NCBI GenBank assembly: GCA_023251875.1
Contig: JAHEXY010000012.1
Location: 16,111-80,110, forward strand
DNA from: Bacteroidota bacterium
Lineage (GTDB): Bacteria > Bacteroidota > Bacteroidia > JAHEXY01
Reading direction: 5' to 3'
Length of the DNA: 64,000 nucleotides
Shown here: one piece after another, positions 1 to 64,000 of the stretch
Layout of the letters: the number at the start of each line of letters is the position of its first letter
Position numbering within the stretch: the stretch's first letter is position 1
Made by a program: the position numbers and the translations under genes
The notes under the pieces: model-generated
Database searches by the model: none
The model's input: the letters and a program-made list of their open reading frames with translations, nothing else
Told to the model about the DNA's origin: nothing

Positions 1-1
1 G

Positions 2-1564
2 AAATTTGCCCTTTATAACGCCAGTGATAATTCAATTATTCTACAAGATACTTTTGTTGTTATTCCGGCATATACTTCTGATACTATTACGATAGACCTA
101 TCAGGAAAAACAATTGAAGGAAGTTTGATTGCTGAATTACTTACATTATCAAGTCCGGGAAGTAATGGAAATCCGGTTTTAATTGATATTACTGATCATG
201 TTACAATTATTGTTGAAATGCATGATTTACATCCCTTATCTGCAACAGCTGTGTTTCCTACTCAAACAGTAGTAGACAAAGTTGATTACATACCCATGAC
301 TAAGGTAACGCAGGAATTTACCCACATGAAAGTTAGGTCAGGAACTGTTCATATCGAAGCCGTAAATACGTTGCAGCAAGAACTTCATTTTAAATATAAA
401 ATATATAGTGCTACATTAAATGGCGATACTTTTTCAGTACAAAATGTAATTCCGGCAGCTCCTGTTGGTAGTTCTTCTTCTTTTAATAAAGATTATGACT
501 TTGCAGGTTATGACTTAAATTTAACAATAGGAAAAGACGGTGATACAGTTAATACCATGAAGCAATCATTATCGGGAAGTATTGATTCATCCGGCCAAGT
601 GGTAACCATTACTTTGGCCGATAGCTTTTATGTAAATGCCGGAATGATTAACATTGTTCCTGAATATGCTTATGGCTATTTGGGTAACGATACTTTTAAC
701 TTTGGCCCATCTACAACTGTAACAGATATATTTAAAAGCATTACCAGCGGAAGTATTGATTTTGATGATGTAAATTTAAGTTTAGATATTACTAATGGTA
801 TTGGCACCAATGCATCTGTTACTTTTAATGGACTTACTTCTATTAATTCTAAAACAGGAAATGTAGTAACCTTAGGAGGATCTGCAGTTTCACAACCTTT
901 TGTAATTGATGCGGCTACTGATAATCCGCTTACTGCCGCCAATAATAAATTGGTTTTAAATGATGCAAGTACAAGTGGCACTGCATCTCAATTTATTGAA
1001 AACATGCCCGATCAAATTGGTTATTCACTTCAATTGGTTTTAAATCCAGGAGAAACTCATCCGCCCCTTGGTACCGGAACAGATTTTATTTATTATGAAA
1101 GCGGATTAGAAGCCAGTATGGATTTAGAAATTCCCTTGAATTTAATTGCAAATGATTTAACCTTGGTTGATACATTAGGTTTTAGCCTTCAAGAATCCAA
1201 TCAAAGTAAACGCATTAAAGATGGAACACTCAATTTAATTGTTGATAACGGCTTTCCATTTGAAGCCGATATACAACTATACATGCTAGATGAAAACAAT
1301 CAAATTATTGATTCATTATTTACGTTAGGCAAAGTTGCAGCTGCCACACTAGGAAGCAATTTAATTGTTACTGATTCTAAAAAATCTAAACTTCCTATTC
1401 ATGTTAGTCAAGCTAAAGTAAATGAATTGTATGAAACAAAATATATGGCTGTTGTAGTTTCTTTTTCAACTGCATCCAATACCCAGCATGTGAAAATTTA
1501 CAATAATTATTCATTCGATGTTCAATTGGTTGGAGACTTTAATTACACCTTTGAAAAGAATTAA
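2..1564 (+). CDS. hypothetical secreted/surface protein. The open frame continues upstream past the window start, so the CDS is 5'-partial.
   Basis: Frame 2 is open from the first base. The protein is Thr/Ser/Asn-rich with no recognisable catalytic motifs. Confidence 0.45.
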   Translation, partial: KFALYNASDNSIILQDTFVVIPAYTSDTITIDLSGKTIEGSLIAELLTLSSPGSNGNPVLIDITDHVTIIVEMHDLHPLSATAVFPTQTVVDKVDYIPMTKVTQEFTHMKVRSGTVHIEAVNTLQQELHFKYKIYSATLNGDTFSVQNVIPAAPVGSSSSFNKDYDFAGYDLNLTIGKDGDTVNTMKQSLSGSIDSSGQVVTITLADSFYVNAGMINIVPEYAYGYLGNDTFNFGPSTTVTDIFKSITSGSIDFDDVNLSLDITNGIGTNASVTFNGLTSINSKTGNVVTLGGSAVSQPFVIDAATDNPLTAANNKLVLNDASTSGTASQFIENMPDQIGYSLQLVLNPGETHPPLGTGTDFIYYESGLEASMDLEIPLNLIANDLTLVDTLGFSLQESNQSKRIKDGTLNLIVDNGFPFEADIQLYMLDENNQIIDSLFTLGKVAAATLGSNLIVTDSKKSKLPIHVSQAKVNELYETKYMAVVVSFSTASNTQHVKIYNNYSFDVQLVGDFNYTFEKN

Positions 1565-1570
1565 ACAATA

Positions 1571-2935
1571 ATGGCGATTTTAAAAAGTAATCCATTGTAT
1601 GGCTGTCACGCTGAGAATAGTCAAAGCGTCATAAATAATCAATTCAATTCTCATCTTATAAAACAATCTTTTTTTGTTCTTGCTACACTAATTTTAATTG
1701 TAGGATTTACTTTACAAGCCAATGCCCAAATTGAATCTTCGTTTGAGGATATTAATGCGCACGGTGTTTCAATTCCCACAAAATCATTTGCAGGAATTCA
1801 AGCCAATTACTATTATAATTCTAATGCCGTTACCAATCAATTTTTTTCGTCTCTATACCAAGGACAATATATTGATTCAACTTTAAAAAATGCTGTAATT
1901 GATAAATTAGCTGCAAAAAACCGAGTTGGAGGAGAATTTAATTTTTCAATATTTGCAAAAATATGCCCTGATTCGGGTTCCTCAAAAAATACCTATTGGT
2001 TTAAAATAGGAGAAAAAAACATAGCAGGTTTTTCCTTTTCTAATAACATGTTTAAACTTATTTTTAATGGCAATAGCCAATTTGCAGGGCAAAACATTGA
2101 CTTAGGAAAATCTGTTCTTAATTCCATACAATACCAATATTTAACTGGTGGTATTGAAAAAACGATTGGAGAAAATCATAACATGATTGTTGGAGCTGGT
2201 CTTTCTTTAATAAAAGGAAGTAATCATCTCAATATTGCAATTGATAAAGCTGTTTTGTTTACACAACAAGATGGAGAATACCTCGATTTAGATTTAAACT
2301 ACGGTTTAAAACAAACCGATACTTCCAATACAGGCTATGCTTCATTTAATGGATTTGGTACGGGCCTCGATTTGTATTATCGATTGATGCTGAAAAATCA
2401 ATCTCAATTGAATATTAGTGCCAGTGATATTGGTTTTATCCATTGGAATGGAAATTCATTACAATCATCTGCAGATACCACTTACCATTTTGAAGGGCTT
2501 GAAATCAATAATATTTTTCAATTAATTGATACTGCTTCTACCGACCAAAATTTACAAGACACCATTGTAAATGGTTTTATTCCCAAAACAAAACAGAAAT
2601 CATACAATTCAATGTTGCCAACGCAAATCCATTTTAATTATTTGCATCATATTGGCAGCACTTCTTTTTATGCAACTGTAGGAATAAAATATATGTTTAA
2701 TGCAGGCTATTTTCCTAAAACATACATTGGTGGTGCATGGTACACAAAATCATTTGATGTGATTACTTCTGTTTCATATGGGGGGTACACCAATATAAGT
2801 TGGGATCTTAGATTGAGAAAAACATTTTTAAAAACATTTGAAATTTACGCAGGTTGTAATAATTTACTTGGATATATTATTCCTAAATCAACAACCTCTC
2901 AAGGTGCATATGTTGCCTTAAGTAAATATTTTTAA
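1571..2935 (+). CDS. hypothetical outer-membrane beta-barrel-like protein
   Basis: Hydrophobic signal segment FFVLATLILIVGFTLQANAQ. Alternating amphipathic strands and a C-terminal ...LSKYF aromatic end are typical of outer-membrane barrels. Confidence 0.45.
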   Translation: MAILKSNPLYGCHAENSQSVINNQFNSHLIKQSFFVLATLILIVGFTLQANAQIESSFEDINAHGVSIPTKSFAGIQANYYYNSNAVTNQFFSSLYQGQYIDSTLKNAVIDKLAAKNRVGGEFNFSIFAKICPDSGSSKNTYWFKIGEKNIAGFSFSNNMFKLIFNGNSQFAGQNIDLGKSVLNSIQYQYLTGGIEKTIGENHNMIVGAGLSLIKGSNHLNIAIDKAVLFTQQDGEYLDLDLNYGLKQTDTSNTGYASFNGFGTGLDLYYRLMLKNQSQLNISASDIGFIHWNGNSLQSSADTTYHFEGLEINNIFQLIDTASTDQNLQDTIVNGFIPKTKQKSYNSMLPTQIHFNYLHHIGSTSFYATVGIKYMFNAGYFPKTYIGGAWYTKSFDVITSVSYGGYTNISWDLRLRKTFLKTFEIYAGCNNLLGYIIPKSTTSQGAYVALSKYF

Positions 2936-2936
2936 G

Positions 2937-3761
2937 ATGATTAATTCAATTCCCAATGTAAAATATACTTCTCGCAACAATTTCTTTCTCATTGCGGGCC
3001 CATGTATTGTTGAAAGTGAAGAACTTTGTTTTGAGGTTGCAGAAAAAGTAAAAGCCATTACTGATAAACTTCAAATACCCTATATCTTTAAAGCATCGTA
3101 TAAAAAAGCCAATCGCTCAAGGTTAGATTCATTTTCAACAATTGGAGAAGAAAAATCTTTAGACATTATTAAGCGTGTTGGAGAAAAATTAAAACTACCT
3201 ACTTTAACGGATATTCATTCGGCTGAAGAAGCAAAAATTGCCGCTCAATATGTTGATGTATTACAAATTCCGGCATTTTTATGTAGGCAAACAGAATTAT
3301 TAGTTGCTGCTGCTGAAACAGGTAAATGGGTAAACATAAAAAAGGGGCAGTTTTTATCTGCAGAATCAATGAAACATGCTGTGGAAAAAGTGCGCGCCTC
3401 TAACAATAATTGTATTATGCTTACCGAAAGAGGAACCATGTTTGGCTACCAAGACTTAATTGTTGACTACCGTGGTATACCCGAAATGCAAAAAAACAAT
3501 GTGCCTGTTATTTTAGATGTTACCCACTCTTTACAACAACCCAATCAAAGTAGTGGCGTTACAGGTGGCAAGCCGGAATTAATTGCTACCATAGCCAAAG
3601 CAGGTATTGCTGTTGGTGTTGACGGTATTTTTATTGAAACCCACCCCAATCCTTCAAAAGCCCTGTCTGATGGGGCTAATATGCTTAGACTAGATCTTTT
3701 AGAAGACCTTTTAACTATCCTAATCAGGATACATACTTCTTTAAAACCCCAATCCTTTTGA
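2937..3761 (+). CDS. kdsA: 3-deoxy-8-phosphooctulonate synthase (KDO8P synthase)
   Basis: Full-length match to the KdsA pattern: FLIAGPCIVES, IPYIFKASYKKANRS, PAFLCRQTELL, DVTHSLQ. Confidence 0.9.
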   Translation: MINSIPNVKYTSRNNFFLIAGPCIVESEELCFEVAEKVKAITDKLQIPYIFKASYKKANRSRLDSFSTIGEEKSLDIIKRVGEKLKLPTLTDIHSAEEAKIAAQYVDVLQIPAFLCRQTELLVAAAETGKWVNIKKGQFLSAESMKHAVEKVRASNNNCIMLTERGTMFGYQDLIVDYRGIPEMQKNNVPVILDVTHSLQQPNQSSGVTGGKPELIATIAKAGIAVGVDGIFIETHPNPSKALSDGANMLRLDLLEDLLTILIRIHTSLKPQSF

Positions 3762-4194
3762 TATTAATAAAATACTGATTATCAAAGCAAAAAAATAATT
3801 TATATCCATAAAACACTATTATTCAAACCTCAATTACACATAAAATTGTGGTTGATACTGAATGTAGTATCTTTTAAATTAGATTGTAATTTAAATTATG
3901 AAAACATGGGAAAAGGAATTTTTTTAACAACCTTTATTTCACTTTTAGTAAAAAAAATTAAACTAAGAATTCACTTATTTATTAAAAAGAGATGTTCTGT
4001 TGATCGGCATCCTTATTTTACTTGTAAAAAGAAACCCTATGGCACTTCTGATGGTTATAGCTTAATAGTTCCTCAATTTGACCCTGAAGAGGATAAAAAA
4101 TAAATTAAAAAAAGCGTAGCCCTTGGGTGAGCTAAAAAGATTATATGAGAAGGAAATAGGGGGAAAAATAAAAATGATTTAAAACAAAATATCA

Positions 4195-5115
4195 CTAATA
4201 AATAACATCTCTACCCTTACGCACATCAGATTTTTGTTCTTTGAAGTATTGAATATACTTTAGGTCAATAATATCTGTCCAACCAATAAGATATTTTGTT
4301 ATGGGTCCAATTTCTAGTTGAGAAATATATTCTCGAGGAGATGTCATGATATCATTCGGAAACATTTTCTTTAAGTCTGATTTATACAATTTAGTTGTAC
4401 TGTATTTATGATAGTATAAATCTGCTGCACCAAAAACATGAAGAATTTCATGCGCAATTAATCCCGGTACTTTAAAACTAGAAACGGCAAACTCAACATA
4501 ATCATTACTCATTGCATTTAGGGTAATTGAACAATCGTCTTTATAATAATTATTCAACATATAAAGCAATACAACACTTTCAACATTGTATTGATCACGA
4601 AGTTTAGCAACCAAACGCTCTTTATTTTTATAATCGGGATATACTTTATTTACCACACGATTGCCCCATTTTTCGAGCTGATCAATGCCATCATCGGCAG
4701 CCAATACTTTTGTTACAGGTCCCGGGAGATTTTGTTCAACGGTTCTACTGGTATCAGAAGACAAATAATCAAAACTGATATGCAATTGAATATTACTTTT
4801 TGCGGCTTGGTCTTGTATCCAGTTAATGGCTCTGTTAATCGAATCTGTAGCTGTATTGATATCATAGTTTGTCCAACCGAGAGAAGATTTGGTATCAACC
4901 CAAATGGCATACACTAATACATTGCCTTGTAATTTTTTACAAACATTATGATCGCGTGCCATACGGCTATCAATGGCATACCAATCTTTGGAATCTTGAG
5001 AAAAGGCTGAAGTGAAAAATAAAAAAAATAAAAGCCCTATCCCAGCCTTCTTCAAAAGGGAAAGAGTAGCAAGTGCTTTTAAAATATTTTGGAATAATTG
5101 GGTAATTGAAGTCAT
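4195..5115 (-). CDS. secreted HExxH zinc metallopeptidase-like protein
   Basis: N-terminal signal peptide and a HEILHVFGAADLY zincin-type motif near the C-terminus. Confidence 0.5.
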   Translation of the reverse strand: MTSITQLFQNILKALATLSLLKKAGIGLLFFLFFTSAFSQDSKDWYAIDSRMARDHNVCKKLQGNVLVYAIWVDTKSSLGWTNYDINTATDSINRAINWIQDQAAKSNIQLHISFDYLSSDTSRTVEQNLPGPVTKVLAADDGIDQLEKWGNRVVNKVYPDYKNKERLVAKLRDQYNVESVVLLYMLNNYYKDDCSITLNAMSNDYVEFAVSSFKVPGLIAHEILHVFGAADLYYHKYSTTKLYKSDLKKMFPNDIMTSPREYISQLEIGPITKYLIGWTDIIDLKYIQYFKEQKSDVRKGRDVIY

Positions 5116-5242
5116 TATTTATTTAGGTATTGGATTTTAAAAAAGATACATAATCTTTTCTATTTTCCAATATTTGTATTACCAATCATTCTCGATTATT
5201 TTTCATCAGCTAATTATCTCATTAGCTAATCAGCTAATCTTT

Positions 5243-6736
<1,494 letters not shown>

Positions 6737-6752
6737 TTATTTTTTGTTTTTA

Positions 6753-7004
6753 TTATCTGTATACATCTTTTCTATGATCAACATCAATTACAGTAACTGT
6801 AATAATTGAATCGTTTATTTCATAGATAATTCTATAATTGCCTACTCTAAGCCTAAAAGCATCTTCCCCTTTTAATTGAATATATCCATAAGGACGAGGA
6901 TTTTCAGCAAAAGCATCAATATGTTTTAACACATTTAAATAATCTCTTTGGGGAAGTTTTTCAATTTGCTTTCTTGCATAACGCGTTACGGTAACTAAAT
7001 ACAT
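6753..7004 (-). CDS. type II toxin, RelE/ParE family
   Basis: LKG...FRLRVGNYRIIYEI...HRKDVY signature. The gene overlaps the upstream small ORF by 1 nt (ATGA coupling). Confidence 0.7.
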   Translation of the reverse strand: MYLVTVTRYARKQIEKLPQRDYLNVLKHIDAFAENPRPYGYIQLKGEDAFRLRVGNYRIIYEINDSIITVTVIDVDHRKDVYR

Positions 7005-7207
7005 TACTTCTTTTTTTTGCGATTAGCATTCATTTCTTTAATTGCATCTTTTAAAGGAAGTACATCACCTGCCATGGACTTTGCTTTACGATAAGCTTTA
7101 ATATCTTCAAGTTCGTCATGATCATCAACAAGTTTTTCGTATTCTTTTATAGGTAAAATAACGGCTAGTTTATTTCCGATATTATCTGTAACAAATTGAG
7201 TTCTCAT
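7004..7207 (-). CDS. antitoxin partner of the RelE/ParE toxin
   Basis: Small 67-aa ORF immediately upstream of the toxin and translationally coupled to it, with a charged C-terminus. No firm family assignment. Confidence 0.5.
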   Translation of the reverse strand: MRTQFVTDNIGNKLAVILPIKEYEKLVDDHDELEDIKAYRKAKSMAGDVLPLKDAIKEMNANRKKKK

Positions 7208-7259
7208 ATCATTTATAGTATTTATTTATAATATAAATATACTGATTGTTACTTAATTT

Positions 7260-7559
7260 CTATTGAAACACAATATCACAAATTACATCTTTGCCCATTT
7301 GCGCATTAATTTTACCAATTAATTTTGTTTTGGCATAAGAGAGTTCTTGTCGCAACGCAGCCGAACTTAATTTGATAATTAAAGTGCCTTCTTTAAAATA
7401 AATGCCTGTGGTATATTTAGCAATGGTTTTACCCATTATCAATTCCCAAGAACTGGTAATTTTTACCTGATCTAGTTTTTGCTCCAAACCATATTGTTGA
7501 AACATATTTTTTATAGCATCGCCAATAGATTGTTGGTTGCTAGTGCGTTTTAATGACAT
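7260..7559 (-). CDS. DUF721-family small protein
   Basis: A 99-aa protein whose pattern (GDAIK..., W..IMG..IA..T, L.I...S.A.R.EL) resembles Bacteroidetes DUF721 proteins. Confidence 0.5.
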   Translation of the reverse strand: MSLKRTSNQQSIGDAIKNMFQQYGLEQKLDQVKITSSWELIMGKTIAKYTTGIYFKEGTLIIKLSSAALRQELSYAKTKLIGKINAQMGKDVICDIVFQ

Positions 7560-7584
7560 AATGAAAGAAATCTGAAGAGATGTA

Positions 7585-7621
7585 CTCCCTCACCCTTCCC
7601 CTCGCCCTAAGGGAGAGGGAG
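7585..7621. terminator. GC-rich hairpin with a 12-bp stem (one mismatch) flanked by A/T runs. It sits between the DUF721-family gene and sucC and is a distant relative of the repeat family at 47.4 and 50.4 kb.
   Basis: ctccctcaccctt ... aagggagagggag, then gtttggaattttt. Confidence 0.5.
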
Positions 7622-7648
7622 GTTTGGAATTTTTATTATATAAAAAAT

Positions 7649-8839
7649 TTAAGAAAGCACTTTATTCACCAAATCAGCAGCTTCTTGTAATGCAATGGCT
7701 GAGTATACTTTTAAGCCCGATTCATCAATTATTTTTTTAGCTTGTTCGGCATTGGTACCTTGTAAACGCACAATAATTGGCACATTTACTTGTCCTAAAT
7801 TTTTGTATGCATCAACTACACCCTGAGCAACACGATCACAACGAACAATACCTCCAAAAATATTTACCAGAATGGCTTTTACATTGGGATCTCTCATAAT
7901 AATTCTAAAAGCTTGTTCAACACGAGCCGCATCTGCGGTTCCACCTACATCTAAAAAATTTGCAGGTTCTCCACCTGAAAGTTTGATAATATCCATAGTT
8001 GCCATGGCTAACCCGGCACCATTTACCATACAACCAACATTACCATCTAGCTTAACATAATTTAAACTATGCTTACTTGCTTCTACTTCTGTAGGATCTT
8101 CTTCGGTAATATCACGCATGGCTTCATAATCAGGATGTCGAAACAATCCATTTCCATCTAATGAAACTTTTGCATCAACAGCAATTATTTTATCGTCAGA
8201 AGTTTTTAGCACAGGATTAATCTCGAAAAGTGATGAATCAGAACTTTCATAAGCTTTGTATAAAGAAGCAACAAATTTTGTCATTTCTTTAAAAGCTTTT
8301 CCGGAGAGGCCAAGATTGAATGCAATTTTTCTGCACTGAAAATCTTGTAAACCTACTTTTGGATCAATTTCTTCTTTATAAATTAAATGAGGGGTATGTT
8401 CTGCAACGGCTTCAATATCCATTCCACCTTCAGTAGAATAAATAATTACATTTTTCCCTGCTTGGCGATTAAGCAATACACTCATGTAAAATTCTTTGGG
8501 TTTGCTTTCACCGGGATAATAAACATCTTCAGCAATCAACACTTTGTTTACTTTTTTTCCTTTGGCTCCGGTTTGCGGGGTGATTAATTGCATACCAATA
8601 ATTTTGCCGGCAATTTCCTTTACATCATCTAATGATTTTGCCAATTTTACTCCTCCCCCTTTTCCACGCCCTCCGGCATGTATTTGAGCTTTTATAACCC
8701 ACCAATTGGTTCCTGTATCAGCATTTAATTTTTTTGCTGCTTCAACAGCTTGTTCGGCCGTATCCGCAACAATGCCTCTTTGTGTAGCAACTCCAAAGCT
8801 GCTTAAAATTTGTTTTCCTTGGTATTCGTGTATATTCAT
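7649..8839 (-). CDS. sucC: succinate--CoA ligase (ADP-forming) beta subunit
   Basis: [13 protein letters not shown]-terminus and ATP-grasp plus CoA-ligase domains. The 19 codons upstream in the ORF track translate the heptamer repeat and were judged not to be coding. Confidence 0.9.
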
Positions 8840-8843
8840 ATTT

Positions 8844-8892
8844 TGGTTGTTGGTTGTTGGTTGTTGGTTGTTGGTTGTTGGTTGAGCGAACA
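8844..8892. repeat. heptanucleotide tandem repeat (TGGTTGT)x7, which reads CAACCAA on the sucC strand. It directly abuts the sucC start codon.
   Basis: Seven consecutive copies. The last copy reads TGGTTGA. Confidence 0.85.
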
Positions 8893-9001
8893 ACAATCAA
8901 AAATAACAAACAAAAAATTGAACGGTGAAAGTAAAAGTTTTTGTTGGTAATGTCAATTAACAATAGAATTTTTATATTGCAAAAAATTAAAATAATTTTC
9001 T

Positions 9002-10603
9002 ATGAAAAAAATATATCTACTTTTCTCCTTTATATCTGTTTTTTTTATTCACGTAATAAAAACAAATGCTCAAGTTGCATCACAAGATTCTTTAGCCTTA
9101 GTTGATTTATATGATTCAACCAATGGTAGTTCATGGACAACCAAAACCAATTGGCTAAGCGGTAATGTTTCTACCTGGTATGGAATTACCATTAGCAGTA
9201 ACAGGGTTACCGGCATTTCGATGAATAATAATAACATTGTGGGTGCTATACCTTCGTCAATTGGCAATTTAAGTGCGCTTACCTCTATATATTTAAATTC
9301 AAATAAGATTACTTCACTGCCAGAAGAGCTTTCTAATATTAGTACGCTAACAATAATGCGAATGGAAAGTAATCAATTTTCTTTTCCATTTTTTGTAGGG
9401 AAAATGACACAATTAATAGAGTTGGATCTTTCTGGAAATAAATTTTCTATTAGTTTTCCTGATACGCTTTATAAGCTAACAAATGCAAAAATGATAAATA
9501 TAGGAAGTTGTTCTATATCAGGCTCATTAGATTCAAGAATTTCACAATGGCCTAAATTAACATGGATGTATTTTGGTTATAATAATTTATCAGGAGCTAT
9601 TCCTTCTAATATTGGAATGCTTACGAATATGACGTTTCTTGAGCTCAATAATAATCAACTTAGTGGATCGCTTCCTACCAGTATAGGAAATTTAAGTACT
9701 AAGCTTAGCTACTTAAGGCTTAATAATAATAAATTTAATGGGCATATACCGGATACACTCTACTCACTTTTATCTTTAAAAGAATTGAATTTACATGACA
9801 ATTATTTTTCAGGATCAGTATCCCCTTTAATTGCTAAACTAACCAGTTTAACAACTTTATACTTATATAATGATAGTTTAGTTGGAACATTCCCACCATC
9901 AATTGATAGTTTGGTTAACCTTCAGTATTTAGAAATTAATAATAATATGTTTGATAGTTTCCCTGATATTTCGGCATTAAAAAATATTAGTTATTTATAC
10001 CTTCAAGATAATAAGTTTACTTTTGAAGATATAGAACCTAACATAAGTGTAGCTACTAGTTCATTTACCTATTCTCCACAAGATAGTGTTAAGTCAAATC
10101 TCTTTGTAAATCTAAATTCAGGAGATACTCTTTTAATTACATCAACTATTGGAGGAACAATAAATGCTTATCAATGGTATAAAAATGGTGTAGCTATTTC
10201 AGGAGCAACTGACGATACATTAAAAATACTAAACGTAACTGCTCTTAATTCAGGAGCCTATTCATGCAAAATAACTAATGCAATAGCAAGCGCTTTAAAA
10301 TTATACAGAAAATCTGTTTTTGTAACTGTTAGTTCAATTACTTCTATTACTCCAATTGAAATACGAAATCAATTGAATGTATATCCAAATCCTTCTGAAA
10401 ATGGCATTTATAATTTAAGTGATTTTAATACAAATAAAATGGGAAACATACTTTCTGTTTTTAATATTACCGGAGAAAAAATAATGTCTATTTCAATAGG
10501 TAAAGACACCAAACAGATAGATTTATCTACGCTTTCAAAAGGAACTTATATTGCAACAATTGAAAACGAAAACGGTAAGCAAACAATTAAAATTATTAGA
10601 TAA
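9002..10603 (+). CDS. leucine-rich-repeat protein with Ig-like region and T9SS C-terminal sorting domain
   Basis: Signal peptide, LxxLxLxxN LRR units and a C-terminal ~80 aa with LNVYPNPSE...GTYIATIENENGKQTIKIIR, typical of a type A sorting domain. Confidence 0.75.
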   Translation: MKKIYLLFSFISVFFIHVIKTNAQVASQDSLALVDLYDSTNGSSWTTKTNWLSGNVSTWYGITISSNRVTGISMNNNNIVGAIPSSIGNLSALTSIYLNSNKITSLPEELSNISTLTIMRMESNQFSFPFFVGKMTQLIELDLSGNKFSISFPDTLYKLTNAKMINIGSCSISGSLDSRISQWPKLTWMYFGYNNLSGAIPSNIGMLTNMTFLELNNNQLSGSLPTSIGNLSTKLSYLRLNNNKFNGHIPDTLYSLLSLKELNLHDNYFSGSVSPLIAKLTSLTTLYLYNDSLVGTFPPSIDSLVNLQYLEINNNMFDSFPDISALKNISYLYLQDNKFTFEDIEPNISVATSSFTYSPQDSVKSNLFVNLNSGDTLLITSTIGGTINAYQWYKNGVAISGATDDTLKILNVTALNSGAYSCKITNAIASALKLYRKSVFVTVSSITSITPIEIRNQLNVYPNPSENGIYNLSDFNTNKMGNILSVFNITGEKIMSISIGKDTKQIDLSTLSKGTYIATIENENGKQTIKIIR

Positions 10604-10606
10604 TTT

Positions 10607-11728
10607 ATGCAAATTGAATTCGTAGATCTTAAAAAACAATACTTAAGTATTAAGCAAGAAATTGATACTGCTATACAAGAAGTAATTTTAAATTCTGCTT
10701 ATGTGGGTGGAAAAGAGGTAAACAAATTTGAAGAAAACTTTGCCGCATATATTGGAACCAAGCACTGCATATCATGTGCTAATGGAACAGATTCTATCGA
10801 AATTATTTTTGCAGCTCTTGGTATTGGCAAAGGAGATGAGGTAATTGTTCCTGCTCATTCATGGATTTCAACTTCCGAAGCTGTTTCAGCTATTGGAGCT
10901 ACTCCTATTTTTATTGATACATTGCCACTTAAATATACCATCGATCCATCTAAAATAGAAGCCTCCATAACATCAAAAACAAAAGCCATCATGCCTGTTC
11001 ATTTGTATGGCCTTCCGGCAGAAATGGATGAAATAATGGCTATTGCTCAAAAACATAAATTAATTGTTATTGAAGATTGCGCCCAAGCCCACGGAGCAGA
11101 ATACAAAGGAAAAAAAGTAGGGACATTTGGCCATGCAGCTTCATTTAGTTTTTATCCAGGAAAAAATTTAGGCGCTTATGGCGATGCTGGTGGTATGGTA
11201 ACTAATGACAATGCTTTAGCTGAAAGAACTCGTATGATAGCCAATCATGGGCAAAAGGGGAAACACAATCATATTATAGAAGGCCGCAATAGCAGATTGG
11301 ATGGCTTGCAAGCTGCTGTTTTAAATGTAAAATTAAAATACTTGAATAAATGGACCAATGAGCGTATTGCAAATGCTCATTATTATATGAAATGTTTGAA
11401 AGATAGTGGAATAGTATTGCCGGAATTACCCCTTTATTCAAAACATGTGTTTCATTTATTTGTTGTGCAAAGTTATGATAGGGATTTTTTCATGAAGCAA
11501 TTAAACGAAAAGGGAATAGCTACCGCAGTTCATTATCCAAGTATTTTGCCATTATTACCAGCCTATTCTAAATACAAATATACAGCGGAACAATTTCCAA
11601 TTTCATCAAAATACCAATCCAAAATAGTTTCACTTCCCATGTATGCGGAACTTACAAAAGAAGAAATTGAATATGTATCTAAATCTGCAATTGGTTCAAG
11701 GTTTAAAATTGTAGAAGGATTAGTTTAA
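10607..11728 (+). CDS. DegT/DnrJ/EryC1/StrS-family PLP-dependent sugar aminotransferase
   Basis: Full-length family pattern, including a Lys-containing [15 protein letters not shown] motif. Confidence 0.85.
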
Positions 11729-11768
11729 TGCATAAATATCGTACCTTTACATTATTAAAATATTAGAT

Positions 11769-12035
11769 ATGAATTGTAAAACCCTCCTTTTCTTGTTTGT
11801 TTTTGTTGTTGTTGTTTTATTTATCAATACAGATATTTCTGCCCAATGTGCAATGTGTAAAGAAGCCATAAAATCAAATATTGAAAGTGGCGGTGATGGA
11901 AGAAAATTTGGTTTGGGAATTAATACCGGTATTCTTTATTTAATGGCTGTTCCCTATTTAATAGTTGGCACAATTGCATGTGCCTTTTATAAGAAACAGA
12001 TTATTGCTAAAGTGCAAGGGTTTATAAAAAAATAG
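11769..12035 (+). CDS. small membrane/secreted protein, hypothetical
   Basis: Signal peptide and a C-terminal transmembrane segment in an 88-aa product. Confidence 0.35.
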   Translation: MNCKTLLFLFVFVVVVLFINTDISAQCAMCKEAIKSNIESGGDGRKFGLGINTGILYLMAVPYLIVGTIACAFYKKQIIAKVQGFIKK

Positions 12036-12043
12036 CCGCTATT

Positions 12044-13051
12044 TTATTTATATAATTCTACTGCGTTTTTAAGTCTTGCTTGAATTTTTCTTCTTAACCT
12101 TTTAGGAGATAAAATTTTTAAACTCTCTCCAAAACCTAGTATTTCTCTTTCCAATTCAAAATTCCATATTACCTCTATCGAAAAAACAGTTCCATCAACC
12201 TCTTCTTTCAGTACTATTTGAGAAGTATGAAGTGGTTTAGTAATAATGTACGGAGCATTCATTTTATTTATTTTCATTACAATTAAATCCGGTTTTTGAC
12301 CAGGCATTTTTGAAACTCCAATTACGTCATTAAAATAAGTTTCAATATTAAAATTGGGTTTAACATATTTTTCAGAAAGCAATTCTGCTATTTCAACCAT
12401 GCGATCCAAAGCTAAGATCATGAGCGTCTGTCCTTTTTTATTTACTCCCATGCTAAACCATCTATTTCTATATTCTTTTAACAAATAAGGATAAAAAATA
12501 ATTTGACTTGAGCTTTTTGCTTTAAACGATTGATAAGTTATTTGCAAGGTTTTTTTATTGATAATTGCTTTGTGAATAATATCAATAAATTGCAGACCTT
12601 TCAATAATTCATTTTTTTCAAAATCAATATACGATTTGCCCTTATTTTGTTGTTTCAGTAATTTATCTTCAAGCTTAGTAACCATTGTAGTTAATTCTTG
12701 AAAATAATTAAACCCCTTAAATTGTTTTAATATTTCTACTACTTCACTTAATGTGCCTAAATCTTGCCCTGTTAAAGGGATATTTGTAATGCTATAATTT
12801 TTGTCTTCATAGCTATAATGTTTTTTATTACTTACAATAATGGGAGCATTGTAACCAAGCTTTTCACTTCGCATATTTTGCAAATCAAGCTGTACTGATC
12901 TCTTGCTTATTCCCTTTGTAATTCCTTCGTATTCATACAAGGCCTCAGAACATGCCTCCATTAAATCTTCCAATGTCCATTTACGAAAACGGTTTTGCAA
13001 ACAGTTATCAATGGTTTTATAACGAATAAGAGCAAATTTGTTGATGGACAT
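12044..13051 (-). CDS. WYL-domain transcriptional regulator (YafY-like wHTH + WYL + C-terminal extension), divergent from rsr
   Basis: N-terminal wHTH (FALIRYKTIDNCL...ISKRSVQLDLQNMR) and the WYL hallmark ...IIFYPYLLKEYRNRWFSMGV. The start was chosen at the internal Met (MSINKF) because the upstream 35 codons look non-coding. Confidence 0.7.
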   Translation of the reverse strand: MSINKFALIRYKTIDNCLQNRFRKWTLEDLMEACSEALYEYEGITKGISKRSVQLDLQNMRSEKLGYNAPIIVSNKKHYSYEDKNYSITNIPLTGQDLGTLSEVVEILKQFKGFNYFQELTTMVTKLEDKLLKQQNKGKSYIDFEKNELLKGLQFIDIIHKAIINKKTLQITYQSFKAKSSSQIIFYPYLLKEYRNRWFSMGVNKKGQTLMILALDRMVEIAELLSEKYVKPNFNIETYFNDVIGVSKMPGQKPDLIVMKINKMNAPYIITKPLHTSQIVLKEEVDGTVFSIEVIWNFELEREILGFGESLKILSPKRLRRKIQARLKNAVELYK

Positions 13052-13099
13052 ATAAAAACTATTAAAATTGAGTTCCTTAAAGATAGTAAATTCAAAATC

Positions 13100-13118
13100 T
13101 ACGCAATCTATTTGCGCA
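13100..13118. promoter_or_regulatory. degenerate 8-3-8 palindrome, TACGCAAT cta TTTGCGCA. It sits in the WYL-regulator promoter region and is a candidate operator.
   Basis: Inverted repeat with TTGCGCA-like half-sites, about 100 bp from the perfect copy at 13202. Confidence 0.35.
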
Positions 13119-13201
13119 TTAATAGAACAAAACAAAATAAATTGCAAATTTTTCAATTGAATACCAATCAGTTAAATAAAATTAAGCAATATTATTTTAT
13201 C

Positions 13202-13220
13202 TGCGCAATTACATTGCGCA
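13202..13220. promoter_or_regulatory. perfect 8-3-8 palindrome, TGCGCAAT tac ATTGCGCA. It lies about 80 bp upstream of the rsr start and is a candidate operator.
   Basis: Perfect inverted repeat seen directly in the sequence. Confidence 0.45.
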
Positions 13221-13303
13221 ATAGTATATGAACTTTGTTTTATCAATAAGAAAATATAGAAACTTGTTGAGAAATAATGTCAAACCATTAATCAGTAGAA
13301 AAA

Positions 13304-14821
13304 ATGAAATTCAACATCTTTAAAAGAAACACAAATGTAGTAAACAACTTTGAAGGAGAAAAAGCATATCAATTAAATCCGGAAATGGAATTATATGCAG
13401 CTGTGGTTACTGCCGGTTTAAGTGATAACTTTTATGAAAAAACAGACGACCGTCTTTCTCGTATACAAAATTTGATTAAAAAAAACCAGGCTGAATATGT
13501 TGCTAAATTAGCCATTTATTCACGAAATCAAATGTACATGCGTAGCATGCCAATGGTATTGGCAGTTGAATTGGCAAAATTCAATTCAGGTAATGCAATC
13601 ATAAAGAAAACTGTGAGTGGTGTAGTAAAACGTGCTGATGAAATAACAGAATTGCTTGCGTACTATCAATTGGCAAATAAACGAAATGGTGTTAAAAAGT
13701 TAAATAAACTTTCTAAACAAATACAAAAAGGTTTGTCTGATGCATTCAATAATTTTGATGAGTATCAATTTGCTAAATATAACCGTGAGGCTGAAATCAA
13801 ATTGAGAGATGCATTGTTTCTTGTTCATCCCAAAGCAAAAGATGATAAGCAACAAATTCTTTTTAATAAAATTGCATCAAATGAATTGGCTGTACCCTAT
13901 TCTTGGGAAACTGAATTATCAGCATTAGGTCAATTAAAATATGTAGATGATAAAGAAAAAGCTGTTGCATTTCGTGCTAAATGGGAAGAATTGATTGATA
14001 GCAATAAAATAGGCTATATGGCTTTGTTAAGAAATTTGAGAAACATATTGGAGGCAGAAGTTTCGGCAACGCATGTAAAAAAAGTATGTTCTTATTTATC
14101 AAACGAAACTGCTGTAGCAAATTCAAAACAATTACCATTTCGCTTTTTAGCTGCATATCGAGAATTAAAACTGTTAAAGTTTGGTTTTGCATCAATGGTA
14201 TTGAATGCTTTAGAAGATGCAGTTGTTACAAGTGTAAAAAATCTAAAAGGTTTTGATGAAGATACCCGCGTATTAATTGCATGTGATGTATCGGGCTCAA
14301 TGCAAAAACCAATATCTGCAAGAAGCAAAATATTGTTATTCGATATTGGTTTGTTATTAGCCATGTTAATACAATCAAAATGCAAACACGTAGTAAGCGG
14401 AATGTTTGGTGATAGCTGGAAAATAATTAACATGCCTAATCGAGGAATATTGTCAAATGTTGATGAATATTATAAGCGGGAAGGTGAAGTAGGTTATTCA
14501 ACTAATGGCTATAAAGTAATTGATGATTTAGTAAATCGCAATGTAAAAATGGATAAAGTAATGTTATTTACTGATTGCCAATTGTGGAATAGTAACAAAA
14601 CAGATTCTAATATTGAAAAATCATGGAAAGCTTATAAAGCAATAGCGCCAAAAGCTAAATTATATTTGTTTGATTTAGCCGGTTATGGAAACACTCCATT
14701 AAATATGCAACAAAATGATGTGTATTTAATTGCCGGTTGGTCAGATAAAATATTTGATGTGCTTTCTTCTATTGAAAATGGAGTAAGTGCTATTGAAAAA
14801 ATTAAACAAATAGAGTTATAA
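13304..14821 (+). CDS. rsr: Ro60-like ribonucleoprotein Rsr (TROVE domain + von Willebrand factor A domain)
   Basis: The N-terminal region resembles the Ro60 TROVE start (Y......L......G...FYE). The C-terminal vWA has a MIDAS DVSGSM motif. The gene is followed by tRNA-like Y-RNA modules. Confidence 0.8.
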   Translation: MKFNIFKRNTNVVNNFEGEKAYQLNPEMELYAAVVTAGLSDNFYEKTDDRLSRIQNLIKKNQAEYVAKLAIYSRNQMYMRSMPMVLAVELAKFNSGNAIIKKTVSGVVKRADEITELLAYYQLANKRNGVKKLNKLSKQIQKGLSDAFNNFDEYQFAKYNREAEIKLRDALFLVHPKAKDDKQQILFNKIASNELAVPYSWETELSALGQLKYVDDKEKAVAFRAKWEELIDSNKIGYMALLRNLRNILEAEVSATHVKKVCSYLSNETAVANSKQLPFRFLAAYRELKLLKFGFASMVLNALEDAVVTSVKNLKGFDEDTRVLIACDVSGSMQKPISARSKILLFDIGLLLAMLIQSKCKHVVSGMFGDSWKIINMPNRGILSNVDEYYKREGEVGYSTNGYKVIDDLVNRNVKMDKVMLFTDCQLWNSNKTDSNIEKSWKAYKAIAPKAKLYLFDLAGYGNTPLNMQQNDVYLIAGWSDKIFDVLSSIENGVSAIEKIKQIEL

Positions 14822-14825
14822 GCCC

Positions 14826-14856
14826 AAGCCCTTTTCTAATTGCAGAAAAGGGCTTA
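14826..14856 (+). other. perfect 10-bp stem-loop immediately after the rsr stop codon. It lacks a U-tract and may be a processing or stability element or a partial terminator.
   Basis: aagccctttt ctaattgcag aaaagggctt. Confidence 0.5.
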
Positions 14857-15040
14857 TAAAAGGCCTTGTAGCTTAAATGGTCTGTTCTTTGAAAAATAAA
14901 TGATTAATACCGGAATGCCGTAGAAGCAAGATACTTCGGTACCAATAGGGAGCAAGCAGTATTAAAATACTGTTCCGGGTTGGACTCCCGGCTTACCATG
15001 CCCATTCTTGATTCGTCTTTTGCTTCTGGTAAAAAATAAA

Positions 15041-15160
15041 CGGTGCCGTATGAAAGAGATACTTCTTATGATTTATCTGTCGTTGGTTCGAATCCAACTT
15101 TCATGCAAATGAAATAGCTCAGTTGGTAGAGCAATAAAATGGCTCTTACAGTTTTTTGCC
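15041..15160 (+). ncRNA. Y-RNA-like unit 1 in the YrlA-like permuted tRNA arrangement: T-arm, loop-closed acceptor-like stem, D-arm
   Basis: T-arm GTTGG-TTCGAAT-CCAAC (15082-15098). Closed stem TTTCA-TGCAAA-TGAAA. D-arm AGCTCAGTTGGTAGAGCA (15116-15133). The 5' motif TGAAAGAG can pair with CTCTTACA after the D-arm. The unit ends in TTTTTT at 15152. Confidence 0.55.
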
Positions 15161-15177
15161 CGTTTTAAAATATTGAA

Positions 15178-15302
15178 TGGTGTCGTAGAAAAGAGTTACT
15201 TCGATTGTTACTCGAGAGGTTGTGGGTTCGAACCCCACCGGGATAACTATTACTTAAATTGTCCCGTAGCTCAATTGGCAGAGCACTATGCGTTCTTTTT
15301 TC
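15178..15302 (+). ncRNA. Y-RNA-like unit 2 in the YrlA-like permuted tRNA arrangement
   Basis: T-arm GTGGG-TTCGAAC-CCCAC (15222-15238). Closed acceptor-like stem CGGGA...TCCCG. D-arm AGCTCAATTGGCAGAGCA (15268-15285). Followed by a U-tract at 15293-15301. Confidence 0.55.
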
Positions 15303-15437
15303 GCTTGTTACCCATTCATTTAATAAATAGATGCCGTAGAAAATAGGTACTTCGTCCATAGAACAAACACTTTTTTCAATCATTGCTCTTTTTATTAATC
15401 TTTGCGTAATTTTAAATGTGGTAAATTCTTAAAAACA

Positions 15438-16457
15438 ATGTTCGATCCAAAACTTTTAAATGAAATGCTGGATGCAGGCTACATCAACATCCAAAAACAT
15501 CCTGAAGCTGATTTGTTTATTTATAATTATTCGCAAAAAGTGCAATATGACAGAATTTGGAATGAAGTTACTTTGCAATGCAGAGGCTTGATTCTTGACA
15601 AGCATCAAAACGTGGTTGCTCGCCCTTTTAGAAAATTCTTTAATCTGGGGGAAAGCGAAAATCAACATATTCCTAATGAAGCATTTGAAGTGTTTGAAAA
15701 AATGGATGGCTCCCTAGGTATTTTATATTGGCTAAATAACAAGCCTTGTATTGCTACCAGAGGGTCTTTTACAAGTGATCAAGCGTTTAAAGCAAATGCA
15801 ATTTTAAATGAAAAATATTCTACAATCTTTCCTAAACTTGATAGAAGCAAGACTTATTTGTTCGAGATTATTTATCCCGAAAACAGAATTGTATTGGATT
15901 ATGGAAAAACAGAAGACTTGTTTTTGCTAGCTATTATTGATCATGCAACGGGTCATGAAATGCGTCCTACAGACATTGGTTTTCCGGTGGTAAAACATTT
16001 TGATGGCATTCATGATATTAATAGACTAAGTGAACTTGAAGAAAACAATAAAGAAGGCTTTGTAATTAAATTTAGCAGTGGCTTGCGTTATAAGGTAAAG
16101 TTTAAAGAATATGTAAGAATTCATCGAATAATAACACAAGTATCAAACATTAATATTTGGGAATATTTAAAAGAGGGACAAACACTTGATGAATTACTCG
16201 ATAGAGTACCGGATGAATTTTATAGCTGGGTAAAAAAAACGAATTTAGATTTAGTAAATGCATATAAAGCCATTGAAGAAAAAGCTAAAAGCGAGTTTAA
16301 AGTTTTAGAAAATAGAAAGGATACTGCTTTGTATTTTCAGCAGTGTAAATATCCATCAGTGTTGTTTAATATGTTAGATAAGAAAGATTATTCTAAAACT
16401 ATATGGAAAATGCTTAGACCAACATTTTCAAAACCATTTTCAAACTTTGAAGAGTAA
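15438..16457 (+). CDS. ATP-dependent RNA ligase, T4 Rnl1 (gp63) family
   Basis: QCRGLILD...VARPFRKFFNLGE and nucleotidyltransferase motif I KMDGSL align with T4 Rnl1 ECRGIMF...RPMEKFFNLNE / KEDGSL. The start was moved to the ATG at 15438, which corresponds to the Rnl1 N-terminus. Confidence 0.8.
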   Translation: MFDPKLLNEMLDAGYINIQKHPEADLFIYNYSQKVQYDRIWNEVTLQCRGLILDKHQNVVARPFRKFFNLGESENQHIPNEAFEVFEKMDGSLGILYWLNNKPCIATRGSFTSDQAFKANAILNEKYSTIFPKLDRSKTYLFEIIYPENRIVLDYGKTEDLFLLAIIDHATGHEMRPTDIGFPVVKHFDGIHDINRLSELEENNKEGFVIKFSSGLRYKVKFKEYVRIHRIITQVSNINIWEYLKEGQTLDELLDRVPDEFYSWVKKTNLDLVNAYKAIEEKAKSEFKVLENRKDTALYFQQCKYPSVLFNMLDKKDYSKTIWKMLRPTFSKPFSNFEE

Positions 16458-16473
16458 GGCTCTAATCCTATAA

Positions 16474-16534
16474 ATCCTGACAGGTTTTATCTCAATTACC
16501 TACCAAGGTATTTCATAGCTAAACCTGTCAGGAT
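16474..16534. other. long intercistronic inverted repeat between the RNA ligase and kinase-phosphatase genes
   Basis: ATCCTGACAGGTTT ... AAACCTGTCAGGAT: perfect 14-bp arms with a 33-nt loop. Confidence 0.5.
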
Positions 16535-16556
16535 TATAAATAAAATTATTTGAACT

Positions 16557-17429
16557 ATGAAAAAGGTAATTATTATGCGAGGCCTGCCCGGAAGTGGTAA
16601 ATCAACCTATGCTAAAAAATTAGTAGAAGAAAATCCCAATAGCTATAAGCGTATTAATCGGGATGATTTACGAATGATGTTTGATAATGGCTATACGAGT
16701 GACGGAAATGAAAAATTTGTAAAAAAAGTTCGAGATATACTTATTATAAAAGCACTAGAAGAAGGCAAGCATGTAATTGTTGATGACACCAATCTCTCTG
16801 AGAAAAATGAAACTCGTATCCGCCAATTGGTTCATGAATTTAATAAAGCGCACAATGATGAAGTACAAGTAGAAATTAAAGAAATGGAAACCTCTCTTGA
16901 TGAATGTTTAAAACGTGATGCACTACGTGAAAAACCTGTTGGTCACAAAGTAATTAAAACTATGCATCGTCAATTCTTTCATAAAGATCCAGAATACAAA
17001 CAACAAGATGAAATACTTCCTAAAGCTATTATTTGCGATTTGGATGGCACCTTGGCATTCCTAAATGGAAGAAGTCCTTATGATGCTTCTCATTGTGATA
17101 AAGATTTATTAAATAAACCGGTTGCTAACACAATAAAGAATTATGCTAAACTTGGCTATAAAATTATTTTAGTTTCAGGAAGAAAAGATACGTATATGGA
17201 AACAACCAAAGTATGGTTAAAATTACATGACATTACATACGATATGCTGCTTATGCGTTCTGCAAATGACAATAGAAAAGATTCCATTATTAAACGTGAA
17301 ATATTTGATCAACATATCGCAAATAAATACTTTATTGAGTTCACCTTAGATGATCGCAATCAAGTAGTAGATATGTGGAGAAATGAATTAGGTGTTCCTT
17401 GCTTTCAGGTATATTATGGTAATTTTTAA
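16557..17429 (+). CDS. polynucleotide 5'-kinase / 3'-phosphatase, T4 Pnkp family
   Basis: N-terminal P-loop kinase GLPGSGKST...RINRDD. C-terminal HAD phosphatase with ICDLDGTLAF, VSGR and DDR motifs, collinear with T4 Pnkp. Confidence 0.85.
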   Translation: MKKVIIMRGLPGSGKSTYAKKLVEENPNSYKRINRDDLRMMFDNGYTSDGNEKFVKKVRDILIIKALEEGKHVIVDDTNLSEKNETRIRQLVHEFNKAHNDEVQVEIKEMETSLDECLKRDALREKPVGHKVIKTMHRQFFHKDPEYKQQDEILPKAIICDLDGTLAFLNGRSPYDASHCDKDLLNKPVANTIKNYAKLGYKIILVSGRKDTYMETTKVWLKLHDITYDMLLMRSANDNRKDSIIKREIFDQHIANKYFIEFTLDDRNQVVDMWRNELGVPCFQVYYGNF

Positions 17430-17464
17430 TGATAAAAGAAAACAATTTATTATGTTTTAAAAAC

Positions 17465-18439
17465 TCAATTCTGCTTTTGAATATTTCTCCTAATAGGTTT
17501 TGGTATGTGGGCTTTTCCTTTTGCGGTTTTAATACTGGCATTTAATTCAAAACCCAGAAGCAAGATAAGCGAGTTAAAATAAATCCAAAGCATTACTACT
17601 ATCATGGTTCCAATAGAACCATACACTTTATTGTACCTCGCAAAATGATTTACATAGTACGAAAAACCTACTGATGTTAGAACTGATAAAATGGTAGCAA
17701 ATGTTGAGCCTGGAGAAAAAAACCTCCATTTCATTTTTTTTGCAGGAACCATATAGTATAAAAATGAAAAAGTAAAAAACATTAAGGCCAGCAATACCAC
17801 CCATCTTAAAACAAGAATAAGTTGAGCAACATGAATTTCAATAATTCCATAATCGGCTAATGCATTAATGGCATACTCATTAAAAATAATAATACCAATG
17901 GATACAAGCACAAGAATTGAAATAATTAAGGTTAAAACAATTGCAATTATTCTTTGTATCAAAACAGAACGTGTTTCAATGGCATGATAAGAACTATTAA
18001 ATGCACTGATCATTCCAAAAACGCCATTGGTTGAAAAATACAGTGCTGCAATAAAACTAAATGAAAGTAAATCGGCACGCTTACGCTTTACAATATCTTG
18101 TATAGCTTCCATTAAAAGGCCATAAGCATTTTTGGGCAAAACATTTCCTAATAGCTTAAGTAATTCATCTTGAAAATTATGTACCGGTATATAGGCAATA
18201 AGCGTAAATAAAAATAGAATGGCAGGAAAAATGGCTAAGAAAAATTTAAAAGCTAAAGCAGATGCCCGTGTATTGATTGAACCTTTCTGTATACCATTGT
18301 AAAAAAAACTCCCTACATCAAAAAGTGGTAGGCCATCAAAACCGGGAAGATAAATTTTCCTTGATAAATTGATGAGATAAATAACAGGCTTTAACTTTAA
18401 TATAAATTTTGGAATCATATTAATACTAATATAAAACAA
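17465..18439 (-). CDS. YihY/BrkB-family inner-membrane protein
   Basis: A multi-transmembrane protein with the family-typical N-terminal ...GLPLFDVGSFFYNGIQKGSINTRASALAFKFFLAIFPAILF. Confidence 0.65.
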   Translation of the reverse strand: MFYISINMIPKFILKLKPVIYLINLSRKIYLPGFDGLPLFDVGSFFYNGIQKGSINTRASALAFKFFLAIFPAILFLFTLIAYIPVHNFQDELLKLLGNVLPKNAYGLLMEAIQDIVKRKRADLLSFSFIAALYFSTNGVFGMISAFNSSYHAIETRSVLIQRIIAIVLTLIISILVLVSIGIIIFNEYAINALADYGIIEIHVAQLILVLRWVVLLALMFFTFSFLYYMVPAKKMKWRFFSPGSTFATILSVLTSVGFSYYVNHFARYNKVYGSIGTMIVVMLWIYFNSLILLLGFELNASIKTAKGKAHIPKPIRRNIQKQN

Positions 18440-18460
18440 AATTTATTGAGTCTGTCATAT

Positions 18461-18967
18461 CTACTTGGTGATACCCAACTTTTTCTTTACAGCATCGGCA
18501 ATATTATCAACATCGCTCATATAAATATAGCCCTGGGTGTTATCATCCATAACATAAGAATAACCCTTCTCTTTTGCTACTGCAATTATAACTTCTCGTA
18601 TTTTATTTACAAGGGGATCGATCATAATTTCTCGTTTTGCGTCAATATCTTTTTGTGCATTTTCACGAAAACTGACATAATTATCTTCCATTAACTTTAT
18701 TTCTTTTCGCTTTTGATCTTTTATCAATGCTTGCATTTGCATAGAGTCTTTAGCAAAAGCTTCTGTTTTTATTTTGTATTCTTCTTGAATATGTTTTAAC
18801 TCTGCTTCATAGCTATTGGTAATTTTCACAAGACTATCTTGTGCTTGTTTATAGGCTGGCAAACTTTCCACCAATTGTTTATAATTAAGATGTGCCGTTT
18901 TAGTTTGAGCAATACTAAAATAGGTTGCTGAAATAAGTAATAGTGTTGAGAAATATATTTTTTTCAT
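18461..18967 (-). CDS. skp: OmpH/Skp-family periplasmic chaperone
   Basis: Signal peptide plus a coiled-coil-rich 168-aa protein with a KQ-rich pattern typical of OmpH. Confidence 0.7.
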   Translation of the reverse strand: MKKIYFSTLLLISATYFSIAQTKTAHLNYKQLVESLPAYKQAQDSLVKITNSYEAELKHIQEEYKIKTEAFAKDSMQMQALIKDQKRKEIKLMEDNYVSFRENAQKDIDAKREIMIDPLVNKIREVIIAVAKEKGYSYVMDDNTQGYIYMSDVDNIADAVKKKLGITK

Positions 18968-19043
18968 TTGAGCTGGGATTTATTTGTTGAAACAAATTCT
19001 TATACGCAAATATACTATCATTCGATAAATAACAAAACATCCA

Positions 19044-19781
19044 CTACATCCATTTAAAAGTTTCAATCAGATGAGATATATCTGCATTGATGAAATTCGA
19101 TACAGGAGCAATAGAATCTTTATTGGGTATGGCATTAAAATAAAGTGCTCCTCTGATAAAATTATAGGTACTATCCGTTAAATAAAATTGTAGAGAAGAA
19201 GCTGCATTACCTGCAATATGATAAATAACACCATACACTTTGTTTGTAGAATCAATAACAATTTCTTCGTCTATTGCATCTGCCTTTACAGTATGCTTGT
19301 ATGCTAATGATCGAGTGTCTTCTGTATACTGTTTTAAATTATTATTGATGTTTTTATAACTCAAATGTATTGTAGCTCTTTGCATTGGAAATTCAATGTT
19401 AATCCAGCAGGGTTCTTTAGGGCTCGATTTATCAGGAACTACAACGCTATATGTTGGTATTTCAAAACCAAAACTACAGGCAGAATCTACATAAGAAACA
19501 TATTTTTTTTCAGGTAAATCAATTCTAAAATACCCTCTTGGTTTAGGCATTTCATCAGTATGGCAAGAAGAAAAAACTTGAAAGAGAAAGAGTACAGTAA
19601 TAATGTTTAAAAAAGATAATTGTAATGAAACTTTTGTTACGTCATTACGGGTGAGGTACGAACGAAGTAATCTTTTTAAAATTAGCAGTTTAAAGAATAT
19701 GGATTGCTTCACTTCGTTTACAATGACGAATTTTGAAAGAACCCGTTTATTTTGATCGTTTTTAGAATCGTTACGCATCAT
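19044..19781 (-). CDS. gldD: gliding motility lipoprotein GldD
   Basis: Lipobox VFSSC followed by ...MPKPRGYFRIDLPEKKY. Translationally coupled to gldE by a 4-nt overlap. The true start may be downstream of the listed one. Confidence 0.55.
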   Translation of the reverse strand: MMRNDSKNDQNKRVLSKFVIVNEVKQSIFFKLLILKRLLRSYLTRNDVTKVSLQLSFLNIITVLFLFQVFSSCHTDEMPKPRGYFRIDLPEKKYVSYVDSACSFGFEIPTYSVVVPDKSSPKEPCWINIEFPMQRATIHLSYKNINNNLKQYTEDTRSLAYKHTVKADAIDEEIVIDSTNKVYGVIYHIAGNAASSLQFYLTDSTYNFIRGALYFNAIPNKDSIAPVSNFINADISHLIETFKWM

Positions 19782-21115
19782 TTAACGGTAATTTTTACTC
19801 GCTTTATTTTTCTTTTGTCGGCCGATTCTATTTTAAATGTAAAATTTGCATATTGTATTTCATCATTTTTTTCAGGAATTTCTCCTTTTAGTTCCAATAT
19901 TAAACCCGCAAGTGTATACGAATCGCCCTTTACTTGCTCAAATACATCTTGGTCAATTCCGGTTATTTTACAAAAATCATTTAAAGGAGTTTTGCCTTCA
20001 AAAATAAAATTATTGGCATCAAGTTTTGAATAAACTAATTCATTATCGTCAAATTCATCATTTATTTCCCCAACAATTTCTTCAATAATATCTTCTAGGG
20101 TTACAATACCTGATGTGCCACCATACTCATCAACAACAACTGCTAAATGCATTTTTTTAGTCTGAAATTCTTTTAGTAAATCATCTAATTTTTTTCTCTC
20201 AGGAACAAAAAAAGGAGCATGTAAAAATTTTTGCCATTCTAAATTGGGCAAGGATTCTAAATAAGGTAATAGATCCTTTATATATAAAATACCGGCTACA
20301 TTATCAAATGTTTCTTTGTATACAGGTATTCTTGAGTGCCCCGATTCTTCTATTTTTTTTAAAACTTCATAAAAAGACTGATCGTAATCAATCGCGTCTA
20401 CGTCCATTCTCGATTTCATAATTTGCCTCACTTCGGTATTACCAAACTTTACAATACCTTTTAACAACCTACGGCCATCTGCTTTTACTTCTTCTTTTGA
20501 AGTTAATTCTAAGGCATGAGAAAGCTCATCTATACTTAAATCATAACCTCTTTGTTTTATCTTTTTATTTATTATTGCAGTTGACTGTATCAACAATACC
20601 GAAATACCGGTAACACGGTAAACTTTACTTAATGCAGCAACAGGAAAGGCTAATATTTTAGCCAATTTTAGTGGATTTTGCGAAGCATATACTTTAGGCA
20701 AAATTTCTCCGAAAATAAGAATGAGAATGGTAACACCAAATACCTCCAGAAAAAAAACAAGGTTAGGATGTAGTACTTTATCTAAAAAATCAGCAATAAC
20801 ATAACTTGATAAAACAACAATGCCAACAATAATTAAATTATGCGTAATAAGTAATGTAGCCAGCAATTGCTTAGGGTTTGATAATTGCTTAAGAATATGC
20901 TTGCTCGCTTTACTTTCTGATTCTTCTAAAAAATTAAGATCAGTTGGAGATAGTGAATAAAAACTTACTTCAGCAGCAGATAACAAAGAAGCACAAAGCA
21001 AAAGAAGCGGAATAAGTAAAATGCTAAAAATTGCTTTAAAGGATATAGACAAGAAAAGCATACCCAATAAATAATGGGGGTCAGTAAAAAAAAACTGCGT
21101 AGCCTCTGTATCCAA
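19778..21115 (-). CDS. gldE: gliding motility-associated protein GldE (DUF21 membrane domain + CBS pair + CorC/HlyC domain)
   Basis: Domain order typical of TlyC/CorC-like GldE, and position upstream of gldD. Confidence 0.7.
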   Translation of the reverse strand: MDTEATQFFFTDPHYLLGMLFLSISFKAIFSILLIPLLLLCASLLSAAEVSFYSLSPTDLNFLEESESKASKHILKQLSNPKQLLATLLITHNLIIVGIVVLSSYVIADFLDKVLHPNLVFFLEVFGVTILILIFGEILPKVYASQNPLKLAKILAFPVAALSKVYRVTGISVLLIQSTAIINKKIKQRGYDLSIDELSHALELTSKEEVKADGRRLLKGIVKFGNTEVRQIMKSRMDVDAIDYDQSFYEVLKKIEESGHSRIPVYKETFDNVAGILYIKDLLPYLESLPNLEWQKFLHAPFFVPERKKLDDLLKEFQTKKMHLAVVVDEYGGTSGIVTLEDIIEEIVGEINDEFDDNELVYSKLDANNFIFEGKTPLNDFCKITGIDQDVFEQVKGDSYTLAGLILELKGEIPEKNDEIQYANFTFKIESADKRKIKRVKITVK

Positions 21116-21156
21116 TTTAAGTATAAATAATTATGTTTCTATAAATAAATAAAAAA

Positions 21157-21180
21157 GTACCATACTTTGCAATATGGTAC
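21157..21180. terminator. hairpin GTACCATA-ctttgcaa-TATGGTAC flanked by A and T runs, downstream of ssb
   Basis: Perfect 8-bp inverted repeat with aaaaaa on the 5' side and ttttatttt on the 3' side. Confidence 0.5.
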
Positions 21181-21214
21181 TTTTATTTTAATAATTTCTC
21201 TAATACACCATTTT

Positions 21215-21646
21215 TTAAAATGGAAGATCATCTGCTGTTCCGGCAGTAGCCACAACAGCCACTTCTGCTTCTTTATAAACAGGAGATTCTTCTTGAGTTT
21301 GTGTATTACCATCTTTACGGCCACCCAACATAGTCATGTTATCAGCAACTATTTCTGTAGTATATCGTTTGTTTCCATCTTTATCTTCCCAAGAACGAGT
21401 CTTTAGTTTTCCTTCAATAAAAACAGATTGACCTTTACGTAAATATTTTTCTGCAATATCAGCAAGCCCTCTCCATAATACAATATTATGCCATTCGGTA
21501 TTCTCAACCTTTTGGCCTTCTTTATTTTTGTATGATTCTGTTGTTGCTAATGGAAAATTAGCTACTGTAGCACCATTTTCGAGATGACGAACTTCAGGAT
21601 CCTTTCCTAAGTTTCCGATTAAAATTACTTTGTTAACTCCAGCCAT
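21215..21646 (-). CDS. ssb: single-stranded DNA-binding protein
   Basis: OB-fold N-terminus [13 protein letters not shown] and an acidic C-terminal DDLPF tail. Confidence 0.9.
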
Positions 21647-21735
21647 TGTAGTATAAATTAAAATGTAAATAAATAGTTTATGGAGAGCTAATGTAATTAT
21701 ATATCTCTAAAATCACAAGATTAAGTTGTTAGCCT

Positions 21736-22791
21736 TTATTTACGAGTTATTAACATAAGATAATTGGCAATTAAAATGGGAAAAGCAAATTCTCCAATAC
21801 GTTCTTTATAAATAATTTGATATTTTGAATGATAAAAATTTTCAAAATCCTTTAATTCAATGTTTATAAAATAAGACTCAATAGTTTGATGCGAAAGCTT
21901 ATGAGTATGCCGTTGAGAAGCACTTTTTATAGTAAATGTTTGTTTGGAATTTAAAATTGTTTTTTTGAATTGTAAAATAGCCTCCTCAATTGAAATTTCA
22001 TTTTGCAATTCAATAAGTGGCAAATCATATAAGCCCTGCCAAATATCTTTTTCTGTTCGTTTATGAATTACTATTTTATTTTTACTATTAATCAAAAAGT
22101 AAAAAAAGTAACGCTTTTTAATTTTTAGTTTTTTTAATTTAACCGGCAAACTTTCTTGAACACTATTATTATAGGCATAACAAGTTTGTTGTATGCAACA
22201 ATTACTACACTGCGGATTTTTAGGTGTACATACCATTGCCCCTAATTCCATTAATGCTTGATTAAAAACTCCGGGCTTTTGTTTATCTAATATTTCATTG
22301 GCTAAAGCATAAAATTCTTTTTTTCCTTTTGATGTATCAATGGGTGTTTCAATATTATAATAGCGAGAAAGTACACGATACACATTTCCATCAACAACAG
22401 CATGCGCCTTATTATAAGCAATAGAAGCAATAGCAGCAGCAGTATAATCTCCAATGCCTTTTAAAGCAATAATATCCTCATATGATATTGGAAAATTCCC
22501 TTTATACTCTTTTACAATTTGTTTAGCTGCAGCATGCATATTACGAGCTCTTGAATAGTACCCCAAACCTTGCCAAACCCTTAATACTTTATCTTCATTT
22601 GCCCGAGCAAGCGAAAAAACATCCGGAAAGTTTTCAATAAATTTTTCATAATACGCTATACCCTGATTCACTCTTGTTTGTTGAAGTATAACTTCTGAAA
22701 TCCATATATAATAAGGATTTGAAGTATTTCTCCAAGGCAAATCTCTTTTGTTTTTAGTGTACCAGCTTATAATTTCTTTTGAAAAATTCAT
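21736..22791 (-). CDS. mutY: A/G-specific adenine DNA glycosylase
   Basis: HhH-GPD region (LPWR...PY.IW.SE.ILQQT), a Cys cluster (CTPKNPQCSNCC) and a C-terminal NUDIX-like domain. Confidence 0.85.
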   Translation of the reverse strand: MNFSKEIISWYTKNKRDLPWRNTSNPYYIWISEVILQQTRVNQGIAYYEKFIENFPDVFSLARANEDKVLRVWQGLGYYSRARNMHAAAKQIVKEYKGNFPISYEDIIALKGIGDYTAAAIASIAYNKAHAVVDGNVYRVLSRYYNIETPIDTSKGKKEFYALANEILDKQKPGVFNQALMELGAMVCTPKNPQCSNCCIQQTCYAYNNSVQESLPVKLKKLKIKKRYFFYFLINSKNKIVIHKRTEKDIWQGLYDLPLIELQNEISIEEAILQFKKTILNSKQTFTIKSASQRHTHKLSHQTIESYFINIELKDFENFYHSKYQIIYKERIGEFAFPILIANYLMLITRK

Positions 22792-22940
22792 GAATTGTTT
22801 ATATAAGTTGCTTTATGTCAATAAGTATTTTGTAAAAATAGTGTAAATAATATTTTGGTATTTAATTATTTGCCATATATTTGCCAAAGATATATGTGCA
22901 TACATTAATCAAACAATTAATTCTAAAACAATATATTGCC

Positions 22941-23234
22941 ATGACAAAAGCAGAAATCGTAACAGAAATTTCCGAAAAAACAGGAGTTGAAAAAGTAGCT
23001 GTACAAGCCGCTATTGAAGCTTTTATGAAATCGGTAAAATCATCACTAGTTGGTGGAAAAAATGTTTATTTAAGAGGATTTGGTAGTTTTATAGTAAAGA
23101 AAAGAGCTCAAAAAACAGGGCGTAATATTTCTAAAAATACTACTATTATTATTCCTGAACATTTTGTTCCTGCATTTAAGCCGGCTAAAACCTTTGTAAA
23201 TAAGGTAAAAGACGGAATAAAAAAGAAGGGATAA
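22941..23234 (+). CDS. hup: HU-family DNA-binding protein
   Basis: MTKAEIVTEISEKTGVEK...GFGSF matches the HU/IHF fold. The start was set at the internal Met. Confidence 0.85.
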   Translation: MTKAEIVTEISEKTGVEKVAVQAAIEAFMKSVKSSLVGGKNVYLRGFGSFIVKKRAQKTGRNISKNTTIIIPEHFVPAFKPAKTFVNKVKDGIKKKG

Positions 23235-23243
23235 TTTTTTGTA

Positions 23244-24086
23244 ATGACAAGATATAAGTATCAATTACTTGTCATTGCTGCTTCTTTTGTTTTGCTGGGA
23301 ATATTATACTTGTTCCCCAACAAGCCTAAACATGTAGCTGAAACTATTCCTGCAGATGCCCACTCTGCAGGAATGGTTGCTTATGTTGATATTGTAAATG
23401 CTGAGAAAAAAGCGTTAGGCGAAAAAAATCAAGACTTAGCAAAAACTCTTCAAGTATTAGAAGCTAAACTTAGTGATACTGTACCTGAAAAAGAAAAAGT
23501 TATACTCATCGATTCTCTTTCTCGTCTTTGTTTGTATGCATCTCCTCTCCTATCAGCAGATTATTGTTTTCAAAAATCACAAATCTCTCATCAGGCTATT
23601 GATATGCTTAAAGCGGGCGATTTTTTCATGCGTGCAGCTGAGTTGGTAGAAAGTAATGCTCATCAAGCCATTATTAATAAAGCTATTGAATCTTTAGAGG
23701 GTGCTAATGCCATAGATTCTTCTAATGCAGATATTAAAGTAAGCCTAGCCAGTGCCTATGTTGAAAGCGGTTCTAATCCAATGAAAGGAATTATGTTGCT
23801 ACGAGAAGTTGCAGCAAAACATCCCGATAATATTGCAGCTCAATATAATTTAGGTCTTTTTTCAATAAAATCAAGACAATTTGATAAGGCTGTAAGCCGC
23901 TTTAATAAAGTACTAGAACTGGATTCAACTTATTACCAAGCTTACTTTTATCTTGGCCAATGTGCATTAGAATTAGGAAATAAACAAGAAGCTATTGAAA
24001 AATTCAAGCATTATCAGTACCTTTGCACCGATTCAATAGAAAAGCAGAATATTCATCAATACATAAATAAATTATTAACAACATAA
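23244..24086 (+). CDS. TPR-repeat protein with N-terminal membrane anchor
   Basis: Transmembrane helix followed by TPR-like helical repeats (AQYNLGLF..., AYFYLGQCALELGN). Confidence 0.55.
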   Translation: MTRYKYQLLVIAASFVLLGILYLFPNKPKHVAETIPADAHSAGMVAYVDIVNAEKKALGEKNQDLAKTLQVLEAKLSDTVPEKEKVILIDSLSRLCLYASPLLSADYCFQKSQISHQAIDMLKAGDFFMRAAELVESNAHQAIINKAIESLEGANAIDSSNADIKVSLASAYVESGSNPMKGIMLLREVAAKHPDNIAAQYNLGLFSIKSRQFDKAVSRFNKVLELDSTYYQAYFYLGQCALELGNKQEAIEKFKHYQYLCTDSIEKQNIHQYINKLLTT

Positions 24087-24099
24087 TCTTGTAAGAATC

Positions 24100-24195
24100 A
24101 TGCCTTGCGGAAAAAAAAGAAAGAGACATAAAATGTCAACCCATAAACGTAAAAAACGTCTCAGAAATAATCGCCATAAGAAAAAACTCAGATAA
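24100..24195 (+). CDS. very small, highly basic protein (31 aa, or 20 aa from the internal Met), possibly a bS22-like ribosomal protein
   Basis: MPCGKKRKRHKMSTHKRKKRLRNNRHKKKLR, followed by a terminator-like hairpin. It is absent from the ORF track because it is under 60 aa. Confidence 0.35.
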   Translation: MPCGKKRKRHKMSTHKRKKRLRNNRHKKKLR

Positions 24196-24204
24196 AACTC
24201 CTTT

Positions 24205-24236
24205 AGGCTAAACTCCTAGTAAATTTAGTTTAGTTT
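24205..24236 (+). terminator. Rho-independent terminator-like hairpin CTAAACT...AGTTTAG followed by TTTTC
   Basis: 7-bp stem and 11-nt loop directly after the small basic ORF. Confidence 0.45.
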
Positions 24237-24307
24237 TCATCTAATGCATTCCATTATATATTTTTATAGTGGTGCATTGGTTTTATATCACGTTTTAAAT
24301 TTCAATT

Positions 24308-25864
24308 GTGACCAGTGAGTTAATTATCAATTCAACTTCAGAAGAAGTTGTTATTGCTTTATTACAAGATAAGCGCTTAATAGAGCTTACTCATGAAAGT
24401 AATAACAAAGATTTTTCTGTTGGAGATATATTTTTAGGTAAGGTTAAAAAAATTGACCCTGCCCATAATGCTGCATTTATAAGCATCGGTCATGAAAAAG
24501 ATGCCTTTTTGCATTATCATGATTTAGGCCCACAAATTAGATCCTTAAATAAATTTACTCAAGAATTTATTTCAGGTCAACAAAAGCATGCTTCGCTCAG
24601 GTATTTTCAACTCTTACCCGATACCGATAAACATGGAAAAATTTCTGAAGTACTAACTTCAGGAAATGCAATAATGGTTCAAGTAGTGAAAGAACCTATT
24701 TCAACAAAGGGGCCAAGAATTACTTCTGAAGTTTGTTTAGCAGGCAGGTATCTTGTTTTGATTCCATTTTCTGAACGTGTTTCTGTATCTCAAAAAATTA
24801 AAAGCAAAGAAGAAAAAGACCGATTAGTAGCCTTAATTGAAAGTATAAGGCCTAAAAATTTTGGTGTTATCATACGCACAGTTGCTGCTGATATGCCGGT
24901 TGCCGAATTAGATGCTGATTTAAAAGAATTATCACAACGATGGAAAGATTGCTGCGATAGAATAAAGGCAAATGAAATACCTTCTAAACTATTAGGAGAA
25001 ATGAGTAGAACCAATGTTGTATTGAGAGATATGCTCAATGCATCATTTAATAAAATATACGTTAACGATTCTCTCATGTTTGAAGAGATCAAAAATTATA
25101 TAAAAGTGATTGCACCAGAAAAAGAAAAAATAGTTGAATTATATAAAAAGCCCGCTGCCATTTTTGAAAACTTTGGAGTTGAAAATCAAATTAAAGGTTT
25201 GTTTGGAAAAAATGTGACTTTAAAAAGTGGAGCTTACCTTATTATTGAGCATACAGAAGCTATGCATGTTGTTGATGTTAATAGCGGTGGTCGCTCAAAA
25301 TCCGGATCTGATCAAGAAAGCAATGCATTACAAGTAAATCTTGAAGCGGCAAAAGAAATTGCTCGCCAGCTTAGATTACGAGATATGGGAGGCATTATAG
25401 TAGTTGATTTTATTGATATGCGATTACCCAATAATCGTAAACTGTTATTTGATACGCTTAGAGATGAAATGAAATTGGATAGAGCCAAACATAAAATTTT
25501 ACCTCCAAGCCGTTTTGGAATTATTCAAATTACAAGAGAAAGAGTAAGACCCGTTACCAATATTAATGTGGTTGAAAAATGTTCAGCCTGTATGGGTACA
25601 GGAGAGGCCAAACCAAGTATTTTACTAATTGACGATATTGAAAACAGAATCAATTATCTTTTTAAAGATCAAAACGAAAAAGGATTAACACTTCAGGTAC
25701 ATCCCTATGTTAAGGCATATATTACCAGAGGATTAGTATCAATACAACTAAAATGGTATTTTAAATACAAACGTTGGATAAAAATAAAAGCCGAAAGCCG
25801 TTATCATTTTCTTGAATACAATTTCTTAAACGAAAGAAACGAAGAAATAAAAGTTGGGGGATAG
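24308..25864 (+). CDS. rng: Rne/Rng-family ribonuclease (RNase G-like); apparent GTG start
   Basis: S1 domain followed by the RNase E/G catalytic core (GGIIVVDFIDM...). Confidence 0.8.
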   Translation: MTSELIINSTSEEVVIALLQDKRLIELTHESNNKDFSVGDIFLGKVKKIDPAHNAAFISIGHEKDAFLHYHDLGPQIRSLNKFTQEFISGQQKHASLRYFQLLPDTDKHGKISEVLTSGNAIMVQVVKEPISTKGPRITSEVCLAGRYLVLIPFSERVSVSQKIKSKEEKDRLVALIESIRPKNFGVIIRTVAADMPVAELDADLKELSQRWKDCCDRIKANEIPSKLLGEMSRTNVVLRDMLNASFNKIYVNDSLMFEEIKNYIKVIAPEKEKIVELYKKPAAIFENFGVENQIKGLFGKNVTLKSGAYLIIEHTEAMHVVDVNSGGRSKSGSDQESNALQVNLEAAKEIARQLRLRDMGGIIVVDFIDMRLPNNRKLLFDTLRDEMKLDRAKHKILPPSRFGIIQITRERVRPVTNINVVEKCSACMGTGEAKPSILLIDDIENRINYLFKDQNEKGLTLQVHPYVKAYITRGLVSIQLKWYFKYKRWIKIKAESRYHFLEYNFLNERNEEIKVGG

Positions 25865-25872
25865 AATATTAA

Positions 25873-27993
25873 TTGGCAATTTTAGAAATAATGAAATCAG
25901 CCAAATCAATTCGATATAGCATCTACAATTTTTTTCTTGTTTTTTGTTTTACATTTATTTCTGCCTTTTCTTTTTCACAACAAAGCAAGATAGACTCTTT
26001 ACTTACCAATCTTAAAGTTGTTACAACCGATACTTCTCGTGTAAATACCTTAATTGAATTGGCAAATACATATTATCTCTCTGTTCCATCAAAAGCAATG
26101 GAATATTCACTACAAGCAAGGGATCTTTCAAAAAAAATAAACTTTAAAAAGGGACTATCCAATTCCTATGGTTTTCTAGGTTATTTATATCAACAAAAGG
26201 GCGAAATAAATGAAGCACTAAATTATTCAAAATTAAGTTTAGAAATATTTGAAGAGCTTAACGATAAAAAAAATACCGCTCAAATTCTCAATAATATTGG
26301 TTTTATGTATATGAACCTTGGGCAAGTAAAAAATGCCTTAGAATATTATGATAGAAGTTTAAAAATAAGAGAAGCCACAAATGATAAAGCAGGTATTGCA
26401 AACTCATTAAATAATATGGGTATGGTATATAGAAATCAAAACCAACTCGAAGATGCATTAAATTATTACCAAAGAAGCCTAAGAATAAGAACTGAAATTA
26501 ATGATAAAAAAGGTATTGCAACATGCTTTAGTAATATTGGCGGCATTTATAAAAATGAAAATAAAATAAAAGAGTCTTTAAATTATTATTTAAGAAGTTT
26601 AGAAATACGCGAATCAATAAATGATATATGGGGCATTGTTAATTCATTAAATAATATTGGGATAATTTATTTGGAACTAGGACAAATTGAAGAAGCGCTG
26701 TATAATCATCAAAAAGCATTAAATCTTGCCAAGAAAATAAATGATAAAGACGAAATTGTATGGACGTATTATAACCTTGGTGGAGTTTATTATGCTCAAA
26801 AAAAGTATGTACTTGCATTTAATTATTGCGATAGCTCGCTTAGGCTTTCAAAAGAAATTGGTTTCCCGGAAGATATTCGTAATGCAGAATATTTATTTTC
26901 AAAAATTGATTCTGCGAGAGGCAATTTATTGGGCGCACTACAACACTATAAACAATATGTTTTTTATACAGATAGTTTAAGCAATGAAGAATCACGAAGT
27001 GCAGCTCTTAAAAAACAATTGCAATATGAATATGAAAAAAAAGAAGCTACAACAGAAGCAGAACATGAAAAACAAGCTGCAATTGCATTAGCTGAAAATA
27101 GACGACAACAGCTTTTTGTGTGGTTGCTATTTGCTATTATAATAGGAATAGGCACCGTAGCTTTTGTATCCTTTCGTTCATTACGAATTACTAAACGCCA
27201 AAAAGTAATTATTGAACATAAAAGTAAAGTGATAGAAAAAAAGCAACAAGAAATGATTGATTCTATAACCTATGCAAAACGACTACAAGAAGCCATATTA
27301 CCGCCTATTTCATTAATAAAAACACATTTACCCAACAGTTTTGTCTTATATAAACCCAAAGACATTGTTGCCGGAGATTTTTACTGGATGGAGGTTATCG
27401 ACAATATTATTTTTATAGCTGCTGCTGATTGCACCGGCCATGGTGTTCCGGGAGCAATGGTAAGTGTTGTTTGTAGTAATGCTTTAAACCGAACTATAAA
27501 TGAATTTGGTATCAGAGATACCGGAAAAATTCTTGATAAAGTAACTACTCTTGTTTTAGAAACATTTGAAAAAAGCAGCTCAGATGTAAAAGACGGAATG
27601 GATATTTCTCTTCTTGCAATAAATAAAATAACCAAACAAATACAATGGAGTGGCGCAAATAATCCATTATGGTATTTTAAAAATAATGAGATAATAAAAA
27701 TAAAGGCCGATAAACAACCTATTGGAAAATATGATTTCCGAAAACCATTTACAACAAATAATATTGAATATGCTGAAAACTCAATGTACTATTTATTTAC
27801 GGATGGGTTTACCGATCAATTTGGAGGGCAAGAAGGAAAAAAATATATGTACAAACGATTTGTTGAAAAATTACTGTCTATAAATAGTTTATCTTTAAAT
27901 TCACAAAAAGAAAAATTAGAGATGGAATTTATTGATTGGAAGGGAGATTTAGAACAAGTAGATGACATAACTGTAATTGGAATAAAAATATAA
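25873..27993 (+). CDS. TPR-repeat sensor with transmembrane helix and C-terminal PP2C/SpoIIE phosphatase domain
   Basis: Signal peptide, about 8 TPR units (NIGFMYMNLGQ..., LNNMGMVYRNQ...), one transmembrane helix, and a SpoIIE domain with GDFYW, DCTGHGVPGA and DDITVIGIKI. Confidence 0.75.
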   Translation: MAILEIMKSAKSIRYSIYNFFLVFCFTFISAFSFSQQSKIDSLLTNLKVVTTDTSRVNTLIELANTYYLSVPSKAMEYSLQARDLSKKINFKKGLSNSYGFLGYLYQQKGEINEALNYSKLSLEIFEELNDKKNTAQILNNIGFMYMNLGQVKNALEYYDRSLKIREATNDKAGIANSLNNMGMVYRNQNQLEDALNYYQRSLRIRTEINDKKGIATCFSNIGGIYKNENKIKESLNYYLRSLEIRESINDIWGIVNSLNNIGIIYLELGQIEEALYNHQKALNLAKKINDKDEIVWTYYNLGGVYYAQKKYVLAFNYCDSSLRLSKEIGFPEDIRNAEYLFSKIDSARGNLLGALQHYKQYVFYTDSLSNEESRSAALKKQLQYEYEKKEATTEAEHEKQAAIALAENRRQQLFVWLLFAIIIGIGTVAFVSFRSLRITKRQKVIIEHKSKVIEKKQQEMIDSITYAKRLQEAILPPISLIKTHLPNSFVLYKPKDIVAGDFYWMEVIDNIIFIAAADCTGHGVPGAMVSVVCSNALNRTINEFGIRDTGKILDKVTTLVLETFEKSSSDVKDGMDISLLAINKITKQIQWSGANNPLWYFKNNEIIKIKADKQPIGKYDFRKPFTTNNIEYAENSMYYLFTDGFTDQFGGQEGKKYMYKRFVEKLLSINSLSLNSQKEKLEMEFIDWKGDLEQVDDITVIGIKI

Positions 27994-28004
27994 TTATTAG
28001 AAAC

Positions 28005-28568
28005 ATGTTAGAATTAAATTTTCACCCATTTCCTATTTTAGAAACACAAAGATTACTTCTCAAACAAATTACCAGTATTGATACCCGTGATTTATTTGCC
28101 TTACGTAGCAATATGAAAGTGATGAAATTTGTAAAAAGACCAATTGCAAAATCTATTGATGAAATTAATGAGCTACTCCAAAAAATAAATACCAATTGGC
28201 AAAATAATAATGGGAATCAATGGGGAATTACCATAAAAAACAGTCCACAATTAATTGGCGTTATTGGCTACCATAGAATAGAAAAAGAGCATTACAGAGC
28301 CGAAATAGGTTATATGTTAAACGATGATTATTGGAATAAAGGAATAACCAACGAAGCCATACAAGCTGTTATTCATTATGGATTTATGCAAATGAAGCTT
28401 CATAGTATTGAAGCCCACATTGATCCTGATAATTTTATTTCAAGCAAAGTATTACTGAAACAGGGTTTTATTAAAGAAGCTTATTTAAAGGAAAACTTTT
28501 TCTTTAACGGAGAATTTTTAGATACTGAAATATATTCTTTATTAAAATCCAATTACCAATTAAAATGA
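28005..28568 (+). CDS. GNAT-family N-acetyltransferase (RimJ/RimL-like)
   Basis: Acetyl-CoA-binding GNAT core motifs. Confidence 0.7.
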   Translation: MLELNFHPFPILETQRLLLKQITSIDTRDLFALRSNMKVMKFVKRPIAKSIDEINELLQKINTNWQNNNGNQWGITIKNSPQLIGVIGYHRIEKEHYRAEIGYMLNDDYWNKGITNEAIQAVIHYGFMQMKLHSIEAHIDPDNFISSKVLLKQGFIKEAYLKENFFFNGEFLDTEIYSLLKSNYQLK

Positions 28569-29032
28569 AACAATATTTAATAGATACTTTTAAATACAAT
28601 GATTGGGCCAATAGAAAATTATTGATTTCAATTAAACAACTTCCCGATACAAATGAATCTATAAAACTTTTCAGCCATCTTATTACTTCTCAAAATAAAT
28701 GGATGAATAGAATTGTAAATAAAATAGCGGATACTGAACTTTCATGGTTTGGACCACTATTTTCAGTAGAAGAACTAGAAAATAAATGGACAGAAAGTAT
28801 AAACAATTGGATAGCCTATTTAGAAAAAGTTGAGACCTTAGAACTTGAAAAAGACATCATTTTTAAACGCGCTACCGATGGCAAAAATTTAAGTGTAAAA
28901 GTTCGTGAAATTGCATTACAGTTAAACTATCATTCCATTCATCATAGAGCGCAAATAAACCGTATTATTCGTCAACAAGGTTTAACACCCCCTTCTACTG
29001 ATTATATCCATACCGTTTTAAAAGAAGCATAA
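28565..29032 (+). CDS. DinB/YfiT-like four-helix-bundle protein
   Basis: YNDWANRKLL N-terminus and His-containing helices (HLITSQNKW, HSIHHRAQI). Confidence 0.65.
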   Translation: MKQYLIDTFKYNDWANRKLLISIKQLPDTNESIKLFSHLITSQNKWMNRIVNKIADTELSWFGPLFSVEELENKWTESINNWIAYLEKVETLELEKDIIFKRATDGKNLSVKVREIALQLNYHSIHHRAQINRIIRQQGLTPPSTDYIHTVLKEA

Positions 29033-29073
29033 AGATTTTTTTGTTTGCCCATACTAAGCACATTTGAAACACC

Positions 29074-30837
29074 TTATTTTTTCTTAACTGTTACGCGTTC
29101 TCCAATTTGCTGACGCCACATTGCGTAGTACAATCCTTTTTGAGATAACAAATCTTCATGCTTACCTGATTCAATAATATTACCTTTTTCAAGAACAAAA
29201 ATTTTATCGGCATGCATAATGGTTGATAAACGATGTGCAATAAGTACGGTTATTAACTCTTTACCACCGGAAATATCACGAACCGTTTCTGTAATTTCTT
29301 CTTCTGTTATTGAATCCAATGATGAAGTAGCCTCATCAAAAATCATTAAACGTGGATTACGTAAAAGTGCACGCGCAATGGATAAACGCTGTTTTTCTCC
29401 ACCCGAAACTTTTACACCACCTTCTCCAATTAAGGTTTCTATGCCTTTATCTGCACGCGCTAATAAATTTTGGCAAGCTGCTTTTTGTAAAACATCCATA
29501 CATTGTTCATCTGTTGCATTGGGGTTTACAAATAATAAATTTTCTTTTATTGTTCCGGAAAACAATTGTGTATCCTGCGATACAAAACCAATTTGCTCAC
29601 GCAGTTCATACAAATCAATATCTTTTTCTGAAATAGCATTATAATAAATATTGCCTGATACAGGACGGTACAAACCCACTAATAATTTTACTAATGTAGT
29701 TTTGCCTGATCCTGAAGGCCCAACAAAAGCAACGGTTTCTCCGGTTTTAATATCAAATGAAGTTCGCTCAACAGCATTGGTTGTAGAACTATTGTGTTTA
29801 AAAACAACATTGTCAAATTTTAAAGAATGTATGTTTCCCAGTTTAGAAGCATTTATTGGTTTATGCTCCACATCTTTTTTCATTATATCCTCAAAGTTTG
29901 CTAATGAAGCTTGCGTTTCGCGATAAGTAGCTATTACATTTCCCATTTCCTGCAAAGGACCAAAAATAAAAAAGGAGAAAAACATCAATGTCATCAAATC
30001 TCCAACTGTAATTTGATTTCTAAATACCAAAAAATAAAAAAGGAAAATTAAACAAGTGCGTAAAAAATTTACCGTAGTACCTTGTATAAAACTTAAACTT
30101 CGTATGTATTTTACTTTATTCAATTCAAGTTTTAAAATTTTGGTTGTAACAGTATTTAAACGAGAAACTTCTTGCTTGGTAAGTCCTAAACTTTTAACCA
30201 ATTCAATATTTCTCAACGATTCTGTTGTTGAACCCGCCAATGCAGTAGTTTCACTTAAAATAGTTTTAGACACTGTTTTTATTTTTTTACTCAGCAAAGA
30301 ACTTACCAAGGCTAAAAGAGGAGCGGTTAACAAAAAAACAGGTGCAATAAGCCAATTAATACGAATAGCATAGCATACCACAAAAATAATACCCACAGTT
30401 GACTGAAAAACAATATTTACAAATGATGAAATAAATTTTTCGGAATCGGTACGTACTTTTTGAATTTTACCTAATGTTTCACCACTGCGTTGATCTTCAA
30501 AATCTTGATAGGGTAACTCAAGAGAATGCTTAATACCATCAGTATACATTTGCGCTCCTGTTTTTTGAATAATCACATTGGTAAAATAATCTTGAAAGTT
30601 TTTTGCAATACGAGATACCATAGCAACGCCTATTGCTGCTAATAAATAAAACGATATATCATGCACAAATTGTGATTGCATTCCAACATAATCGGCTGTA
30701 TGAACCCCAAAACGGTTAATCATTTTTCCGCCAATGTATGGATCAAGCAAAGAAAATATTTGATTAATGGCCGCCAATACCAAAGCAAGTATCACAAGCT
30801 TCCAATGTTCTTTTAAATAAGAGAGTAAGATTTTCAT
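29074..30837 (-). CDS. ABC transporter permease/ATP-binding fusion protein (MsbA-like exporter)
   Basis: Six-helix transmembrane domain followed by Walker A GPSGSGKTT, signature LSGGEKQR and Walker B MIFDEATS. Confidence 0.9.
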   Translation of the reverse strand: MKILLSYLKEHWKLVILALVLAAINQIFSLLDPYIGGKMINRFGVHTADYVGMQSQFVHDISFYLLAAIGVAMVSRIAKNFQDYFTNVIIQKTGAQMYTDGIKHSLELPYQDFEDQRSGETLGKIQKVRTDSEKFISSFVNIVFQSTVGIIFVVCYAIRINWLIAPVFLLTAPLLALVSSLLSKKIKTVSKTILSETTALAGSTTESLRNIELVKSLGLTKQEVSRLNTVTTKILKLELNKVKYIRSLSFIQGTTVNFLRTCLIFLFYFLVFRNQITVGDLMTLMFFSFFIFGPLQEMGNVIATYRETQASLANFEDIMKKDVEHKPINASKLGNIHSLKFDNVVFKHNSSTTNAVERTSFDIKTGETVAFVGPSGSGKTTLVKLLVGLYRPVSGNIYYNAISEKDIDLYELREQIGFVSQDTQLFSGTIKENLLFVNPNATDEQCMDVLQKAACQNLLARADKGIETLIGEGGVKVSGGEKQRLSIARALLRNPRLMIFDEATSSLDSITEEEITETVRDISGGKELITVLIAHRLSTIMHADKIFVLEKGNIIESGKHEDLLSQKGLYYAMWRQQIGERVTVKKK

Positions 30838-30900
30838 GAGTTACAAAAGTAAAATATTCTGCAATAAAGTATGTATCAACAAATAAATTAATTGAAATAA

Positions 30901-30932
30901 AAAAAGCAGACCTATTATGGCCTGCTTTTTTA
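30901..30932 (-). terminator. terminator-like hairpin (GCAGACC...GGCCTGC) with flanking A/T runs
   Basis: Located downstream of the 30953..31396 gene on the minus strand. Confidence 0.4.
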
Positions 30933-30952
30933 TAAAAAAAATATGCTTTTAT

Positions 30953-31396
30953 TTATTTTGCTTTTACGCCCGAAAATTTACTTGCATTTGCTGTTACAAA
31001 TTTCTTTGCCGCATCAACATTAATGTCACCATCTATTACCAATTGAGAGTCTGCCACAGTTTGACCTAAAGAAGTAAGATCTGCAATTTTCCATTCAGCA
31101 GTAGTATTATTTGTTAAAAAATGAACTTCAAAATATTTTGTTTTACTTGCAGTTTCCTTTACTTCAAACAAAATTAACCTTTCTCCTTTTACATTTTTTA
31201 AAATTACGTCTTTTTCACCTTTCATTCTTGTACTATTCATTTCTTCTAATGAATATTGAGCTTTACCATTTGTATAGAAAACATTGTCTTTCAGTTCATA
31301 TTTCTTTTGTTGGCCATATACTTGAGTTAAACTAAAGAGAGCAACAGTTAAAATAATAAAGCTTGCTTTTTTTAAAGTGTTTACAATTATTTGCAT
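30953..31396 (-). CDS. hypothetical secreted protein
   Basis: Signal peptide. No recognisable motifs. Confidence 0.45.
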   Translation of the reverse strand: MQIIVNTLKKASFIILTVALFSLTQVYGQQKKYELKDNVFYTNGKAQYSLEEMNSTRMKGEKDVILKNVKGERLILFEVKETASKTKYFEVHFLTNNTTAEWKIADLTSLGQTVADSQLVIDGDINVDAAKKFVTANASKFSGVKAK

Positions 31397-31425
31397 AAAA
31401 TATAGATTTTGTAGTTTGTATAAAG

Positions 31426-32043
31426 TTAATAGAAATTTTCCATAAAATCTCCTAGTTCCTTCTCATTTGCATGATTACTTTGCTTAAATCTGCTGATAAT
31501 GGTGTTTCTCTCTTCCTCCAATCGGTTTTGGCTTAGTTTAAATTTCCCTTCTATCCTATCTACTTTAATTTCAAAGGCAACTATACCATTCATCATTTTT
31601 TCTTGGTACCTATTTATATTGGCTAATTGCTGCCATTGTTTTAAATAAGACGGTTCAAAGGCTTCAATAGTAGATTCAAGCACCTGAGCTTTTTTATTGT
31701 TATCATCCAATAACTTAGCAGTTCCATAAATATGCACAGCAGTATAATTCCACGTAGGTACATTTTCATTGGTTTTGTAATGGGTAGGAGAAATATAAGC
31801 ATGAGGACCTGAAAAAATAAGCAAGACTTTAGCATTTCTATTTAATTGGCCCCACTGAGAATTTGCCTTTGCCATGTGTGATATAAGATACAATTCATTT
31901 TCCCTCTCATCTAACACAAAAGGTAAATGAGTTGCCGTTGGTATGTTATCTTCTGAAGTAATTAAAAGACCAAAACTATATGTTTTAATAAATGCTGTAA
32001 GTTTTGATTGATCTTCAATTTGAAATTGTTTTGGGATGTACAT
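31426..32043 (-). CDS. PaiB-family FMN-binding protein
   Basis: Full-length resemblance to PaiB (MYIPKQF...LLITS...ATHLPF...). Confidence 0.75.
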   Translation of the reverse strand: MYIPKQFQIEDQSKLTAFIKTYSFGLLITSEDNIPTATHLPFVLDERENELYLISHMAKANSQWGQLNRNAKVLLIFSGPHAYISPTHYKTNENVPTWNYTAVHIYGTAKLLDDNNKKAQVLESTIEAFEPSYLKQWQQLANINRYQEKMMNGIVAFEIKVDRIEGKFKLSQNRLEEERNTIISRFKQSNHANEKELGDFMENFY

Positions 32044-32095
32044 ATTATTTGAAAGTTTATTGTATTTATAAAATGGGGATTTTTTTGTTTTCTTT

Positions 32096-33325
32096 TTAAG
32101 ACATTACTCTTAAACTTTTGAATCTCAATTTAAGAAAGAACATTATAAAAAGAAGATATGCTCCAGCTACTACATACAGTAAATACTCCACTTTGTATTT
32201 ATAAATTATAAATTGAATAATTACATTAAATACCCCAGCTATGCTTACTAAAAGAAAAGCCTTCTCTTTAAAATAAATAATCCCATAACTGCTTATAATA
32301 ATTGCAAATGGGGCTACCATAAATAAAACTCTATCTATAATGTAGGGCCAGCCTATAGGAAGAAGAATAAGTACGATCAATAATGTAAGAAGTGAGGTAA
32401 TTAACCAGTTTTCTTGATTGAACAGCATTATTTTTTTCTTAAACCACAAAACAAGAGTAAATGTAAAAAATATCCAATACAGATCAAGTATTCTATATAC
32501 CTGTCGAATATTTTTTAAGTTATAATAATAAGTAAAACTTCTTTCGTATCGGCTTTTGCGAATAACATCAATAATTGAAAAATTATATTTGAAATAAATG
32601 CCTATTTGAAATGCAATAAATAAAATTATAAACGAGCATAACATTATCGTTAACGGAAATATTTTTTTTCTTACAAAATTTCTTTTTATAGATGGAAAGA
32701 TATTTTGTGATATTGTTATAATTTTTCTTGATGTTTTATTTCTTAAAAGACAAAATGGAATGTCGTGCAAAAAAACACTGAATACACAGAAAACAATAGC
32801 TGCTAAAACACTTTCTTTGGTAAGCATTCCCATAACCATTATTATTGCTAGGAAAATAAAATAGATGTAACTCTTATTATTCTTTAAAATATAAATGGTG
32901 AAGTAAACGGTAAGTAATTCCCAAAACCATCCGGCACCATCGGCCATGAGTAATAAGGAATATACAGCATAGGGCTGACAGGTAATAAACGCCAACATTC
33001 CCAAATAGGCCTGCATTTTATTGCCACTAATTTCAAAGATTATTTTATAAAACAAGCATCCATTTAGAAAAAAGAAAATAAAATTTTGAACGATAATGGT
33101 ATACTGAGGATAAATGTTCCAAATTTTTTCTAGTAAGCCGGGAAAGAAAATAAATAGAGGCTTGGTAATCCGGCCCATATCATTTGAACCACCATCAATA
33201 GCAAATAATAAACGTGCAGTATTACTATAACTCTGATTATCGTATTGTATCCAACGAATAAAATCAAATAAAAACCAATAGGCAATTGCAGTAATTACTA
33301 GAGTAATAAAAATTCTTTTGATCAT
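32096..33325 (-). CDS. polytopic integral membrane protein, hypothetical. It may be a glycosyltransferase-like or mannosyltransferase-like enzyme.
   Basis: About 12 predicted transmembrane helices. Function cannot be read from the sequence. Confidence 0.45.
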   Translation of the reverse strand: MIKRIFITLVITAIAYWFLFDFIRWIQYDNQSYSNTARLLFAIDGGSNDMGRITKPLFIFFPGLLEKIWNIYPQYTIIVQNFIFFFLNGCLFYKIIFEISGNKMQAYLGMLAFITCQPYAVYSLLLMADGAGWFWELLTVYFTIYILKNNKSYIYFIFLAIIMVMGMLTKESVLAAIVFCVFSVFLHDIPFCLLRNKTSRKIITISQNIFPSIKRNFVRKKIFPLTIMLCSFIILFIAFQIGIYFKYNFSIIDVIRKSRYERSFTYYYNLKNIRQVYRILDLYWIFFTFTLVLWFKKKIMLFNQENWLITSLLTLLIVLILLPIGWPYIIDRVLFMVAPFAIIISSYGIIYFKEKAFLLVSIAGVFNVIIQFIIYKYKVEYLLYVVAGAYLLFIMFFLKLRFKSLRVMS

Positions 33326-36300
33326 CTATCTCATCAAATACATCTTACCAAAGCCTTTTTTGAAATAATTTCCACTATCAAGACCATCTTCTGAACGGTG
33401 TTTTATTTCTTTACCTCCAATAGAAGAAATTACGCGATACAAATACAATCCATTAGCCAATGGATCTCCAAATTGATCTGTTCCATTCCATGCATATTCC
33501 GAAATATTATTACCTATTCTAATAGAGCCAATTTCATCAGTAGTAATTTCACGCACCACACGACCCGTAACAGTCATAATTTGAATTTTAAAATAATCCG
33601 GCACTTCTGATCCGGTTAATGTAAATACAAATCGGGTTGAAGTTGAAAACGGATTTGGGTAATTAACAACATACGTTATTGTTGATTCGTTGATTACTTC
33701 AAAAGATATGCGATAATCAAAATCTCCAGAAGCATTTTTAGATGCATCTGTTGCATGTACTTTTAATTTATAAATACCATCTTCAGGAAATGTACCATTG
33801 TACTCAATTGTAAATGTATTATGACTTGAGTCTGCTGGCGTAAATTTCATTACTTCTTGCGAACCATTCATAAAATATACTTGATAGGTTGAATCAGAGG
33901 GTGTGGTCAATTCAACTTTAAATAACGAAGTATCGTCTAACAATAAATATTGATTTTCGTCACTTAATTTCATAACAATAAATGGTTTGGCAGAAACCAA
34001 TTCTCCATCCATAATGTGTTGCCCATCAAATGTTACATCCAGTAATGGATTTTGATTATCAGCACTTACATAAAAGCTTTTCTGTGCAATATTATTAAAA
34101 TGATAGTTCTCCCATTGATCGTAAACATCATTTGTATCAGCCGGATTTACATTAATCCATAATGAGTTAAGGCCTGTATAGCCAATGGTATTAAATGATA
34201 TAGAAGTATGCAAAGTGTCTCGTGCTCTTAATGAATCTAACCTTGGATATTCAATTTCATGCTTTTTTCTGTTTTTATCCATTACATAGTAAGAAATTAA
34301 TAAACTATCCATATTATAATCGCTGGTATTTTCAATAACAACAGAAAAAGTCATATCCTCACCTTCTTGTATGGTATCAGCATAAAAAGTAGTGCCCATT
34401 TCAGGATTCAATGCAGCCTCCGGCATTTCTTCAAATAACACTTGCCATTTATCAAGAACTGCAGGTGAAAGTAATGAATCGTCACGCATAAAAGCTCTTA
34501 ATTTTATATAGCGGTATATTGTTGCATCTATATAGGTATCAAGATTAGGAATGCTTTGAATAGAGTCGGATGAAATATTCTCTAAGCTTGAGATAATTTC
34601 TTCTTCTCCTGTTGAATCATTAATGCCATAAACAGTAAATAATGTAGTATCTGTTAAAATACTTTCTTGCGAATGGGTTTGCCAGTTGATAGATTCCCAT
34701 TTATTAGCAGGGCCTATTGGTTCTGTTGTAACATAGCCGTAATTCCAATTACTGGTTATGGTAGTTGTTAAAGAAAATGTAGAATCCTGTACTGTAGCTG
34801 AGTATATTTCAATAGCTGATGAGGGGTTTCCTTTTTTAATGAAAAATGTATAGGGATGAAAACTTGGTACATTACGGATATTTGCAGCTCCTAGAGATTC
34901 AAAATAATCTAAAATACTATCCGGCCAAGTTTTTAAATCATTCTTATCTTGATACAACATGCAAAAGAAATAATCTCCATCAGGAACATAATCTTTAACC
35001 ATGCTATAAAAATATTTTTCTTTATCATTATTAAACTCAAACGAATAACAAGGAGGCTTTTTATACCAAGGGGCCCCACATCTATCTATTTGTCCAAAAC
35101 TATTTTCAGGATGCTCTCCTTGGCAAGATGTTTCCCAAGGTTCGAGAGAAAGGGAATCTATTACTCCTACCCGAAACGTATATGCTGAAGTTATAGCTCC
35201 GGCATCTTTACTAACTCCATCTAGTCTAAAATAAATATCATCAATATCTGCTTGATTATTAACCACGCCATGGTTTCTTAATTCAACAGGTATATTTTTA
35301 TTAAAAAAATCAAATCGCCTTTGACTAGTATTTAATTTTAAACCGTAATATTCATCATTTTTAAATTGGTTAATATGAGCTTGCGACCAACCTCTTTTTC
35401 CTGAAATGTATGTGAAAGAACTTTCATGCCATAAATCAGAATTGGTTTTTTTTCCGGGATTATAATTAGTTGTTGTATTGTCTAAACTACCTATTGGTCC
35501 TACTCTCCAATAGTAAACCACATTTTCTGTTAATTTAAAAGGCAAAGTCCAATTCAACACGCCTCCTTTTTGTTTCAATTGGTATTCTTGAAAAAACGGA
35601 CTATCGTATGTATCTGTAGTATCTATTTGAAAGATATATGTTTTTTCATCCGCAAATACATTAGCAGTAGATGCTTTTAAAGTAACTGTATCATTAGGTA
35701 TGATAGCAAATTTGTATGGATAAATTGGAAATGCGTCTTTTGAATCAACCAATAAATCAACAGATAAAGTATTATTCAATTCATTTAATTCATCTAATTT
35801 ATCATCGCTATCCAAAGTAATATCAAAACTATTGAGCCCAATTCCATTTTCATGATCAAGAGGAATAGTAAAGGTAATGGTATCTTTAAAATGTACTCCT
35901 TGAGTTGGGATAGTATAAACTCTAGCATCGCTTGTTCCTGCTAAAAAGTTACGAACTACTTCAATATTAAATGTATCGTTAAATGCACGACCCATATTAA
36001 TAGCAATAATATTAATGTCAAATGAATCTAAATCAGATGTTACTATTGACGGGGTAAAAAATACACTCTTTGCTGAAATAGCCAAATCGGGTTTTGCTTG
36101 CGCATGTATGTTTAATGCAGGATCTCCTTGTAAGGTCATATCAGCGCAAACACCTATTGAATAGGCATCTGATGTATCAATCATATCTATTATGGTTTGT
36201 TTTATAATTTTACCCACTCCTTGCCCATACATAGTAGAACTAAAATCTTTATAAAACTGGTTGGTAAAATTATTAAGATAACCTGTTTGTCCACTGGTTA

Positions 36301-38476
36301 CAGAGGCAATAAACAGAGTCGAGCCTTTTTTAGGATATAAATTCCATTGCTCACATAAGCTAACATGAGTTTCATCGTGAATAGCACCTGCGCTACACGA
36401 GTTGGCAATAATCAATGGGCATTTATCATCATTATCATAATCTTGGGGATAGGTCAAACCAAATGAAAACATAGTACCTGCAGCATGGCCAAATAAACTA
36501 ATAATACCAGCACCTGCATTTACCAAATCAGTAACAGAATCTGTAGTGGTTGCTTCAACAGGATCAGTAGTTTTTTTAAAAAAATTAAATACCCCGGCAC
36601 CAAACAGTGTATCTTCTAAAATGGCTTGATAGTTTTGAGTATAACCTTTGATATTATCTTGTTCATCTGAACTAGAACCTCCACTAAACTGCAATACATT
36701 TTTCATCCATTCATCAAGAGGTGTTGATTCATATACTTCAATTTTTGCCAAATAATCTATTACTTCTTGACTAGTTTCTGCTGAAATACGACCAATAGCA
36801 ACACCCGGTACATAAGTTCCAAAACCTCCAATGCCTCCCATTAAAAGATTATCTGAACCGGGATAGCCCATGGTGGGTACAAAATTTACAGCAAAATTTG
36901 AAAGATAATTAGCACTTCCTTTACTATTTCTACAAGCTTCACTTCGTATCGATTTCCCAATTAAAAAAACATATTGAACAGTATCGGGCCAATTGTGGTA
37001 AATATAATTGGCAAAACGTGAAATAGCCTGAGGGTGTTTTTCGATACCACCTCCAAACTGTCCGTATAATTCATCTATATCTGCTACTACAGCTGTATAA
37101 CCTGTTTGATTACGATAAGCTTTGTAATCATTGGCTTCATTTACCAATTTACTATTGGTTATAATGGCATAATCTCCTATAGTTTTTGAAAAATCAGAGA
37201 ACTTTGCATAATGATTAATATCTGTAGAAACAGGTTTTATACTAGTATATACAACATGTTGAATTTTGCTCTCTGAACTGATGTAGCATTTTTTATACCC
37301 TCCTGAATTGGGTACTAAAGCCTCATAAATACCGGAATTATTATTAAGCGAAATTCTCTTATGATTGCTTAAATCATATAGTATTGGATTGCTTGATGAA
37401 GTACTAAAATTACTGATACTTAAATAGGATTTTGAAGTATTGGCGTCATCGGGTACATACATAGTAAACGATGTAGCATTATTTAAATCATAGGTGTGAG
37501 GATACCTTAATTTAATATATCCGACCAAAAAATCAGTAGAAGTAGTAGAAGTACAATAATCGGTTATACTTGTAAATTTATATGTTGAAGAAGACGAGGC
37601 AATATCCGATGATGAAAAAGAATCAATTTTATGAACCAAATGAAATTTACCAAAAACAGTATCTAAACTTGAATTAAAATAAGATACCTGTATATGATGG
37701 CTAGAATCTAAACTACAAGTTGATGGCTGCGACCTTCCACTAAAAACAAATTCTGTTTGGGATTTTGGCCCTAAAGTATATGCATTTTCAGTCGCCATAG
37801 CATAAGATGTTGAACTTCCATAGCTTACGGGAGTTCCAGTCCAGCCTTCACCTTCAACATAGGGATTATAATAGATTTTAGAACTGGAGTTGTATTCTCC
37901 ATAATGGTATTTCGTATGATTTTCTTGAATAACTTCTTTCATAAAATAGGGAGAAGCTGTATAGCCTGAGAAATTTAAATCGGTTTCTTGTGTTACCCTT
38001 TTACCAAAACTGGTAGTACTAACAGATAAATAATAAATAATGGTATCATTAATTAAGCTATAATAGGGATTTGGCATACCCGATGGGTCCGGATACATTA
38101 ATGAATCTAACCAACCATCATTTTTATTGGCATAAAACTCTATGTAATCAGTACTGGTATCAGAATCAAGAGTTCCATCATCTTCACCTGCAACATAAAT
38201 GTATTGCTCTTGTTCTCGGCCAAAAATTTGAATGTATCGAGGATCAAAAGTGGTATAATTAGCACTTACTCCAGAAAAATCAAGATCACTTTTATAAATT
38301 CTATAAAGACCTTCGGTCGGAACTTTTATTTTAAAATAGAGTTGATCGTAATTAATCCATTCATTGCCATAATTATTGCCGGCAGCAAATAAATTTCCTA
38401 CAATCAAAAATAAAACTAGGTAGAGTAAAATTTTTTTCATGAGCCCTATCTTAAAAACGCGATTGATTTTTTCCAA
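33326..38476 (-). CDS. giant secreted protein (1716 aa) with C25/gingipain-like peptidase motifs and a T9SS C-terminal sorting-type domain
   Basis: Signal peptide. A His/Cys dyad-like pair lies in LFGHAAG ... IIANSCSAGAIHDE. C-terminal region has NYPNPFS...GLYLYRVIS. A PorU-like identity is a possibility, not an established assignment. Confidence 0.6.
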   Translation of the reverse strand: MEKINRVFKIGLMKKILLYLVLFLIVGNLFAAGNNYGNEWINYDQLYFKIKVPTEGLYRIYKSDLDFSGVSANYTTFDPRYIQIFGREQEQYIYVAGEDDGTLDSDTSTDYIEFYANKNDGWLDSLMYPDPSGMPNPYYSLINDTIIYYLSVSTTSFGKRVTQETDLNFSGYTASPYFMKEVIQENHTKYHYGEYNSSSKIYYNPYVEGEGWTGTPVSYGSSTSYAMATENAYTLGPKSQTEFVFSGRSQPSTCSLDSSHHIQVSYFNSSLDTVFGKFHLVHKIDSFSSSDIASSSSTYKFTSITDYCTSTTSTDFLVGYIKLRYPHTYDLNNATSFTMYVPDDANTSKSYLSISNFSTSSSNPILYDLSNHKRISLNNNSGIYEALVPNSGGYKKCYISSESKIQHVVYTSIKPVSTDINHYAKFSDFSKTIGDYAIITNSKLVNEANDYKAYRNQTGYTAVVADIDELYGQFGGGIEKHPQAISRFANYIYHNWPDTVQYVFLIGKSIRSEACRNSKGSANYLSNFAVNFVPTMGYPGSDNLLMGGIGGFGTYVPGVAIGRISAETSQEVIDYLAKIEVYESTPLDEWMKNVLQFSGGSSSDEQDNIKGYTQNYQAILEDTLFGAGVFNFFKKTTDPVEATTTDSVTDLVNAGAGIISLFGHAAGTMFSFGLTYPQDYDNDDKCPLIIANSCSAGAIHDETHVSLCEQWNLYPKKGSTLFIASVTSGQTGYLNNFTNQFYKDFSSTMYGQGVGKIIKQTIIDMIDTSDAYSIGVCADMTLQGDPALNIHAQAKPDLAISAKSVFFTPSIVTSDLDSFDINIIAINMGRAFNDTFNIEVVRNFLAGTSDARVYTIPTQGVHFKDTITFTIPLDHENGIGLNSFDITLDSDDKLDELNELNNTLSVDLLVDSKDAFPIYPYKFAIIPNDTVTLKASTANVFADEKTYIFQIDTTDTYDSPFFQEYQLKQKGGVLNWTLPFKLTENVVYYWRVGPIGSLDNTTTNYNPGKKTNSDLWHESSFTYISGKRGWSQAHINQFKNDEYYGLKLNTSQRRFDFFNKNIPVELRNHGVVNNQADIDDIYFRLDGVSKDAGAITSAYTFRVGVIDSLSLEPWETSCQGEHPENSFGQIDRCGAPWYKKPPCYSFEFNNDKEKYFYSMVKDYVPDGDYFFCMLYQDKNDLKTWPDSILDYFESLGAANIRNVPSFHPYTFFIKKGNPSSAIEIYSATVQDSTFSLTTTITSNWNYGYVTTEPIGPANKWESINWQTHSQESILTDTTLFTVYGINDSTGEEEIISSLENISSDSIQSIPNLDTYIDATIYRYIKLRAFMRDDSLLSPAVLDKWQVLFEEMPEAALNPEMGTTFYADTIQEGEDMTFSVVIENTSDYNMDSLLISYYVMDKNRKKHEIEYPRLDSLRARDTLHTSISFNTIGYTGLNSLWINVNPADTNDVYDQWENYHFNNIAQKSFYVSADNQNPLLDVTFDGQHIMDGELVSAKPFIVMKLSDENQYLLLDDTSLFKVELTTPSDSTYQVYFMNGSQEVMKFTPADSSHNTFTIEYNGTFPEDGIYKLKVHATDASKNASGDFDYRISFEVINESTITYVVNYPNPFSTSTRFVFTLTGSEVPDYFKIQIMTVTGRVVREITTDEIGSIRIGNNISEYAWNGTDQFGDPLANGLYLYRVISSIGGKEIKHRSEDGLDSGNYFKKGFGKMYLMR

Positions 38477-39551
38477 TATCTATTCTTAATGAAAATACAT
38501 TTGAATACAAAGCAATTGAGGCATTGCCAATATCTGTTAAAGCATAATCAATAGAAATTCTTTTAATTTTTACGCCAACTCCCATATTGGGTTGAAATGT
38601 TAACTGCTTTACATCATTAATATCTGTGACATATTGAAGATTACCAATACCGGCACGTAAAAACACAAAATCTTTATACGATAGTTCTAAACCCAGCCGA
38701 GGATCAATACTAAAAGGATTCGATTTAATAAGTGTGTTTCTTTTACCATCAGTAGTAATTTCAAAATCCAATTCGGGATAAATACCAAACTTATCTTTTA
38801 TATTAATTAAATATCCTCCTCCTATAATTATACGAGGCAAAGTTATTTCCATAGAATTTTGTGGAATTTCATTACCCGTGGCAGTGAATGTATTGATTAA
38901 AGTACTGTCGTTATGAAAAACCCATGCCGTAAATGTTGAAGTAACATCTCTTGCCATCAAACCCAATCTTAATCCATCTCTTTTGTATTGCGCGCCTATA
39001 TCAAGACCAAAACCCCAAGCATCGGCAAAATCACCCACTTTACGGTAAATTAATTTTGCATTGGCTCCATAACTTAAACCTTCAATACTATTTACTTTTT
39101 TGGCATAAGAAAACATAAAAGCATAATCGGCAACTGAAAAACTAGAAATGTTATCATAATTAATATTACCGTTCGCATCAACCAAGGTTAGGGTATTGGG
39201 TATATCGTCAACTCCCATTCTTATAAATGAAAAACCAAGCGTATTTTCTTTCGATATTTTTTTTGCAAACCCGACATAGTCATATTTTATAATTCCTGCA
39301 AAATGTTCATTATGCATAAGCGATACTTGTGCATCTGTTTTTATTTGAGCCAAACCTGCCGGATTCCAATAGCTTGCATTAACATCATTGGTTCGGGCAA
39401 CATAAGCGCCAGACATGCCATAAGCACCGGCACCCACACCTAATGATAAAAACTCATTACCATACTTCACTATTTGAGCTTGTATGGAATGAGAAAAAAA
39501 TGTAATTGCAGCAATTAAATAAATTTTTCGAATCATAAAATTAAGGTACAT
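38451..39551 (-). CDS. PorV/FadL-family outer-membrane beta-barrel protein (T9SS-associated), overlapping the giant gene by 26 nt
   Basis: Signal peptide followed by NEFLSLGVGAGAYGMSGAYVARTNDVNASYWNPAGLA, the FadL/PorV-type N-terminal motif. C-terminal aromatic residue. Confidence 0.55.
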   Translation of the reverse strand: MYLNFMIRKIYLIAAITFFSHSIQAQIVKYGNEFLSLGVGAGAYGMSGAYVARTNDVNASYWNPAGLAQIKTDAQVSLMHNEHFAGIIKYDYVGFAKKISKENTLGFSFIRMGVDDIPNTLTLVDANGNINYDNISSFSVADYAFMFSYAKKVNSIEGLSYGANAKLIYRKVGDFADAWGFGLDIGAQYKRDGLRLGLMARDVTSTFTAWVFHNDSTLINTFTATGNEIPQNSMEITLPRIIIGGGYLINIKDKFGIYPELDFEITTDGKRNTLIKSNPFSIDPRLGLELSYKDFVFLRAGIGNLQYVTDINDVKQLTFQPNMGVGVKIKRISIDYALTDIGNASIALYSNVFSLRIDIGKNQSRF

Positions 39552-39591
39552 AGTATTTTTAACGTAGGTAATTTTTAAAGGTTACATTTTT

Positions 39592-40569
39592 TTAATTATT
39601 TTTTTGAATAGCGGGTCTTTGTGTTATTTCATGGTAACAAATTACATCTTTTGCAAAATAATGCATTACCATACTTTTTCTTGTTTTCTCTTTGTCAAGA
39701 ATTTTGGCTCCTCCGTGCAATAGATTAGCATGCCATATTAAAACATCTCCTTTTTTAGCATAAAACTTCTTGGGGTACAAATGATATATTTTTATTAATT
39801 CTGCTATTTTATTTTCATATTTAGCATAAAGGGCTGCGTCAATATGTAAAAAATTATTTTCATGTGCAAAATCATGGCAATAAACATAGGGTATTTTATG
39901 ACTGCCCGGATAATATAGTAATGGACCATTGGTTTCATCAACATCTTCCAATGCAAGCCAAACAGCAATAGTATTACCCTCAGGAAAAGTAGCCATGTGA
40001 AAAAAATCAGAATGAGGTTTTATCTCACTTCCCTTTATAAAATTAATGCTTTGAAATATATTTAGTTTTTTATCCAATATAAATTCAAGTATTCTGTTTA
40101 AGTTCTTATTATGAATAATTTGTTTAATGGTTTCTGATTTTTCATGTGCCGAAATAATCTGCTTTCCGGAATAATTCAGATAAACGTCTTTACTTAACAG
40201 TAGACGTTCAATTTCATTATTTATTGTATCAAGATCATGAATGCTAAAAAATTGTTTTAAAATTACAAAACCTTGTTCCGGCCAATTCAATAATTCTTGT
40301 TGAATAGTAGTATTAAAATTTTTAAATAAGGTATTTTGTTTAAGTACTTCTACGGCATCTAATCTATCTAACCAAGGAGATGCTGCTTTTTTATCTTTAA
40401 AATCTTTACCTGAAATAGGCCACCAAACCACTTTTTTTAATCCATACTTAACATATAAGGCTTTGTTTTTTTTGAGAAGAGAATAGTTAAAAATAGTATG
40501 GATAATATATACCAGCCTTAACCTTCGCAAAAAACTATATTGTTTATCGAATATTTTTTTTAGCAACAT
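39592..40569 (-). CDS. phytanoyl-CoA dioxygenase (PhyH)-family Fe(II)/2-oxoglutarate oxygenase
   Basis: HSDFFH...D...H (H-x-D...H) facial triad context typical of PhyH. Confidence 0.65.
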   Translation of the reverse strand: MLLKKIFDKQYSFLRRLRLVYIIHTIFNYSLLKKNKALYVKYGLKKVVWWPISGKDFKDKKAASPWLDRLDAVEVLKQNTLFKNFNTTIQQELLNWPEQGFVILKQFFSIHDLDTINNEIERLLLSKDVYLNYSGKQIISAHEKSETIKQIIHNKNLNRILEFILDKKLNIFQSINFIKGSEIKPHSDFFHMATFPEGNTIAVWLALEDVDETNGPLLYYPGSHKIPYVYCHDFAHENNFLHIDAALYAKYENKIAELIKIYHLYPKKFYAKKGDVLIWHANLLHGGAKILDKEKTRKSMVMHYFAKDVICYHEITQRPAIQKNN

Positions 40570-40689
40570 GAATTTATTTTAAACTTTAAATGTAAAATTT
40601 AAAATTCAATCTTTATTTCATAATACCATGTTATTGATTTCAGTAAAAACCTTACCTTAGCGGCAAATTAAAAATTTAACAAAATCTTT

Positions 40690-41376
40690 ATGAAGATAAA
40701 AACCTTTTACGCAGCTACCTTTATGGGAGCTTTGGCTTTTTCCTCTTGTAATAAAAGTGGAAATGAATCGGCAACATTAACTAGTGAAAATGACAAAGTT
40801 AGTTATAGCCTTGGAGTGATGATGGGAAATAATTTAAAGAAAAGTGGAGTTGACACTATTAATGGTGTTGCATTAGCTGCAGCCATTTCTGATGTATATG
40901 CTTCTGCTGATTTAAAAGTTACTGAAGACAGTGCAAAACAAATATTAGATGCCTATTTTGGTAAAATACGTGATCAAAAAACACAAAAAGCAGTAGAAGA
41001 AGGAAAGAAATTTTTAGAAGAAAATAAATCAAAGCCAGGCATTGTTGAATTGCCAAGTGGATTGCAATATCAAATTGTAACAGCAGGTACAGGCCCTAAA
41101 CCTACAGCGTCCGATAAAGTTACTGTAAACTATACAGGTAAATTATTAAACGGAACTGTATTTGATAGTTCGATTGAAAGAAAACAACCGGCTTCGTTTC
41201 CTGTATCGGGTGTAATTCCAGGATGGACAGAAGCCTTACAATTAATGCCTGTTGGTTCAAAATGGAATTTATTTATCCCATCTAACCTAGCTTATGGTGA
41301 ACATGGTGCGGGAGGTACCATTCCACCAAATTCAACATTGGTTTTTGAAGTTGAATTACTTTCTATAGATAAATAA
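40690..41376 (+). CDS. FKBP-type peptidyl-prolyl cis-trans isomerase lipoprotein (FkpA/Mip-like)
   Basis: Lipobox, dimerisation helix, and an FKBP domain with ...YTGKLLNGTVFDSS...GWTEAL...YGEHGAGG.IPPNSTLVFEVELL. Confidence 0.85.
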   Translation: MKIKTFYAATFMGALAFSSCNKSGNESATLTSENDKVSYSLGVMMGNNLKKSGVDTINGVALAAAISDVYASADLKVTEDSAKQILDAYFGKIRDQKTQKAVEEGKKFLEENKSKPGIVELPSGLQYQIVTAGTGPKPTASDKVTVNYTGKLLNGTVFDSSIERKQPASFPVSGVIPGWTEALQLMPVGSKWNLFIPSNLAYGEHGAGGTIPPNSTLVFEVELLSIDK

Positions 41377-41397
41377 ACAAAATTGGTATCATTAGGC

Positions 41398-41428
41398 CCC
41401 TCTCCCATAAAGAGAGGGGTTTTATTAT
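41398..41428 (+). terminator. Rho-independent terminator CCCCTCTC-ccataaa-GAGAGGGG followed by TTTTATT
   Basis: 8-bp GC-rich stem plus a U-tract between the two FKBP genes. Confidence 0.7.
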
Positions 41429-41445
41429 TTAAAAAATTTATAATT

Positions 41446-42162
41446 ATGCAACAAAAAAATATAATCGTTATGCTACTTGCAGTATTTATGTTTACTGCTA
41501 TTGGAAATGCTTCTTTTGCACAAAAAAAAGGTAAGACATCCGCTACAAGTGCACCTGTTTTAAAAACAGAAATGGATAGGGTAAGTTATAGTCTTGGAGT
41601 TACGGTAGGAGCAAATTTAAAAATGAACGGGGTAGACTCATTAAATCCGGATTTACTTGCTGCAGCTATTAAAGACATTTATTCATCAAACAAACCGCAA
41701 ATTAGTCAAGATTCAGCAAAAGGAGTATTAGACAACTATTTTATGAAATTAAAAGCAAGTCAAGACCAAAAAAACAAAGGCGCTAGCGCCAAGTTTTTTG
41801 CAGAAAACAAAACAAAACCAGGTGTAACAGAACTACCAAGTGGTTTACAATACCAAATAGTAAAACAAGGAATCGGAGCAAAACCTACCGCTAACGACAC
41901 AGTTACAGTACATTACACTGGGAAATTATTGGATGGAACTGTATTTGATAGTTCTGTTGAGCGCAATGAACCTGCTACATTTCCAGTTTCGATGGTTATT
42001 CCGGGCTGGACAGAAGCTCTACAACTAATGAATGTTGGTTCAAAATGGGTGTTATATATTCCATCATCATTGGGGTATGGAGAGCATGGTGCAGGTGGGG
42101 TTATACCGCCCAATGCTACTTTGGTATTTGAAGTTGAATTACTTTCAATTTCAGGCAAATAA
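41446..42162 (+). CDS. FKBP-type peptidyl-prolyl cis-trans isomerase, second tandem paralogue
   Basis: Same FKBP motifs as the upstream gene. The start was set to the ATG after the terminator (MQQKNIIVMLL). Confidence 0.8.
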   Translation: MQQKNIIVMLLAVFMFTAIGNASFAQKKGKTSATSAPVLKTEMDRVSYSLGVTVGANLKMNGVDSLNPDLLAAAIKDIYSSNKPQISQDSAKGVLDNYFMKLKASQDQKNKGASAKFFAENKTKPGVTELPSGLQYQIVKQGIGAKPTANDTVTVHYTGKLLDGTVFDSSVERNEPATFPVSMVIPGWTEALQLMNVGSKWVLYIPSSLGYGEHGAGGVIPPNATLVFEVELLSISGK

Positions 42163-42227
42163 TCAAAAAATTATTACGACCTTTGCCCTTATATAAACCT
42201 TTTAACAAATTTTAACCTATACCAACA

Positions 42228-42536
42228 ATGAAAAAAAGAACTTTACTAGCCGCTTCTGCATGCGTATTTATGTTTGCAAGCGTTATGATGTCATGTGGTG
42301 GAAGCCAAGAACAAAAACCAGCAACTGACTCTACAAAAACATCAGAAGTTACCACTCCTGCAACAGAAGGCACTACAGCTAATGCATCTACAACTACGCC
42401 TGCGAATGTTTATGCATGTGAAATGAAATGCGAAGGAGAAGGCAAAACATATACTGAAACTGGTAAATGTCCTAAATGTGGTATGGAGTTAAAACAAACA
42501 ACAACAACTACTACTACAGAAACTACTACTAAGTAA
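42228..42536 (+). CDS. small lipoprotein with a Cys4 zinc-ribbon-like motif and a Thr-rich tail
   Basis: Lipobox MMSC, CEMKCEG...CPKCGM and a C-terminal TTTTTTTETTTK. Confidence 0.5.
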   Translation: MKKRTLLAASACVFMFASVMMSCGGSQEQKPATDSTKTSEVTTPATEGTTANASTTTPANVYACEMKCEGEGKTYTETGKCPKCGMELKQTTTTTTTETTTK

Positions 42537-42559
42537 TTTTTGAATTATATAAATTAAAA

Positions 42560-42590
42560 AGCCTCTGTTTGCAAAAGCAGAGGTTTTTTT
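42560..42590 (+). terminator. Rho-independent terminator (gcctctgtttgcaaaagcagagg followed by ttttttt)
   Basis: Hairpin plus a 7-nt U-tract after the small lipoprotein gene. Confidence 0.7.
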
Positions 42591-42767
42591 GTTTTAAAAT
42601 TGTTGACTTAGAGAGCCTCATGCAACAATTTTATACGAATGAAAAAAATCCTACAAGATTTTAAAAACCTTGTAGGATTGATTTAGCTTGGTGACCTCGA
42701 GAACTTCGGCCACCGATCTTGATTACTAAATTGGCAAAGTTTTAAACTTTGCCAAAGCTAGAGTACA

Positions 42768-44681
42768 CTAATTCTGATCAGGCTTTTGTTCCTTACCCGA
42801 TTTCCTACCCATTTCTTCTAATAATTTCATACCTAACAAACCACTTATTGAACTATTTGCGCTGTCACCGCTGCCGCCAATTAATACATCTGGCATTACT
42901 TTTATTTTTTCCTTACCTATAGCTTCGGTAACTTTTAGTTGGGTAAAATTATCTCCTCCCATTGACTCAATTGCTAATTTATAAGATTCAGCAGTTGATT
43001 TACCAATTGCAAGAATTTTTGCAGCTTCGGCATTACCTGTTACACTAATTTTTTCAGCCTCGGCATTGGCGAGTGCTTTAATTTTTTCAGCTTCGGCATT
43101 GGCCGATACTTTTGTTTTTTCTGCATCTGCAGCAGCAATTACTTTTAAACGCTCTGCTTCAGCATTCGCTTGTATTTTAACACTACTTGCCTCCCCTTCT
43201 GCTTTTTTTACTGCAGCATCAGCAATACGTTGAGAAATTAATACACCTTGATCGGCCTTTACAATTTCTTTTTGAATTTCTGCAATAGCAGTTTCTTTTT
43301 CTAATGTTTGACGCGTTTCTTGCGCTTTCATTTGCGTATCGTAAGTCATTTTTTGCTCTTCAGCAATTTTACGATCGGTAAGTGTTTTCATCAATTCTGC
43401 AGGAGGTGCAATATCTCCAATTAAGGTATCTACTCCATTTACGTTGTATTGCTCAAGTACTGTACTAATATGTCCTCTCGCTGATTCTTGCCTTTCTTTA
43501 CGAGTAGATAAAAATGCAATAACATCTGAATCTTGAGCTGAGTTTCTAAAATAGTTACCAATGGTTGGTTCTAAAACCTGACCAACAAGATTCATCATGT
43601 TTCCAAATCGAGCAATTACTTTTGGCGCTTCTGTTGTAGGAATATGAATAATTTGAGATACATCTAAATTAAAAGGAAAACCGTCTTTAGAACGTACTGT
43701 TATTGTAGAAAGATTTTTATCTAACTGATGAGATTCAGAACGTGAATTAGCCCAATTCAATACCAAATTTGTTGTTGGAACAGGCTCTACGCGCATGATG
43801 TATGTATTGATAGGATATTTACCAGGACCAAGCGGCTCAGCCCAAACACCCTTAAATCCTTTAGCAACAATATTACCATGTTTAAATTCTACACCGCTTA
43901 AATCTTTACCTTCTTGCCCCACATAAGAAATTACAACACCAACATAGCCAATAGGAATTTCCATCATTTTAATTTGCTCAACTTGAACAAACCAAGGATT
44001 CAAATAATAAGAACCTGCAAGAATAACTTGTTGCTGGAGTCCTTTGTTACCATCATTGGCTAAAAATGCATCTGCACTTTGAAAGTTATTATGATTATTT
44101 ACAATTTTACCTGCTATTTGATCAGCTTCAATTGGTAAACCATCGAGCGTAGTAATAATGCCCACCATGTTTTCGCTAATGCTAGTCATTTCAGAAATAA
44201 TAACATCAAACAAATAGGTGTTGATGCGAAATAAACCTGCAGTTATAATAGTTGATTGTCGCCCTTTACGGCCACCATTACGAATAAATGTTTCTGCATT
44301 TTGAAATGAATCACATTCTACTTTTCGGGCAAGAATACAACCATTTTCAAGTTCCTTACCATCTTTGGCAAAAACCAATCCTATTTTTCCTTCAGGAATA
44401 ACTGTAAAAGGTTGGAGCTTGATTTCATATTGCCATATCCATTTCCAAAAATAAATACCGGGAGCAAGGGTTTGTGCTTGAAAACCTGCTTCACCGTCAA
44501 CAGCAATAATGCGACCATCGGGCATTGCTTTTTTATCACCAAAGAGTACAAATTTTTTGGTAACAAGACCAATCTTATCTTCCGGAACTATAATAATTCC
44601 AAAAAAGCGAAAAATGTATTTATAAAGTACAAGTAATAAGATAGGAATGAGTACCCACCAATAAGCTAATAATCCATTCAT
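42768..44681 (-). CDS. flotillin-family SPFH/band-7 protein
   Basis: N-terminal transmembrane helix, SPFH domain, and a long Ala/Glu/Lys coiled coil with AEAEKIKALANAEAEKI repeats. Confidence 0.85.
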   Translation of the reverse strand: MNGLLAYWWVLIPILLLVLYKYIFRFFGIIIVPEDKIGLVTKKFVLFGDKKAMPDGRIIAVDGEAGFQAQTLAPGIYFWKWIWQYEIKLQPFTVIPEGKIGLVFAKDGKELENGCILARKVECDSFQNAETFIRNGGRKGRQSTIITAGLFRINTYLFDVIISEMTSISENMVGIITTLDGLPIEADQIAGKIVNNHNNFQSADAFLANDGNKGLQQQVILAGSYYLNPWFVQVEQIKMMEIPIGYVGVVISYVGQEGKDLSGVEFKHGNIVAKGFKGVWAEPLGPGKYPINTYIMRVEPVPTTNLVLNWANSRSESHQLDKNLSTITVRSKDGFPFNLDVSQIIHIPTTEAPKVIARFGNMMNLVGQVLEPTIGNYFRNSAQDSDVIAFLSTRKERQESARGHISTVLEQYNVNGVDTLIGDIAPPAELMKTLTDRKIAEEQKMTYDTQMKAQETRQTLEKETAIAEIQKEIVKADQGVLISQRIADAAVKKAEGEASSVKIQANAEAERLKVIAAADAEKTKVSANAEAEKIKALANAEAEKISVTGNAEAAKILAIGKSTAESYKLAIESMGGDNFTQLKVTEAIGKEKIKVMPDVLIGGSGDSANSSISGLLGMKLLEEMGRKSGKEQKPDQN

Positions 44682-44789
44682 AGTTTTAAGATTTATAAAT
44701 TTTTACCGAATGTATACAATTGGAAGGGAAAATGTAATCAAGAAGGAAAAAATAAAAAGGAACGCGGTTGACTCGGATCAGTGGTTATT

Positions 44790-45896
44790 CTAATTTGATT
44801 CGGCTAATTCATAATTTGCGTTTCGTCCGCCTTCGTTTGTTTGTTGCAAAATACCTTTTTCTACTAAGTCTTTTATATCTCTTAAAGCTGTGTCGGTTGA
44901 GGTTTTAGTAATTTTAGCCCATTTTGAGGTTTGTAATTTCCCTTCAAAATCGTCAAAAAGTTTGTTGAGCATTTGTCGTTGCCGTTCATTGATGGGCGTA
45001 TGTTCGTGTAGTTTCCAAAATTCTGCTTTATGCAGTATTTTTTGCGTGGTGTTTTCGGTAGCAAGCATTGCGTTTTTCAAGCAATGTAAAAACCATTTGA
45101 GCCATTCGGTAATATCGCCTGTGCTGTGTTGTACTTTTTGCAATACTTTGTAATACTGTTTTCGTTCTATTAAAATTTGGCTCGACATACTATAAAAACG
45201 TTCGCCACTATCTTCCGCACGGGCAAGCAACATATCTGTTAAAGCTCTTCCAATTCTGCCATTTCCATCATCAAAAGGATGAATGATGATAAACCAAAAG
45301 TGTGCTATAGCAGCTTTTAACACTAGGTCAAAACCGTTGTCGTTGTTGAACCAATCCAAAAACTTATTCATTTCCGCTTTTACAAATTTGGGCTTTAGGG
45401 CTTGGTAATGCACTTTTTCTTTACCCATTGCACCTGAAACCACTTGCATTTCGCCTGTTCGATATCTACCCACTTCTATTTTGTATGGTCCACTATACCC
45501 TGTGGGGAAAAGTGCTGCGTGCCAACCAAACAAACGTTTTTGGGTTAAAGGTAAGGTGTGTCGTTGTGTGGCATCGAGCATCATTTCTACTACGCCTTCT
45601 ATATGGCGGTTGCTCCGCACAAGTCCTGCGGTATTGATACCTAAACGCCTTGCAATGGAGGAACGCACCTGATCGTAGTTAAGCAATTCGCCTTCTATTT
45701 CCGATGATTTTACCACGTCTAAGGTTAAGGCAGTAAGTATGGCTTCTTCTTTGGCAGAAAAGCCTAAAGCCTTCATTTGTCCAATGATTTTGCCTTGCAT
45801 CAGGCGAACCTCTCCAAACACAACATTTATGCCTTTATCTTGCCAAGTAAATTTTGTCCAGTTTCTATGCTCGTAGATGTATTTTGCCATTGCCAA
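44790..45896 (-). CDS. Fic-family protein (probable AMPylator) with N-terminal inhibitory motif and C-terminal wHTH
   Basis: Fic motif HPFDDGNGRIGR. N-terminal SSEIEG ([ST]xxxE[GN]) inhibitory helix. Confidence 0.85.
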   Translation of the reverse strand: MAMAKYIYEHRNWTKFTWQDKGINVVFGEVRLMQGKIIGQMKALGFSAKEEAILTALTLDVVKSSEIEGELLNYDQVRSSIARRLGINTAGLVRSNRHIEGVVEMMLDATQRHTLPLTQKRLFGWHAALFPTGYSGPYKIEVGRYRTGEMQVVSGAMGKEKVHYQALKPKFVKAEMNKFLDWFNNDNGFDLVLKAAIAHFWFIIIHPFDDGNGRIGRALTDMLLARAEDSGERFYSMSSQILIERKQYYKVLQKVQHSTGDITEWLKWFLHCLKNAMLATENTTQKILHKAEFWKLHEHTPINERQRQMLNKLFDDFEGKLQTSKWAKITKTSTDTALRDIKDLVEKGILQQTNEGGRNANYELAESN

Positions 45897-46045
45897 AAAC
45901 TATTTTGCAGTAAATATACAAATTATTTACCGCAAAATTGCGGTGATTGTTTTGTTTTTTCACCGCAAGGGAGCATTTGTTAAAGGTTAGAGGGAATACA
46001 GGCTGTCTTTAAAAACAGCTCTCAAATTAACTCAAGCAATGATTT

Positions 46046-46885
46046 TTAATATGAATGCGTATTCGGCCGAGCTGGAGGAGTTTTACATATATTAAAAGTA
46101 TCTCCTTTTAGATTATATAATAAATTTGAATCCTTTGAAAATACAAAAACAGTATCACTGATTTGTATTTTTGAACGATCCTCACTATGATCTGGAAAAG
46201 TATCATTACAAAGATAAATGGTATCATTTAATCTTTTAAAAGTACCGGAGGCATATAAAGTACGGGGATCATTTTTATTGGGGAATAAAAATTCAAAATC
46301 TTTTATATCAGAAAAAGGCTTTTTGCCAAATGCAATTACCTCATCTTTTTTATTGCAAACATATTGCTCAACTCCAGAAAATGGGTTATCTATATAACTT
46401 AGTCTGGGATAAGCTATCTTGAATTCCTTTTCTACAGAGTTATAGTAATAAATCCCTAAATAGTCAGAATGATCTTTGAAACCTATATTGTAACTATAAC
46501 GATATTGAGCAAAATCAATAGGAAAATCCTGATAATCTACACTATTTAAAATATAATACCATTTATCTGGTTTATTTTTCTCCATTGCTTTTATTTTATC
46601 AAAAACAATTTGTTTGTTTTTGAAGTTCAAATATTCATGTTCAAGTGTATTTTGAAAAAATGACAGTATAAATCCTAAAAATAGTGAAATAGAGCCACAT
46701 AAAAGAAACTCTTTGTATTCTTTAGATTCAGAAGATTTAGCCGCAGCACGGAAAATAAAAAACAACATTATGGTCAATATCCATCCCTCAAAAGCAGCAT
46801 AGCGTAGAGAATAAATTCCTTTAGAAATTAAGGCTGCAAAAGTAAGTGTCACCAATATTTTTAATACAACTAAAACTATTCTCAT
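46046..46885 (-). CDS. hypothetical membrane protein
   Basis: Two or three N-terminal transmembrane helices. No motifs. Confidence 0.4.
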   Translation of the reverse strand: MRIVLVVLKILVTLTFAALISKGIYSLRYAAFEGWILTIMLFFIFRAAAKSSESKEYKEFLLCGSISLFLGFILSFFQNTLEHEYLNFKNKQIVFDKIKAMEKNKPDKWYYILNSVDYQDFPIDFAQYRYSYNIGFKDHSDYLGIYYYNSVEKEFKIAYPRLSYIDNPFSGVEQYVCNKKDEVIAFGKKPFSDIKDFEFLFPNKNDPRTLYASGTFKRLNDTIYLCNDTFPDHSEDRSKIQISDTVFVFSKDSNLLYNLKGDTFNICKTPPARPNTHSY

Positions 46886-46914
46886 GCTTAATTTATATCA
46901 AAAGATTTAAGGTT

Positions 46915-47172
46915 TTAATAATGGTTTTTAAGCGAATGGATCACAATTTTATCTTTGAAAACTTCATAGACAATGCGATGTTCTTGATTTATTCTGCGAG
47001 ACCAATAACCCTTTAGATTAAATTTTAGAGGTTCGGGCTTTCCAATACCTTTAAATGGAGTTTCTTGAATTGATTCTATTAGAGCTGTAATTTTATTTTT
47101 AATACTTACATCGTTAAGTTTTTTCCAATACTCCAAATCTTTTTCTGCTTTTAGAGTATAGGCTATTTCCAT
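46915..47172 (-). CDS. type II toxin, YoeB/Txe family
   Basis: ...FKGIGKPEPLKFNLKGYWSRRINQEHRIVYEV...HSLKNHY. Confidence 0.75.
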   Translation of the reverse strand: MEIAYTLKAEKDLEYWKKLNDVSIKNKITALIESIQETPFKGIGKPEPLKFNLKGYWSRRINQEHRIVYEVFKDKIVIHSLKNHY

Positions 47173-47366
47173 AAATCTTTTGTTTTAATAACCTTGTATT
47201 GTCCCTTTTTCAATTGCTCTTTGCTTTCTTGAATTTTAGCAACAAATTCGGGATTATAAGGAGATTCTTTAGCTACTTCAAATTTTATTTTAAGCGCTTT
47301 AAAAAATGCTTTTACAGCTTCTAATTGAGAAACATCATTGGTATGTGCAATAATTGTAGTTTGCAT
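47163..47366 (-). CDS. antitoxin partner of the YoeB-like toxin
   Basis: 67-aa ORF overlapping the toxin start by 10 nt. Family not assigned. Confidence 0.5.
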   Translation of the reverse strand: MQTTIIAHTNDVSQLEAVKAFFKALKIKFEVAKESPYNPEFVAKIQESKEQLKKGQYKVIKTKDLWK

Positions 47367-47403
47367 AATATTTAATGTTTAAAATGGACTATTAACTTTA
47401 TGG

Positions 47404-47488
47404 GTAGTTCCAAAAATTAGATTTTTTTACTACCTCTCCCTTAATCCCTCTCTAAGAGAGGGACACAAATTGTAATTTTTGGAACTAC
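47404..47488. repeat. about 85-nt nested palindromic intergenic element, copy B: a 16-bp outer inverted repeat around an inner GC hairpin
   Basis: Outer arms GTAGTTCCAAAAATTA / TAATTTTTGGAACTAC. Inner hairpin TCCCTCTC-taa-GAGAGGGA. It shares the core CCTCTCCCTTAATCCCTCTC and AATTGTAATTTT with the copy at 50391. Confidence 0.7.
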
Positions 47489-47490
47489 TC

Positions 47491-49155
47491 TTAAACCTTC
47501 ACAGCCTTCTCTTCAGTTTTTTTTATTTCTTCTTCCTGCAAAAATGGATAACGATAATCAGTTGGAGGAGTAAATGTTTCTTTGATGGTGCGAGGAGAAA
47601 CCCATCGTAATAAATTTAACATGGAACCTGCTTTATCATTAGTACCGGAAGCTCTTGCCCCACCAAATGGTTGTTGGCCCACCACTGCACCTGTTGGTTT
47701 ATCATTAATATAAAGATTACCTGCAGCATTTTCTAATTTTTTCATGGCCATATCCAAGGCATAACGATCTTGTGAAAATATAGCGCCTGTTAAAGCATAA
47801 GGCGAAGTTGTATCCACTAAATCCAATGTTTCTTCAAATTTAGTTTCATCGTAAACATAAACTGTAACAACAGGCCCAAATAACTCTTCACACAAAGTGG
47901 TATATTTTGGATTGGTAGTTAAAATCACTGTTGGCTGAATAAAATAACCTTTTGATTTATCGTATTTACCTCCTGCAATTATTTCCGCATCTTTATCTGC
48001 TTTTGCTTTTTCAATGTATGAAACCAATTTATCAAATGATTTCTCATCAATTACAGCATTAATAAAATTGGTAAAATCTTCTGTAGTGCCAATTTTAAAT
48101 GAAGCGATATCCTTCAATAATTTTGCTTTGGTAGCATCCCATAAATTAGATGGCACATATACCCTTGAAGCAGCAGAACATTTTTGTCCCTGATATTCAA
48201 AAGCACCTCTGCTTATTGCAGTAGCAAAAGCATCAACATTAGAAGAAGGATGAGCAATGATAAAATCTTTTCCTCCGGTTTCCCCTACTATTCTTGGATA
48301 GGTTTTGTATTTATGAATATTTTCTCCAACCTTTTTCCACATTTGCTGAAATACAGAAGTAGAACCGGTAAAATGAATTCCTGCAAAATCGGGATGAGAA
48401 AAAACGGTATCGGATGCCGAGGCCGATTTACAGGCAACCATATTAATTACCCCTGCAGGTAAACCGGCTTCAATCAATACTTCCATAATTACAGCAGCCG
48501 AATATATTTGTTTGTCGGATGGCTTCCAAACTACTGTATTACCCATTAAAGCAGGAGCACAACATAAGTTTGATGCAATAGCGGTAAAATTAAAAGGAGT
48601 AACAGCAAATACAAATCCCTCCAGCGGTCGGTATTCTAAACGATTCCAAATGCCGGGAGAAGAAATGGGTTGTTGCGCATAAATTTCAGTCATAAATTGC
48701 ACATTGAATCTTAAAAAATCTATCAATTCACAAGCTGCATCAATTTCTGCTTGAAAAACATTTTTCGATTGGCCCAGCATAGTAGCTGCATTAATTTTTG
48801 CTCTATACGGACCAGCCAATAAATCTGCTGCTTTTAAAAAAATTGCAGCCCTTTGTTCCCATGAAAAGTTGCCCCATTTTGCTTTAGCTGCCAAAGCTGC
48901 GTCAATTGCCATTTGCACGTGCGAGGTATCTCCTTGATAATAATAACCCAACACATGTTGATGGTCATGCGGTGGACGCATAGCCACTTTCTTATCAGAT
49001 TTTATTTCTTTTTCACCAATGTATAATGGAACTTCAATTTGTTTTGATTTTAATTCTTTTAATGTTCGTTTTAAATTTTCTCTTTCTTTAGTTCCTGGAG
49101 CATAGCTTAGTACAGGTTCGTTAACGGCAGTTGGTACTTGATAAGTTGAGTTCAT
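47491..49155 (-). CDS. pruA: L-glutamate gamma-semialdehyde (1-pyrroline-5-carboxylate) dehydrogenase
   Basis: Aldehyde dehydrogenase fold with a catalytic Cys context (GQKCSAASR). N-terminus MNSTYQVPTAVNEP... The start was set at the internal Met. Confidence 0.85.
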   Translation of the reverse strand: MNSTYQVPTAVNEPVLSYAPGTKERENLKRTLKELKSKQIEVPLYIGEKEIKSDKKVAMRPPHDHQHVLGYYYQGDTSHVQMAIDAALAAKAKWGNFSWEQRAAIFLKAADLLAGPYRAKINAATMLGQSKNVFQAEIDAACELIDFLRFNVQFMTEIYAQQPISSPGIWNRLEYRPLEGFVFAVTPFNFTAIASNLCCAPALMGNTVVWKPSDKQIYSAAVIMEVLIEAGLPAGVINMVACKSASASDTVFSHPDFAGIHFTGSTSVFQQMWKKVGENIHKYKTYPRIVGETGGKDFIIAHPSSNVDAFATAISRGAFEYQGQKCSAASRVYVPSNLWDATKAKLLKDIASFKIGTTEDFTNFINAVIDEKSFDKLVSYIEKAKADKDAEIIAGGKYDKSKGYFIQPTVILTTNPKYTTLCEELFGPVVTVYVYDETKFEETLDLVDTTSPYALTGAIFSQDRYALDMAMKKLENAAGNLYINDKPTGAVVGQQPFGGARASGTNDKAGSMLNLLRWVSPRTIKETFTPPTDYRYPFLQEEEIKKTEEKAVKV

Positions 49156-49270
49156 ATTTTCAATTATTATTAATATTAAAATGTATGTTTTAGAAATTTT
49201 ATAAATGTTGGTTTCGAGAACCTCAACCAACTCTTAATGGTGGCTGAGGCTCTCGAAGCCACATTAGATT

Positions 49271-49657
49271 TCAATTAAGTCTATTTTCAGCGGTTAAATT
49301 AAATGCAGGAATTTGCACTTTAAATTCTTGCATGTTTACTAAATTTCTCATTACATAATAACCTTTCATTTGTCCCATATCAGTAGCCAATTCACAATAC
49401 GAATTGTATTCATGACTTTCTCCGGGTTTAATAACAGGTTGTTCTCCAATAACACCTTCACCATCTACAGCGTATTTTTTATATATAGAATCAAAAATAT
49501 CCCAATGCCTGCGCATCAATTGAACAGCTACATCACTGGTATTTTCAATGGTAATGTAATAGGTGAAAACAAATTTTGGTACAAACGAATCAGAATAATC
49601 CTTTTCAAATAGAGTATCTACCGATACTTTTATTCCGTGTGTAATTAATGTTGTCAT
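49271..49657 (-). CDS. apaG: ApaG (DUF525) protein
   Basis: MTTLITHGIKVSV...YYITIENTS...GVIGEQPVIKPGESHEY, the ApaG beta-sandwich pattern. Confidence 0.8.
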   Translation of the reverse strand: MTTLITHGIKVSVDTLFEKDYSDSFVPKFVFTYYITIENTSDVAVQLMRRHWDIFDSIYKKYAVDGEGVIGEQPVIKPGESHEYNSYCELATDMGQMKGYYVMRNLVNMQEFKVQIPAFNLTAENRLN

Positions 49658-49770
49658 AAAAAAATATTACACAAAGTTACAATTTTTTATTGCTAAAATA
49701 TAGTAGAAAAGGATCCTCTTAATAGCTTTATAATTACCTTTGATCCCTTAAAAACTTTTTTTTCAAAAAA

Positions 49771-50364
49771 ATGCATAAAGAAATAGATATAAAAATAGAT
49801 TATTTTGCACATCCGAGTGCTATTATTGACCATCCTTGTATGATTGCTAAAGGGGTTAAAATATGGCATTTTTCACACATTATGCCTAATTGTGTAATTG
49901 GAGAAAACTGCAATATTGGTCAAAATGTAGTAATATCATCAGAAGTAGTGCTTGGTAAAAATGTAAAAGTGCAAAATAATGTTTCCATTTATACCGGTGT
50001 TACCTGCGATGATGATGTATTTTTAGGCCCTTCGATGGTATTTACCAATGTAACCAATCCAAGAAGTGCCATAAATAGAAGAGGGCAATATGCCAAAACA
50101 CATGTAGGAAAAGGGGCTTCTATTGGTGCTAATGCCACCATTGTTTGTGGTCATAACATTGGAGCGTTTGCATTTATTGGCGCAGGAGCTGTTGTTACTA
50201 AACATGTTCCGGCTTATGCACTTGTAGTAGGAAATCCTGCAAGGCAAATAGGCTGGATAAGTGAATACGGGCACAGACTTGAATTTAATGCAGAAGGAAT
50301 TGCCGAATGCCTTGAAAGCAAAGAAAAATACCAGTTAAAAAATAATAGTGTAAGCAAATTATAA
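49771..50364 (+). CDS. left-handed beta-helix (hexapeptide-repeat) acyl/acetyltransferase, probably sugar N-acetyltransferase-like
   Basis: Tandem [LIV]GxxxxI hexapeptide repeats throughout. Confidence 0.7.
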   Translation: MHKEIDIKIDYFAHPSAIIDHPCMIAKGVKIWHFSHIMPNCVIGENCNIGQNVVISSEVVLGKNVKVQNNVSIYTGVTCDDDVFLGPSMVFTNVTNPRSAINRRGQYAKTHVGKGASIGANATIVCGHNIGAFAFIGAGAVVTKHVPAYALVVGNPARQIGWISEYGHRLEFNAEGIAECLESKEKYQLKNNSVSKL

Positions 50365-50390
50365 TGAGTTTATGATTGTTTAAACCTTAA

Positions 50391-50472
50391 GGTGAGTTCT
50401 AAAAATTATATTTTTTGTTTCCTCTCCCTTAATCCCTCTCAAAGAGATAAATTGTAATTTTCAGAACTCACC
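50391..50472. repeat. about 82-nt nested palindromic intergenic element, copy C
   Basis: Outer arms GGTGAGTTCTAAAAATTA / TAATTTTCAGAACTCACC (one mismatch). Inner core CCTCTCCCTTAATCCCTCTC identical to the copy at 47404. Confidence 0.7.
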
Positions 50473-50506
50473 TTTATTCCTTTTTTTTAAATGCTAATTC
50501 ATTATC

Positions 50507-51883
50507 ATGATAAACGATACCATTAAGCTTACTTTTTTAGGTGGAGCAGAAACAGTAACCGGTTCAAAAATATTACTTGAAACCCATCAACATACAATCT
50601 TAATTGATTGCGGCATGTTTCAAGGATTGAAATCATTACGTCTAAAAAATTGGGAGGCGTTTAGCATTGATCCTGGTAAAATTGATGCTATTATTTTAAC
50701 ACATGCACATTTAGATCATTGTGGTTATATTCCTGTATTAGCTAAAAATGGATTTAAAGGTGAAATTCATTGTACCATACCCACTAAAGATCTTACAGAA
50801 CTTATTTTAAAAGACAGTGCCAAAATACAAGAAGAAGATGCTGAAGCAGCAAATAAATACCATTATTCAAAACACAATCCAGCTAAGCCTTTATACACAG
50901 TAGAGGATGTTGAAAATGTATTAAGATATTTTGTTAGTCATGAAAAAAATCAATGGATTGTAATCAATGATGAAATAAAAATTTGCTATAGACATGCCGG
51001 ACATATTTTAGGAGCAGCATTTATAGAAATGAAATGCTTAAATAAAAAAATTGTTTTTTCCGGAGATATTGGCAGAAAAAATCCTCTTATTCTTTACCCT
51101 CCAGATAAGCCTACTGAAGCCAATTATTTAGTAACGGAATCAACTTATGGAGACAGATTACATGCTGTAGTAAATACCGAAAATGAATTGGCAGAAATTA
51201 TTACCAAAACATACAAACGCGGTGGAATAGTAATGATCCCCAGCTTTGCAATTGGGCGCACACAAGAACTTCTTTATCTAATTAACATTTTAAAAGAAAA
51301 ACAAAAAATTGCCGATGTGCCTATTTATTTAGATAGCCCCATGGGAATTAAAGCCACAGAAATAATGCTTAAATATCCTGATTGGCATAAACTATCTGAT
51401 GGACAAATTCACAAAATAGCAAGCCAAACCAATACTATTAAAGATTTTAAACAAACGATTGAATTGGTAAAAGATAAATCACCCAAAATTGTTATTGCAG
51501 GAAGCGGTATGATTACAGGTGGTAGGATTTTATACTATTTAGAACACCTAATCGACAACGAGAAAAACACTGTACTACTTGTGGGCCATCAATCAGAAGG
51601 TACTCGTGGGCGCTTATTGTATGACGGTGCACACGAAATAAAATTCCATGGTAAATATTTCCCAATAAAGGCGCAAGTATGTTCCATGTCATCTTTATCA
51701 GGCCATGCAGATCAATCTGAACTAATTGATTGGCTTAGTAAAATAGAAGGGAAGATGACCAAAGTTTTTATTAACCATGGAGAAGCTCAGTCTGCTGGAA
51801 CCTTAAAAACAAAAATAACAGATCAGTATGGCTGGGATTGTGAAGTAGCTAAAATGAATCATCCTTATATTTTTAATCTATAA
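50507..51883 (+). CDS. beta-CASP-family MBL-fold ribonuclease (RNA-metabolising metallo-beta-lactamase)
   Basis: HAHLDHCG motif 2, followed by beta-CASP motifs and a C-terminal RNA-specificity region. Confidence 0.8.
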   Translation: MINDTIKLTFLGGAETVTGSKILLETHQHTILIDCGMFQGLKSLRLKNWEAFSIDPGKIDAIILTHAHLDHCGYIPVLAKNGFKGEIHCTIPTKDLTELILKDSAKIQEEDAEAANKYHYSKHNPAKPLYTVEDVENVLRYFVSHEKNQWIVINDEIKICYRHAGHILGAAFIEMKCLNKKIVFSGDIGRKNPLILYPPDKPTEANYLVTESTYGDRLHAVVNTENELAEIITKTYKRGGIVMIPSFAIGRTQELLYLINILKEKQKIADVPIYLDSPMGIKATEIMLKYPDWHKLSDGQIHKIASQTNTIKDFKQTIELVKDKSPKIVIAGSGMITGGRILYYLEHLIDNEKNTVLLVGHQSEGTRGRLLYDGAHEIKFHGKYFPIKAQVCSMSSLSGHADQSELIDWLSKIEGKMTKVFINHGEAQSAGTLKTKITDQYGWDCEVAKMNHPYIFNL

Positions 51884-52018
51884 ATATTATGCTGAATTTA
51901 TTTCAGCATCTTTCTAAAATAAAAGATTCCGAAATAAGTTCAGAATAACTCTTTCAATATATTATACTTAAAATGAGTAGAATATTTGCGTAAATTTGCA
52001 GTTTAGAATTCCTGACCC

Positions 52019-54112
52019 ATGTTACAAAGCAAATACTTTATTTTTCTTTATTTTCTTTTTTTACCCATTATTCTATTGGGGCAAAACAGAGAAATTGATT
52101 CTCTAAAAAATGTTGTAATAAACCTTCCTGAGGATACTAACAAAGTAAAAGTTATCAATGAAATTAGTTGGAATTTACTTTATACAAGTAAATATGATGA
52201 AGCAAGAGACTATGCCAATAAAGCACTTATTTTATCAAACAAATTAAATTATTTGCTTGGCCAGGTTAAAGCCATTGTTCGTTTGGGTTTAGCAGATGAA
52301 GAACAAGGTAAATATCCAAGTGCGCTTGATCATTATTTTGAGGCCCTGCATTTAAGCAATGACCATAATTTTACTAAAGGTAAAAACATGGCATTAAACA
52401 ATATTGGCAATACGTATTATCATTTACTTGATTTACCTCGTGCATTAGATTATCATCTTTTGGCTTTAAAAACAGCAGAAAAGTTGAGAGATTCCGTTTC
52501 CATCTCAAAATCCTACAACAATATTGGAAATATTTATAACGCTATGGAAGAATATCACAAAGCTTTAGAATACTATCTTCAATCTTATAATATTAGCACA
52601 AAAGATCTCGTTGGAGAAGATTTGGCTTCTATATTAAGCAATATTGGCCAAGTTTATACACACCTCAATAAATTAGATACAGCATTATTATATAATGGCA
52701 GAGCCTTAGAAATTCGCAAAAAATTTGGATATACTGAGGGGGTTATTACTTCATTAAATAATCTGGGAACTACCTATCAACATAAATTAGAATATCAAAA
52801 AGCCTTGGATTGTTTTAATAATGAATTAAAATTAGCAATTGAAATTGGAAGCCAACAAGATGAATCTCTAGCTTTATTTAATATTGCATTTACCAATAGA
52901 GAATTAAAAAATTATAGAGAATCTATACTGTATGTAAAAAAATCAATTGCTATAAGTCAATTATTAGGAACTAAGAATGATATAAAAGACGATTATAAAT
53001 TTTTAGCTGAAACCTATTGGGATATGAAAATGCCAGATAGCTCAGCTGTATATTATAATAACTATTTAAAATTAACAGATACATTATCTAATTACCAAAG
53101 AAAAAACAACATTACTGAAAAAATGCAGCAATATGATTTTGAAAAAGCAAGAGACAAGGAACAATTAGCAGAAGCAGAAAAAAACATTATTACAAATGAA
53201 AGATTAAGAAGACAAAAAGTAATTATTAGATCATTTGCTGCCATTGCAATTTTACTTTTAATTTTAGGTTTTGTTGCATATAGAGGTTATATAATTAAAA
53301 AGAAAGACAATTTATTGCTTGCTCTACAGAAAAAAGAAATTGAAGAAAAACACAGTGAGATTACTAAAAGTATTAATTACGCACAACGCATTCAAAATGC
53401 TATTCTCCCTCCTATTGATACAATTAAAATTGCTTTTCCTGAATCATTTATTTTATTTAAACCAAAAGATATTGTAAGTGGCGATTTTTATTGGTTTTAC
53501 GAAACACCAACAGGATATCTAATTGCAGCTGCAGATTGTACCGGACATGGTGTTCCAGGTGCCTTTATGAATATGATTGGATCAGAAAAACTAAACGAAG
53601 CTGTTATTGAAAGTCATTATCCAGATGAAATGCTTCACTTCTTAAACCATGGAATTAAAACTTCATTAAGGCAAACTGAAAATGATCAATCCACAAGGGA
53701 CGGAATGGACATTGCGCTTTGTTTCTTCAACAAACAAACAAATACGTTAACGTATTCCGGTGCTAACCGACCTTTATGGATCATCAAAAAAGGCCATAAA
53801 ACTATTACTGAAATTAAAGCTACAAAAGAATCAATAGGGGGATATACAAAAGACAATCAAGTTTTTGAAAAACATATTATTCAATTAGAACAAGGAGATG
53901 CATTTTATATTTTTTCTGATGGTTATGCCGATCAATTTGGAGGGACTTTAGACAAAAAAATAACTACAAAAAGATTAAAAGAAATTTTGATTGATATTGT
54001 AGAAAAACCAATGCTTGAACAAAAAAATTATCTCGAAAACTTTATCAATAATTGGAAAGTCGAGAAAGAACAAATTGATGATATTCTTGTAATGGGAATA
54101 AAAATCACTTGA
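52019..54112 (+). CDS. TPR-repeat sensor with transmembrane helix and C-terminal PP2C/SpoIIE phosphatase domain; paralogue of the 25873 gene
   Basis: Same architecture: INYAQRIQNAILPP, GDFYW, DCTGHGVPGA, DDILVMGIKI. Confidence 0.75.
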   Translation: MLQSKYFIFLYFLFLPIILLGQNREIDSLKNVVINLPEDTNKVKVINEISWNLLYTSKYDEARDYANKALILSNKLNYLLGQVKAIVRLGLADEEQGKYPSALDHYFEALHLSNDHNFTKGKNMALNNIGNTYYHLLDLPRALDYHLLALKTAEKLRDSVSISKSYNNIGNIYNAMEEYHKALEYYLQSYNISTKDLVGEDLASILSNIGQVYTHLNKLDTALLYNGRALEIRKKFGYTEGVITSLNNLGTTYQHKLEYQKALDCFNNELKLAIEIGSQQDESLALFNIAFTNRELKNYRESILYVKKSIAISQLLGTKNDIKDDYKFLAETYWDMKMPDSSAVYYNNYLKLTDTLSNYQRKNNITEKMQQYDFEKARDKEQLAEAEKNIITNERLRRQKVIIRSFAAIAILLLILGFVAYRGYIIKKKDNLLLALQKKEIEEKHSEITKSINYAQRIQNAILPPIDTIKIAFPESFILFKPKDIVSGDFYWFYETPTGYLIAAADCTGHGVPGAFMNMIGSEKLNEAVIESHYPDEMLHFLNHGIKTSLRQTENDQSTRDGMDIALCFFNKQTNTLTYSGANRPLWIIKKGHKTITEIKATKESIGGYTKDNQVFEKHIIQLEQGDAFYIFSDGYADQFGGTLDKKITTKRLKEILIDIVEKPMLEQKNYLENFINNWKVEKEQIDDILVMGIKIT

Positions 54113-54136
54113 GCTGAGAGTTATTCTAACATATTG

Positions 54137-56470
54137 TTACTTCTTTATTTCAGCAGTAAAACTTAAAACTATTGGGGTGGGATTAGAGTCGATGTAAACT
54201 ACTATTTGTTTATCTTGCTTACCTGATTTTCCTGCTGAATCAAATGTAATGGAAATCTTTCCTTGTTCATTAGGATGAATAGCTGTTTTTGTCCAGTTGG
54301 CAACGGTGCAACCACAACTTGGCTCTGCATTTTTAATATAGATATCCGCTTTTGAAGTATTGGTTATAAAAAAATCATGTGAATATTTTTTACCCGGTTT
54401 TATTTTTCCAAAATCGAAACTGGTTTCATCAAGCTTTTTTTGAATAACAGTATCTCTGGGATGCTCTGCATTGCTAACAGAAAGAATTTCTATTTTTCTT
54501 TCTAAAGCCGCTTTTTTACTATACACAGAATTTCGTTGATCGTTAAAATTATCACTCACTGTTGTATCTGATTTGTATTCCCCATAAGGAATTTTTTTAA
54601 TGAATATTGCTCCACCATTATCCGCTGTATGATTTAAATAAGGCCTCAACATTCCATTTTCATAATTACTCATGTAATTCATCAAACTAGAAATTCTACG
54701 CAAAGTTAAATTCACATTGTAATCTGATTTAGCAAGCGGACTTGCATAGCCCTTAATTCCTAATTCTATTTTTCTTCCTTTTTCAAGTTCTTTAGTAAGT
54801 AAATCCATAAAAAAACCAAGATCATCAACTCCTTTGTCAACATAACTCTCAAAAAAATCATCAATGTCCTTTTGAGCTTTTACATATTTATCGCCTTCTA
54901 ATCCGCTCGAATATTCTATCTCATACATTTTTTTCATTACTGAATAATCGTCATAGGTAGTCATGTAATCAAGCTTTGTAATAGTATCTCTCGATTTTGG
55001 ATTGGGCTCATCATTATGAAAATATAGTGTAACGGGTAAATATTTATTCAAATCTTCTAAACTCTTGTATGGATTTTTAGGCAAAGTATCTTTTTTGCTT
55101 GGCTTAGGAAATTCAAAAGAATAAATATCATTGCAACATGTTTCTCCTTCTAAACTATAAGAGCCTTTTCTGTTTGAAACTAAAAAACCTTTTGTTCCGC
55201 TGGTATCAGCTGTATAATAAAAATCATTTACGCTTGTGTTAATTGGAAAGCCCATATTATCAGGTGAAGTAAACGTTTTCAATCCTCCCTTAGCTTTAAA
55301 AATATCAAAGCCTCCTAAACCATAATGCCAGTTAGAACTAAAAAATAAGGTTTGTGATTTTGAATCGTAATAAGGCGTTACTTCATCACCAATAGAATTT
55401 ATTTTAGCATCTAATTTTTTAGGAGATGAATATTTTCTTCCATCTTGCTCAACATTGCAATACCAAATATCTAATCCTCCTTTTCCTTGTGGCCTATCCG
55501 AAACAAAAAACAAAATTTCTTTTCCTTCAACCACAGCATCCATAGGTTGTGTAGTGGTGTATCCTTTTGCATTAATATCATCATCAAGCTTTCTAGCATG
55601 TTCCCACCTGCCCTCTTTGTACGTACTCACATAAATATCACAAACCATATTTTGTGAACAAACAGAAAAATAAAATCTTTTTTTATCGGGACTAAAGCTT
55701 CCGTTAGCGCTGTATACATTCAGCATGTTTATTGAGGTATCTATCAAATCTTGTGTTTGCCAATCTGTACCCTTTAACTCAGCTTTATAAATTTTAATAC
55801 TTTCTTCTTTTTTATCGCTGTTGCCAATTGGTGTTTCTCTAAGAGAAGAAAATAATAATGTAGAGTCATTCAATAGAAGCGGACTAAATTCTGCCTTAGG
55901 AGAATTGACACTTTCATTCAAATGCTCAATTTTAATGGCAACAGAATCTTTAATTAAATTTCCGGCATACTCGCATGATTTAATTTCTTGCTTGGCTTTT
56001 TTTGCAATAAATGTAGATTTATCTTTTGCTACTTTTCCGTAAGCAGTAAAATTTTTCTGCGCAAGTTCATATTTACCATTATAGGTTTGCATCATGGCCA
56101 ACCAAAATAAAGCATCCGGAAAATCTTTGCCTTGATCCAGAGTATATACTTTTTGATAAAACCTTTCCGCATCAACATACATATTGCATTGCCGTATGGC
56201 TTCGGCATATTTGTAATTGAATTCTATACTTGTTGAATCTTTATCTAATGCATTTTTAAAATAAGCACTGGCTCCTAGATAATCTTTATCCTCAAGAGCT
56301 CTATCGCCAAGCTTCTCCCAGTTTTTGGCGGTTTGAGAAAAGGAAAAATTAACCACAGAAATGCAGAATACAAGAAGCCCCGTCCTGGCCTTCCCCGAAG
56401 TGGAAGGAATGCACAAGAGCAAACGTATGGCATTTATAATTTGCAGCACAAGGGTTTTATTATATACCAA
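54137..56470 (-). CDS. multidomain secreted protein with TPR region, TolB-like beta-propeller region and C-terminal DUF1573 domain
   Basis: TPR-like helices at the N-terminus. The C-terminal roughly 100 aa has ...KNAEPSCGCTVANW..., typical of DUF1573. Confidence 0.55.
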   Translation of the reverse strand: MVYNKTLVLQIINAIRLLLCIPSTSGKARTGLLVFCISVVNFSFSQTAKNWEKLGDRALEDKDYLGASAYFKNALDKDSTSIEFNYKYAEAIRQCNMYVDAERFYQKVYTLDQGKDFPDALFWLAMMQTYNGKYELAQKNFTAYGKVAKDKSTFIAKKAKQEIKSCEYAGNLIKDSVAIKIEHLNESVNSPKAEFSPLLLNDSTLLFSSLRETPIGNSDKKEESIKIYKAELKGTDWQTQDLIDTSINMLNVYSANGSFSPDKKRFYFSVCSQNMVCDIYVSTYKEGRWEHARKLDDDINAKGYTTTQPMDAVVEGKEILFFVSDRPQGKGGLDIWYCNVEQDGRKYSSPKKLDAKINSIGDEVTPYYDSKSQTLFFSSNWHYGLGGFDIFKAKGGLKTFTSPDNMGFPINTSVNDFYYTADTSGTKGFLVSNRKGSYSLEGETCCNDIYSFEFPKPSKKDTLPKNPYKSLEDLNKYLPVTLYFHNDEPNPKSRDTITKLDYMTTYDDYSVMKKMYEIEYSSGLEGDKYVKAQKDIDDFFESYVDKGVDDLGFFMDLLTKELEKGRKIELGIKGYASPLAKSDYNVNLTLRRISSLMNYMSNYENGMLRPYLNHTADNGGAIFIKKIPYGEYKSDTTVSDNFNDQRNSVYSKKAALERKIEILSVSNAEHPRDTVIQKKLDETSFDFGKIKPGKKYSHDFFITNTSKADIYIKNAEPSCGCTVANWTKTAIHPNEQGKISITFDSAGKSGKQDKQIVVYIDSNPTPIVLSFTAEIKK

Positions 56471-56502
56471 GATATTTACACGTTTAAATTTAAGTCACTT
56501 AA

Positions 56503-56650
56503 ATGCGGCAGATCCGTAGAACATTTGTAGAATTGCTAACAAAAAGATCTCTTAAGGTGCGTAGCACTGGAACATAAAAATATTTCGGAGCTACGCACCT
56601 TTCGTAACTGTGATTATCATTTCTCTACAAATATTTCGCGGATCTGCCGC
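56503..56650. repeat. structured non-coding element E1: nested inverted repeats (26-bp outer arms, 12-bp inner stem)
   Basis: Outer arms GCGGCAGATCCGTAGAACATTTGTAG ... CTACAAATATTTCGCGGATCTGCCGC. Inner stem AAGGTGCGTAGC ... GCTACGCACCTT. Confidence 0.6.
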
Positions 56651-56699
56651 TGCTCTAATCTTGCCAAATATAATTATTTTCAAACTGTATTCTAATAAA

Positions 56700-56890
56700 A
56701 GGCGGCAGAGCCGCACAATATTTGTAGAATTGACATAATCGTAAAATATTTTAAGGTGCATCGCACCAAAATATATTTATTAAATCTCATTCTTTAAGCG
56801 CATCTCGGTTTTTAACCGCAAATACAAAATGTATGTATCGTTGTATGTATGTGTTTGCCATTGTTTAATATTTCGGTGCTATGCACAATG
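56700..56890. repeat. degenerate duplicate (E2) of element E1 with the same motif order
   Basis: GGCGGCAGAGCCGC, ATATTTGTAGAATTG, TTTTAAGGTGCATCGCACC and ATATTTCGGTGCTATGCAC recapitulate the E1 motifs. Confidence 0.5.
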
Positions 56891-57186
56891 AGTCTAGTAA
56901 TTTTATTCATGTTATGGTACAGCCAAAAAATTATCTGAAAAATTAAATGCTGACTTTTTCAGGAAACCCTGAGTAGCATAACCCTGAAAGGGTTATAAAA
57001 TAGTAAATCCATTTTCCTCTGGTTATACCAGAGGTTATTAAAATTAAAGCCCTTCGGGCTTAACTTAATGACATTGAGTTGGGGAGAGGTTATGGAAAAC
57101 AATAGATATCAACTAACTTATATAATCTCTATTAAAAACAAAAAATCTTTAAATGCTTTAATTTTTAGATTTTTTATGGATATTTG

Positions 57187-58470
57187 TTATCGAACACTAG
57201 CAGAAATTTCTTCGGAAGAAATATACCTGGCAATTTCAAAATTTTCTGTTGATCCAATAGAAGTACTACCTGCAACCACAATTTTTCCATCTTGCTGCAC
57301 AGCCATCGCATAGCAATAATCATTCGACCCTTTCTTTATTGTAATCTGCTCTATATTATCTGAAAAATAATTATCAATACTTCCATCATCATTATACCTC
57401 ATTAAAGCAAAATCATAATCATTGGAATTATTTTTGTACCCTCCTACTACTATTTTTCCATCGGCTTGAAGGGATAAACAACTTCCTTTTATTGCATTTA
57501 AATCTAATTCAGATGTTACCATACCTTTATCCCCAAAGTCATAATCCAATTTTCCATTTCTATTCAACCTCAGTAATGCCAATGCATTATAATCTTCATT
57601 ATTTGAATATCCCGTTACTAAAATTTCGCCATTGGGTTGAAGCATCATGGCACTTGCAGCATTATCCATATTACCAATATCTATAATAGTTTTACCACTT
57701 CTGTTAAAACTTTGATCAAGTATTCCCGTTGAGGTATATCTTACTAATGCAATATCTTTATTTGAATTAACCGAATACCCTGCAATAATAATATTTCCAA
57801 AAAAATCAATGGAAAGAGCTTCTGCATCATCGTTATTCCCTAAATCTGTAATGGCAATTCCTTTATTGGCAAAAGTACAGTCAAGCGATCCGTCAACATT
57901 GTATCTTATTGTAGCAAAGTCATAATTATAACCGTTGTATGATTCTCCTGTAAGAACTATTTTTCCATTAGTTTGAATAGCAACAGCTTTTCCATAATCA
58001 TTACCATTTGCAATATCTGTTTTTACTATTCCATTTTTTCCAAAACTAAGATCTAAACTTCCATTTGTATTATAGCGAGCAATAGCAAAATCAGCATTTT
58101 CTCCATTAGAGGAATAGCCTGCAAGAAGAATCTTTCCGTCAGATTGCAATGCAATTGATTTTCCAAAATCAGATGCATTACCAAGAGGTGTTATTACTTT
58201 GCCTTGTATTCCAAATGACAAATCAAGCCATCCATTAGCGTTATATCTAACAAGAGCAAAATCATAATCCATTCCATTATTCGATGTATAACCTCCCACA
58301 ACAATTTTTCCATCCGCCTGAATGGCAATAGACTGACCAACAGCACCATTATTACCAATATTCGTAATGGCTTTGCCTTCACTGGCAAAGTTTCCATCAA
58401 GCTTAGTTTGTGCAAAAAGAGCATTTATACCAATAAGCAATACAATTAAAAATGAATTAATTTTGTTCAT
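57187..58470 (-). CDS. secreted delta-60-type beta-propeller repeat protein
   Basis: Signal peptide and about 8 tandem repeats of ~50 aa with D.SFG..G..., DG.I.L.GY, .DFAL.RY. Confidence 0.6.
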   Translation of the reverse strand: MNKINSFLIVLLIGINALFAQTKLDGNFASEGKAITNIGNNGAVGQSIAIQADGKIVVGGYTSNNGMDYDFALVRYNANGWLDLSFGIQGKVITPLGNASDFGKSIALQSDGKILLAGYSSNGENADFAIARYNTNGSLDLSFGKNGIVKTDIANGNDYGKAVAIQTNGKIVLTGESYNGYNYDFATIRYNVDGSLDCTFANKGIAITDLGNNDDAEALSIDFFGNIIIAGYSVNSNKDIALVRYTSTGILDQSFNRSGKTIIDIGNMDNAASAMMLQPNGEILVTGYSNNEDYNALALLRLNRNGKLDYDFGDKGMVTSELDLNAIKGSCLSLQADGKIVVGGYKNNSNDYDFALMRYNDDGSIDNYFSDNIEQITIKKGSNDYCYAMAVQQDGKIVVAGSTSIGSTENFEIARYISSEEISASVR

Positions 58471-58579
58471 GGCTTATTCTTAATTTATTGCAATATATTT
58501 TTGATTTAAGGAGATTGAAATACATATTGGAGAAAAAATCAGGTAAATTTGATAGTAATAATAAAATCACGCGAAAATT

Positions 58580-59095
58580 ATGACTCTTATTAAGGCCTTA
58601 AACGGAATCTCACCTCAATTTGGCAAAGACTGCTGGCTTGCTGAAACTGCAACTGTAATAGGACAAGTTGTAATGGGAAATGAATGTAGCATTTGGTACA
58701 ATGTTGTAATACGTGGAGACGTAAATACCATTACACTAGGCAATAAAGTAAACGTGCAAGATGGGGTAGTGATTCATTGTTCTTACCAAAAAGCAAAAAC
58801 TGTAATTGGTAATTATGTTTCAATAGGCCACAACGCTATTGTGCACGGTTGTATTATTCATGATAATGTATTAATTGGCATGGGAGCCATTGTAATGGAT
58901 AATGTTATTGTGCATTCGAATGCTATTATTGCTGCAGGTTCTGTAGTACTTGAAAATACAATTGTTGAAGCAGGAAGTTTATATGCCGGTATTCCTGCAA
59001 AAAAAGTAAAATCTCTAGATGTTGTTAAAACACAAGCAAGCATTCGAAAAATTGCAGATAATTATGTGCTGTATTCAGAATGGTATAAGAAATAA
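58580..59095 (+). CDS. gamma-class carbonic anhydrase-family hexapeptide protein
   Basis: AETATVIGQV.MG...SIWYN.VIRGDVN.I.LG...N.QDG.VIHC pattern of gamma-CA/PaaY-like proteins. Confidence 0.8.
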   Translation: MTLIKALNGISPQFGKDCWLAETATVIGQVVMGNECSIWYNVVIRGDVNTITLGNKVNVQDGVVIHCSYQKAKTVIGNYVSIGHNAIVHGCIIHDNVLIGMGAIVMDNVIVHSNAIIAAGSVVLENTIVEAGSLYAGIPAKKVKSLDVVKTQASIRKIADNYVLYSEWYKK

Positions 59096-59098
59096 GAT

Positions 59099-59614
59099 TT
59101 AGTATTTAAGATACATCTGATAATTAGGATTAGAATGATGCTCTGAAATTTTAAAGTCTGCCTTACCAATAATTTCAAATCCTAATTTTTTATAAAAATT
59201 AATGGCTCTTTGATTTCCTACCCAGGTATAGAGCCACATGCCGGCTTGATTTGATTTTTTTGAAAGTTCTTTATTAAATTCAAATAGTTTTAACCCTAAT
59301 TTTAAATCATAAAATTCTTTTAATAAATATAGTCTATCCAATTTTGTAACATTTCCGGTATTAATATTAGGATGGACCGAATCAAAAATTATTTTAGAAT
59401 ACCCGGCAGCCTGGCCCTTGTAATAAATGATATGATAAACATTTTCTTTATTACTCAGTTCAGCTTTTATTTTATCTAAATTATATGTGTTTGAAATATA
59501 AAATTCGATGTCCGAAGTAGGCGCACTACTACCATGAGATTCAACAAGTGATTTTTTTCCAATATCTACAATTATTGTTGCCTCTTCTATAGAAGCTTTC
59601 AAAATAGTAATCAT
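59099..59614 (-). CDS. GNAT-family N-acetyltransferase
   Basis: GNAT core motifs in a 171-aa product. Confidence 0.65.
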   Translation of the reverse strand: MITILKASIEEATIIVDIGKKSLVESHGSSAPTSDIEFYISNTYNLDKIKAELSNKENVYHIIYYKGQAAGYSKIIFDSVHPNINTGNVTKLDRLYLLKEFYDLKLGLKLFEFNKELSKKSNQAGMWLYTWVGNQRAINFYKKLGFEIIGKADFKISEHHSNPNYQMYLKY

Positions 59615-59779
59615 GTTCTAAATTTAATTATTTCTTTACGAATAGGAATTATTGGTTTACGAACATTGAAATAAGTCAATAATGTTCTATCTTTGCGCTC
59701 TCCCTATCAATATAATGGTTTGTTGGGGCCATTATTCGAATTAAATCTTTTAATAAATTTTTTCTTATTTAATACCAAA

Positions 59780-62143
59780 ATGAAAAAAGCATTTACCCTA
59801 TCCCTTTTTATTTTATCTCTTACTTTTTCTTATAGCCAAGCACAAAATCCGTGGAACGGTAAAATAGTTCTGCAGGGTTATTGGTGGAATTATTGGAATA
59901 ACAATTACCAATACAATTGGGCCGATTATTTAAATGATATGGCTCCGCGCTTAAGAAGTATTGGTATTGATATGGTTTGGGTGCCACCAACCATAAAAAA
60001 TGCAGGGGCAGATAAAATGGGTTATTCACCTTTTGATCAATACGATCTTGGAGATAAATATCAAAAAGGAACAACTGCTACACGGTTTGGTAATAAAGAT
60101 GAATACCTAAAAATGGTTGCCACCATGCATGCCAATGGCATAAAAGTTATACAAGATGTAGTGCTCAATCATTGTAGTGATGCAGGCTCCTCCAATGGAT
60201 CAGGAGGACAAGATACTGAATCAAATTACTCTATGAAATCAGAAAGTGGCTACAAAAATTTTCGATATGTGTGCTATTCCACTCCAGCTAAAGATGAATC
60301 AAAATCGGATTATTATGCACGCCAAGGCAGGTGGTATAAAAATTATGAAAATTTTCATCCTAACATGTGGGACAATACTACAAGTACCAATTGGACGGAA
60401 AGCCTTTGGGGACCCGATTTTTGTTATGAATACTCAAAAGCTTATGGAACAAGTTCAAATGTAAGTGGGTATAATCCTTCTCAGTATGAAAGTTATAATG
60501 TTACGGAAGCCCGTAAATGGATAATATGGATGAAAAAGCAAACAGGTATTGATGGAATACGTTGGGATGCCGTAAAACATTTTCCTTATTATATTGTACA
60601 AGATTTAAGTTGGAATTTAAAATACAATGCAGGATGGGCTAATGGAGGTACAGAGATGTTTAATGTTGGAGAATATGTGGGAAGCATAACCGACATGGAT
60701 AATTGGATTAGTGCAGTGAAAACTTCGAATGGAGGAACAGAAGATTTGGCAGGAACATTTGATTTTAGCTTGCGACAAGAATTAAAAAATTTATCTGCTG
60801 CTAAAGGTTCCTATAATATTGGAAACATAGTTAATTATCAACAAAGCAATAGAACCAGAACTGTCCCTTTTGTAAATAATCATGATACTTATAGACCCAA
60901 TACTGATGCCAATGGAAACATTACAAGTTGGGATACTGCAAATGAATTAGGTGGTGGTCATATTGATTCTGATGATTCATGGCTTTCTGTTGCCTATGCT
61001 ATTGCATTATCTGTTGATGGAAGTCCGCAAATATTTTTTGAAGATTTATTCAAATTAAATGGAACCAGTAAAAGATATTCGCATTTGCCAACTTCAACCA
61101 CTGACTTACCGGTAAGAGATGATATAGCCAATTTAATTTGGTGCCACCAGAACTTGAGTTTTAAAGCAGGAGCTTATAAAGTGAGATACCAAGGTAGCGA
61201 TTTACTAGTGATAGAAAGAAGTGGAAAAGCTGTTATAGGAATTTGCGATAACCAAACCACTTGGCAAAATGCAAGTATCCAAACAGATTTTGCAGCAGGA
61301 ACAAAACTGCACGATTATTCAGGAAGCAATTCTGCAGATATTACGGTTGATTCAAAAGGAAAAATTACGGTATATGCTCCACCGGTTAATGGTACAGCAA
61401 CAAGAAAAGGATATTGTGTTTGGGCACCTGCAGGTTATGCATCTTCATATAACAATTCTTTGGCATCAACTACACAAGAGTGGGAAATGGCTGATGATTT
61501 AGGAGATTCACATGCTTCTTCATTAAAAGAAGGAGGCGCTTTACCGGCAAGTTCAACAGCATTAAGAACAGTAGGAAAAATATATTCTGATGCCAACAAA
61601 CAAATTACTTTAACATTAACACCGACCAATACTAACAAATATATTAAACTTACACTCTATAATTCAAGTGGAAGTTCAGTAGCAACTACTACCGGAAAAG
61701 GAACTTTAACATTAAGCTATACTCCAACTTCTATAGGCTTTTATACTATAAAAATAAAAAACTATTCTTCTAGCAATCCTGCACAAAATGTAAATGTAAT
61801 TGCAACATATACCGCTCCACGTAATAATTTTACCTCTTCAAGTGCTGCAAGTGTTATAGCTTCAATTGAAAATACAGAAAACCCATTACCAATTTCATTA
61901 AATGTATATCCTAACCCCACATCAAATAATATTCATTTTGATTTTGCCCTTACATCAGCAAGTCGTATAAAAATTAGTATTTATGATTTAGAAGGTAAAT
62001 TCATTAGCACAATTGCAGATCAAAATTATAATGAAGGAAATTGTAATATCACTTATTCAATCAATAATCTGAAACCTGGAATTTATCTATACAATTTCGA
62101 AACAGAAGAAGGCACTATAACAGGAAAGATTTTAAAAGAATAA
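59780..62143 (+). CDS. GH13 alpha-amylase-family glycoside hydrolase with T9SS C-terminal sorting domain
   Basis: Signal peptide. GH13 regions include DVVLNHC, GIRWDAVKH, EYVG and FVNNHD. The C-terminal ~80 aa has LNVYPNPTSN...GIYLYNFETEEGTITGKILKE. The start was set at the internal Met (MKKAFTLSLF). Confidence 0.8.
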   Translation: MKKAFTLSLFILSLTFSYSQAQNPWNGKIVLQGYWWNYWNNNYQYNWADYLNDMAPRLRSIGIDMVWVPPTIKNAGADKMGYSPFDQYDLGDKYQKGTTATRFGNKDEYLKMVATMHANGIKVIQDVVLNHCSDAGSSNGSGGQDTESNYSMKSESGYKNFRYVCYSTPAKDESKSDYYARQGRWYKNYENFHPNMWDNTTSTNWTESLWGPDFCYEYSKAYGTSSNVSGYNPSQYESYNVTEARKWIIWMKKQTGIDGIRWDAVKHFPYYIVQDLSWNLKYNAGWANGGTEMFNVGEYVGSITDMDNWISAVKTSNGGTEDLAGTFDFSLRQELKNLSAAKGSYNIGNIVNYQQSNRTRTVPFVNNHDTYRPNTDANGNITSWDTANELGGGHIDSDDSWLSVAYAIALSVDGSPQIFFEDLFKLNGTSKRYSHLPTSTTDLPVRDDIANLIWCHQNLSFKAGAYKVRYQGSDLLVIERSGKAVIGICDNQTTWQNASIQTDFAAGTKLHDYSGSNSADITVDSKGKITVYAPPVNGTATRKGYCVWAPAGYASSYNNSLASTTQEWEMADDLGDSHASSLKEGGALPASSTALRTVGKIYSDANKQITLTLTPTNTNKYIKLTLYNSSGSSVATTTGKGTLTLSYTPTSIGFYTIKIKNYSSSNPAQNVNVIATYTAPRNNFTSSSAASVIASIENTENPLPISLNVYPNPTSNNIHFDFALTSASRIKISIYDLEGKFISTIADQNYNEGNCNITYSINNLKPGIYLYNFETEEGTITGKILKE

Positions 62144-62167
62144 ATTTAGGCCATTAAAATTTCATAG
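62142..62167. repeat. 25-nt direct repeat, copy 1 (AAATTTAGGCCATTAAAATTTCATA)
   Basis: Identical to 62319..62343. The two copies are 177 bp apart. Confidence 0.85.
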
Positions 62168-62318
62168 TTTTATTTTACTGTCATGGCTAAAGCCCCTTTT
62201 TACATCTCATTTTACAACCCCAGACTTAAGTCTGGGGTTAAAAATCAATCAAAGATACGGGCTTTAGCCCTAAAAAAAGGATATAATCATTTTTTCAAAT
62301 AAATTTTAAACAGGCTCT

Positions 62319-62344
62319 AAATTTAGGCCATTAAAATTTCATAT
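62319..62344. repeat. 25-nt direct repeat, copy 2. It overlaps the stop codon and last 7 codons of the higA-like gene.
   Basis: Identical to 62142..62166. Confidence 0.85.
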
Positions 62345-62691
62345 GGAATACCCAAGCCTTCATGCAAGGCTTTAATCACTCTTTTTGATAATTCTTTTTT
62401 CTTATTTAATATTTCGGAAACTAAACTTTTGTTTCCGCCAAAGTATTTTATTAAGTCTTTTTGTTTTAAACCCTTTTCTTCCATAATGTATTTTATAGCT
62501 TCTACTGGATCTGGGGCTTCAATAGAATAGTGAATATTTTCATAGGATTCTACTAACGTAGAAATAATATCAAGTTCATCGTATTCAGCGGTTCTTTCCT
62601 TGGGATCTTTAGAGATTAATTCATCTATACGTTTTAATGCTGTACGATAATCTTTTTCTGTTCTAATAGGTTTAATACTTGCTTGTTTCAT
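62323..62691 (-). CDS. HigA-like antitoxin / XRE-family HTH protein
   Basis: C-terminal HTH (LKQKDLIKYFGGNKSLVSEILNKKKELS) and position downstream of the HigB-like toxin. Confidence 0.6.
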   Translation of the reverse strand: MKQASIKPIRTEKDYRTALKRIDELISKDPKERTAEYDELDIISTLVESYENIHYSIEAPDPVEAIKYIMEEKGLKQKDLIKYFGGNKSLVSEILNKKKELSKRVIKALHEGLGIPYEILMA

Positions 62692-62695
62692 ACAA

Positions 62696-62989
62696 CTATA
62701 TTGTTTTAGCGTCTATTCTATCATATTCTTTATGTGTGCCAACAAAGCGAATAAATACCTTTTGCATTTTAAAAACTATGTACACAATCAAACGATAATT
62801 ATTCCCTTTAATATTAAAAACAACTCTATTATTACCAATAATACTAGCATCTGTAAAAATGGCTTTGATATCATGAGAATTCTTCCAATTTGCTTTTTCT
62901 ACAATTTTGTGCCACGTTTTAAGAGGCACTTCTGAATCATTGTGTTTTTCCCAAAATGTTCTCAAAGTACTTTTAGCAATAACTCTCAT
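62696..62989 (-). CDS. type II toxin, HigB family (RelE/ParE superfamily)
   Basis: ...IKGNNYRLIVYIVFKMQKVFIRFVGTHKEYDRIDAKTI, with toxin-first gene order as in higBA. Confidence 0.65.
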   Translation of the reverse strand: MRVIAKSTLRTFWEKHNDSEVPLKTWHKIVEKANWKNSHDIKAIFTDASIIGNNRVVFNIKGNNYRLIVYIVFKMQKVFIRFVGTHKEYDRIDAKTI

Positions 62990-63064
62990 TATTTTTTACT
63001 TAGTCTGATAAAATTAAGGAAAAGTTCTCAAAAAAAGAACTTTATTTAAAAATAATCTTGCAGC

Positions 63065-64000
63065 CTAAAAAATCCTCAACCAGCCGGCCCAAACCGTTTT
63101 GTCTTGGTAGTTTACAATGTAGTAATAGGTATCAGAAGGCAATGCTTTGCCATGTAAATCTGTGCCGTCCCAATCATTTTTATAATCATCTTTTTCATAC
63201 ACTAATTTTCCCCAACGGTTGTATACTTTTAACCATAAGCCTTCCATTTCACCTGTAATTTCAATTACAAAATGATCATTTTTTCCATCACCATTGGGCG
63301 TAAACGTATTCGAAAATTGCGGCTCTAAATAAATATATTGGCTACTTGATGCTGTATCAGAACAACCATATTCATTAATGGCCCATAACTCAATTTTATA
63401 TTGGCCTTCTTTTTCATATTGGTATTGTGGATTTTCATCCGTTGAAGAACTTCCATCACCAAAATCCCAAATATAAGTTGTGGCTCCTTGCGAAGTATTT
63501 ATAAATTGCAAATAACTAACCTTTGTTCCATTTACTTGTGGGGTTAAGCTAAAATCAGCAACAGGCACAGGATAAATTTGCACTGTTGAGCCGTAGGGGT
63601 AAGTTGTTGCACATCCATTATCATAGGTTACAGTAAGGTTTACATTAAATGAACCCGTTGTATCGTATTCATGAGAAGTATTTTCATCAGTAGAAGTTTG
63701 TCCATCTCCAAAATCCCATAAGTAAGTACTAGCCGGAAAAGTAATAGAAGAGTCTATCACATTAAAATATACGGTAAGAGGAGGACAACTATCTACATCA
63801 GAAAGGGTATAATTTAGCTGAGGGTAATCAAATACAGTTACCAACTGATCTTTAGTTACAGTATAAACGCAAGTATCATTGGTATTAAAAACATAAGCCT
63901 TTAAAGTAATATCATACGTTCCTACACTAGCAAAAAAGTGACTTGGATTTATATCATTGCTAGTAGTGCCATCACCAAAATCCCATACCCATTGATCTAC
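63065..64000 (-). CDS. PKD-repeat protein with T9SS type B (gliding-associated CHU_C-like) C-terminal domain. It is 5'-partial because the ORF continues past the window end.
   Basis: WDFGDG.ST PKD motifs occur three times. C-terminus FTPNGDGKNDHFVIE...YNRWGKLVYE...DTYYYIV. The ORF-track Met at 63844 is a TTG within a frame that stays open to position 64000. Confidence 0.65.
   Translation of the reverse strand, partial: VDQWVWDFGDGTTSNDINPSHFFASVGTYDITLKAYVFNTNDTCVYTVTKDQLVTVFDYPQLNYTLSDVDSCPPLTVYFNVIDSSITFPASTYLWDFGDGQTSTDENTSHEYDTTGSFNVNLTVTYDNGCATTYPYGSTVQIYPVPVADFSLTPQVNGTKVSYLQFINTSQGATTYIWDFGDGSSSTDENPQYQYEKEGQYKIELWAINEYGCSDTASSSQYIYLEPQFSNTFTPNGDGKNDHFVIEITGEMEGLWLKVYNRWGKLVYEKDDYKNDWDGTDLHGKALPSDTYYYIVNYQDKTVWAGWLRIF

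Follow-up and report, generated by a model that had tools for sequence, protein, structure and literature searches.

A Bacteroidota chromosomal operon that combines a Ro60-like protein and four Y RNAs with a T4-type RNA ligase, a kinase-phosphatase and a WYL regulator

We describe a Bacteroidota chromosomal operon that encodes a Ro60-like protein (Rsr), four Y RNAs, a T4-type RNA ligase, a kinase-phosphatase (Pnkp) and a WYL regulator, located in a 64-kb stretch of DNA (the whole of the sequence analysed, hereafter the window). We think it probable, taking the reading as a whole, that this is an inducible operon for the healing and sealing of RNA. A sequence-only reading had proposed a five-part cassette here, with an HTH-WYL regulator on the opposite strand; this was borne out, with all five elements found where it had placed them. 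Profile searches assigned the four proteins to the TROVE, Rnl1, Pnkp and WYL families as it had named them, with the WYL and WCX matches on the minus strand, and the motifs that it had picked out (KMDGSL, CRGL, RPFRKFFNL, GLPGSGKS and CDLDGT) are all present in the translations. Those of its suggested checks that are open to computation all came out in its favor. The features are listed below; R1 is a covariance model made from homologues and searched across the 64-kb window, with Y-like RNAs 2 and 3 in its training set and Y-like RNAs 1 and 4 outside it.

12044..13051, minus strand: wHTH-WYL-WCX transcription regulator, 335 aa (Pfam WYL 7.9e-11, WCX 3.3e-10)
13100..13118, no strand: operator-like palindrome O1 (TACGCAATCTATTTGCGCA), 49-67 bp before the WYL start codon
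13201..13221, no strand: operator-like palindrome O2 (CTGCGCAAT-TAC-ATTGCGCAA), 83-103 bp before the rsr start codon
13304..14821, plus strand: Ro60-like protein Rsr, TROVE ring and vWA with MIDAS motif DVSGS (Pfam TROVE 6.8e-30)
14826..14855, plus strand: perfect 12-bp hairpin (inverted repeat I1), immediately 3' of the rsr stop
14906..15033, plus strand: Y-like RNA 1, T-arm-only class, resembling Deinococcus Yrn1 (R1 39.8 bits, E 9e-8)
15034..15169, plus strand: Y-like RNA 2, YrlA-like (R1 118 bits; Rfam YrlA 41.4 bits, E 1.2e-7)
15171..15321, plus strand: Y-like RNA 3, YrlA-like, full tRNA-like domain (R1 136.9 bits; Rfam YrlA 39 bits, E 5.7e-7)
15322..15396, plus strand: Y-like RNA 4, "mini" Y, consisting solely of the Ro-binding stem-loop-stem module (R1 46.5 bits, E 2e-9)
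15438..16457, plus strand: Rnl1-family ATP-dependent RNA ligase, 339 aa (Pfam RNA_lig_T4_1 3.3e-18)
16473..16535, plus strand: strong hairpin between the ligase and Pnkp genes, with a perfect stem of 15 bp (fold z-score -5.2)
16557..17429, plus strand: T4-type/Pnkp1-type bifunctional polynucleotide 5'-kinase and 3'-phosphatase, 290 aa (Pfam HAD_PNKP 3.7e-52, AAA_33 1.2e-20)

Judged by residue conservation, the active sites of both repair enzymes are intact. The ligase ORF spans 15402-16457, and the most likely start is the ATG at 15438, giving the 339-aa form, which is identical to database protein P0001. Aligned with T4 Rnl1 (2c5u, 2e-15), the ligase conserves R54, K75, F77, K99, D101, G102, E159, E227, G228, K240 and K242, and has Arg for K119; these residues are invariant in 14 homologues. 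It also matches PHROG 562 (gp63/Rnl1 family) over its full length at 2e-72. Pnkp aligns full length and most closely with Capnocytophaga Pnkp1 (4xrp, 4e-69), as well as with T4 Pnkp (1ltq, 6e-46) and PHROG 505 (6e-94), and retains K15, S16, D35, R38, D165, D167, R176, R213 and D277/D278. In the mechanism that we propose, Pnkp would turn 2',3'-cyclic-phosphate/5'-OH ends into 3'-OH/5'-phosphate ends, which the ligase would reseal, the most likely substrates being tRNAs whose anticodon loop has been cleaved by a ribotoxin or anticodon nuclease; the window itself has neither embedded tRNA genes nor a nuclease toxin close by that would indicate a specific target. The arms of the hairpin that separates the two genes occur nowhere else in the window. 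In many relatives the ligase and Pnkp genes adjoin or overlap.

Rsr belongs to a divergent clade, scoring 22 bits with the NCBIfam Rsr equivalog model against a cut-off of 900, and its vWA_Ro60 match of 26.0 bits is slightly below the 27.7-bit cut-off. Residues 14-498 align full length with the phage protein phiRo60 (PDB 9kop/9l5y, 1.2e-26), its closest solved relative, which binds stem-bulge-stem Y-like RNAs (PMC12135203). Such affinities raise the possibility of a phage-derived or mobile counter-defence module, perhaps a prophage remnant, in place of a host stress-response operon; during infection this module would undo the cleavage of tRNA by anticodon nucleases of the host, much as T4 employs Pnkp and Rnl1: Rsr matches PHROG 850 ("RNA-binding protein", 6e-55) full length, as the ligase and Pnkp do PHROGs 562 and 505, and a 26.8-kb viral contig encodes an Rsr homologue with 55% identity. 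Yet viral contigs matching Rsr number just two, while the ligase family occurs in more than 559 species-level Bacteroidota chromosomes. Moreover, the flanks have no phage genes for structural proteins, integrase or lysis: the neighbors of the cassette are housekeeping genes (DegT aminotransferase, YihY/BrkB, OmpH, GldD, CorC, SSB and MutY), and its GC content (0.29-0.35) equals that of the flanks. We therefore regard a phage origin of this kind as very improbable.

The interval between rsr and the ligase gene had been described as about 560 nt of ORF-free DNA carrying tRNA-mimicking modules. The modules are there, and covariation identifies them as structured Y-like RNAs spanning 14906-15396, but the gap is 616 nt (14822-15437) and contains a 72-aa minus-strand ORF (15165-15383), annotated as a gene in a public assembly, that is probably spurious because it overlaps covarying RNA structure. 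The four RNAs, two with a full tRNA-like domain, one T-arm-only and one stem-only, lie head-to-tail, and because just 0-1 nt separates the modules they may be excised from a single precursor. Y-like RNA 2 comprises a lower stem, a GUGCCGUA loop, an upper stem, a T arm, an acceptor-like stem and a D arm. R1 finds exactly four matches in the window, all on the plus strand and all in this gap, and tRNA-like modules are present there far beyond chance. ARAGORN and searches at Rfam gathering thresholds missed these RNAs, the YrlA matches falling below the gathering score of 69 and the Deinococcus_Y_RNA match of Y-like RNA 1 (34.2 bits, E 3e-4) likewise falling under its gathering score. Homologues of Y-like RNA 1 were found in 5 other loci. 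In an alignment with 10 other genomes, paired cells make up 95%, against about 48% (41-50%) in slid controls; covariation in this alignment (A2) supports the folds of Y-like RNAs 2 and 3, with compensatory changes in 26 of the 34 consensus pairs, and none of 500 shuffles matched the observed pairing values. Mini-Y RNAs occur in 7 further loci (L038 and 6 that are Rsr-positive), and this class has independent support: its alignment (A3) has 84% of cells paired, versus 45-52% in slid controls, and compensatory change in 16 of 20 pairs; no shuffle among 500 matched it on four of five measures, and 11 did on the fifth. The gap modules are thus genuine structured Y-like RNAs. Their binding by Rsr is putative, because they score under the YrlA gathering threshold and show GYCGUAG at the site of the Ro-binding motif, published as GNCGAA.

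By R1, every Rsr-positive relative has a Y array, of 2-9 modules. Such arrays of many diverged tRNA-like paralogues (up to ~9 per locus), their T and D arms conserved with tRNA-like sequence, might suggest that the Y-like RNAs are themselves targets or sensors, either decoys for tRNA nucleases or a damage signal for the WYL protein, and that the ligase and Pnkp mainly mend them, or else other substrates that are not tRNA, rRNA for example. Genuine tRNAs sometimes share the arrays, and Salmonella RtcR is activated by tRNA fragments (PMC7790460), both of which fit this idea. The modules, however, have a Ro-binding stem in place of an anticodon arm and are therefore no decoys for anticodon-loop nucleases, mini-Y RNAs without a tRNA-like part are also conserved, and no link between WYL domains of this class and RNA ligands is on record; we judge this alternative unlikely.

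The regulator gene most likely begins at the ATG at 13051 rather than at the TTG at 13156 (ORF 12044-13156), because homologue alignments begin at residue 1 of the 335-aa form. The protein matches the PADLOC WYL model (7.5e-25) and has more than 7000 homologues, the closest with 72-77% identity. Its AF2 model (pLDDT 75) contains a winged helix (5-81), a WYL domain (165-225) and a WCX domain (250-335), and Foldseek returns full-length matches of this same three-domain architecture to DriD (8tp8, 1e-12), PafBC, BrxR and CapW. These are sensors of single-stranded nucleic acid, and known WYL relatives bind ssDNA, not RNA, in controlling DNA-damage or anti-phage defence genes, whereas the family of our regulator governs RNA-repair islands. 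RtcR and the ssDNA sensors DriD, PafBC and CapW suggest, by analogy, that the WYL domain may be a sensor of RNA damage; the regulator would then turn on the operon in response to a signal of nucleic-acid damage, for which broken RNA, tRNA fragments for instance, is the most plausible candidate. Also as in these relatives, the gene is divergent and has predicted palindromic binding sites.

The conserved 23-bp palindrome ACTRCGCAA-N5-TTGCGYAGT has two copies in the divergent promoter (O1 and O2) and no third elsewhere in the 64-kb window. It adjoins the WYL gene across genera: in 21 of the 47 loci that have this gene, the core CGCAA-N5-TTGCG lies no more than 350 bp from the start of the gene, and the density of the core there is 1.76 per kb, compared with 0.11 per kb elsewhere. 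Near-perfect copies stand separately before rsr, the Y array, the ligase gene and a Hen1-like gene in Flavobacterium loci, which indicates that rsr, the Y array and the ligase gene form one regulon; the common palindromic operator points to control by a single regulator. Since neither the Y array nor the ligase gene is preceded in the window by an operator or a recognisable promoter, and a hairpin follows rsr, it is their tight packing that suggests co-transcription of rsr, the Y array, the ligase gene and pnkp. That hairpin lacks a U tract and, by a terminator scan, is not a canonical terminator; it may be an mRNA 3' end or a processing structure.

Comparison with related loci shows the cassette to be modular. 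Of 57 ligase loci, 52 have Pnkp downstream of the ligase and 41 have a divergent WYL gene, while Rsr, with its Y array, is found in 9 and absent from 48; Rsr/Y is thus an optional add-on, on which the ligase and Pnkp do not depend. The full arrangement (a divergent WYL gene, then Rsr, Y array, ligase and Pnkp) nonetheless recurs, in keeping with the co-conservation that the sequence-only reading had called for, in at least 10 other species-level genomes spanning several Bacteroidota families (L021, L026, L035, L044, L054, L070, L080 and L084, together with L043 and L065, whose upstream end is cut off). The 39 Rsr-positive loci with enough downstream flank have RtcB in 16 (often with RlaP) and Rnl1 and Pnkp in 10, 1 of these having both, so that the same WYL-Rsr-Y module is served by two different sealing chemistries; the suggestion that the logic of RtcB operons is built here from different parts is thereby supported by sister loci in which RtcB takes the place of Rnl1 and Pnkp. 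Seven loci in relatives have genuine tRNA genes between Y array and ligase, Lys-UUU in all and Phe, Tyr, Gln and Arg as others. In Flavobacterium islands two further genes, for an Rnl with a PNKP_ligase domain and for a Hen1_N-like protein, separate the Rnl1-type ligase gene from pnkp, and Flavobacterium islands without Rsr contain tRNA-shaped RNAs; elsewhere the same WYL family adjoins a Band_7-RtcB-RtcB-PrfH-like operon (L147). The cassette is, from these gene neighborhoods, one combination in a modular family of WYL-controlled RNA-repair islands, across which the sealing chemistry (RtcB or Rnl1 with Pnkp), the scaffold (Ro60 with Y RNAs in some, Band-7 or other tRNA-like RNAs in others) and spare tRNA genes are shuffled.

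This modularity also bears on whether two independent systems merely share an island and a regulator, Ro60 and its Y RNAs acting with host PNPase in structured-RNA decay, as they do in Deinococcus and phage phiLo, and Rnl1 with Pnkp repairing RNA separately. The 48 ligase loci without Rsr, the 14 of 39 Rsr-positive loci with neither an Rnl1-type ligase nor RtcB within reach, and the separate operator-bearing promoter of each unit in Flavobacterium are all compatible with independence, and the Rsr-Y RNA-PNPase machine is the sole experimentally established function of bacterial Ro60 (PMC4201824, PMC12135203). Against it, Rsr lies directly upstream of a sealing enzyme, of RtcB or Rnl1 type, in 25 of the 39 loci of this clade, the two share an operator, genuine tRNA genes are interleaved, and the exchange of RtcB for Rnl1 and Pnkp with Rsr/Y kept is hard to explain unless Rsr/Y is tied to ligation itself. 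We consider independence rather unlikely, although adjacency of Rsr and ligase may reflect a shared regulon instead of physical cooperation. In the heal-and-seal operon that we favor, the Ro60-Y RNA particle would be an optional accessory that presents or holds broken RNA for the repair enzymes, or alternatively one that directs RNAs either to repair or to decay; guidance of repair by the Y RNAs is our inference.

The link between Rsr/Y RNA and RtcB, and occasionally other ligase families, is already known: Rsr/Y RNA has been proposed as an RNA-ligation cofactor (bioRxiv 10.1101/312249), and Rsr/YrlA are noted there, citing Burroughs & Aravind 2016, occasionally to adjoin non-RtcB ligase families. 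The Salmonella Typhimurium rsr-yrlBA-rtcBA operon, induced by tRNA fragments via RtcR (Chen 2013/2014; Hughes 2020, PMC7790460), is similarly organised: genes for a Ro60 orthologue and tRNA-like Y RNAs immediately precede the gene for an RNA-sealing enzyme, all read in one direction, and a divergent regulator has a nucleic-acid-sensing ligand domain (putative in the window); close relatives of our Rsr do partner with RtcB. Salmonella, however, seals with RtcB and the RtcA cyclase under a CARF-AAA+ sigma-54 activator, whereas the window has an ATP-dependent Rnl1-type ligase, a separate end-healing Pnkp, a wHTH-WYL-WCX regulator with a palindromic operator, four Y RNAs of three classes and an Rsr of a divergent, phage-like clade. 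In T4, according to the summaries in PMC4411300 and PMC6097658, Pnkp and Rnl1 mend tRNA-Lys after its cleavage by PrrC. The same two-enzyme chemistry is predicted here, with a full-length Pnkp bearing all catalytic residues and a ligase that shares the nucleotidyltransferase motifs but is distant from T4 Rnl1 (77 bits against the TIGR02308 cut-off of 242 bits); the window differs in being chromosomal and regulated rather than a phage early function, and in having Ro60/Y RNAs alongside. Pnkp1/Hen1 systems include the nearest relative of our Pnkp, but the window has neither Hen1 nor a PNKP_ligase-type Rnl; with Rnl1-type sealing, no 2'-O-methyl "immunisation" step is expected. The Deinococcus RYPER (Rsr-Y RNA-PNPase) and Thermus phage phiRo60-Yrl systems share the TROVE and vWA ring protein (PMC4201824, PMC12135203) and adjacent RNAs built of a stem, an internal loop with a conserved CG-containing motif (GNCGAA there, GYCGUAG here) and a second stem, and module 1, like Yrn1, has a T arm and no D arm; in the window, which lacks the PNPase linkage, the operon partners are repair enzymes. 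Finally, the Band-7/b7a-tRNA-RtcB systems (Burroughs & Aravind 2016, as described in bioRxiv 10.1101/312249) also have tRNA-shaped RNAs and are joined to ours by the shared WYL regulator family; where they have a Band-7 protein, the operon described here has Ro60 and Y RNAs.

The best-supported reading of this cassette is that it is an inducible heal-and-seal RNA-repair operon, with Ro60 and Y RNA as accessory, and that it represents a single assortment from a modular family of repair islands under WYL control. Its parts are listed here, with gene limits from the ORF map and scores from our custom covariance model for the RNA modules.

12044-13156, minus strand: WYL regulator ORF (likely true start ATG 13051, 335 aa)
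13304-14821, plus strand: rsr ORF (Ro60-like protein)
14906-15033, plus strand: Y-like RNA module 1, T-arm-only form (39.8 bits)
15034-15169, plus strand: Y-like RNA module 2 (118 bits)
15171-15321, plus strand: Y-like RNA module 3 (137 bits)
15322-15396, plus strand: Y-like RNA module 4, stem-only "mini" Y RNA (46.5 bits)
15402-16457, plus strand: ligase ORF (likely true start ATG 15438, 339 aa, identical to database protein P0001)
16557-17429, plus strand: Pnkp ORF

The four protein families named in the sequence-only reading were borne out by Pfam profiles (WYL plus WCX; TROVE; RNA_lig_T4_1; AAA_33 plus HAD_PNKP), and NCBIfam gave concordant family placements. The ligase matches PF09511 (RNA_lig_T4_1) with 66.8 bits against a cut-off of 28.3 (3.3e-18), and T4 Rnl1 (2c5u) at 2e-15 over the nucleotidyltransferase domain. 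It keeps the equivalents of 2c5u residues R54, K75, F77, K99, D101, G102, E159, E227, G228, K240, and K242, with Arg at the K119 equivalent, and these positions are invariant across 14 homologues in the family alignment. It scores 77 bits against the T4 RnlA profile TIGR02308 (cut-off 242), and its phmmer alignment with T4 Rnl1 ends at residue 266 of 339; PHROG 562, the phage gp63/Rnl1 family, spans residues 10-336 (2e-72). The protein is classed by its motifs as a predicted Rnl1-type ligase: its nucleotidyltransferase domain has motifs III, IV, and V in addition to the lysine of motif I. Pnkp combines an N-terminal P-loop 5'-kinase with a C-terminal HAD (DxDGT) 3'-phosphatase (AAA_33, 1.2e-20; HAD_PNKP, 3.7e-52). 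It aligns at full length with T4 Pnkp (1ltq, 6e-46) and better with Capnocytophaga Pnkp1 (4xrp, 4e-69), and keeps kinase residues K15, S16, D35, and R38 and phosphatase residues D165, D167, R176, R213, and D277/D278. The 99-nt spacer between the ligase and Pnkp genes, which abut or overlap in many relatives, holds a 15-bp perfect inverted repeat (16473-16535) that is unique within the window. The repeat folds into a strong hairpin (z = -5.2) and may represent a small insertion or act as an attenuator or processing site.

The TROVE domain of Rsr, a HEAT-repeat ring, is clear (PF05731 scores 105 bits, cut-off 23, E 6.8e-30), and its C-terminal vWA_Ro60 match, at 26.0 bits, falls slightly under the 27.7-bit cut-off; DVSGS, the DxSxS motif of the MIDAS, and a TD motif further downstream line up with their equivalents in phiRo60 of Thermus phage phiLo. 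That protein (PDB 9kop/9l5y), the only solved relative found by sequence search, aligns over its full length with Rsr residues 14-498 (1.2e-26); the Deinococcus and Xenopus Ro structures gave no sequence match at E<0.01. Against NCBIfam NF041674, the equivalog profile for bacterial Rsr proteins of known character, Rsr reaches 22.4 bits where the cut-off is 900; it matches the phage family PHROG 850 (6e-55). By sequence comparison, the window Rsr is a member of a divergent clade nearest phage Ro60. Experiments have established that phage phiRo60 recognises a CGAA motif in binding Y-like RNAs of stem-bulge-stem form (PMC12135203). Homologues of the window Rsr also occur on viral contigs, one with 55% identity on a 26.8-kb contig (L145 8001-9530) and one with 29% on a 240-kb contig of jumbo-phage size (L146 8001-9362).

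Within ~4 kb of rsr and on its strand lie the four Y-like modules, 85-575 nt downstream, in a gap of ~600 nt before the ligase; same-strand Y RNAs are likewise found near rsr in all Rsr-positive relatives. Neither Rfam at gathering thresholds nor ARAGORN gave a match anywhere in the window, and the gap RNAs are detectable only by the E-value mode of Rfam and by the custom covariance model. In E-value mode, modules 2 and 3 match YrlA (RF02553) with 41.4 and 39.0 bits, under its gathering threshold of 69, and the gap has one match to Deinococcus_Y_RNA (34.2 bits). A 23-nt motif, UGCCGUAGAAnnnAGnUACUUCG, is repeated four times in the gap at a spacing of 128-151 nt, and nhmmer finds full-length module homologues in every Rsr-positive relative. 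The tRNA-mimicking modules previously proposed for this gap are upheld by covariation among 21 aligned modules, drawn from the window and from 10 further genomes. The consensus has 34 pairs, 26 of them with compensatory changes; 95% of cells are paired, against 41-50% after sliding the partners, and the covariation score is 0.67 against 0.23 in shuffles, none of 500 of which reach the observed values. Five helices are backed by covariation in these 21 sequences, and the YrlA-type architecture holds for modules 2 and 3. From outermost to innermost, the fold comprises a lower stem in which the 5' and 3' ends pair, an internal loop carrying the invariant GUGYCGUAG, an upper stem, a variable hairpin starting UUACUUCG, a T arm (GGUUCGAAUCC), a closed acceptor-like stem, and a D arm (UAGCUCAGUGGUAGAGC). 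This architecture, with T arm, acceptor-like stem, and D arm in sequence, is the YrlA plan (Chen et al. 2014, PMC4201824). GUGYCGUAG lies in the internal loop between the two stems, the place of the published Ro-binding motif GNCGAAN0-1G near the 5' end (PMC4201824, PMC12135203), and has CGUA where that motif has CGAA.

The covariance model, built from this alignment, finds exactly four matches in the 64-kb window, including modules 1 and 4, both absent from its training set. The mini class of module 4 is present in seven other loci, six of them Rsr-positive; in its alignment, 84% of cells are paired (45-52% when slid) and 16 of 20 pairs are compensatory, and no shuffle of 500 matches the alignment on four of five measures (11 of 500 do on the fifth). 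For module 1, with six homologues, only the T arm and four compensatory pairs were recovered. The modules are spaced by 0-1 nt, from which we infer a single processed precursor. A reading of the modules as degenerate tRNA pseudogenes was rejected because a covarying two-helix stem with an invariant motif replaces the anticodon arm, and because the stem-only class is also conserved. The Y-like RNAs form a covariance-supported Bacteroidota subfamily that escapes current Rfam thresholds and has a stem-only class among its members. In one relative (L080), a pair of nearly identical full-length modules (8533-8673 and 9621-9761) and a pair of identical mini modules (8233 and 9351) show that ~1.1 kb was probably duplicated recently inside one Y-RNA array. 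We also rejected a 72-aa minus-strand ORF (15165-15383), which overlies modules 3 and 4 and has no Pfam match; a public assembly with this sequence annotates it as a gene (L001 6311-6529), probably in error.

For the regulator, Pfam matches cover WYL (7.9e-11) and WCX (3.3e-10). Sequence search against the PDB gave nothing meaningful, so structural relatives were sought by fold search. The AF2 model (pLDDT 75) has a winged helix at 5-81, WYL at 165-225, and WCX at 250-335, and its best full-length Foldseek matches are DriD, PafBC, BrxR, and CapW (1e-12 to 1e-6); as modelled, the regulator is a wHTH-WYL-WCX protein. In the 252-bp divergent region between it and rsr, a palindrome occurs twice (13100-13118 and 13201-13221). 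The consensus, ACTRCGCAA-N5-TTGCGYAGT, adjoins the WYL gene in several genera, and its core is 15-fold enriched there. In Flavobacterium, near-perfect 23-bp palindromes stand upstream of rsr, the Y array, the ligase (~50 bp before its ATG), and the Hen1-like gene, which is direct evidence at the sequence level for a single regulon comprising all the parts. Copies were located at 5221, 5488, 7110, and 9952 in L054; at 6271, 7889, and 9952 in L035; at 4652, 4740, 5044, 9949, and 11034 in L083; and at 9057, 9840, 9929, 11975, and 12075 in L007 (all loci of relatives). Their recurrence within an island, before these several genes, suggests a multi-promoter regulon of the WYL regulator. The window has no palindrome copies beyond the two in the divergent promoter, which fits a single operon driven from there. 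By analogy with RtcR (PMC7790460) and with ssDNA-sensing relatives, the regulator's ligand might be an RNA damage product.

The source of the window is a Bacteroidota MAG, and the cassette is surrounded by housekeeping genes (its neighbours encode a Por_Secre_tail protein, a DegT aminotransferase, YihY/BrkB, OmpH, GldD, CorC, SSB, and MutY). Its base composition matches the flanks, with no anomaly that would indicate horizontal transfer. A sigma-70 promoter scan, whose coverage does not extend to Bacteroidota promoters, returned 13 promoter-like sites against 36 expected, and a terminator scan found no canonical terminator after rsr or pnkp. PADLOC made no defence-system assignment for Rsr, the ligase, or Pnkp.

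Database members of the ligase family number >8000; at least 559 species-level genomes have it, almost all of them carrying a Bacteroidota label. Gene linkage was counted in the 57 loci with enough flank among 80 retrieved ligase loci. Pnkp lies downstream on the same strand in 52 of the 57, adjacent to the ligase in 29 and 0.9-5 kb away in 23; in Flavobacterium it is more distant, with Hen1_N-like and PNKP_ligase-domain genes intervening. A divergent WYL gene is upstream of the ligase in 41 of the 57, and Rsr in nine. Among the loci compared, the full window arrangement recurs in L021, L026, L035, L044, L054, L070, L080, and L084, from Flavobacterium, Saprospiraceae/Saprospirales, Chitinophagales, Sphingobacteriales, and Rapidithrix, with Y arrays of 2-9 modules. 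Cultured organisms in this set are Flavobacterium sp. ov086 (L054), F. ajazii (L035), and Rapidithrix thailandica (L080). In the reciprocal Rsr-centred metagenome scan, the divergent WYL-Rsr pair is conserved in the 60 loci and none has an Rnl1-type ligase; the RNA gap is followed there by RtcB (~470 aa), often with two RlaP nucleotidyltransferases. Downstream sequence was sufficient in 39 Rsr-positive loci: RtcB occurs in 16 and Rnl1 plus Pnkp in 10, with one locus counted in both groups, and 14 lack either sealing type. The closest relatives of the window Rsr (76-81% identity) are paired with RtcB; the sealing module has therefore been swapped and the WYL-Rsr-Y module retained. Elsewhere this WYL family adjoins Band_7-RtcB-RtcB-PrfH-like operons and a TROVE-Band_7 island that encodes Thg1 and a further RNA ligase.

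Several of these islands hold further features. In L147 (3502-8148), Band_7, two RtcB, a PrfH-like RF-1, and an M41 peptidase sit beside the WYL family regulator; across L148, that family is near TROVE, a 3.2-kb RNA gap, Band_7, S24, RNase_T, RNA_ligase (PF09414), Thg1, and a reverse transcriptase. In one group of metagenome loci (L115-L119, L133, L136, and L139), the gene after rsr encodes a conserved protein of 467-473 aa that Pfam does not match (e.g. L119 9800-11203), and an RtcB-like gene (~34% identity) is upstream, not downstream, of Rsr. The Flavobacterium islands in L082 and L083 (positions 3.8-21 kb) are far larger than the window cassette and include HEPN_AbiV, several unknown 180-250-aa proteins, a Hen1_N-like protein, a PNKP_ligase-domain Rnl, TatD, DUF434/DUF5616, and RlaP, with a tRNA Trp-Ser-Asp cluster ~8 kb downstream of the ligase. 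Rsr-less Flavobacterium islands encode tRNA-shaped RNAs with a 57-79-nt insertion at the anticodon-loop position (Rfam tRNA, 55.5 bits; L083 4904-5023 and 5200-5323, L082 ~4680-4790, and also L020, L025, L033, and others); downstream of them a conserved protein of 746 aa is encoded that Pfam does not match. By analogy with Ro60/Y RNA or Band-7/b7a-tRNA, these RNAs and the 746-aa protein may be another RNA-protein scaffold.

Seven relatives carry genuine tRNA genes between the Y array and the sealing enzyme, whether Rnl1-type or RtcB (among them L084 9744-9972; L005 410-642; L043 2196-3759; L085 5548-6040; L087 3053; L091 10114); the window itself has none. All seven loci have Lys(UUU) and four have Phe(GAA); Tyr(GUA) and Gln(UUG) each occur in three loci, and Arg(ACG) occurs in two. 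Anticodon nucleases are known to target tRNA-Lys (PrrC), Tyr (colicin E5), Arg (colicin D), and Gln and Lys (gamma-toxin-type enzymes), and the embedded genes may be spare copies of nuclease-targeted tRNAs. Because RtcB and Rnl1 plus Pnkp are interchangeable, the RNA scaffolds are interchangeable, and tRNA-Lys(UUU), Tyr, Gln, Arg, and Phe genes are embedded, the comparison suggests that the selective pressure is damage to tRNAs from ribotoxins or anticodon nucleases. A bolder proposal, which we advance tentatively and think rather unlikely to hold in full, is that the Ro60-Y RNP would serve as a tRNA-shaped adaptor physically coupling broken tRNAs to the heal-and-seal pair, and that the regulator would be the first WYL-domain sensor of damaged RNA (e.g. 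tRNA halves with 2',3'-cyclic phosphate), driving a multi-promoter ACTRCGCAA-N5-TTGCGYAGT regulon; repair enzymes, Y arrays, and spare nuclease-targeted tRNAs would together make up an anti-ribotoxin immunity island widespread in Bacteroidota.

What Ro60 and Y RNAs contribute to RNA repair in bacteria has been a question ever since their discovery beside RtcB, and RtcB systems are difficult to dissect because their substrates are unclear. T4-type Pnkp and Rnl1 offer the best-understood repair chemistry, with robust in-vitro assays. Here, the Ro60/Y module is tied to that chemistry and to a small regulator with a clearly defined candidate operator, and the system opens direct tests of the effect of the Ro60-Y RNP on healing and sealing and of the ligand that switches the WYL regulator. 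Its main value is as a biochemically tractable route to bacterial Ro60/Y RNA function. From the portions of the literature accessible to us, the idea of Rsr and Y RNAs as RNA-ligation cofactors is already published (bioRxiv 10.1101/312249, citing Burroughs & Aravind 2016). Within the same portions, which include the 2016 survey as represented in papers citing it, we found no description or experimental study of the version with Rnl1 and Pnkp1, and no prior description or study of the WYL operator and multi-promoter regulon, of the Bacteroidota Y-RNA subfamily with its stem-only class, or of tRNAs embedded in such islands.

Among known systems, the Runella HD-Pnk cluster was set aside as a different system. 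The Hen1_N-like and PNKP_ligase genes of the Flavobacterium islands recall the Capnocytophaga Pnkp1-Rnl-Hen1 complex (PMC4411300), of which neither the Rnl (PNKP_ligase domain) nor the Hen1 partner was found in the window. The window regulator shares the three-domain architecture of the DriD/PafBC/BrxR/CapW class (N-terminal winged helix, WYL, WCX), and palindromes that may act as operators lie in its divergent promoter. The Salmonella RtcBA-type Rsr operon has RtcB, the RtcA cyclase, and the CARF regulator RtcR. Because no RtcB or RlaP homologue was found anywhere in the window and its regulator is WYL-type, the cassette resembles the Salmonella-type operon in its working rather than being a member of it.

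Follow-up and report, generated by a model that had tools for sequence, protein, structure and literature searches.

The closest described relatives of the regulator studied here are one-component factors of the wHTH-WYL-WCX type. DriD, an activator from Caulobacter crescentus, binds the sequence ATACGAC-N7-GTCGTAT. In three cryo-EM complexes this site overlaps the would-be -35 position of promoters lacking a -35 element, the distance from site to -10 element is identical in all regulated promoters, and one site lies in a bidirectional promoter common to driD itself (PMC13004042). The ligand of DriD is ssDNA. The actinobacterial WYL activator SiwR recognises an imperfect palindrome of 19 bp that separates its gene from a divergent operon; it also binds the -26 region of the target promoter (PMC10693628). 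PafBC, a heterodimer or fusion protein, works by sigma adaptation; both PafBC and SiwR respond to ssDNA and control DNA-damage genes. On the other hand, BrxR and CapW are repressors of phage-defence operons (BREX or CBASS).

RNA repair is known to be controlled by regulators of other families. In Salmonella and E. coli the divergently encoded one-component regulator RtcR, a CARF-AAA+-HTH protein that acts on sigma-54 promoters, switches on the rsr-yrlBA-rtcBA operon, which encodes Rsr and an RNA ligase along with Y RNAs; through its sensor, RtcR recognises tRNA halves that carry a terminal 2',3'-cyclic phosphate (PMC7790460). TrcR, a ribbon-helix-helix repressor of Anabaena, controls rtcB together with a slipin (SPFH) gene and a long tRNA array; translational stress induces this gene set (PMC10272220, PMC8421152). 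According to a proposal by the Aravind group, cyclic-phosphate RNA ends are sensed by WYL and CARF factors, which control RNA repair (PMC9503650; PMC4012209). WYL control of RNA repair is thus already known as an idea, and one-component WYL regulators whose palindromic operator covers the -35 position are an established kind of system. To our knowledge, RtcR and TrcR are the only regulators of RNA repair studied so far; a central survey of the gene neighbourhoods of RNA repair is that of Burroughs and Aravind (NAR, 2016). In the literature that we covered, which had this 2016 survey outside its scope, we found no paper on a WYL regulator of rsr or rtcB, nor on the family, operator, promoter design or regulon described below.

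Here we analyse two palindromes between a WYL regulator gene and rsr in a 64 kb stretch of Bacteroidota DNA, the whole of which is called the window. With a probability that we put at roughly 55%, they would be operators of the adjacent WYL regulator, the ligand-bound form of which would activate the rsr-Y RNA-rnl-pnkp operon while the regulator also controls its own gene.

Results

A WYL regulator gene lies divergent to a predicted RNA-repair operon

The intergenic region 13052-13303 divides two transcription units, the regulator gene on the minus strand and the genes from rsr onward on the plus strand:

12044-13051, minus strand: wHTH-WYL-WCX transcription factor of 335 aa, predicted binder of both operators
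13304-14821, plus strand: rsr (Ro60-related), first gene of the predicted operon; Pfam TROVE and a sub-threshold Ro60 vWA match
14908-15034, 15055-15165 and 15192-15317, plus strand: three Y-RNA-like (tRNA-mimic) modules; Rfam matches below gathering scores
15402-16457, plus strand: Rnl1 (T4 RnlA)-type ATP-dependent RNA ligase, by Pfam; start codon uncertain
16557-17429, plus strand: Pnkp-like kinase and HAD-type 3'-phosphatase for RNA end-healing; HAD_PNKP 3.7e-52, AAA_33 1.2e-20

The WYL regulator, rsr and RNA-repair cassette that had been named as flanking genes are thereby borne out by their Pfam domains. An Rfam search at gathering thresholds returned nothing in the window, and the Y-RNA-like matches came from a permissive search only, with 41.4 and 39.0 bits for YrlA (gathering score 69 in each case) and 34.2 bits for the Deinococcus Y RNA (gathering score 80). 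The modules occupy the 580 bp gap between rsr and rnl, and segments homologous to them are found downstream of rsr in many related loci. The window contains neither tRNA genes nor RtcB. Rsr, Y-RNA-like modules with sub-gathering scores and a ligase of the Rnl1 type, not RtcB, stand next to each other in the predicted operon.

The layout with a divergent one-component regulator is that of the RtcR system, and the predicted operon of rsr, Y-RNA-like modules and an RNA ligase gene may be its counterpart. The sealing enzymes, however, are Rnl1 and Pnkp instead of RtcB and RtcA, the regulator has no CARF or sigma-54 interaction domain according to Pfam, and the promoter has a predicted sigma-A -7 box. 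The window locus is a functional analogue of the RtcR system and not a member of it.

The regulator resembles PafBC and DriD over its full length

Pfam identified a WYL domain (PF13280, 6.6e-11, 42.5 bits versus a cutoff of 21.8) and the C-terminal dimerisation domain WCX (PF25583, 2.8e-10) in the regulator, and no HTH. PADLOC returned a WYL match (7.5e-25) to generic WYL models only, none to its BrxR or CapW models, and NCBIfam held no curated family model for the protein. The missing DNA-binding part is supplied by an AlphaFold model (pLDDT 70.8) computed with database homologues of about 75% identity as input. It comprises a winged helix at the N-terminus, a helical linker and both the WYL and the WCX domain; three helices and a beta-hairpin wing were modelled at residues 5-81 with moderate confidence. 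The protein thus has the WYL and WCX domains of a wHTH-WYL-WCX factor and, as modelled, also its N-terminal winged HTH.

When the model was compared with known structures by Foldseek, the best full-length match was PafBC on RNA polymerase (8.5e-12), followed by DriD with ssDNA and target DNA (1.2e-11); DriD-RNA polymerase complexes, BrxR and CapW were likewise matched over the full length. The alignments to DriD and PafBC span 340-354 columns. A PDB search with a profile of 30 orthologues gave DriD (1e-7), PafB/PafC (4e-5) and BrxR (6e-4), the DriD alignment pairing regulator residues 199-332 with the DriD WYL-WCX part and leaving the first half of the WYL domain outside. CENP-N, MAP kinase and other proteins returned by a single-sequence PDB search were dismissed as chance matches; the profile was needed. 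Despite the full-length fold match, the regulator is only 14-17% identical to DriD.

The N-terminal DNA-binding part is the best conserved portion of the protein, with 32 of 81 columns invariant versus 33 of 254 elsewhere, which fits an operator that is nearly unchanged across the phylum. An R195-N196-R197-W198 hairpin and the stretch A214-L215-D216-R217 are invariant or nearly so among orthologues. More than 7000 database proteins are related to the regulator at E <= 1e-10, the best 120 of them all being 72-77% identical, and its carriers include isolates of Flavobacterium and Sphingobacterium. A scan of viral contigs turned up HTH-only fragments and no full-length orthologue. Going by the palindromic sites described below, the regulator is predicted to bind its operator as a dimer and, by analogy with its characterised relatives, a ligand of the WYL domain is predicted to alter its activity.

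Two palindromes in the intergenic region are unique within the window

The original prediction had placed a perfect inverted repeat about 80 bp upstream of rsr and a second, degenerate copy about 50 bp from the regulator start. Both were found:

13202-13220: O_rsr, predicted operator, TGCGCAATTACATTGCGCA, an exact match to TRCGCA-N7-TGCGYA
13100-13118: O_wyl, predicted operator, TACGCAATCTATTTGCGCA on the plus strand and TGCGCAAATAGATTGCGTA on the regulator's strand

O_rsr reads TGCGCAAT-tac-ATTGCGCA, an inverted repeat without mismatch, and 83 nt separate it from the rsr ATG (13304). O_wyl reads TACGCAAT-cta-TTTGCGCA and is separated by 48 nt from the regulator ATG (13051, minus strand). When the window was searched with TGCGCAATNNNATTGCGCA at up to three mismatches, or with TRCGCA-N7-TGCGYA at up to one mismatch, these two sites were the sole matches in 64 kb (0.25 and 0.19 expected, respectively). 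The chance expectations derive from half-site arithmetic and from shuffles by the search tool.

The operator unit is conserved across Bacteroidota

For phylogenetic footprinting 80 genomic loci were fetched, the regulator orthologues of which are 51-76% identical. In a set of 80 upstream regions (79 loci and the window) the motif was sought with at most one mismatch and within 400 bp of the regulator start. Of the 80 regions, 78 have at least one copy of TRCGCA-N7-TGCGYA in front of the orthologous regulator gene, irrespective of the identity of the divergent gene, and 50 have two. Among 889 kb of related loci the exact motif occurs 123 times, 109 of these within 420 bp upstream of a regulator gene. 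The palindromes are therefore confirmed as real and as conserved in Bacteroidota.

The conserved unit is (C)TRCGCA-N7-TGCGYA(G). In the frequency matrices, positions T, C, G, C, A ... T, G, C, G, A are nearly invariant, with a symmetric flanking C and G, which makes the real unit a palindrome of 19-21 bp with an N7 spacer. The inner positions 7/13 are complementary in 50% of 128 orthologous sites and positions 8/12 in 19%. Hence, the description as an 8-3-8 palindrome is right for the window copy, whereas the unit kept in evolution is 6(7)-N7(5)-6(7). The 7-N7-7 geometry is shared with the DriD site, and the half-site differs, being CTRCGCA here versus ATACGAC in DriD. A palindrome in a divergent layout is also reminiscent of SiwR. 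The proposal that the paired sites serve the adjacent dimeric wHTH-WYL regulator, for its own gene and for the rsr operon, gains support from this footprinting, and the sites are best described as predicted operators.

The inverted repeats could in principle also be hairpins, i.e. an intrinsic terminator or an RNA structure, or have arisen by chance, and a terminator scan indeed flagged 13118-13100 on the minus strand as a 7 bp stem followed by GATTTTGAAT. This reading is very improbable. There is no upstream minus-strand gene to terminate, and since the predicted -7 boxes are downstream of both sites, the latter are probably untranscribed. Moreover, the conservation is sequence-specific and not compensatory: 51 of 128 sites carry G/T or A/C at the symmetric positions 2/18. 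The terminator was rejected on these grounds. As for chance, half-site counts give an expectation of about 0.007 exact TRCGCA/TGCGYA pairs per window.

The target promoters have a rigid design

The sigma-A -7 element of Bacteroidetes is TAnnTTTG and spans -12 to -5 (PMC9723704). From this consensus alone we predicted the -7 boxes on both sides of the intergenic region:

13184-13201, plus strand: A/T-rich tract, aagcaatattattttatc, abutting O_rsr on its upstream side
13230-13237, plus strand: predicted sigma-A -7 box of P_rsr, GAACTTTG, its TTTG beginning 13 nt past O_rsr
13078-13085, minus strand: predicted -7 box of the regulator promoter, TATCTTTA, beginning 14 nt past O_wyl

A TTTG begins 13-14 nt past the operator in 48 of the 50 target promoters from two-site regions and in 11 of 13 further target promoters, i.e. 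in 59 of 63 altogether, against a background of about 1% per position. It sits within a conserved aACCTTTG box, and the composite pattern of operator and TTTG also matches at O_rsr. The A/T-rich tract is conserved in orthologues as AAAa.atttTTTac and may represent an UP-like or bending element.

From the position of the -7 box, rsr transcription would start near 13242, which would give a 5' UTR of about 62 nt, and O_rsr is predicted to cover about -40 to -22 of P_rsr. A TTTG at the canonical -33 position would fall inside the operator, the bases of which read CAATT at this place in the orthologous target promoters; therefore, these promoters are without a -33 element. O_rsr accordingly overlaps the -33 position of a promoter lacking that element, as judged from the deduced start site, and the distance from site to -7 box is constant across promoters. 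Both properties are those of DriD, in which the site covers the -35 position at a fixed distance to the -10 element and one bidirectional promoter is shared with the regulator gene; the promoters here differ in being of the Bacteroidetes sigma-A -7/-33 type.

The original prediction named neither activation nor repression as the mode of the regulator. Since the rigid spacing and the missing -33 element reproduce the DriD/SiwR layout, activation at P_rsr is favoured. It is important to note that the same fold represses in BrxR and CapW, and a repressor model therefore keeps substantial weight, although we consider it the less probable of the two. According to this model the regulator would bind the same operators and block RNA polymerase at both -33 regions, and ligand or loss of the protein would cause derepression. 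The operators do overlap core promoter positions, and a site at -40 to -22 would block RNA polymerase. BrxR and CapW have the wHTH-WYL-WCX fold and match the regulator model. They share with the regulator the domain architecture and, as predicted for it here, palindromic operators and autoregulation; CapW is reported to repress and to sense ssDNA (PMC11662680). TrcR, the cyanobacterial functional analogue, likewise represses rtcB, a slipin gene and a tRNA array. However, occlusion does not need an invariant distance from operator to -7 box, and this distance is kept within 1 nt in the 59 promoters mentioned above. The absence of a -33 element is, moreover, a trait of the activator-dependent DriD promoters, and the top structural matches, PafBC and DriD, are activators.

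The regulator's own promoter has a different geometry

Regulator transcription would start near 13073, and O_wyl is predicted to cover -45 to -27 of this promoter. In orthologues, the regulator-side -7 box mostly begins 15-16 nt past the operator. O_wyl is about 5 bp, or about half a turn, farther from its own -7 box than O_rsr, and the TTG of its promoter-proximal half-site (13106-13104) is located at the predicted -33 to -31, i.e. in the place of a -33 element. The half-turn offset together with the TTG at -33 points to a different outcome at the regulator promoter. Most likely, O_wyl mediates autoregulation of the regulator gene, and this is probably repression. An exception is the Sphingobacterium group, where the regulator's own promoter has the target-type geometry.

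The spacing of the two operators falls into discrete classes

The centres of O_rsr and O_wyl are 102 bp apart. This agrees with the roughly 100 bp originally given, and the accompanying figure of ten helical turns is only approximate, as 102 bp correspond to 9.7 turns if a turn takes 10.5 bp and to 9.1 if it takes 11.2. Among the 50 two-site regions the distance between centres is 100-102 bp in 24, 111-114 bp in 22, 123 bp in 2 and 133 bp in 2, and none of the 50 falls between these four classes. The classes are about 11 bp apart with a best-fitting period of 10.8-11.0 bp (P about 0.014 for periodicity, conservatively counting the four classes as four events). The idea of helical phasing thus receives some support, and the same can be said of a face-of-helix constraint, which could act between two bound dimers or between two polymerases. 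Every class includes orthologues of quite different identity. With class membership assessed by identity instead of a tree, this suggests that the spacing changed repeatedly in evolution. Seven more distant orthologues have a single operator with -7 boxes on either side. Some orthologues apparently use one shared operator, so that the paired layout is not essential.

The motif marks a small regulon of RNA-directed functions

Outside the regulator upstream regions of the related loci there are 14 exact motif matches, and 11 of the 13 examined show the operator-N13-TTTG design. Most of these extra operators are found in front of rtcB, at a distance of 30-60 bp; in two cases a non-coding stretch comes next and, after it, the gene for a 743-aa protein without Pfam domain. 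The cassettes divergent to the regulator in the 80 related loci encode Rsr (27), RtcB (28), an SPFH/Band-7 protein (21), a small S24-like protein (17), a DEDDh RNase T-like exonuclease (11) and the 743-aa protein (7 loci), and an Rnl plus Pnkp cassette is found in 2 loci besides the window. At least three tRNA genes are present in 20 of the 80 loci and 15-23 tRNAs in seven, the long arrays sharing the strand of the regulated operon and following an operator promoter. DNA-repair genes were absent from the related loci examined.

A motif-first scan of metagenomes with the composite pattern yielded 73 loci. The regulator is present in 29 of them and a repair gene in 31, the latter downstream of the motif in most cases. 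The motif is 21-70 bp away from RtcB and 45-87 bp from Rsr genes; SPFH genes are several hundred bp farther away, past a non-coding stretch. In one metagenome locus an rnl-pnkp pair has its own operator promoter and starts 31 bp downstream of it. The composite pattern by itself is not fully specific, as 35 of the 73 matches are accompanied by neither regulator nor repair gene; at least nine of these are one unrelated high-GC repeat.

In 9 motif-first loci repair genes are present and the WYL gene is absent from the sequenced stretch. This would be expected if another transcription factor, encoded elsewhere, bound the palindromes and the proximity of the WYL gene were coincidental. We regard this as unlikely, because many of the WYL-free loci are short contigs, the site accompanies the regulator gene over the whole range of orthologues whatever the divergent neighbour, and the 7-N7-7 geometry is identical to that of DriD.

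Copies of the same geometry in front of rtcB, rnl-pnkp, other genes and tRNA arrays argue for the existence of a regulon, and it is in related loci, not elsewhere in the 64 kb, that the search for further copies proposed at the outset succeeded. A motif common genome-wide and unrelated to the locus, the finding that was to count against the operators, is not what emerged: the motif marks a small regulon of RNA-directed functions. This gene set is very similar to that of TrcR, in that relatives of the window regulator adjoin RtcB, SPFH genes and tRNA arrays. TrcR itself, in contrast, has an unrelated fold, binds direct repeats of 8-9 nt over the -10 box and is a proven repressor. The regulon also sets the regulator apart from DriD: RNA repair, RNA quality control and tRNA genes take the place of DNA-damage genes.

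Discussion

In the mechanism that we favour, one regulator dimer would occupy each 19-21 bp site. Upon binding of a ligand to the WYL domain, the regulator would recruit or adapt RNA polymerase at P_rsr in the manner of DriD or PafBC, and rsr, the three Y-like RNAs, rnl and pnkp would be expressed. Occupancy of O_wyl would feed back on the regulator gene. Most plausibly, the inducing ligand would be a nucleic-acid product of RNA or tRNA damage.

The content of the regulon indicates damage of RNA, tRNA or the translation apparatus as the signal. RNA-damage products as inducer would fit such a regulon, a prediction that has already been published (PMC9503650). We put the chances of an RNA-derived ligand at somewhat below even. 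It would be a departure, since the characterised wHTH-WYL-WCX factors with known ligand sense ssDNA. Indeed, the WYL domain might sense ssDNA here as well, as in PafBC, DriD, SiwR and CapW, which make up all such factors of known nucleic-acid ligand; the operon would then belong to a DNA-damage or phage-infection response. In tests, ssRNA was not bound by SiwR (PMC10693628), and the Salmonella rsr-rtcBA operon is reported to be induced in the SOS response (PMC9879122). ssDNA nevertheless seems to us a less probable ligand than an RNA product, because the functions in the loci examined are exclusively RNA-directed (Rsr/Y RNA, RtcB, Rnl/Pnkp, RNase T-like exonuclease, tRNA arrays), with no gene for DNA repair among them. 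In addition, WYL domains have other ligands, namely ssRNA in WYL1 (PMC10693628) and, as reported, c-di-GMP (PMC11880434). Some other nucleotide signal takes the remaining share of the probability.

On a more tentative note, the regulator could be a direct sensor of damaged RNA, e.g. of tRNA halves or 2',3'-cyclic-phosphate ends, and at the same time a DriD-like activator of a rescue response for the translation apparatus. Such a response would combine Ro/Y-RNA quality control with RNA end-healing and sealing, either by RtcB or by Rnl plus Pnkp. SPFH proteins and an RNase T-like exonuclease would belong to it as well, joined in some lineages by entire arrays of replacement tRNAs. The link to long tRNA arrays in relatives points to a joint induction of spare tRNA sets and RNA repair. 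If this were true, RtcR (CARF) and TrcR (RHH) would be joined by a third independent invention of such a regulator, and an RNA ligand would be known for a wHTH-WYL-WCX factor for the first time.

The finding bears on how RNA damage is sensed in bacteria without RtcR and on the cues for bacterial Ro/Y-RNA particles, which are poorly understood. For a widespread and highly conserved regulator of Bacteroidota, the locus provides a defined operator together with a rigid promoter design and a predicted regulon. With these in hand, the ligand and the mode of action of a new WYL branch become directly testable.

RNA elements of the rsr operon and their recurrence

The Rsr protein of the window (13304-14821) is strongly divergent from curated Rsr sequences: against the NCBIfam equivalog it reaches only 22 bits, where the cutoff is 900, and its Ro60 vWA domain scores slightly under the Pfam cutoff. 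The following elements lie downstream of the gene.

14823-14853: strong hairpin AAGCCCTTTTC-N7-GAAAAGGGCTT, immediately 3' of the rsr stop codon
14862-14893: short element GTTCTTTGAA, 5' of the Y-RNA-like modules
Within the region 14862-15317: tRNA-D-arm-like stretch GGCCTTGTAGCTTAAATGG, 5' of the Y-RNA-like modules
14908-15034, 15055-15165 and 15192-15317: three Y-RNA-like modules, matching YrlA or Deinococcus Y RNA, all below the Rfam gathering scores

The hairpin behind the rsr stop codon is not followed by a U-tract. Situated between rsr and the Y-like RNAs, it could serve as a stem for processing or stabilisation. Both the D-arm-like stretch and the short element are found again directly downstream of the operator promoter, i.e. 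the conserved palindrome with its predicted -7 box, in five related loci that lack rsr (L005, L014, L018, L024 and L025).

tRNA arrays and further cassette members

In seven loci (L008, L020, L021, L024, L025, L026 and L035) the orthologous wHTH-WYL-WCX regulator is flanked by long arrays of 15-23 tRNA genes that cover 14-20 amino-acid types; in L024 these occupy positions 2950-5383 and 7069-8641. The arrays resemble the inducible 'L-arrays' of cyanobacteria in appearance, but differ from them by the adjoining WYL regulator. In L024-L026 an operator with its -7 box precedes, on the same strand, 12-13 tRNA genes together with an S24-like gene; another operator promoter comes next, then a YrlA-like RNA and a 743-aa protein. 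In seven loci (L007:1634-3877, L036:3289-5520 and orthologues) the regulon includes a conserved protein some 743 aa long, which has operator promoters upstream and no Pfam domain. Also recurrent within the regulated cassettes is a 105-aa protein whose only domain is an S24 (LexA/UmuD-type) peptidase (L007:4907-5775 and 16 further loci). It is frequently paired with another recurrent cassette member, a DEDDh RNase T-like exonuclease about 180 aa long. Finally, four low-GC metagenome contigs (L099, L113, L123 and L157) share the same 139-aa ORF 23 nt 3' of the composite operator-promoter motif. Their available stretches contain no regulator or repair gene; the ORF may be an additional regulon member.

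Single operators in distant orthologues and possible operator binders on viral contigs

The more distant orthologues L050, L052, L054, L055, L057, L060 and L075 have a single operator about 41-68 bp 5' of the regulator ATG, with -7 boxes on either side and the target-strand TTTG 13 nt away. Here, one operator appears to serve both divergent promoters.

Four IMG/VR viral contigs (L081-L084) encode stand-alone proteins of 137-138 aa (matches at 6001-6390 or 1444-1833), which share 50-53% identity with the regulator's N-terminal DNA-binding region and have neither a WYL nor a WCX domain. An operator-like site is located about 400 bp upstream in two of the four. These proteins may act as phage decoys or bind the regulator's operator with a dominant-negative effect.

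Follow-up and report, generated by a model that had tools for sequence, protein, structure and literature searches.

MITE-like repeats that probably carry a BoxC/PIT/TMECO-type triplex motif in a Bacteroidota-like metagenome genome

Two intergenic repeats, A and B, in a 64-kb stretch of DNA from a Bacteroidota-like metagenome genome (the window, by which we mean the whole stretch analysed) are probably copies of a non-coding MITE of about 85-90 bp with a triplex motif of the BoxC/PIT/TMECO type at its centre, and a third site, at 7587-7619, probably represents such a motif standing free. BoxC, PIT and TMECO are published intrastrand triplex motifs (Bachellier et al. 1990s; Hoyne et al. 2000; Holder et al. 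2015, PMC4666352) known from E. coli and other bacteria; most of their characterisation was done in E. coli, with reports from 262 proteobacterial genomes and mention of cyanobacterial examples. The three sites add to known kinds of element, namely the MITE and the BoxC/PIT/TMECO motif. Taken alone, A and B are an ordinary repeat pair, and they link a Bacteroidota-like metagenome genome to these motifs. The analysis adds the presence of one exact 20-base variant across genomes of many phyla, the indication that a triplex motif can ride as miniature-transposon cargo, and the occurrence of related motifs as presence/absence indels within conserved genes such as thiC.

Copy A spans 47402-47490 of the plus strand (89 nt), with a left arm GGGTAGTTCCAAAAATTA at 47402-47419 and a right arm TAATTTTTGGAACTACTC at 47473-47490; copy B spans 50390-50473, also on the plus strand (84 nt), with arms AGGTGAGTTCTAAAAATTA (50390-50408) and TAATTTTCAGAACTCACCT (50455-50473). 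These arms are 18-19 bp long and pair as do the terminal inverted repeats of a MITE, at 17 of 18 positions in A and 18 of 19 in B, where the only exception is an A.C mismatch. Differences between the arms of the two copies are compensated on both sides, a C-G pair being replaced by T-A and an inserted G lying opposite an inserted C. Aligned end to end, A and B are 83% identical, and they share the 20-mer CCTCTCCCTTAATCCCTCTC, which starts at 47433 and 50421, on the plus strand in both cases, and occurs nowhere else in the window; 100 shuffles yielded zero matches to it, even at 3 mismatches. Both copies fold far better on the plus strand than their shuffles (z = -6.3 for A and -6.5 for B, with 0 shuffles folding equally well), and among the inverted repeats of the window they rank first and third in length. 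An earlier note on this DNA had described two nested palindromes around a shared core, and their sequences and coordinates are confirmed here; its inverted repeats also stand, except that their true extent is slightly wider than the limits it gave. Only two copies lie within the window. A public Logan assembly contig that covers the same stretch, L001, is broken at precisely the core of each copy, which hints at more copies in that sample.

The outer arms, which resemble GGGTRGTTCYAAAAATTA, surround unrelated interiors in other metagenome contigs. The arm-pair scan returned about six further elements, whose interiors were unrelated and in which the search pattern itself fixed 13 nt of each arm; likeness beyond those 13 nt is seen in L112 and L117, which have GG(G)TNG outside the arms, and in L113 and L119, which have a T-run just within the left arm. 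The flanks are direct rather than inverted repeats, TTAT|TTAT in L112, ATAA|ATAA in L117 and TTA|TTA in B (50387-50389 and 50474-50476), with an imperfect TTAT|TTAA in A (47398-47401 and 47491-47494). The right flank of A, TTAA, is itself palindromic. Judged from these sequences, the 3-4-bp flanks (TTA/TTAT/ATAA) appear to be target-site duplications, with support that is moderate because the element boundaries were chosen after inspecting the sequences, in AT-rich DNA. The flank comparison proposed earlier gave direct repeats at B, L112 and L117 and an imperfect one at A, and the description of the repeats as a dispersed MITE/REP-like element holds insofar as the outer arms recur with such flanks elsewhere.

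These features are those of the MITEs Correia/NEMIS, RUP and ERIC (PMC4666352, PMC2267715), which are likewise shorter than 200 bp and non-coding, have terminal inverted repeats and a short target duplication, fold as RNA into a long stem-loop and lie between genes by gene ends. In contrast to those families, A and B have no parent insertion sequence or transposase that we could find, and their metagenome relatives share only the ends. Specifically, a search of the window and the fetched loci for a parent insertion sequence turned up neither lone arms nor arm pairs spaced further apart, viral contigs gave only single chance matches to the arms, and Pfam transposase domains were absent from the 10 window ORFs scanned; none of these searches yielded a complete insertion sequence or a transposase bearing the ends of A and B. 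A composite pattern of the core and its 3' spacer had 0 matches in JGI metagenomes, and for an empty-site comparison by way of the acetyltransferase neighbours the nearest relatives (83-86% identity) differ in gene order. We propose that the MITE would end in 18-19-bp terminal inverted repeats close to GGGTRGTTCYAAAAATTA, would insert at and duplicate TTA/TTAT-type targets, and would presumably be mobilised in trans by a transposase encoded outside the window.

The interior of the element is of a different kind. On its sequence, the core is a mirror-repeat motif of three tracts, of the known intrastrand triplex class (BoxC/PIT/TMECO), and not the plain hairpin to which the earlier note had limited it. 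The intact motif of A, as read from the sequence, occupies 47434-47463 of the plus strand: a Hoogsteen-type tract CTCTCCCT (47434-47441), a loop TAA, a pyrimidine arm TCCCTCTC (47445-47452), a second loop TAA and a purine arm GAGAGGGA (47456-47463). TCCCTCTC pairs with GAGAGGGA, and CTCTCCCT is the mirror image of TCCCTCTC. By the published class definitions (PMC4666352), this arrangement offers 8 possible C+.G-C and T.A-T triplets on the plus strand (class IV) and 8 G.G-C and A.A-T triplets on the minus strand (class II). In B the motif has decayed; the tracts CTCTCCCT (50422-50429) and TCCCTCTC (50433-50440), with TAA between them, are followed by AAA and GAGA (50444-50447); the motif spans 50422-50447 of the plus strand, its purine arm lacks 6 nt relative to A, and the remaining pairing is TCTC with GAGA. 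Under the ITxF definition, in which Hoogsteen-type, pyrimidine and purine tracts are consecutive, stems are 6-15 nt, loops 1-6 nt and mismatches at most one (PMC4666352), A qualifies with 8 of 8 possible triplets and loops TAA and TAA, while B falls outside because its purine arm is down to 4 nt.

The motif class in E. coli resembles the window motifs in having three tracts built on CCCTCNCCC and GGGNGAGGG with short loops, the second of TTA type, in requiring a mirror relation for the third strand, and in being intergenic, present in many copies, strand-unbiased and prone to small deletions. The likeness has limits. Neither A nor B matches the strict TMECO/BoxC pattern (CCCTCNCCC N3-6 GGGNGAGGG N3 GGGNGAGGG), because of 8-nt arms ending in TCTC and a second loop TTAA, and the two are therefore variants rather than strict members. 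The core of A had no BLAST match in E. coli genomes, the host is not a proteobacterium, and the motif of A and B is nested in a MITE. The motif class has been linked in E. coli to small local deletions, with which the 6-nt loss in B would be in keeping.

The third site meets the strict form, alone among sites in the window. It lies on the minus strand at 7587-7619, reads CCCTCTCCC-TTA-GGGCGAGGG-GAA-GGGTGAGGG and has no outer arms; with 9-nt tracts, a first loop TTA, a second loop GAA and a single mismatched position, it also lies within the ITxF limits. It fits the published TMECO/BoxC pattern exactly (0 expected by chance). Its identity to the BoxC sites of E. coli is 87%, and it matches these E. 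coli loci in 4223 of 5426 genomes. Folded on its own it is no more stable than its shuffles (z = -0.9 and -1.5); its significance comes from the exact match to the published pattern and not from the fold. A more diverged hairpin at 7585-7621 had earlier been thought related to A and B; the pattern match bears this out, the likeness being one of design. This site is best taken as the same motif class, probably standing free.

How such a motif might behave can be judged from the E. coli TMECO oligonucleotide, which was shown to fold as a triple helix in vitro, no stable triplex having been seen in the DNA duplex or in living cells (PMC4666352). By analogy with that published behaviour, the centre of the MITE, with its two mirror-image pyrimidine tracts followed by a complementary purine tract, would form in single-stranded DNA, or in RNA of the C-rich strand, a hairpin with a third strand in its major groove. 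Because the 9-mer CCCTCTCCC coincides with its mirror image, the window copies are uninformative on triplex formation versus alternative Watson-Crick pairing. The window arms are likewise nearly mirror-symmetric and say nothing by themselves on a mirror versus a direct relation. For the family as a whole, the following counts speak against reading the upstream tract as a direct repeat that offers another Watson-Crick partner. A third tract is present at 106 of the 143 pyrimidine-arm hairpins at 20-mer loci, and among hairpins with asymmetric arms (8 arm types) it is a mirror copy in 22, a direct copy in 0 and a tie in 1. The query motif itself accounts for many of the 22, and about five of the arm types do not derive from the query 20-mer; further independent examples of the mirror relation were also found.

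The dispersal of the core that had been envisaged earlier is plain from other genomes, where CCTCTCCCTTAATCCCTCTC has more than 106 exact matches in about 70 genomes against about 1 expected by chance, nearly all running on into the complementary purine arm. A related strain in culture, Brumimicrobium glaciale IC156, is among the carriers of the 20-mer. The genomes with the identical 20-mer are named as more than 10 other phyla, and the names include Bacteroidota, Chloroflexota, Melainabacteria, Ignavibacteria, Patescibacteria, Proteobacteria, Spirochaetota, Verrucomicrobiota and a methanogen-related archaeon. In IMG/VR the exact 20-mer had 0 matches, but a looser TMECO pattern is common there, so the class cannot be called absent from viruses. 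A literature search for the exact sequence found no report of it. In other genomes the 20-mer lies in frame within thiC, hsdR and a PP2C-type gene, and related motifs occur as presence/absence indels in conserved genes such as thiC; these in-frame relatives contrast with the TMECOs of E. coli, which are always intergenic (PMC4666352).

It is possible, although we hold this only tentatively, that the CCCTCTCCC-type triplex motif is itself a micro-element of about 21-35 nt, found across prokaryotes, which spreads or regenerates by a mechanism of its own, with neither transposase nor terminal repeats, nests in MITEs and enters essential genes in frame. If so, the identity of the 20-mer across phyla would mean ongoing transfer between phyla, or a universal replication or repair process that creates and homogenises mirror-repeat hairpins. 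The cyanobacterial small dispersed repeats (SDR), on which Elhai and colleagues reported in 2008 (cited in PMC3116915), and the Rickettsia palindromic elements offer a parallel. Both are tiny palindromic units of about 20-40 nt that show up as insertions, at times nested and at times in frame in conserved genes. The thiC indels of related motifs behave like both, whereas sequences and hosts differ and no triplex design is known to have been described for either. The thiC and MITE cases are concrete insertion events on which the mechanism can be studied.

The position of the elements raises the question of transcription termination. As had been noted earlier, A, B and the third site all lie just past stop codons. 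A ends 0-2 nt from the stop codon (47491-47493) of a minus-strand aldehyde dehydrogenase (P5C-dehydrogenase-like) gene, this stop codon falling within its right flank; B begins 26 nt past a stop codon at 50364; and the third site sits 27 nt past the stop codon of a minus-strand sucC-like gene (7649-8896), before the next minus-strand gene. The next same-strand gene downstream of each lies 25-37 nt away, and the metagenome relatives, like A and B, are all intergenic and adjoin stop codons. The three sites could accordingly be read as ordinary intrinsic terminators, perhaps bidirectional, whose likeness reflects convergence on a GC-rich stem in an AT-rich genome; the T-rich tail TTTATTCCTTTTTTTT 3' of B's outer stem would suit this, and the same stem CCCCTCTC/GAGAGGGG with a T-run after it makes a classic terminator-like hairpin at 41397-41428. 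We consider this unlikely. The homology of A and B extends over about 85 nt and takes in the AT-rich spacers, which argues against convergence; an intrinsic terminator needs a GC-rich stem with a U-run directly after it on the transcribed strand, and A has no T-run after its stem on either strand; the terminator scan called neither copy; termination has no need of an additional mirror tract; and elsewhere the core lies in both orientations and inside coding sequences. In E. coli, moreover, PIT and TMECO motifs did not act as terminators (PMC4666352). The bidirectional terminator suggested in the earlier note is thus not upheld, since only B has a T-rich tail, and only on the plus strand. A terminator role is plausible for B only, whose long stem and T-rich tail may, as a side effect, end the upstream transcript or make it more stable.

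That A and B are instead of the REP/REPIN type, with a hairpin-recognising RAYT (TnpA-REP, IS200/IS605-like) as the single-strand transposase that mobilises them, seems quite improbable. REP, BIME and REPIN sequences (PMC3116915) are also small extragenic palindromes, A and B are intergenic nested palindromes in which arm changes preserve pairing, GTAG happens to start A's arm, and in Dehalococcoidia, Gastranaerophilales and rumen genomes the core sits in BIME-like mosaic clusters of small palindromes. REP and REPIN elements, on the other hand, insert with no target duplication, and REPINs are RAYT-dependent (PMC3116915); the 3-4-bp direct-repeat flanks argue against this family, and no Y1 transposase was found among the 10 window ORFs scanned.

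Finally, it is very improbable that the core is a functional structured RNA kept by selection, for example a stabilising or regulatory element built with a pyrimidine-motif RNA triple helix: in its favour, A and B have the same 20-mer between flanks that differ, conservation of the motif extends across phyla and RNA can form pyrimidine-type intrastrand triplexes (PMC4666352), but the transcript of the upstream gene would bear the G-rich strand at A and the C-rich strand at B, B has no full purine arm, 6 of the 8 triplets need protonated cytosines, and Rfam, at gathering and permissive thresholds, gave only chance microRNA and snoRNA matches. The orientation of the core relative to neighbouring genes is unbiased in the window and among matches elsewhere (co-directional contexts, 8 versus 15), as it is for the E. 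coli triplex motifs (PMC4666352), and a tRNA scan of the window found none. The selection on the inner hairpin, or RNA-level function, that had been suggested earlier is not supported, given the 6-nt loss from the purine arm that breaks the hairpin of B. Under the MITE reading a gene-regulatory role would not be required, and the elements may best be viewed as selfish or neutral structured repeats in short spacers by stop codons. That the core is conserved while the arms have diverged is accounted for by the nesting of two elements that differ in origin.

The window, which derives from an uncultured Bacteroidota-like organism, is AT-rich (G+C about 32%), and proteins identical to those that it encodes were found in metagenome assemblies only, the nearest named relatives being MAGs labelled 'Bacteroidia bacterium'. 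Two nested-palindrome elements claimed for this stretch in an earlier note were both confirmed in the sequence. These elements, A (47402-47490) and B (50390-50473), lie on the plus strand and are homologous, aligning with 83% identity across about 85 nt. Both fold far above shuffled sequence (z about -6) and rank among the three longest inverted repeats of the window. Within them lies an exact 20-mer, the core (CCTCTCCCTTAATCCCTCTC), which occurs in the window at 47433 and 50421 only, both on the plus strand, where none would be expected by chance. The enclosing inverted repeats of 18-19 bp, or arms, differ between A and B by paired changes that preserve the stem, with a T-A pair in place of C-G, and with an added G compensated by an added C. 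The best reading of A and B is that of two MITE copies carrying a triplex-type repeat as cargo.

The conserved core had been taken to indicate selection on the inner hairpin. This argument fails because the hairpin, which is intact in A (TCCCTCTC-TAA-GAGAGGGA), is broken in B, where a 6-nt deletion has reduced it to TCTC-AAA-GAGA. Twenty identical bases inside an alignment of 83% identity are not very unlikely; the identity could also have arisen because the motif's many copies were homogenised.

Those copies are widely distributed. A sequence scan of GTDB species representatives (596 Gb) returned more than 106 stretches with the exact 20-mer, a lower bound like all counts from the collection scans, compared with a chance expectation of about one match. 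The matches listed come from about 70 genomes and, by name, more than 10 phyla, with one cultured isolate (Brumimicrobium glaciale) and one closed chromosome among them. The carriers, with taxon names taken from MAG record titles, are Bacteroidota, Dehalococcoidia/Chloroflexota, Gastranaerophilales, Ignavibacteria, Saccharibacteria and other Patescibacteria, Alphaproteobacteria, Verrucomicrobiota, Brachyspira, Zixibacteria, Leptolyngbya and one archaeon, a member of the Methanomethylophilaceae. Nearly all matches extend as (C)CCTCTCCCT-TAA-TCCCTCTCC-loop-GGAGAGGGA. Their flanks are conserved within lineages only. There, other small palindromes often adjoin the core, and such partners, for example GTCGGCCTTACGGCCGAC and GTCATCCTGAACTTGTTTCAGGATC (fetched loci L002-L107), are found again within a lineage or in several different genomes. 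In other Bacteroidota the same core is enclosed by other inverted repeats, each specific to its lineage (L093, L059, L011/L078 and a Fluviicola group), so that triplex motifs nested in larger palindromes seem to be common in this phylum. A crude count of gene contexts, judged on long ORFs only, gave 18 convergent, 10 divergent, 15 antisense co-directional and 8 sense co-directional sites, and the 20-mer thus lacks an orientation preference.

The tract upstream of the hairpin, CTCTCCCT, is the reverse of the hairpin arm TCCCTCTC, being neither its complement nor a direct copy, which makes it the parallel complement of GAGAGGGA, the purine arm. Such a parallel complement is exactly what a third strand of the pyrimidine motif (T.A-T and C+.G-C) requires; on the opposite strand, this tract corresponds to an antiparallel G/A strand, i.e., the purine motif. 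Because CCCTCTCCC is its own mirror image, the window alone cannot separate a triplex from alternative Watson-Crick pairing, and the fetched loci (about 700 kb) were therefore mined. There, a third tract accompanied 106 of the 143 hairpins whose arm was a pyrimidine tract. Among asymmetric arms, which comprised eight types, this tract was a mirror copy in 22 cases, a direct copy in none and tied in one; many of the 22 are the query motif itself, with about five arm types independent of it. Further independent mirror-type arms include CCTCATCC..CCCTTCTCC..GGAGAAGGG and CCCCACCT..TCCTCCCC..GGGGAGGA. The third tract repeatedly shows a single T-to-A change, which on the opposite strand yields the familiar GGGTGAGGG.

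The design of the core is that of a known class, the intrastrand triplex motifs, of which the E. coli example, TMECO (also BoxC or PIT element), follows the pattern CCCTCNCCC N3-6 GGGNGAGGG N3 GGGNGAGGG (Holder et al. 2015, PMC4666352). TMECO was counted 3610 times across 262 proteobacterial genomes; its E. coli sites are intergenic without exception, show no strand bias and were found to have no phage association (PMC4666352). It has neither promoter nor terminator activity, forms a stable triplex in vitro as an isolated strand while being undetectable as such in duplex DNA or in vivo, and has been linked to small local deletions and rearrangements (PMC4666352). On the model of TMECO, the intact motif in A may fold as a triplex too. 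BoxC is also among the listed E. coli stem-loop repeat families (PMC2267715).

A third hairpin, which the earlier note had thought related, proved to be so: on the minus strand, 7587-7619 fits the published TMECO pattern exactly, and over 39 nt it shares 87% identity with sites present in 4223 of 5426 E. coli genomes, e.g., in the gabT-gabP spacer. It is a free-standing member of the same triplex repeat class. Element A, with 8-nt tracts and 3-nt loops, agrees with the general description of triplex motifs but departs from TMECO in its strict form, and BLAST found no match to it in E. coli genomes; A is thus a variant. Element B is a decayed copy of the motif, and its 6-nt loss resembles the small deletions that have been reported near TMECO-type motifs. 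The exact 20-mer had no match in IMG/VR, but the looser TMECO pattern gave at least 120 matches in IMG/VR viral contigs (L122 onward), so viral or proviral contigs are not devoid of the motif class as a whole.

The arms make up a layer of their own, which resembles a transposon. When metagenomes were scanned for GTTCYAAAAATTA and TAATTTTYRGAAC separated by 30-60 nt, about six different elements were found, which have unrelated interiors and likewise lie directly after stop codons or in spacers. Several of their features were not imposed by the search pattern and therefore support homology of the arm-bearing elements: outward extension of the arms by GG(G)TNG in L112 and L117, as in A and B; a common T-run just inside the left arm in L113 and L119; and flanking direct repeats that are not continuations of the palindrome (L112, TTAT|TTAT; L117, ATAA|ATAA; B, TTA|TTA; A, TTAT|TTAA). 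Arms together with a 3-4-bp target duplication are the anatomy of a MITE. Scanning of 10 window ORFs for transposase domains, and searches for the arms in the window, the fetched loci and viral contigs, revealed no parent element or transposase. A and B would presumably have been mobilised by a transposase acting in trans. A public Logan short-read assembly contig carrying this stretch (L001, SRR14366787) starts and ends exactly at the cores of A and B, which hints at further copies in that sample.

Motif segments within genes are evidence that such motifs enter DNA by insertion. Conserved genes of other genomes contain the 20-mer in frame, namely a PP2C/SpoIIE-type gene (L021), whose paralogue in the window lacks the segment, hsdR (L077) and thiC, where the encoded segment is missing from solved ThiC structures. 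ThiC orthologues at 84-89% identity carry two separate motif-like segments, in frame within one loop and independently present or absent; in DNA these appear as two indels, one of about 32 nt that reads as class IV on the sense strand and one of about 21 nt that reads as class II (L099:4540-4680, L249, L250, L251). The 20-mer is in frame in another ORF as well (L016).

Element A lies between two minus-strand genes, for an aldehyde dehydrogenase (P5C-dehydrogenase-like) and a DUF2683/RelE-like toxin-antitoxin pair (46915-47366); a Fic-domain gene (44790-45896) also adjoins A. Its right-hand target copy (TTAA, 47491-47494) includes the stop codon of the aldehyde dehydrogenase (47491-47493, minus strand), which places A exactly at the end of that coding sequence. 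Element B is located between two plus-strand genes, encoding a hexapeptide acetyltransferase and a metallo-beta-lactamase-fold protein, and the upstream genes thus read the same DNA orientation as opposite strands. A T-run following the stem is absent from both strands of A, B has a T-rich tail on the plus strand only, and a terminator scan of the window called neither element. Any effect of A and B on transcripts would be putative.

Other repeats were also noted in the window. An ordinary terminator-like hairpin at 41397-41428, CCCCTCTC-CCATAAA-GAGAGGGG followed by TTTTATT, has the same stem as the core without the third tract. Small palindromic units of a different family occur in a 700-nt spacer (56505-56760), with GCGGCAGATCCGTAGAACATTTGTAGA in direct and inverted copies and AAGGTGCGTAGCAC...GCTACGCACCTT, of which a second and shorter copy lies at 56753. 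Paralogous TPR plus PP2C/SpoIIE-type genes (25873-27993 and 52019-54112), 26 kb apart, explain several direct-repeat families of the window.
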